Source: Torpedo marmorata (lineage: Eukaryota). From it: a stretch of DNA of 64,000 nt. The DNA lies in the NCBI GenBank assembly GCA_977017645.1, contig OZ360247.1, positions 34,162,001 to 34,226,000 of the forward strand, in the 5' to 3' direction. The position numbers and the translations under genes are program-made. This document shows, piece after piece, positions 1 through 64,000 of this stretch (position 1 is the stretch's first letter; every line of letters starts with the position of its first letter). The notes below the pieces were generated by a model. It was not told the DNA's origin, made no database searches, and worked only from the letters and a program-made list of their open reading frames with translations.

Positions 1-38184: not shown

Positions 38185-40795
38185 CCCAACAAGCCTTCAC
38201 CTACTTCAATTTGTCTACTGGTCCAACAGATCCACAGTAGATGTAATCTTCCTAGCTCTCCGCTCAGCCCTAGAACACCTGGAATCTAAAGACACCTATG
38301 TCAGATTACTGTTGATAGACTACAGCTCTTTGGGACATTTAAAAGACTTTTGGATAGGCACATGGATATAAGAAAAAATGGAGGTTATGGGTATGAGGTA
38401 GGGAAGGATTAGATTGTAGTGGAGCAGATTTACACAAGTCATGGGCCGAAGAGCCCGTAGTGTGCTGTAATGTTTTATGTTGTATGTTCATTGCTTTCAA
38501 TAACATAGTCCCTAGGAAACTCATTCCCATATTTCAGGATCTAGGCCATAGAGCCTCCTTCTGCAAATGGATCATCGACTTCCTCTCTAATCGTTCACAA
38601 TCAGTAAAGATGGATAACAACATATCCACAATCACACTCACCACCAGTGCTCCTCAAGGATGTGTACTCAGTCGCCTACATTACACCCATGACTGTACAC
38701 CTAAATACCGCTTCAACTCCATCTTCAAATTTGCCGGCAACACCCTAGTGGTGGGGCGGATATCAGATAACAATGGGACAGAATACAGGAAAGAAATTAA
38801 AAGTGTAGTGGCAAGGTGGCCTCCCTCTCAACATCAATAAGACAAAGGAGAAGATCATTGAGATTGGGAGAGGAGACAGAGTCCACACCCCTGTCCACAT
38901 GAATGGTGCCGAAGTCGAAAGAGTAGATAGCTTCAAGTTCTTCAAGATTAAATATCTCAAATAACCTGACCTGGGACAAGCACATTGATACATAGGTCAA
39001 GAAAACATACAAATCCCTCTACTTTCTTAGAAGACTAAAGAAGTTTGACATGCCCCCTTGTCCATCAAAATCTTCTGCAGATATACCATCAAATGCATAC
39101 TTGCTGAGTGTACAGTATCACAGTCATATGGGAACTGCTCTGCTCAAGATCAGAAGAAGCTTCAGAAAGTAATGAATGCAACTCAGAACATAACGCAAAC
39201 TTCCCTCATATTGATGAATTCCATCTATATCTCCCGCTGCCTAGCAAAGGCAGCCAATGTACTGAAAGGCCCGAATACATACTCTTCTCCCTCCTCCCAT
39301 GGGGAGAAGGCTTAAGTGTGTGAAAGAATGCACCAATAGCCTCTACCATCAGAATCCTCAATGACAAAGTCAAATTCAAATGTATAAATTGTTTCAGAGG
39401 AAAACTTCTAAAGTAGGAATTCATAAATCAAGATTAAAGTGGGAATTGGATTTGAATGTAACAATAGATGAAAATCATTGGAAAGAATTATGTAAATTAA
39501 GTATGACAAAGATTATTAATGTTAGATATAGATTAGTACAATACAATTTTTTTCATCAATTATATCTAACAGCTAAAAAATTAAAGAAATTTAATCCGAC
39601 ATTATCAGGTTTATGTTTTAGATGTAATAAAGAGGAAGTTTCTTTTGTACATTCTACATGGTTTTGTCCAAAAGTTTATGATTTTTGGTTGAAAGTTAAA
39701 CATTTTTTAGATAAAGTATTTAAGATTTCATTTCCAATGGACCCTATGATATTTTTGTTTGTGGATATTAGAAAACTTAGTATTAAAATGAAATTAAATA
39801 TGTATCAAATAGAATTTTTGCGAATTGCTTTAGCTGTTTCAAAGAAATGTATTGCTATTACTTGGAAATCTGATCTAGATTTAGGGTTAGAAAGATGGCA
39901 TGCAGAACTTCGTTCGTGTATACCACTTGAAAAAATTACTTATAATTTACGTAATAAATATCATTTCTTTTTAAAAATTTGGAGCCCATATATGAAAGTT
40001 GTTGGTTTAAGGATCTGAAGATCTCTGGACATCGGATCTACTGGCATACCTGACCTCCATAATATAATTAGTTTATAGATGTATGTTTTTAGATTGACAT
40101 TCTCCTTACTCTATCTTTTTCTTTCTTTTTTTTTCTTTATTTTTATTTTATATATATTTTTATTTTATTAGATTAGTGGGGTTGGGAGGGTTGGGGAGGG
40201 GAGGGTGGGGGGGTGAAAATGTATCACAAATATTTTGATAATTTCACATTTTATTTTATGTATTCTGTAATTTAAAATTTTAAATAAAATATTTTTTTAA
40301 AAATGACAAAGTCAAATCAGAGACTCATTTAAGGACTCTTACTCGTGCACTTTATTGATTTTTCTTTGCACAGTCAGTTTCATTTTTAGTTTCATTCGTT
40401 ACCTGTCAGCAGTTCTACATGTTTACGCTGTGTACAGTTTACTTTTTGCACTACCAATTAGTGGTAATTCTGCTGTGCCCGCAGGAAAAAAGAATCTCAG
40501 GGTTGTATGTGACGTCATGTATGTACTCTGACAATAAATCTGAAAGAAATTTCTTCCCTCCAGCCATCAGGCTCCTGAATGAACCCCATAACAATGCTAT
40601 CATGCTGCCCTTATGGTGCTAATTGATCTTCCTCTTCATTGTAACTTTATAGTCTGTAAACTGTGTTCTTCGATTTTATACGGCTGTATGAATTTTAGAG
40701 CTAACATGTTGGTATTTTTGCAGAAGAACCCTACTGACTGTACTCAGTATTTTGTGACAAATAAACTTTAACTCAAGGTTAAACTTAAACTTAAT
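38185..40795 (+). mobile_element. Decayed Rex1/Babar LINE hosting three nested insertions
   Basis: RT motifs DYSS//AFN, APQGCVLS and LHYTHDC. The C-terminus resumes at ~40544 (NFFPPAIRLLN). Interrupted at ~38330-38491 (CR1 tail) and ~39340-40543. Confidence 0.8.
39376..40301 (+). mobile_element. L1/Tx1-clade LINE 3' portion (ORF2 C-terminal zinc-binding region and 3'UTR)
   Basis: ORF 39380-40018 with CFRC-x8-H-x4-C and WK..W motifs; T-rich/G-rich 3'UTR with AATAAA. 16-bp TSD aatgacaaagtcaaat at 39360-39375 and 40302-40317. Confidence 0.9.
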
Positions 40796-41944
40796 TCAGT
40801 GTACCAAAAAACATGCAGATCTATTGGCAGTCATCGGCTAAATGCCTCAGGTTCAGGATTCCTACATGACGGTGGAAGTTCTGAATTTACTGGCCAATCT
40901 TTGCCAGCAAATTCCCAGCTGTGTTCCCCAGCTGGACTCCCTTTGGAGCCTAACAATGGACGGAGCTTACAGAGATATCTCCGCTCCCAACAGCAAAATG
41001 GCTTTGGATTGTCAGAAGGATGTCATTGTTATATCACACTAGTTGTTGTGACAATATTGAAAAACATGACAATAATTCAATTTTACCAATGATTATCAAT
41101 TAATAAAAACATTTCTATTTTAGTGCTACTTTGGATGGTGAATGTGTGGGAGAGAAAAGGAGATAATATGTCACTTCCTTTCAGTAGACTGATTACGCAA
41201 CCGTGAGGTACGTAGATATGATTAATGACATGAGCAAGCTTTCCTGGTACACAGATGGATAGCGTTCAGGCTTAAGTACATGTTCTGCCTGCAGAAAGTA
41301 ATATCTGATCACAGTGATATAGTATTTGAGAGCAGAGCTAATATTTTACACCTAATATGCAAACAGTCATTACAGATGTTGATAGACCATTGTAGTGGAT
41401 GACATTATACATTTATCATTGTGATTAGTTTCTGATGTATGCCATATGGAGCACATGTGCCACGTTGAGACTCCGGGTCACCACTGAATGATGTGAGTGA
41501 AATCGTTCCAATTTATCTTTCACAGAGAAATTACATTGGCAAAGCCATATTTTAATAATTGAATCTATCAACAACCCACATACCAAACGAAGTGTAAACA
41601 GGCTGTGACACCAACATTAATTGGAATTCATGTGCTAACAATTTGACTGATATACTTGCACATAAAGCTTTGAGCTTGTGAATGGAAAGCTATTCAATAA
41701 ATTAAATCCTGGGTGGACTGGGCTCATCTCGCCCTGTGCTCTGAACCGAGCTCAGTTTCTATTCATGGTCAGCTTCTGACGGGACTCCAGCCAGCTTCTG
41801 GGACATTACTAGGTAGCAGGAGACAGTAAAGGGAGCAGAGGGTCTCAGAAGAAGCAACACATTTTCCAATAAAACTCCCAGCTGACACTTTGGCGCAGGG
41901 GAAAAATCTGGAGAAAAACAAGAATGAAGAGGTCATTGTTCGGT

Positions 41945-42447
41945 TTAGTTTCTTCATTTGATGCACGTGCTCCAATCCTAGGTCTTGTCTCTTCATTTGA
42001 TGCATGTTCTCCAATCTTGGGTCCAGACTTTTCATTTGATGCATGTGCTCCAATCCAAGGACCTGTCTCTTCATTTGATGCATGTGCTCCAATCCTTGGA
42101 CCTGTCTCTTCATTTGATGCATGTGCTCCAATCCAAGGACCTGTCTCTTCATTTGATGCATGTGCTCCAATCCAAGGACCTGTCTCTTCATTTGATGCCT
42201 GTGCTCCAATCCAAGGACCTGTCTCTTCATTTGATGCATGTGCTCCAATCCAAGGACCTGTCTCTTCATTTGATGCATGTGCTCCAATCCAAGGACCTGT
42301 CTCTTCATTTGATGCATGTGCTCCAATCCTAGGACCTGTCTCTTCATTTGATGCATGTGCTCCCACTCCTAGGTTTTGTCTCTCAATTTGATGCATGTGC
42401 TTCCAATCCTGGTTCTAGTGTCATCCTTTGATGCATGTGCTTCCACT
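41945..42447. repeat. 39-bp minisatellite, about 13 units
   Basis: Unit tctcttcatttgatgcatgtgctccaatccaaggacctg; central units homogeneous, terminal units degenerate. Confidence 0.95.
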
Positions 42448-43029
42448 GCCATCACCACTTTAGACAAATTTCAGCCAATGCCAAATATGAAGCTGAGAGT
42501 ACAGGGAAGTGGATCAAGGATGAAGACTGGGTTGGTGACATCACAGGAATTCTTTGTAACTCAAAGCTGTCTCTTTTTCCAGCAGAGTTCATAGAAAAAA
42601 AAATCCTCTCCTTCGGATGCAGTGACAAAGACCTTAGGCCTTTTATGCTGTTCTGTTTTTCTTGCAATGCTACTGATTAGCTGAACAGTACCAGTAAATA
42701 TCAGGATGGTGAAGTAGAAGAGAGACTCTCTAGTGGCATATCATTCAAGACGTACATCATAAATTACAGTATAAATAAAGACTTGGAAATTTCACAGGTT
42801 AATCATTGGTAGAAATGACAGAAGAATGAGGTAAAAAGCTTCAATTTTCTCCTTGTTCTTTTTCAATCTATGGTACACGTGAAGCTGGAGGGAAAGAAAT
42901 GTGTAGTGGATTCTGCAGTTTCTTCTGAAGTTGCAGAGTAGATGTAAAACATTTACGTGTGTGATGCTAATAATAATGTTTCTTGTTATATACACTGTAC
43001 AATGTCCATATGCATTGGAATTCTTACTT

Positions 43030-43470
43030 GCTGTAGCCAAACAGGTACTTTGCCAAATAAACTACAACAGTGTACATTAAATTAAATAAAAAATTATAAG
43101 AAATACAAATGATAGATAATAAATATTCACAGTTACCATAGTGCAAGAAACAAAAGTTGCATGACAATAGTGCAGACAATCCTTTTGTGGGGTTGGATTA
43201 TTTTATGATTAATGTAATAAAGGGAGGTTAAAGAGCCTGATATCCATTGGAAAGAAACTAGAGGTGCTGGACTTCAGGCTTCTGTATGTTCTTCCAGAAG
43301 GTAGCAGCGAGAATAGGTTGTGTCCGTGGGTATGCGGTTCCTTTATGATGTTGGCTGCATTCTTGAGGTAGCACCTCACATAGATATCTTTAATGTATGG
43401 GAGGTCAGACAGAGCTTGTGATGGAATGGGCTGTTTTTGCTACCTGCTTCAGCCTTCTGCATTTCTGGAA
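43030..43470 (-). mobile_element. Old Rex1-type LINE 3' fragment
   Basis: Reverse complement resembles the AANIIKDP-HP-H-LF-LLPSGRRYRS region of the copies at 35253 and 63028. Confidence 0.6.
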
Positions 43471-43747
43471 TATATGACACTAAAAGTCAACAAATGAATG
43501 ATCAAACTTGACTTAATTTCCAAAAGTGACTGTAAATGTTTCCCTACATGAATAAATCAGTTAGAAAATGATAAAGCAAGAAAGTCAAAAGTATTCAACC
43601 AATTAGAATGAAAGATCAAGTCTGGCTATGTAATTTAAATCAACATCTCAAACCGAGTGAGCTGGGGAACAATTCACCCTCAATTCAGTTTGCAAAGTAT
43701 AAATGGATCTTCAATGATGACTGTAGAAAACATACATTTTAATAATA

Positions 43748-43970
43748 ACAGGAAATGCTAGAAATACTTAGTAGATCAATCGGCATATTTCGGAGAAAGA
43801 AATACAGTTAACATTTCAGATCAAATGATCCCATTCCATTGGAACTGATCAAAGGTTATTGAAATAACCTGATCTGAAATAATTACTCTCTTTCTCTCCC
43901 TGCAGAATGCTGCTTGATTTGCTGAGTATTTCCTGTAAATTGTTTTACTACAGATTTCCATCGACTTGCT
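43748..43970. mobile_element. Decayed palindromic Penelope-derived element
   Basis: Inverted arms: aaatgctagaaatactta...tttcagatca versus tgatctgaaa...gctgagtatttc. Confidence 0.6.
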
Positions 43971-44043
43971 CTTTATTTAAATTCATATACATTTCAATAC
44001 TTTTGTACCTAACATCACATGCAGACGTTTCAGTTTCTTTTCA

Positions 44044-44290
44044 AAATTTAAATTTAAATTAAAAATTATTTTTTTTAGACATACAGCACGGTAACAGGCC
44101 ATTTCGGCCCACGAGCCCGTGCCACCTAATTACACCCAATTGACCTACACCCCCAGTACGTTTTGAACGGTGGGAGAAAACCGGAGCCCCCGGAAGAAAC
44201 CCACGCAGACACGGGGAGACAGTGCGGGATTCGAACCCCAGTCCCGATCACTGGTGCTGTAACAGCGTTGCGCTAACCGTTGAGCTAACC
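44044..44290 (-). mobile_element. V-SINE (HE1-like) with internal deletion
   Basis: Reverse complement of the 33248 copy, lacking part of the V-domain. Confidence 0.88.
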
Positions 44291-45564
44291 CAAAAAATTC
44301 CCTTGAAAATTTGGGAACATCCAGCATTCTTCTGAACATGAAGCCTAAACTCTTGCATAGCAATTGTAATTTTGTTTATTGCAAGTCTGTTCATTAATTG
44401 ATTATTGAACAACAGGGTCCATCTGTTACCAGAGTATGCATGATATATGAATTTAACAACAGAACTTAGTTTTTTTTAAAATTCCTGGGTTATTATTGGG
44501 AATTGAAATATTTAATCTCTCTGGAGATTAAATGTGGTTTACACATATACCATACATATGATTTCCAAAGGCCAATTAATCCTTTCCACACTTTAGTTAT
44601 AGAGTCAGAGACTCGGGCAACCAGAAACAGGTCTTTCATCCCATTATTCAGCATGACAATCAAGTACCCATCTACACTAAATTCAATTATTTTATTCCTT
44701 CTAAATATTTTGTGCATATATTAAAACATTTCTTCATTGTATGAATTTCTGGATTATTGGTTTCTCCTAATTTTTCTTCACAAATCTAATGAAATATTTT
44801 GCAGGATCCTTCACCATTCAAATTTTGTTTTTACAGAGGAGAATTTATTTTTTTATAAGACAAACCCTCATAGTAATGGCTTTTAAAATTGACCATGTGC
44901 AGCATACTGAAAATATTTAAAAGAACTCATGCATGCTGTTGCAATAACATGCCAAGTTTGTTAAAGAAACTGTATATTTAGGTATCACCACAATATGTAA
45001 TTTAAACAAGGCAGCAGATTTCAAATGTGAAATATATTAATGAAAATGCTTCAAGCCAGAAATGAAAAAGGTAACACAATCCATTGGAGATTTGTATATA
45101 AAATACTGAGAATTCTGATTTATCAGAAGCAAAGGACACTCGTTAACTTTTGGGTAAGTCTCCAAATCCCACAAAATAAATAAACTCACAAACCCAGCAT
45201 TAGGTATCTCCTCTTGTTTATTTTTACCAGCAACAGAATACTTGAAGAGAAAATACTGATTAAAATCCAAAAAGCATCAAATTGTGGTGACAGTATTTAG
45301 TTACTAGCAGAAACTGATCATTTAATTTATTTAGACCAGCAGGGAAAATAAATTGGGGTAATGCCAATTTTTACCAGCCAGAGATATAATTTTCTACAAA
45401 AAGACTAGAAGTAGCTGGTTGAAGGTAAATCAGTGTAAGAGCAATTGGAGACAGTCAAATGGTCGTTATGAATGTTTACACCAAAAATATTCCCAATGAA
45501 AGCAAAGGGGAACTCTCAAATCTAGGCATATGTGTTTGTTGACGAATATACAGTATAAAATAAG

Positions 45565-45772
45565 GTGGATGGCACGGTTAGCGTCGTCTGGTTAGCGACC
45601 CTGGTTCTAATCCGGCGCTGCCTGTAAGGAGTTTGTACGTTCTCCCCGTGTCTGCGTGGGTTTCCACCGGGTGTTCTGGTTTCCTCCTATTCATCAAAAC
45701 ATACAGAGGTTGTAGGTTAATTGGGTGTATTTGGGCGGCAAGGGCCTGTTACCATGCTGTATGTCTAAAAAA
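45565..45772 (+). mobile_element. V-SINE (HE1-like)
   Basis: Head, V-domain and tail as in the other copies. Confidence 0.85.
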
Positions 45773-45794
45773 AGATTAATTATGACAAACATCA

Positions 45795-45907
45795 AAGGTA
45801 AAAGGTAAAGGTTCCATTATTGTCATGTAATACTACATTTAGAATGTAACACACATGAAATTCTTTAATTTTTGTCTACCGTGAGGCAGATAGAGGGTCG
45901 CTACTTT
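45795..45907 (-). mobile_element. Short retroposon 3' end with (TACCTT)n-like tail
   Basis: Near-identical copy at 48543-48650. Confidence 0.7.
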
Positions 45908-46094
45908 TTCCAGTGGTGCTGTAAGTGGTTGATTATTACAGAAAACCTAGCATAAAGAAACAGAGGGACCATGGTAAAATGTCCACAGATCTCTGAAGGC
46001 AGCAGGATATTTAGATATGATGAAAATGAAAGTGTAGAGCATGTTGGAATAAAAATAGAAATGCTGGTTCCTGTAAATGAAAGTAAAAAAAAAA

Positions 46095-46450
46095 ACCCTG
46101 CAGGTATTGGAAATCTGAAATAAATACAGACAATGCTGGAAACACTCAGCAGGTGAGGCAGCATTTGTGGACAGAGAAACAGAAAAGAGTTCTGTCTTGA
46201 AAAAGAGTTCCAACCCGAGTCATTGACTGACCATTTCTCTCCACGTGTGGTGCCTGACCCGTTGAGTCAGTCCAGTTTCTCATTGCTCAAAATTCCAGCA
46301 TCTGTAGTTCTTGTTGTTAATATTTCAGGTCCAGCACCCTTCAATGCAGGAAATAAATGAGAAATGCAATAAAGGGCTCTGTTAACAACGGAAGAGGGGA
46401 AGTCAGAGTTCATTTCTAAGGAAGACATCTCAGAAGCACCTGCAGATAAT
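46095..46450. mobile_element. Decayed palindromic Penelope-derived element plus adjacent Penelope-like coding remnant
   Basis: Inverted arms aatgctggaaacactcagcagg / tgcctgacccgttgagt...attccagcatctg. The minus strand reads SEMSS...FPSSVVNRAL. Confidence 0.55.
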
Positions 46451-46639
46451 CTAGTCACCAGAGCGGACAGGAGGCAGGATGGTAAGAAGTATAGTTGAGA
46501 TAGCTGCAGGAATCTGTGGGTATAGAATGGATATTGGTTTCCATTCTGTCTCCTGGCGACAGAGAAATTCAAGTGAGAACCGAGTGGAAATTGGTCTCTA
46601 CTTACAGAGACATCAGGTGTAAGTGCTAGACCCATGAAA

Positions 46640-47477
46640 GGCACTTGACAGGTCACAGCTGGAGTACACTACATTGATGTTCACTGTACTGCTTGAAGGA
46701 TGTGGTAGCATCAAGCAGGATGTAGAGGAGATTTAGAGGATACAGCTGTCAGATCAGGAGAACTATTGCTTAGTGGAGAGACTGGCTTGCCTGCAATGTT
46801 TTCTCCATAACAAGTAAGGTTGAGAGAAAGTCTGACTGAAGATCACAAAATTATGACCAATCTTTTTTTAAAATATTTTATTTAAAATTTTTAATCACAC
46901 GATAGTACATGTTTACTAACTTCAAAATGATCAAAATACATGTGATATATGTTCACCCTCCCCTCCCTCCCTTCCCCCTCCCTAACCCACCCACCCCCAC
47001 TACTCTAATAAAAAAAAAAGAGAAAATATAAAAAAAAATAGATAGTGGAGAATGTCAATCTAAAAGAAAACAACTATACATTAATTTTATTGTGGAACAC
47101 AGGTCGCCAATCAGAATTTTATTGTGTAACACAGGTTCGCCAATCAGAATGACCAATCTTAATAGGGCAAACAGAAAGGACCAATTTTCCCTTGGCAGAG
47201 ATGTCAACAACTAGAATTGTTAATTGGTAGAAGGACAAGATGGGAGTTGAGGAAGATTTTTTTTTCACCTGATGAGTTGTAGCAATCTGGAACTCATTGC
47301 CTTAAAGGATGGTGAAGACAGAAACCCTCATGAACAAAAAAATCTCCTGATGTCTTCTAATTCTGCAGACTAAGTGCTGGGATCTGGGAGTAATCTCTTT
47401 ATACAATTTTGACTAGCATGATCAAATTGGGCTGAATAGCCTTCTGCTGTTCCATAAATTTTGAGAATTCAATGATT
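46640..47477 (+). mobile_element. Old CR1/HER1 LINE 3' fragment interrupted by an L1 3' end
   Basis: Decayed similarity to 54500-55060; tail gggctgaatagccttctgctgttc. Confidence 0.65.
46865..47148 (-). mobile_element. L1-clade 3'UTR insertion
   Basis: Reverse complement is homologous to 40070-40300 (ttttagattgacattctcc...aaataaaatatttt). 12-bp TSD atgaccaatctt at 46853-46864 and 47149-47160. Confidence 0.85.
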
Positions 47478-47837
47478 TTCTTCTGTATATTTTTGACATT
47501 TGTTTCCAGTTCAGGAGTTTAACAGCTGGAAGCTGATCTAATGGTTCATTTTTCCCAATCTGTACCAATGTGTTTTCCTTATCCAGCATTTGAGAACATA
47601 GATTGAAGTTGTGTCAGCCAAAGTGGTTTCACCAACAGCGGCTTGCCAAACGTTTTGGGTCACTTGATGTCCTTGCAGCATCAGTCCCGGCCACAGCACC
47701 TAAAATGAGAACTTGGATCAGCTTTTATGCACCAATTATCTACGTTTCACAATTCTGTTGGGATCGATCCTGTCAAAGATTGGACTTTCATCTTTGTATC
47801 ATGTGTACAGAGTGAGCCATAGCTCAGACTATACAAA

Positions 47838-48132
47838 AGCATAAGTATATGAGAAATAGGAGCAGGGAATGGCGATTTGGTGCTTCATTTGCACCCCACC
47901 GTTGATCAAGACCCAGCTAACCTACAAACTCAGCATCATCTTCTGCATGATTTCCATACTTATTGATTCCCTATTATTCAGAAATCTATTAATCTCTTTA
48001 TTTTTAATGAACCAAAATGATGGCACTTCCATGAGCTTTGTTCATGGATAAATTTCTCCTCATTTCAGTCCCAAATGACTACTCCTTATTTTGAGAATAT
48101 AACACCTAGCTCTAGCTGGGGGAAACATATTT
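47838..48132 (-). mobile_element. Old CR1 LINE 3' fragment
   Basis: cataag...aaataggagcagg start, typical of an inverted CR1 tail; decayed downstream. Confidence 0.5.
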
Positions 48133-48161
48133 GTTGTTGTTGTTGATTGTTCCATTTACTG

Positions 48162-48530
48162 CAGTGGTTTTCAAACTGCCCCTCTAAACTCACATTCCAC
48201 CTTAAGCAATGCCTATGCCATAAGTGCTCTGTGATTGGTAAGGGATTGCTTAAGGTGGTATGTGAGTGGGAAGGGAAGGCTGAGAACCACTGCTCTAGAC
48301 CCAATTGTTACTGAAATATTTTGCTTGAGAAAAATTGTCATTGGCCCATTTCCTTTGGAGTTATGAAACCGTGCACATAACGAGTCAATTAGGTACGATT
48401 AAAACAGTGGTTTTCAAACTTTTTCTTTCCACTCACATACCACCTTAAACAATCCCTTAATAATCACAGATTGGCATAGGGATTGCTTAAGGTGGAATGT
48501 GAGTTTAGGGGGGTAGTTTGAAAACCACTG
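48162..48530. mobile_element. hAT/Charlie-type non-autonomous DNA transposon, composite structure
   Basis: Terminal inverted repeats CAGTGGTTTTCAAACT and a perfect 8-bp TSD atttactg (48154-48161, 48531-48538). Contains two internal TIR-bounded palindromic units. Confidence 0.92.
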
Positions 48531-48542
48531 ATTTACTGTATA

Positions 48543-48650
48543 AAAAGGTAAAGGTTCCATTATTGTCACGTAATACTACATTTAGAATGTAACATACATG
48601 AAATTCTTTAATTTTTGTCTACCGTAAAGCAGACAGAGGGTCACTACTTT
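48543..48650 (-). mobile_element. Short retroposon 3' end (second copy)
   Basis: Near-identical to 45795-45907. Confidence 0.7.
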
Positions 48651-48774
48651 GCCTAAACCAGAAAAAATAAAGACAGATCATTCAATGCAATCTTCTGAAG
48701 GCACTCAACCGAACAAAAAGTATCAATGGGAGGAATAGAATAGTCGTGTTTCAAGCCAAAACCCCTTTGAGTTA

Positions 48775-49530
48775 TAAAGTCATAGTCATACATCATGGAA
48801 GCTGACCCTTCAGCTCAACCTGCCCACGTCAAACAAAATGTTCCACCCACACCTGCCTGCATTTGGCTCATATCCCTCTAAACGAATCGTATCCATATAT
48901 CCATCCAATTTTTTTTCTTAAACTTTGCAATAGTACCTACCTCCACCATCTCCTCCGGCAGCCCGCTCCATAAACTCACCACCCTCTGTCCAAAAAAAAA
49001 GTTACCCCTCAGGTTCATGTTAAATTTCTTCCCTCTCGCATTAAACCTATGTCCTCTGGTGACCAATTTTCCAGCTCTGGGCAAAAAACTCTCTGCGTTC
49101 ACCCAATCAATTTCTCTCATGATTTTGTATGACTCTATGAGATCACCCCTCATCCTCCGAGGAATAAAGCCCCAGTCTGCCCAATCTCTCCCTGTAGCTC
49201 AGACCCTGAGTCCTGGCAACATCCTTGTAAATCTTCTCTGCACCTTCTCCAGCTTGACAACATATTTCCTGCAGTATGGTGACCAAAAGTGAACATAATA
49301 TTCCAAATGGAGCCACTGCTACGTAACCTCCCATGTACTCAGTACTCCAACTGATAAAGGCCAATGTGCCGGATACCTTTTTGACCACTCTATCTGCCTG
49401 TGACGCCACTTTCAAGGTACTGTGTACTTGTACTTCCAGATCTCTCTGCTCTACAACACTCCCGAGATCCCTACCATTCACTGTGTAGGTCCTATCCATG
49501 TTAGACCTCCAAAATGCAACTCCACACATT
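48775..49530 (-). mobile_element. CR1/HER1 LINE 3' fragment
   Basis: EQRDLEVQVHSTLKV and MRGDLIESYKIM...TRGH...FFGQRVVSLWSGLP, with frameshifts. Confidence 0.9.
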
Positions 49531-50152
49531 TCTCTGTATTGATTCAAAATGTTGTCCATTCTTTTTCTTCCACTGATGCTGCTTGAGCCACTGAGTTACT
49601 CCTGCAGATTGTGTTTAGCTTCAGATTCCAGCATCTGCAGTCTCCTGTGTGTCTATAGATTGTGCATCAATGCTTTAATAGCATCTATTATTACTAGGAA
49701 ACAGTCAGTCCTTTACCACAGTGTTAGGTAAGAGCACCATTTTTGATCCGCCCACTGGCACTGCCTGTTTAAATCACAAATAAATTATTTAAACATAGAA
49801 AGTAAAGATATAAATAGGATATGTGACATTAGAATATTTAAGCTCAGTGCATGTACTTTATATATTTATCATTTATTGGCATCTTTACAGTCCATTAGAC
49901 TATATTCTGTCTTTATTATTTATCCCTAATTTTCTAAATGTATCCACTTATATATTGTTAGCAAATCGAATAACTAAGATGATAGAAGCAAGAAATTTAA
50001 AACTCGTGGATATTTTCTTCTACCAGCTCTTATTTAGTTATTTGTTCCATATTATAATTACACTTTTGGTAACACATTTAGTTTGAATTAACAATTCATT
50101 TTTGCCCATTGTTCTTTAATAGAATAACAGAAAGATAGTGATGTTCTGAAGT

Positions 50153-50668
50153 AAAAAACACAAATGCTGGAGAAACTCAGCAGGTCAAACAGTGTCTTTT
50201 ATGTAGCAAAGGTAGAAATACATATCCGACGTTTCGGGCTTGAGCCCTTCATCAAAGTATGAGAAAATGCCGGCAGGCGTCCGAACAAAGGAGTGAGGGG
50301 GGAAGGGGGATGGCAAAGGCAGGAGATGATAGGTGGAGAAAGGAGGGAGGGGACAGCAGCAAAGAGGGGGAGGAGGGATGGCTAGGTAGCTGGAGAAAAA
50401 CAGGAAGGACAGGTGAGGGGGGAGGGGAAGGGAACAACAAGCAGGTTTAGTGGAAAGCAGAAAAGTCAATGTTAATGCCATCTGGCTGGAGAGTGCCGAG
50501 ACGGAATATGAGATGTTGTTCCTCCAATTTGCGGGTAGTCTGGGTGGGATAGTACATGAAGCCATGGACAGACATGTGAGTGTGGGAGTGTGACCTGGAA
50601 TTGAAATGGTTGGCTACTGGGAAGTCGCTGTTGTTGCGGACGGAGAGGAGGTGCTCAGCAAAGCGGTC
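50153..50668 (-). mobile_element. Penelope-like retroelement 3' fragment (GIY-YIG C-terminus and terminal region)
   Basis: RFAEHLLSVRNNSDFPVANHFNSRSHS...RKLEEQHLIFRLGTLQPDGINIDF, followed by a pyrimidine-rich UTR and a hammerhead-like motif. Confidence 0.9.
50221..50262 (-). ncRNA. Minimal hammerhead-ribozyme-like motif of the Penelope element
   Basis: UUGAUGA-A-GGGC(UCAA)GCCC-GAAA-CG-UC: hammerhead core order with a palindromic ACGU in place of helix III. Position C3 is U here. Confidence 0.6.
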
Positions 50669-50754
50669 TAAATTTGGGCTACTATTCATGTTGCCCATAT
50701 CTAAATGTGATGCTTTTTGTCAACTTCAATAACAAAATAATTTTAATTTACTGT

Positions 50755-51008
50755 AATTTAATTTAGACATACAGCACAGTAACAGGCCCTTTTGGCCCAC
50801 GAGCCCGTGCTGCCTAAATACACCCAATTAACCGACAACCACAGGTATGTTTTGAAGGATGGGAGGAAACCGGAGCCCCCGGGGAAAAACCACGCAGACA
50901 CGGGGAGAACGTACAAACTCCTTAAAGACAGCGCGGGATTCGAACCCCGGTCCCGATCGCTGGTTCTGTAACAGCGTTGCGCTAACCGCTATGCTAACCG
51001 TGCCACCC
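50755..51008 (-). mobile_element. V-SINE (HE1-like), full length
   Basis: Reverse complement gives ggtggcacggttagc head, ggttcgaatcc B-box, V-domain and tail. Confidence 0.9.
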
Positions 51009-52167
51009 TATATAAGAATATATTGTACTTTAATGGGAATATATTTTGAACCTTTCGATCGACAGCTGCACAATGACATCTTTGCACATGGAAAAGATCA
51101 CATTATTTACATTTTATTATTTGAGTTAGAATTTAGAATTGTTCAATAACCTTTAATCATTTATGATAGTTTTCTTCTGGTTGGCTTATTGTTGAATGAG
51201 TTCTATTTAATTCAGTTTTAAAAACTGACAAGAATTAGCCTTTGGCATATTCCTAAAATAAAAGCTAATTTATTCATACCCCTTTCTGGTCAAAATAGTT
51301 TACCTGGAAATTAAACAAAAACATACTTGCTCACCAGGGTATTGTTTGTACTCTTGCTAAATGCTATGAGATTCCATTAGAAGAGTGGAGTGAAACAAAA
51401 CATCTTAAAATACAAATGGCAAAAATGAGAAAGAGAAATAAAGACCGCTTTCTTTGCTGGACATCCATATCTTTGACCTAGGCATTTATCAACTACAAAA
51501 TATTAATGCAATAAGCATTGATGGTGTGGAATGGTATGATTTAGGTTACAGATTAGATTAATCATAATTTGTGCTATTGGAAAGTATAAATAGTTTGAAG
51601 GAATCATATGCATTTCGAAAATGAATGAAAAGCATGGCAAATTTTAAATATTTTTTCAAACAATACCCCCTCAAACCTCTGACATCTGTCACCTGAAGGA
51701 ACACAAGTACCACCTGGAGAGAGTGCAACCATCTGCAGGTTGTTACAGTGATATACTGTCCTGACCTGATAATATTTAATATTGAGTCTAAACCATTGAA
51801 CACCCTATCAAACAGCCCAGCAAAGGTCTCTTTATCAGATGGACCAACAAGTTCGCATCCAAGAAGGCAGTTCAGAGCAATCTTTTCAATGATATGAATG
51901 GAAACTTGATTGTCAGCATGGACTTAATAGGCTGAAGGGCTTTTATCTGTGCTGCATGAATTTATGACTCCATGTAACGAGGGATGGACAATAAATGTCA
52001 GCTTTACTGGCAATGACCATATCCAATAAAGGAATAAAATAAACATACATCAACAAACTTTGAGAGTGTGAGCAATGTATGCATTCTGAGAACAGCAAAA
52101 GTGTTCACATTTTGATTTCATTGCAATACTACTGCAAGTTGTAAACAATTCTGTCAAGGCTGTGCAA

Positions 52168-53500
52168 TTAGAACCATAGAACGCTACAGCACCACTGACC
52201 TGCTCCCATTCCATAACCCTCCAGACATCTCCCATCCATGTATCTATCCAATTTATTCTTAAAACACAAGATCAAGCCCGCATTCACCACATCAGATGGC
52301 AGCTCATTCCACACTCCCACCACTCTCTGAGTGAAGAACTTCCCCCTAATGTTCCCCCTAAACCTTTCCCCTTTCAGCTTAAAACTATGACCCCTCGTAT
52401 TTATCTCCCCCAATCTAAGTGGAAAGAGCCTACTCGCATCCACTCTGTCTATACCTCTCATAATCTTGTAAACCTCTATCAAATCTCCCCTCATTCTTCT
52501 TCGCTCCAAGGAATAAAGTCCTAACCTGTTTAATCTTTCCCTGTAACTCAACTCCTGAAGACCCGGCAACATCCTAGTAAATCTTCTCTGCACTCTTTCA
52601 ATCTTATTGATATTCCTGTAGTTAGGCGACCAGAACTGCACACAATTTTCCAAATTTAGCCTCACCAATGTCTTAAACAACCAACATAACATCCCAACTC
52701 CTATACTCAATACTTTGCTTTATAAAGGCTAAGATGCCTAAAGCTTTCTTTACAACCCTGTCCACCTGTGACGCCACCTTCAGGGAACAATGTATCTGTA
52801 TTCCCAGATCTCTCTGCTCCTCCACACTCCTCAGTGCCCTATCATTTACTGTGTATGTCCTACCTTGGTTTGCCCTTCCAAAATGCATCACCTCACACTT
52901 GTCTGCATTAAACTCCATCTGCCATTTTTTGGCCCATTCTCCCAGTTGGTCCAGATCCCTCTGCAAGTTTTGAAAATCTTCCTCGCTGTCCACAACGCCT
53001 CCTATCTTTGTGTCATCAGCAAACTTGCTGATCCAATTTACCACATTATCATCCAGATCATTGATATAGACAACAAACAACAATGGTCCCAACACAGATC
53101 CCTGAGGCACAGCACTAGTCACAGGCCTTCAGTCTGAGAAGCAACCATCCACTACCACTCTCTGTTTTCTCCTTCACAGCCAATTTCGAATCCAGTTTAC
53201 TACCTCTCCATGGATACCCAGTGTCATAACCTTCTAAATAACCTCCCATGTAGGACCTTGTCAAAGGCTTTGCTAAGGTCCATGTAGACAACATCCACAG
53301 CCTTTCCTTCATCTACTTTCCTGGTAACCTCCTCGAAAAACTCTACGTTTCGTTAAAAATGACCTACCACGCACAAAGCCATGCTGACTGTCCAAATACC
53401 TATATATCCTATCTCTCAGAACTCCTTCTAATAATTTACCTACTACTGACGTCAGGCTCACCGGCCTATAATTACCTGGTTTATTTTTGAAGCCTTTTTT
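52168..53500 (-). mobile_element. CR1/HER1 LINE ORF2 (reverse transcriptase) fragment
   Basis: PGNYRPVSLTS, QHGF, VPQGSVLGPLLF, SKFADDTK, WQMEFN and RRRMRGDLIEVYK, across several frameshifts. Confidence 0.95.
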
Positions 53501-54003
53501 TAATTGCTCATCATAAATATCTGACGACTTCATACCCATAACTTTTCTTAATTAAGCTCAATCAGTAACTATAATGGGAAGATATTACAGTTATAAAAAG
53601 GAAGATTTTCCTTAAGGCTGGATTACTTTGGAATGTTCCGTGCCATTGTGAATCGGTAACATGCTGCAACAGAGGTCAGAGGCCTTTTTTGATCCCTGGC
53701 AAAGTGACTAACTGATCCCTCCAATGCAATAATGTAGAGCCACTAACCAAAGACAAGGCAATGCCATTCAGGATAGAAACATGGAGTATTGGCCTGTTGA
53801 ACAAGAGCAACATCCCAAGATGTGCAGGTGTAACAGAGTTAAAAATGTGTTTTAATAATTTTTATTCTCAATTTTGTAATTGTTAATTTTATCTCAATGA
53901 GTCACTTGTAATTATTGCCATTTTAATAATGTTTCCGGTGGGAATGAGTTTGGCGGTACACACCTTGTGCACCTCCTAAGCCCCTTCCTTCCTGTTCCCC
54001 ATA

Positions 54004-55580
54004 CTGCTTGCTACCTTGCTTAGGGTAAGTGTGGGGGAACCTTGCTGCTGGGTTATTTTAATATTTTCTTTGGAAAATGAATTGGTTATTTTATCAATCT
54101 CAATGTATATTGTTCATTGCTAATATTATTATGTTAATCATTAATGTAGGCTTTATGAACGTTTTATCTAACTTGTGTTGAGGCACCATTACCATGTGTT
54201 GATCATGTGACCTGAGATTTCATAGTGTAAATTCTGTTATTTTGCATGCTCAGGAGCAAAGGGGCAGAAAAGGAAGAAAACCCAGAAGACAATGGTTGTA
54301 TTATTTTGTCTTCTGGTACATAATTCCCTGAAAGTTGAGTCACACGTAGATAGGGTGGTGAAGAAAGCATTTGGTATGTTGGCCTTCATAAATCAGAGTA
54401 TTGAATATTAGATTAGATTAGATTAGATACACTTTATTGTCATTGTACCAGTTCAAAACAAGCCAATGAGAATATAGGAGTTGGGATGTCATGTTGAAGT
54501 TGTATAAGGCATTAGTGAGGCCAAATTTGGAATATTGTGTGCAGTTTTGGTCGCCGAATTATAGGAAGGATATAAACAGAATATAGAGAGTGAAGAGGAG
54601 ATTTACAAGAATGTTGCCTTGGTTTCTGGGTTTGAGTTACAGGGAAAGGTTGAACAGGCTGGGACTTTATTCCCTGGAGCGTAGAAGGTTGAGGGGTGAT
54701 TTGATAGAGGTATTTAAAATTATGAAGGGGACAGATAGAGTCAATGTGGACAGGCTTTTTCCATTGAGAGTGGGGAAGATTCAAACAAGAGGGCATGGAT
54801 TGAGATTGAAGGGGGAAAAGTTTAGAGGAAACAAGAGGGGGAATTTCTTCACTCAGAGGGTGGTGGGAGTGTGGAATGAGCTTCCGGCCGAAGTGGTAGA
54901 TGCAGGTTCAATTTTAATGTTTAAGGAAAAGTTGGATAGGTATATGGATGAGAGAGGTGTGGAGGGTTATGGGCCGGGTGCGGGTCAGTGGGACTAGGTG
55001 GGAGAAGGTGTTCGGCATGGACTAGAAGGGCCGAACTGGCCTGTTTCTGTGCTGTAAGTGTTATATGGTTATATAGGTACAGAATTTCCTTGTTAATTGT
55101 ATGATTTTGGCTGGTTAGTTTTTCTATGCAGTTTTCAACTTTCCCACCGGGTGCCACTGTTTTCAATTTGTATATATAGTTTTTTATATAGTTGAAAAGA
55201 TTTTAAAATGCAAAATGTTTTCCTGGGCAAACCTTAAAAGCTCTCGGCTAAAACCGTGTACACTGAGTTGAGTACATATTGAAATGTTAAAATACAGTAT
55301 CTGTGTGTAGTTGAGGAAAAGAATGAATGAGATATATTCTGCTTGCTACCTTTCTTAGGGAGCAAAGGGGCAGAAAAGGAAGAAAACCCAGAAGATAATG
55401 GTTGTATTATTTTATCTTCTAAAGGGAGCAAATAAATGCTGGAAAACAATTCCGTGAGTCATCTCTTTTTCTACGCGCTATGCAAACCCGATACACAGAG
55501 AAACTAAAATAATGCTTTCTCTTGTTTTACAGGAACAGAAGGTATTCTTATGAAGAGGGGAAGAAAGACCATGTGGATTA
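54004..55580 (+). other. Unannotated spliced transcription unit (lncRNA, small ORF or relic gene)
   Basis: GT-AG introns at 54025-54253 (gtaagt...tgctcag; junction supported by the joined copy at 55339-55420) and 55454-55530 (gtgagt...ctttctcttgttttacag). Confidence 0.55.
54315..55076 (+). mobile_element. CR1/HER1 LINE 3' fragment with a small nested LINE tail (54409-54469)
   Basis: VHNSLKVESHVDRVVKKAFG...RRRLRGDLIEVFK...FFTQRVVGVWNELP. ggtaca is repeated at both ends. The nested (TCTAA)n-tailed insert has a gaatat duplication at 54403-54408 and 54470-54475. Confidence 0.93.
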
Positions 55581-58500
55581 ATGCATGTTAAAAGGAAAAT
55601 AGCCAATATTTAATTCCAGTGACAAAAAATGACTTGAGATTTACCTCTTACTTGTGTGGTTAACTTTTTTATGGTCAGCAATACCAAAGACCAGGAGGTT
55701 TTAGTGCATAACAACATAAGCAGCATGCATCTCTTCTTGAATTTTTAACAGCTCTCATGTGTCACCCTTTCTCTTTGTACTGCCTAAAGCAGATCAAGTT
55801 TCCTTCCATTCAGTCATTCAGCACCACCCTGCTCCTGCCCCGTCCAAAGAACAAGTGGGACTTTTTATTTTTGTAAAACATTTTTTAAACCACCCCTGAC
55901 TGTTATCCTTGGTGTCTGTCCAAGCAATCAATTCTTTATGCAGGGGTGCTTGTACTAATGCTGCTATGCAAGATGTTAAATTAAACTGACTGGAAGTGAG
56001 AACGATTAATTTACAGATACAGTGGTTTATTTTACCACCTCTTTTAATATATTCTGAAAAGATTATGGCATGAAACAGGCAGCATGAGATCACCTTCCAT
56101 TTCCTTAAATTTGTTTACAGTGTCTCCAGTTGGTGTGTATAACGACTTGTTAATATAATAAGTCAAGACAGCACGTTAGTTCCACAAAGAAAGAATATCC
56201 ATTGGATTCTCTTTGATGAAAGCCTTGTATTTTGTAATTTTGCAATTTTTTTTTCTTCAAAATTTTTAACCAATAGTTAACAAGAACAAATTTGATGTCA
56301 TTCTATGCTTGAATTTTGTTAACAATAACATATCACTACCATACAAAATCTTGATGGAGCCAACAGATAAATAGAAATAACAGAGGAAAGCAAAACTCAG
56401 ATATAGCACCCGAAGATGAATTATGTGGCCTTGTCTCTGGTTCACTTGCACAAGCAGGACTTCAGATTAAATCCAATATAATTCCAACTCTTTGACTTTC
56501 AAAATAGCAAGTTGTTTCTGAAATACAAATGAAATCTGCTTCTTCTTTTCATTGTAAAGGAACAATGATTGGGATCCTTTCGAGGAACATCTAATGCTGC
56601 AATCTATGGTAAATATCCCAGTAGACGCTTGGACCCAGAAGATCTGCCTCAGGCAATATTGTCACCTGAGATCCCTGGCTTGTTTAAAAGGCTATTACCT
56701 GGTGGTTACACAGCAATGGATAGTTGCTGATGGATCAATAAAGGTCTCCATCCAAACAATCAATTCCTCAATTTACAAATTCAAGTGAGGATTATTCAAG
56801 TCAATACATACTGAAGTACTGAAGTGCATAAATTTGAAGTGGAGCCAATAAGCTCTCCTTCATAATACAAAATGTTCATTGAAGCAAACAAGACTACAGT
56901 TTAATGAATTCTTATTGTATTTTATGCATGCAATGTAGAGTGAAGAATGTCCCTATTCAGACTGCATGGGATGTTAATTCTGATTTCCTGATTGTAACCA
57001 CACTTAGTTTGGTAGATTGAACATAAAATGATCCAACAGATATGTTTGCAACCACAAACATTGCACATTGTTAGAAAGTCTGCATTTAAAAATCACAATT
57101 ATATTGCTTTGCGGGAACCAAGAACTGTAATTTTAATTCAATCCATCAAATAAACTTTTTAAAGTTTCAACATGCATGTGCTTCTAATTTTATCAACATT
57201 CTACAAACATCCAAACTCACAATGGGGCTTTGTAACTCCAGAGTAACTCCAGACTGGAGTAAATGCTACTGGAGTCTACAGGCTCTGCCCCAGAGAAAAA
57301 CAGACTGTTCCCGTAATTGTTTCAGCTCTGGAGTGAATTTGGAATTGTGCAAATGGGGATTCTGGAGTGATTCCCAAACAGCCTCATTTTTTGAGTGGAT
57401 GCCTCAAACAGGCAAAAGGAATGCCAGTGTAATAATATTACTACAATTGAATCTCTGTTGATTATCTGTAACTGTACTTTGAAGCTGCAAAGTTAAACTG
57501 CTTGGCTTTAGTTCACTGTACAGTAAAACAACTTGGCCTTAAATTAGGTGATCTGAGGTTTGAATTAAAAAATATAAGCCCAGGGCAATTCACTGTGACG
57601 TCATTTCTTTTCTGAGACTACACATAGTATAATTAAAGAGAGCAATGATTACTGTCCGCTGATGGATAGATTAATTCATGTTGTCGGAGGACTCCTACAA
57701 CCAAGTCATCTCCGTATCATCAGCCCAACTCACATTTGAAGTATATGCAAAATAAATAGCTAAGGAAAGCTACTGGCACACAGGACACTATATTCCAATG
57801 GGACTGATGGTTTGGGAGTTGATTGTAGAAAACGGTAGAGATGCAGACAGATACTGCAAAGTTCAATCCAGTGGCCCTGTGTTCACATCCAATCACAGTA
57901 AGCAATCAAAATGAATTTAATAAATTTGTGAAGTGGCGTTGGACGAAAGTGAGTTGGAATGTGCAATAATGATTTACTCATATGCTTCAGTGAAGGGATT
58001 TATTCTGTCAAGTCCACACACGATTCTGGGTCCACACTGTGATGTGGAGTCTGAGGGCTGGCTAAAATGGCTCAATGGTGATAATAAGTATGGTGGCATC
58101 TTCTCAGAGCAAATAGATAACTAATAAATGTTAACTTCCACATAACAAGAACATCTAGATGACTTTAAACAAAAATCAAGCTCAGGGACTCTCTAGTTAT
58201 AAATAAATGGATGAATACATTTTGTAATAGTAGACGTGTGCTTCTAATCAATGTCCATCGAATTCTTTTTCCCTTACATAGGTTTTGCCTTTCATTATAA
58301 ATCTGGTTTCTAGTGTTGCTTACATCATCAAAAGTGAGAGAAATCTACCAATTCTCTTTACCAAAAAATATCTACAGCAAAGTATAACAACACTTTTCTG
58401 CTTAAAACATAGTATATGCAGATCTGAAAACACACAAGGTACATTTTCATAAATTTATGTTAGTATCTCTTCGTGAAAAGCAATCATAATTCAGATGAAC

Positions 58501-59047
58501 AAATACACTGTAATTGCACTGCACAGATTTCGATTGTTTCCCCTTCTTTTCGGTGCCAGCCTTGAGTTTTCTTGATGCACAGATCAATATATTTAAAAAA
58601 AAACACAGCCTGTCAGATTTCACTTGCCTGCAGATAAAATTACAGAAGCTACATAACACAATCCTTGTTTCTTGGTTGCTAGACACACCATGTAAATACT
58701 ACAGAGGAAGGTGTAATGTTTTTTCTGGCAAGCCATTTTGGCTCCTGTGACAACATTAGTTATTCCACGTTTCCAAACACTTTATATTAAATATCATCCT
58801 GAAAAAAATGGAATTGCTGTGACTTAAATTAATACTTATGGTTCATGCATATTGCCCAGATAATTCCTTTCCTTTCCATGTGCTTGCCCTTGAGAACATA
58901 TTTATGTTTTTTTCAAGCTTTTGGTTCCAGCATAAATATTCACTTAACCAAGACAATGAAAATAAAGATGTACTATGTTTCATTGAATTAGAGATGGAGG
59001 TGTTTTGTCCTGCTTTTGTAAGAAGCTGCATGTCATAAGACTCTAAT

Positions 59048-59205
59048 ACCATAAGACTATAAGATGTAGGAGCAGAAGTAGGCCATTTGGCCTGTCGGGT
59101 CTGCTCCACTATTCTATCATGAGCTGATCCATTCTCCCACTCAGCCCCACTCCCCTGCCTTCTCCCTATAACCTTTGTATCCTGACTATTCAGATAGCTA
59201 TCAAT
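59048..59205 (-). mobile_element. CR1 LINE 3' tail
   Basis: Reverse complement reads YLNSQDTKVIGRRQGSG and a tggcctacttctgctcctac tail. Confidence 0.75.
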
Positions 59206-59316
59206 TATGGTGCAAGTGAGTAACTGCAACTGCTTAATTACCGGTAATAATTTCAGCACTCATGCATTTGGATCTCCTTTTACACGGGCACACATACATA
59301 CACACATATAAAAATA

Positions 59317-59400
59317 CAAGTCAAGTCAAGTTTATTGTCATCTGATTGCTCAAGTACAACCCGACAAAACAGCGTTCTCCGGTCCTCGGTGTAAAACAAT
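59317..59400 (-). mobile_element. LINE 3' terminus with (CTTGA)n tail
   Basis: Homologous to 31970-32045. Confidence 0.7.
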
Positions 59401-59984
59401 ACATACATATATTCAAATACACACTGCCTTACACACACATATTCATAATTATATATACACACACATTTTTGAGAGCTTCTTGCAGTTTTCTACCAGAACA
59501 GCATGGCCACATAGTTGTACGTCACATTATCTTTCTCTCCCTTTTTGTCGTAGATAAACTTTTTAATTTTCTAGAGATATCTTTCAACATAGACTTGATA
59601 TTGAGTTTCTACACCTTGTACTTTGACTGTACTTCAGTCCTCACTATTGTTCCTGAGCACCAGAGAAGCAAGCCTTAGCCTTTCCAATTTTGCTACTGAC
59701 TTCCCAATAGCCAAAACTCCAATCTTGATCTAAATCTTTAACTTTATACATCACATCCCAGAGATCCAGGTGCCAATCCCACTTCCCCACCACAGCCTCA
59801 CTCCTGGACTCCTGATTACTCTTCTGAGTTCCAGCTCCCTTACTCTTCATCTGACCCCTTGAGGATCCCATAATGGAGGCCCCAATTATCCTCCTCCCCA
59901 ATCTTATTTGCGAAACCCCTACCACTGGTATGATCTTCTTACCAGCCTCCCTTTCCCACCCTAGCCTTGATCTATCTTATAGAA

Positions 59985-60655
59985 ACAAGTTCAGGTTCAA
60001 GTTCAAGTTTATTATTATCATACAATCGTAAAGTACAACTGGATGAAATGGCATTCTTCGGTCCTCGGTGTAAAAACATGCAAACACATCTACAGTCATA
60101 GCACACATATTTACAAGCGATTTAATTGCAGTACATATATAAAAATAAATAAATATTGTTAAATAATAGTAGAATCTCGGAGGGATTTGTATGAGCAGTT
60201 TCATCAGTCATTAAGCAGTCTCACTGCCTGTGGGAAGAAGCTGTTTCTCAGCCTGGTGGTTCTGGCTCTGATACTTCTGTATCTCTTCCCCGAAAGGAGT
60301 AGCTGGAAGATGCTTTGTGCGGGGTGGTAGGATCCTTAATGATTTTGTGAGCCCTCTTCAGGTAACAATCCCAGTGGATCACATCAAAGGGTGGGAGGGA
60401 GACCCCAGTGATCCTCTTTGCTGCTCTTATGGTCCTGTGGATTGATCTCCGATCCAATGCTCTACAGCAACCGTACCACACTGTGATGCAGCCGGCCAGG
60501 ACTCTCTCGATAGAGCTCCTGTAGAAAGTTGACAGGATGGTGGCCGGTAGCCTTGCCCGCCTCAGTCTTCTCAGTTGCTGTTGCGCCTTCCTGACAAGTG
60601 AGGAGATATTGTGTGTCCAGGATAAGTTACTACTTAAGTGGACTCCAAGGAACTA
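59985..60655 (-). mobile_element. Rex1/Babar-type LINE 3' fragment
   Basis: WYGCCRALDRRSIHRTIRAAKRITG...HKIIKDP, with a (CTTGAA)n tail. Confidence 0.8.
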
Positions 60656-61142
60656 GTGAAGGAATCCTGCTCCCAATCCACTTTCATGCTTACCTAACCC
60701 CAAGACCTAAGCCATCAGCTCTCTCTTCTGTTGCCTCTGCCCACCCAACACCAACTGCCTTCCCGCAACAGTCCTCGATCCTGGCTGGTGAGTTTGGGAG
60801 CACTAGATTTTCTAAGCATTTATATCACCCAGTTATAAGCCTTTTTGTGGTCTTGATAGCTTCCCATCTATTACTGACAAAGATTGCTGTGCTTCTGTAT
60901 GTAATAAATATTAAACTAACATTATTGTTTTCCCCTTCTGGCATTACTTCTGATCACTGACAGCATTTCCACCAATTTCATTCTGGGGACATATCCAAGC
61001 AATAATTGGGACTTGTCTCCAAAGGGAAGTCAATCAGTTCCATGGTAGACATCTGCTACCCAGTATATGAGAATTACAACATGTAACGGTAAATGTAATA
61101 ATATATACAATGGTAATTTTATCCACTAGATTACAGGAGAAT

Positions 61143-61345
61143 ATAAAACAAACTGCAGGAGGAACTCAGCAGTTCAGGTTCAGGTTCCATCTGTGGAGGG
61201 AAATGGAAAGTCCATATTTCAACTTGCGATCATAGCATCCAGATGAAGCATCCAAATCCCTTGCACAGATGCGGCCTGACTTGCTGAGTTCCTCCAGCAG
61301 TTTGTTTATTTATACTGATTCCAGTATCTGCAGTCTCTTGTGTAC
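61143..61345. mobile_element. Decayed palindromic Penelope-derived element
   Basis: Inverted arms aaacaaactgcaggaggaactcagca and tgctgagttcctccagcagtttgttt. Confidence 0.7.
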
Positions 61346-61899
61346 CTATTGGTTACAGAGGAGATTTACTTATTTTTCCTGTTAACTAGTTTTTGTTGTC
61401 TTCCAGAAACTGGAAAACTTTTTCACAGCAAACTAATGATTTAATTCACTTCTGTTTTAAGCAATTCTTTTACATCCTAATTATACCTCCCCACGTGTGT
61501 TTATAACCTGTAGGTTGTATTGCATTGGCTTAGATTCAGGTTCTTTTATCCACATGTGTGAGCTTCTAAAAATAAAAACTCTAACTGAAAGTAGCTTGCT
61601 TCAAATGGGACAACTGTAAAGAATCCTGAGATTTAATTGATTGCAAAATGATTCTTTGAATCATCTTTTGATTTCCTCTGGTATTTTGAAAAATTACAAG
61701 CTCATACCAATAAGCATCAGTGTAACTGCAGTGGCTGATCAAAATATAACTAAAGAAAAATAATGACACCCAAGTAGCCTCCCAGAGAATATAATAAGAA
61801 CAGATTCCCTGTAAATAATTCTTAAAGAAATAGGGACGAAGTTGCAGGCAGAGCAATAAATTCAAGTATAAAACTTCAAATTTCTTCCATACTTGCTTT

Positions 61900-62204
61900 G
61901 GGAATATTTTATTTTTTCATTTTTCACAAAAAGATTAACAATTTAAACATAATTGTACAATTTACAATTGTATACAACATTATTTTGTAATTTCCCTTCC
62001 CTCCCCCCCAACTAAAGAGGAAAAAAACAAAACCTAAAAAACAGAAATTACAAATAAAAGAAAAGAAAAGTAAATTAAACGTACTGTCAGTGCTTACATT
62101 GCTTTTCCCATCTTTTTGGAGATGTCACACCATTAATTTGTTATACATTACATTTTGCTATACCTTGGAGTTTGAATTATAACTGGGCCCCAATGTACTC
62201 CAGG
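61900..62204 (-). mobile_element. L1-like 3'UTR insertion
   Basis: Minus strand has a T-rich tract, a G-rich tract and AATAAA. 13-bp TSD ccatacttgcttt at 61887-61899 and 62205-62217. Confidence 0.7.
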
Positions 62205-62539
62205 CCATACTTGCTTTTTAAAGTGATTTGCAATATATTTCTCGAATTTCTTTTGTACTAATTGTGCAGTAAAGGTTCAATGCATTCAATGCAAAGATTC
62301 TGCATACAATGCAGAATAAAATTAAGTCAACTTTGAACTTTGATATGTGGAAATTCGAATTGATGCTTGTTCAGACAACTTGACCTTGTTTGGTAGTATT
62401 TTTGGCAACTTTTGGCAGTCAATGATCCTGCCTAGAAGACCAATATTTGATTTCCAATCTGTGCTAAACTTCAGTCTTCTGTTCTCCATGAACATCACAA
62501 TAGTTTAAAAAAAATTTTTTAAATATTGTTTCGAACAAG

Positions 62540-62735
62540 GTAGATGCTGATTCCTGCCATTGAAACCCAAGCTGCCCAATTACACTCAATCAACCTTTTT
62601 GGAGGGTGGGAGGAAACTGCAGCACCCGGGCAAAACCCTCACAGGTCATGGAGAACGTACAAACTCCTTATGGCCAGCGCTGGATTAGATCCCGGGTCAC
62701 TGATGCTGTAATAGCGTTGCGGTAACCGCTATGCT
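62540..62735 (-). mobile_element. V-SINE (HE1-like), diverged
   Basis: Reverse-complement V-domain and head. Confidence 0.8.
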
Positions 62736-63027
62736 CAGATGGCTAATAAGGCCAGCCTCACCTCTCAGTGATTTCTAAGCTTGACACTGTAACATTGGAG
62801 AAATTGACAGGTTCTATCTTGCCTTTAATGAATGTCTTATGATGGCAAATAGGCAGTCATCTGCCATGTTTGTGGGCTTAGTATCTTTTTCCCCATTGAA
62901 CTCAAATTGGAAGAGGTGTAAAACAATATCACACACTGTAACCTTAAGCACACTCTTGAACATAGTTAAGATATTTGCTGGTGTCTCAAATTGTGCTTCA
63001 CTTCCAGCAGTAGAAAGAAATAAGAAT

Positions 63028-63678
63028 TGGAGAATGAGAATGAGAATCAGAATTTATTGTCATGAACAAGTCACGAAATTCGGTGTTTTGCGGCAGCATC
63101 TTAGTGCAAACATTCATATTATGAACCATCTTACAACAATAATATAAAAAATAAAAATAGTAGTGCACGAAACGTAAGGCAGTGTCTTTGGTTCATTGAT
63201 TATTCAGGAATCTGATGGCAGCGGGGAAGAAGCTGTCCTTGTGCTGCTGAGTGCTCCTCTTTAGGCTCCTGTACCTTTTTCCCGATGGTAGCAGAGTGAA
63301 GAGGGCATGGCCTGGGTGGTGCGGGTTTTAGATGATAGAGGCTGCTTTTTTAAGACACCGTCTCATGTAGATGTCCTCGATGGAGTGAAGTCTGGTGCCT
63401 ATGATGTTGCAGGCCGAGTTAACAACCCTCTGGAGTTTTTTCTTGTCCTGAGATTTGGCGCCTCCATACCAGACAGTGATGCAACCAGCTAGAATGCTCT
63501 CCACGGTACACCTGTAGAAGTTTTCGAGAGTCTTCAGTGACATAACGAATCTCCTCGAGCACCTCACAAAGTATAGTTGCTGGCGGGATTTCTTCGTGAT
63601 TGCATCAACATGGAGGCTCCAGGACAGATCCTTGGAGATGTTGACACCCAGGAATTTGAAGATCTTGACCCTCTCCAC
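63028..63678 (-). mobile_element. Rex1/Babar-type LINE 3' fragment
   Basis: VERVKIFKFLGVNISKDLSWS...FYRCTVESILAGCITVWYG; closely related to 35253-35837. Confidence 0.9.
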
Positions 63679-63686
63679 AACTGTGC

Positions 63687-64000
63687 TGTTACAAATTCAA
63701 ACCAGCAACGACAGAAGATGCAATGCAAAAGGGGTAAAATTGAAATTTATTAAAGTCAATTAAACATATAATTTCACAACAATTAACCCCACTATAAACA
63801 TCTATAAACACTATTCTTATCTAAAGAGTGTGTGTGTGTGTGTGTGTGTGTGTAAAGCCCAGACCATTATAGTCTGTGCCCAACCCTCATGTAAAAATGG
63901 AAAACCTTCCCCAAAACCCCCAGGTCAGTCATAAAAATAAGTCAGTCCCAAAAATACAGTCCACAAAAATTCACTCTCTATGTTCAGGGTCCAAATTCAG
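63687..64000 (-). mobile_element. Possible LTR end (inverted) containing a (TG)n microsatellite
   Basis: Begins TGTTACA, with AATAAA on the minus strand about 60 bp inside; the other end is outside the window. Confidence 0.3.

Follow-up and report, generated by a model that had tools for sequence, protein, structure and literature searches.

Judged from its sequence, an intron-free copy of two exon-like segments, A and B, in the genome of Torpedo marmorata is most likely a rare trace of RNA rewriting genes, a spliced form having been copied back next to its source. The duplication of A and B with its exact splice-type junction is a real and statistically solid feature of the window, i.e. of the whole stretch of 64,000 nucleotides that was analysed. 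It probably represents a one-off scar, left in a transcript that is non-coding or unrecognised.

Layout of the intron-bearing and the joined copy

The first copy begins with segment A1 (54004-54024, plus strand), the 3' end of a pyrimidine-rich exon-like segment, and its match to the second copy possibly reaches 54001 at the cost of one extra mismatch. Directly after A1, GTAAGT at 54025 opens a GT-AG intron-like interval of 229 nt (54025-54253, plus strand), which is present in copy 1 only. A pyrimidine-rich stretch ending in CAG precedes B1 (54254-54314, plus strand), an exon-like segment of 61 nt with two substitutions in comparison to its counterpart B2. The second copy, A2B2 (55339-55420, plus strand), consists of A2 (55339-55359) and B2 (55360-55420), which are joined without an intron. 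The recurrence of A and B as a joined stretch of 82 nt with three substitutions (54018/55353, 54290/55396 and 54308/55414), as put forward in the original prediction, agrees with the sequence and the coordinates. The same orientation and the downstream position of the copy are also borne out by a spacing of 1335 nt for A and 1106 nt for B, and the gap between B1 and A2 amounts to 1,024 nt. The copies have diverged by 3.7% (3/82; 95% CI 0.8-10%). All three differences show G or C in copy 1 and A or T in copy 2, which is a weak asymmetry (two-sided p 0.25).

Neither poly(A) nor a TSD was found around A2B2, as had been claimed before, and only a CT dinucleotide is common to both ends. The joined 41-mer occurs a single time in the window at up to three mismatches and in 0 of 100 shuffles. 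For A2, the sole match in the window with fewer than six mismatches is A1; the next best has six. A second copy of the 229-nt interval was not found within the 64-kb window, and a terminal inverted repeat is absent from the interval (8/25 terminal matches). The upstream region, the intron, segment X (see below), segment C, the 79-nt intron behind C and the downstream region showed no mutual similarity beyond that of shuffles.

Splice sites and exactness of the junction

All splice-site scores given here were obtained with matrices of approximate frequencies, which were checked only on two genuine Dlx sites (5.2 and 7.7). The donor of the 229-nt interval scored 10.4 bits, a strength reached by 7 of the 3,391 GT sites of the window, and the acceptor scored 8.0 bits (equally strong: 81/3,655 AG sites). 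When random 229-nt stretches of the window were put into AB (n = 125,297), 1,376 of them (1.1%) were GT..AG-compatible and 34 had both sites with at least 5 bits; sites of the observed strength did not occur (0/125,297). Three placements of a 229-nt removal recreate the copied junction, one of them with GT..AG ends, and the GG overlap comprises 2 nt. A 230-nt removal has a longer overlap of 3 nt (AGG), yet it yields a junction which is one G shorter than that of the copy. That the junction corresponds to the 229-nt splice product, despite the longer microhomology available for 230 nt, favours an RNA template over DNA end-joining.

A window-wide scan for split repeats gave 25 pairs, of which 17 were distinct and three GT-AG-compatible. 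According to an assignment by reading the pair coordinates against the repeat matches of the window, the 17 distinct pairs comprise six from a 39-nt array, nine from dispersed repeat copies, one AT-rich pair of 18+18 nt, and A/B. The other two GT-AG-compatible pairs, which belong to these nine, are artefacts, in which the junction slides between separate copies of one SINE, and A/B is thus the only case in unique sequence in the window.

A itself resembles an acceptor, a property that was absent from the original prediction. As a 3' splice site, A2 reaches 8.4 bits (equally strong: 69/3,655 AG sites) and A1 6.1 bits, and A2 outscores even the acceptor before B1 (8.4 versus 8.0 bits). A2|B2C reads as a normal intron end followed by a 95-nt exon. 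As A2 is a good acceptor by itself, the contiguous form could be ancestral. The pyrimidine fraction of the 30 nt upstream is 0.80 for A1 and 0.27 for A2; since the pyrimidine run goes on upstream of A1 and not of A2, A looks native at 54004. The G-to-T difference at 55353 in A2 lifts the acceptor score from 6.1 to 8.4 bits, and due to this strengthening the copy may now serve as the start of a new exon.

As predicted, the copy runs into an exon-like continuation, segment C (55421-55453, plus strand), which ends at GTGAGT at 55454 (donor 4.4 bits). C is either the remainder of exon B or the next exon, and a possible acceptor of 6.6 bits is located before 55425. An intron-like GT-AG segment of 79 nt follows (55454-55532, plus strand), the acceptor of which reaches 11.2 bits and is matched in strength by only 10 of 3,655 AG sites. 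The presence of this segment suggests that C and the downstream sequence are native genomic sequence and not cDNA. A 10-mer found at the A|B junction (55357) and again where C starts (55423) was discarded, as repeated 10-mers occur in 24 of 549 tiles of 115 nt. Further downstream, an open frame of 76 codons (56558-56785, plus strand) is preceded by a weak acceptor (56560) and followed by a strong donor (56785). It is possibly a further exon of the A/B/C transcript; a homologue search and Pfam gave no match for this frame.

LINE fragment and segment X between the copies

Most of the space between the copies is filled by the 3' end of a 5'-truncated LINE (54315-55075, plus strand, i.e. the strand of A-B), which we take to be CR1-like/HER1-like and which was not part of the original prediction. 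The LINE begins on the first base past the homology of B1 and B2 (54315) and is flanked on both sides by GGTACA (54315-54320 and 55076-55081). By our own estimate, the chance of a LINE within 3 nt of one of the four boundaries is about 1 in 1,000. Only three copies of this LINE type are present in the window. One of them (52192-52708) is 78.5% identical over 522 nt, and a part upstream in that copy matches Pfam RVT_1 (E 8.9e-14). The 3' tail of the LINE is also common to the SINEs of the window (26 of 29 nt with a SINE tail). Such a tail shared by a LINE and tRNA-type SINEs is expected for the elasmobranch HE1/HER1 pair, which is listed for sharks and rays in the available text of PMC3747384. 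The LINE frame contains one stop and no frameshift in 204 codons. This fits a young element with a divergence of about 5% or less under assumed mutation parameters, an estimate that overlaps the age of the copies (0.8-10%).

An insert of 61 nt starting with TTAGA repeats (54409-54469) is nested in the LINE between GAATAT direct repeats. The LINE fragments at 52171-53560 (minus strand) and 54315-55075 (plus strand) form a long inverted repeat at a distance of about 1.5-2 kb, with A1-intron-B1 between them. From its arrangement, this pair of fragments facing away from each other could favour breakage or RNA pairing.

The LINE is followed by X (55082-55336, no strand assigned), an AT-rich segment of about 255 nt that is unique in the window and showed no similarity to the adjoining segments or to any other part of the window. 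The pentamer TTCTG at 54311-54315 and 55337-55341 brackets LINE and X, with a chance probability of about 2%. If 54316-55336 (1,021 nt) is taken out, a head-to-tail arrangement of A-intron-B and A-B remains, which share CT(G), and no extra substitution is needed. X may be the intron that originally followed B, or it may be filler of foreign origin. B1 together with the flank before the LINE forms a weak donor of 3.4 bits (0.7% of positions), so that X could be a native intron, at the price of a fourth substitution at 54315/55421. If X is foreign, the GGTACA repeat or the position of the LINE must be a coincidence (each about 1 in 1,000, own estimate). Four features meet at the 3' end of B1, namely the end of homology, the LINE junction with GGTACA, the weak donor and TTCTG. 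No single history fits all of them, and at least one must therefore be coincidental.

Genomic setting and host transcript

Two convergent homeobox genes are located in the window (Pfam Homeodomain). One is encoded on the plus strand (1398-1580 and 2776-3081) and the other on the minus strand (about 17804-17500, 16773-16619 and 13566-13300), both with a Homeodomain match. The first exon of the minus-strand Dlx gene is 97% identical to a protein of Hypanus sabinus named DLX-6-like, 82% identical to DLX-6 of Callorhinchus and 65% identical to Dlx4a of the coelacanth. By these identities, the window belongs to an elasmobranch (shark or ray). From sequence motifs we take the convergent pair to be Dlx3/Dlx4; the database name is DLX-6-like. 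The A/B feature lies approximately 36 kb upstream of the minus-strand Dlx gene, on the opposite strand. TAC4 is presumably the neighbour upstream of Dlx4, and a six-frame motif scan for tachykinin-type F-x-G-L-M gave no credible match.

Twelve frame segments around both copies (both strands of 53401-54332, the plus strand of 55081-57182 and the minus strand of 55081-56282) were compared to Pfam, and nothing was obtained below E 0.1. One frame of 55331-55453 and the same frame over 55322-55600 gave no matches in a homologue search, the third frame of the copy had no match in Pfam or Atlas, and the frame starting at 55330 had none in Pfam; with pieces of only 30-90 residues, these protein searches are weak as negatives. 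A search of Rfam resulted in 0 matches. Given the lack of any protein or RNA family match, the host, provided that the locus is transcribed, is a non-coding or unrecognised transcript. The exon starts were also considered as collagen-like, but this reading was dropped, as the Gly periodicity does not go on. An Inr-like motif at 53999-54005 was likewise not taken as evidence of a start site, as such motifs are present at 1.3% of positions.

Some other features of the window should be mentioned. A perfect TGACGTCA (CRE-like) is situated 25 nt before a TATA-like stretch (57596-57635, plus strand), and on this sequence basis the region could be the promoter of a downstream plus-strand gene. A 39-nt minisatellite (41951-42441) with 12.5 copies and 90% matches has long open frames on both strands, and in one minus-strand frame the 13-residue repeat unit ends with Lys-Arg. 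Pfam gave repeat-type scores only for these frames (DUF2527 with 27.2 bits versus a cut-off of 25, with no single stretch passing), and they are probably non-coding. A small element with internal repeats and inverted ends (48162-48530) presumably resembles a non-autonomous DNA transposon. A recent tandem duplication of 32 nt (47083-47150, 94% matches) occurred within a repeat remnant. Two N gaps (22371-22749 and 31654-31906) indicate that the assembly is not finished, and a 90-nt near-duplicate beside the first gap (22774-22952) may be a local mis-assembly.

Proposed origin of the copy

The 82-nt copy was probably synthesised on the spliced RNA of its own locus near a break at the 3' end of B, which gave rise to the duplication. 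From the observed duplication, the exact junction, the strong splice sites and the LINE we infer transcription of the locus, the break and the order of events. The ancestral plus-strand transcript would have contained exon A, the 229-nt intron, exon B, C and the 79-nt intron. After a germ-line break or nick at or just past the 3' end of B, the downstream DNA end would have paired with the spliced RNA, and a reverse-transcribing polymerase would have extended this end through B, across the A|B junction and 21-24 nt further. This polymerase might have come from a LINE, or it might have been one that acts in repair, e.g. Pol zeta. The LINE next to B1 is of similar age, which makes a LINE enzyme a candidate and not a finding. 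The new end would then have been attached close to where B ends, through end-joining at the CT(G) match of 2-3 nt, so that source and copy would stand in tandem. Had it paired with exon A upstream instead, the intron would have been lost. X and the fragment of the LINE would have been placed at the join in the same event or soon after. In a sub-variant of this course, X would be the native second intron, and the copy would also span a B|C splice.

Copy 1 is favoured as the source by its pyrimidine context, the strength of its splice sites without inverted repeats and, as a weak argument, the differences from G/C to A/T. The lack of poly(A) and TSD fits priming by homology more than ordinary retroposition. 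The single clean junction, the fact that no host gene was found and the stronger acceptor of A2 count against an RNA template. The RNA-derived junction of the original prediction is a plausible and the most economical reading, which gains support from the splice sites, the junction register and the pyrimidine context. The LINE next to B1 makes the history more complicated. The description of the locus as a frozen intermediate of intron loss was overstated, as the source intron is still present and the product is a duplication. The A/B copy is more aptly described as an alternative (aberrant) result of a process of the intron-loss kind. Back-splicing was rejected as an explanation of the B|A join, as no AG precedes A.

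It is rather unlikely that a single germ-line event by one LINE ribonucleoprotein made the whole structure. In such an event, the LINE would prime at a nick in exon BC and reverse-transcribe the spliced RNA of its own locus in cis. The enzyme would then jump to another RNA ending in the LINE's own 3' end, and source, LINE, filler and intron-free copy would be left in a row.

Alternative histories

Apart from synthesis on the locus's own spliced RNA, an ancestral contiguous form must be weighed, in which A served as the acceptor of an exon BC of 95 nt and the upstream 82-nt duplicate gained a 229-nt intron-like insertion, either by intron transposition through reverse splicing or from an introner-type element. 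This history would agree with the A2 acceptor of 8.4 bits, which is followed by a purine-rich exon-like stretch and the GTGAGT donor, and with an insertion point in a protosplice-like AG|G context; furthermore, DNA duplications of short stretches occur far more often than RNA-templated ones. We consider it unlikely nevertheless. Recent intron gain is rare in vertebrates, splice sites as strong were found in 0 of 125,297 random inserts, and the 229-nt interval has no terminal inverted repeats and an overlap of only 2 nt (GG). Moreover, the insertion would leave a 1-nt exon behind the acceptor, and the pyrimidine run extends upstream of A1, not of A2. For fungi and algae, the accessible part of PMC3488318 documents intron transposition as well as introners. 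Improbable is also a small non-autonomous relative of the tyrosine-recombinase retroelements of Ngaro/PAT type with split direct repeats, which was later split at B1|A2 by LINE and X, or another multi-copy element occurring in spliced and unspliced forms. The order A1..B1..A2B2 is that of Ngaro, poly(A) and TSD are missing, and without 54316-55336, B1 adjoins A2 with CT(G), CT being present at both outer ends as well. However, A has only 21 nt versus 73-381 nt in the compared elements, and the 229-nt internal part contains no gag, RT or recombinase frame (Pfam, E 0.1). The adjacency of B1 and A2, which are now 1,024 nt apart, requires 54316-55336 as a later insertion; in addition, the strong GT-AG sites are left unexplained, the repeats differ by 3.7% and there is a single copy within 64 kb.

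A history on the DNA level only, in which A-intron-B (311 nt) was duplicated in tandem and the second copy then lost its intron exactly through end-joining, is quite improbable, as the second rare event must land exactly on both splice sites and the neighbouring register has the longer AGG overlap with a different junction. In its favour, the CT(G) found at either end of the unit is what microhomology-mediated duplication typically leaves, and a GG overlap of 2 nt is present at the junction. MMEJ has already been proposed for intron loss, a hypothesis cited in the available part of PMC12065846. Very unlikely is a newer upstream copy, for which the LINE reverse transcriptase would have switched from LINE RNA to unspliced A-intron-B RNA of this locus or of a paralogue. 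Sense-orientation chimeras of 5' cellular RNA and 3' LINE are documented for LINE-1 (PMC13174262, available text), and such a switch would account for the zero-gap junction B1|LINE. It requires an intron-bearing source, which the local copy, being free of the intron, is not; moreover, GGTACA flanks only the LINE and not a chimera, and the composition of A1 runs into its upstream flank. That transcript sequence was patched into the scaffold during assembly is extremely unlikely: the window does contain N gaps and a duplicated stretch beside the first of them, but the nearest gap is more than 22 kb away, the copy sits in sequence that has its own unspliced intron, and 3/82 differences exceed the usual alleles of one individual. 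Histories outside those listed are together improbable.

Comparison with known systems

The following comparisons refer to the available parts of the cited papers. In human cells, spliced mRNA templates the repair of breaks (RT-DSBR), and intron deletions accumulate upstream of the break (PMC12065846). This is the polarity that the mechanism proposed for A/B requires. The A/B locus resembles RT-DSBR in the exact splice junction at the source locus, in the lack of poly(A) and TSD, and in the position of the intron upstream of the inferred break. In RT-DSBR, however, the intron is removed in place and somatically, and according to the same excerpt the human whole-intron deletions depend on Pol zeta and not on LINE-1. 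At the A/B locus, the intron is kept (54025-54253), the product is a duplication of presumably germ-line origin (genome assembly), and a LINE is found at the join. As the intron remains, the locus is not a whole-intron deletion. In the cDNA-recombination model of intron loss (PMC3488318, in the part available), a spliced copy likewise engages its own gene. In that model, both sides have to pair and the intron is lost, whereas only one side was apparently paired in the case of A/B.

Class 2 templated sequence insertions, among whose templates are spliced cDNAs (PMC5110952, available text), are also short, germ-line patches of probable RNA origin with short microhomology and without TSD or poly(A). 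The 5' end of A2B2 carries marks of end-joining, namely the CT(G) overlap or an imperfect match of five of six positions. In contrast to the distant donors of class 2 insertions, the donor of A/B is situated about 1 kb upstream, and the patch runs into the apparently native C. With processed pseudogenes and retrocopies, A2B2 shares the exact removal of the intron and the intron-free copying of exons (PMC3554589, in its available sections). Unlike these, it has neither poly(A) nor TSD, comprises only 82 nt and lies next to its parent (1,024 nt gap); ordinary retrocopies, as stated there, land far from the parent.

In the LINE-1/mRNA chimeras of PMC13174262, as far as the excerpt covers them, host exon-like sequence abuts the LINE in sense orientation, as it does here, and template switching was proposed. 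There, spliced exons are located 5' of the LINE in one TSD-flanked insertion; at the A/B locus, the spliced copy lies 3' of the LINE and the unspliced form 5'. Ngaro elements have the order A1-[ORFs]-B1A2B2 (PMC8547959 and 10.1101/2021.08.05.455354, available parts). The order A1..B1..A2B2 and the missing poly(A) are common to Ngaro/PAT and the A/B locus, but the repeats of the latter are much shorter, there are no ORFs, B1 and A2 are not adjacent, and the internal part is a GT-AG intron. Unlike introner or DNA-transposon introns, the 229-nt interval has no TIR (8/25) and no TSD, only the GG overlap. In the main texts of mostly openly accessible papers, no earlier case of a spliced copy next to the locus it came from was found; PMC8071448 proved not to be relevant.

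Significance

Intron loss wipes out its own evidence, and the evolutionary contribution of RNA-templated break repair to it is stated as open in the available texts of PMC12065846 and PMC3488318. In a half-resolved product with an intron-bearing source and a spliced copy, template, polarity and join are all visible. Such a product also offers a signature to search for, namely a short exon-junction copy that lies on the same strand no more than a few kb from its source and has no poly(A); this signature can be counted in any assembly without an outgroup. The biological effect of this single case in a probably non-coding transcript is likely small in itself. If the whole structure did arise in a single event by one LINE ribonucleoprotein, it would represent a class of cis self-retroduplications that accompany LINE insertion and that could be recognised across a genome by local junction copies whose join holds a LINE. 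In that case, the copied junction, which forms a new 3' splice site, would be a route to new exons, and the locus would show directly for the germ line that spliced RNA pairs with the broken ends of its own gene.
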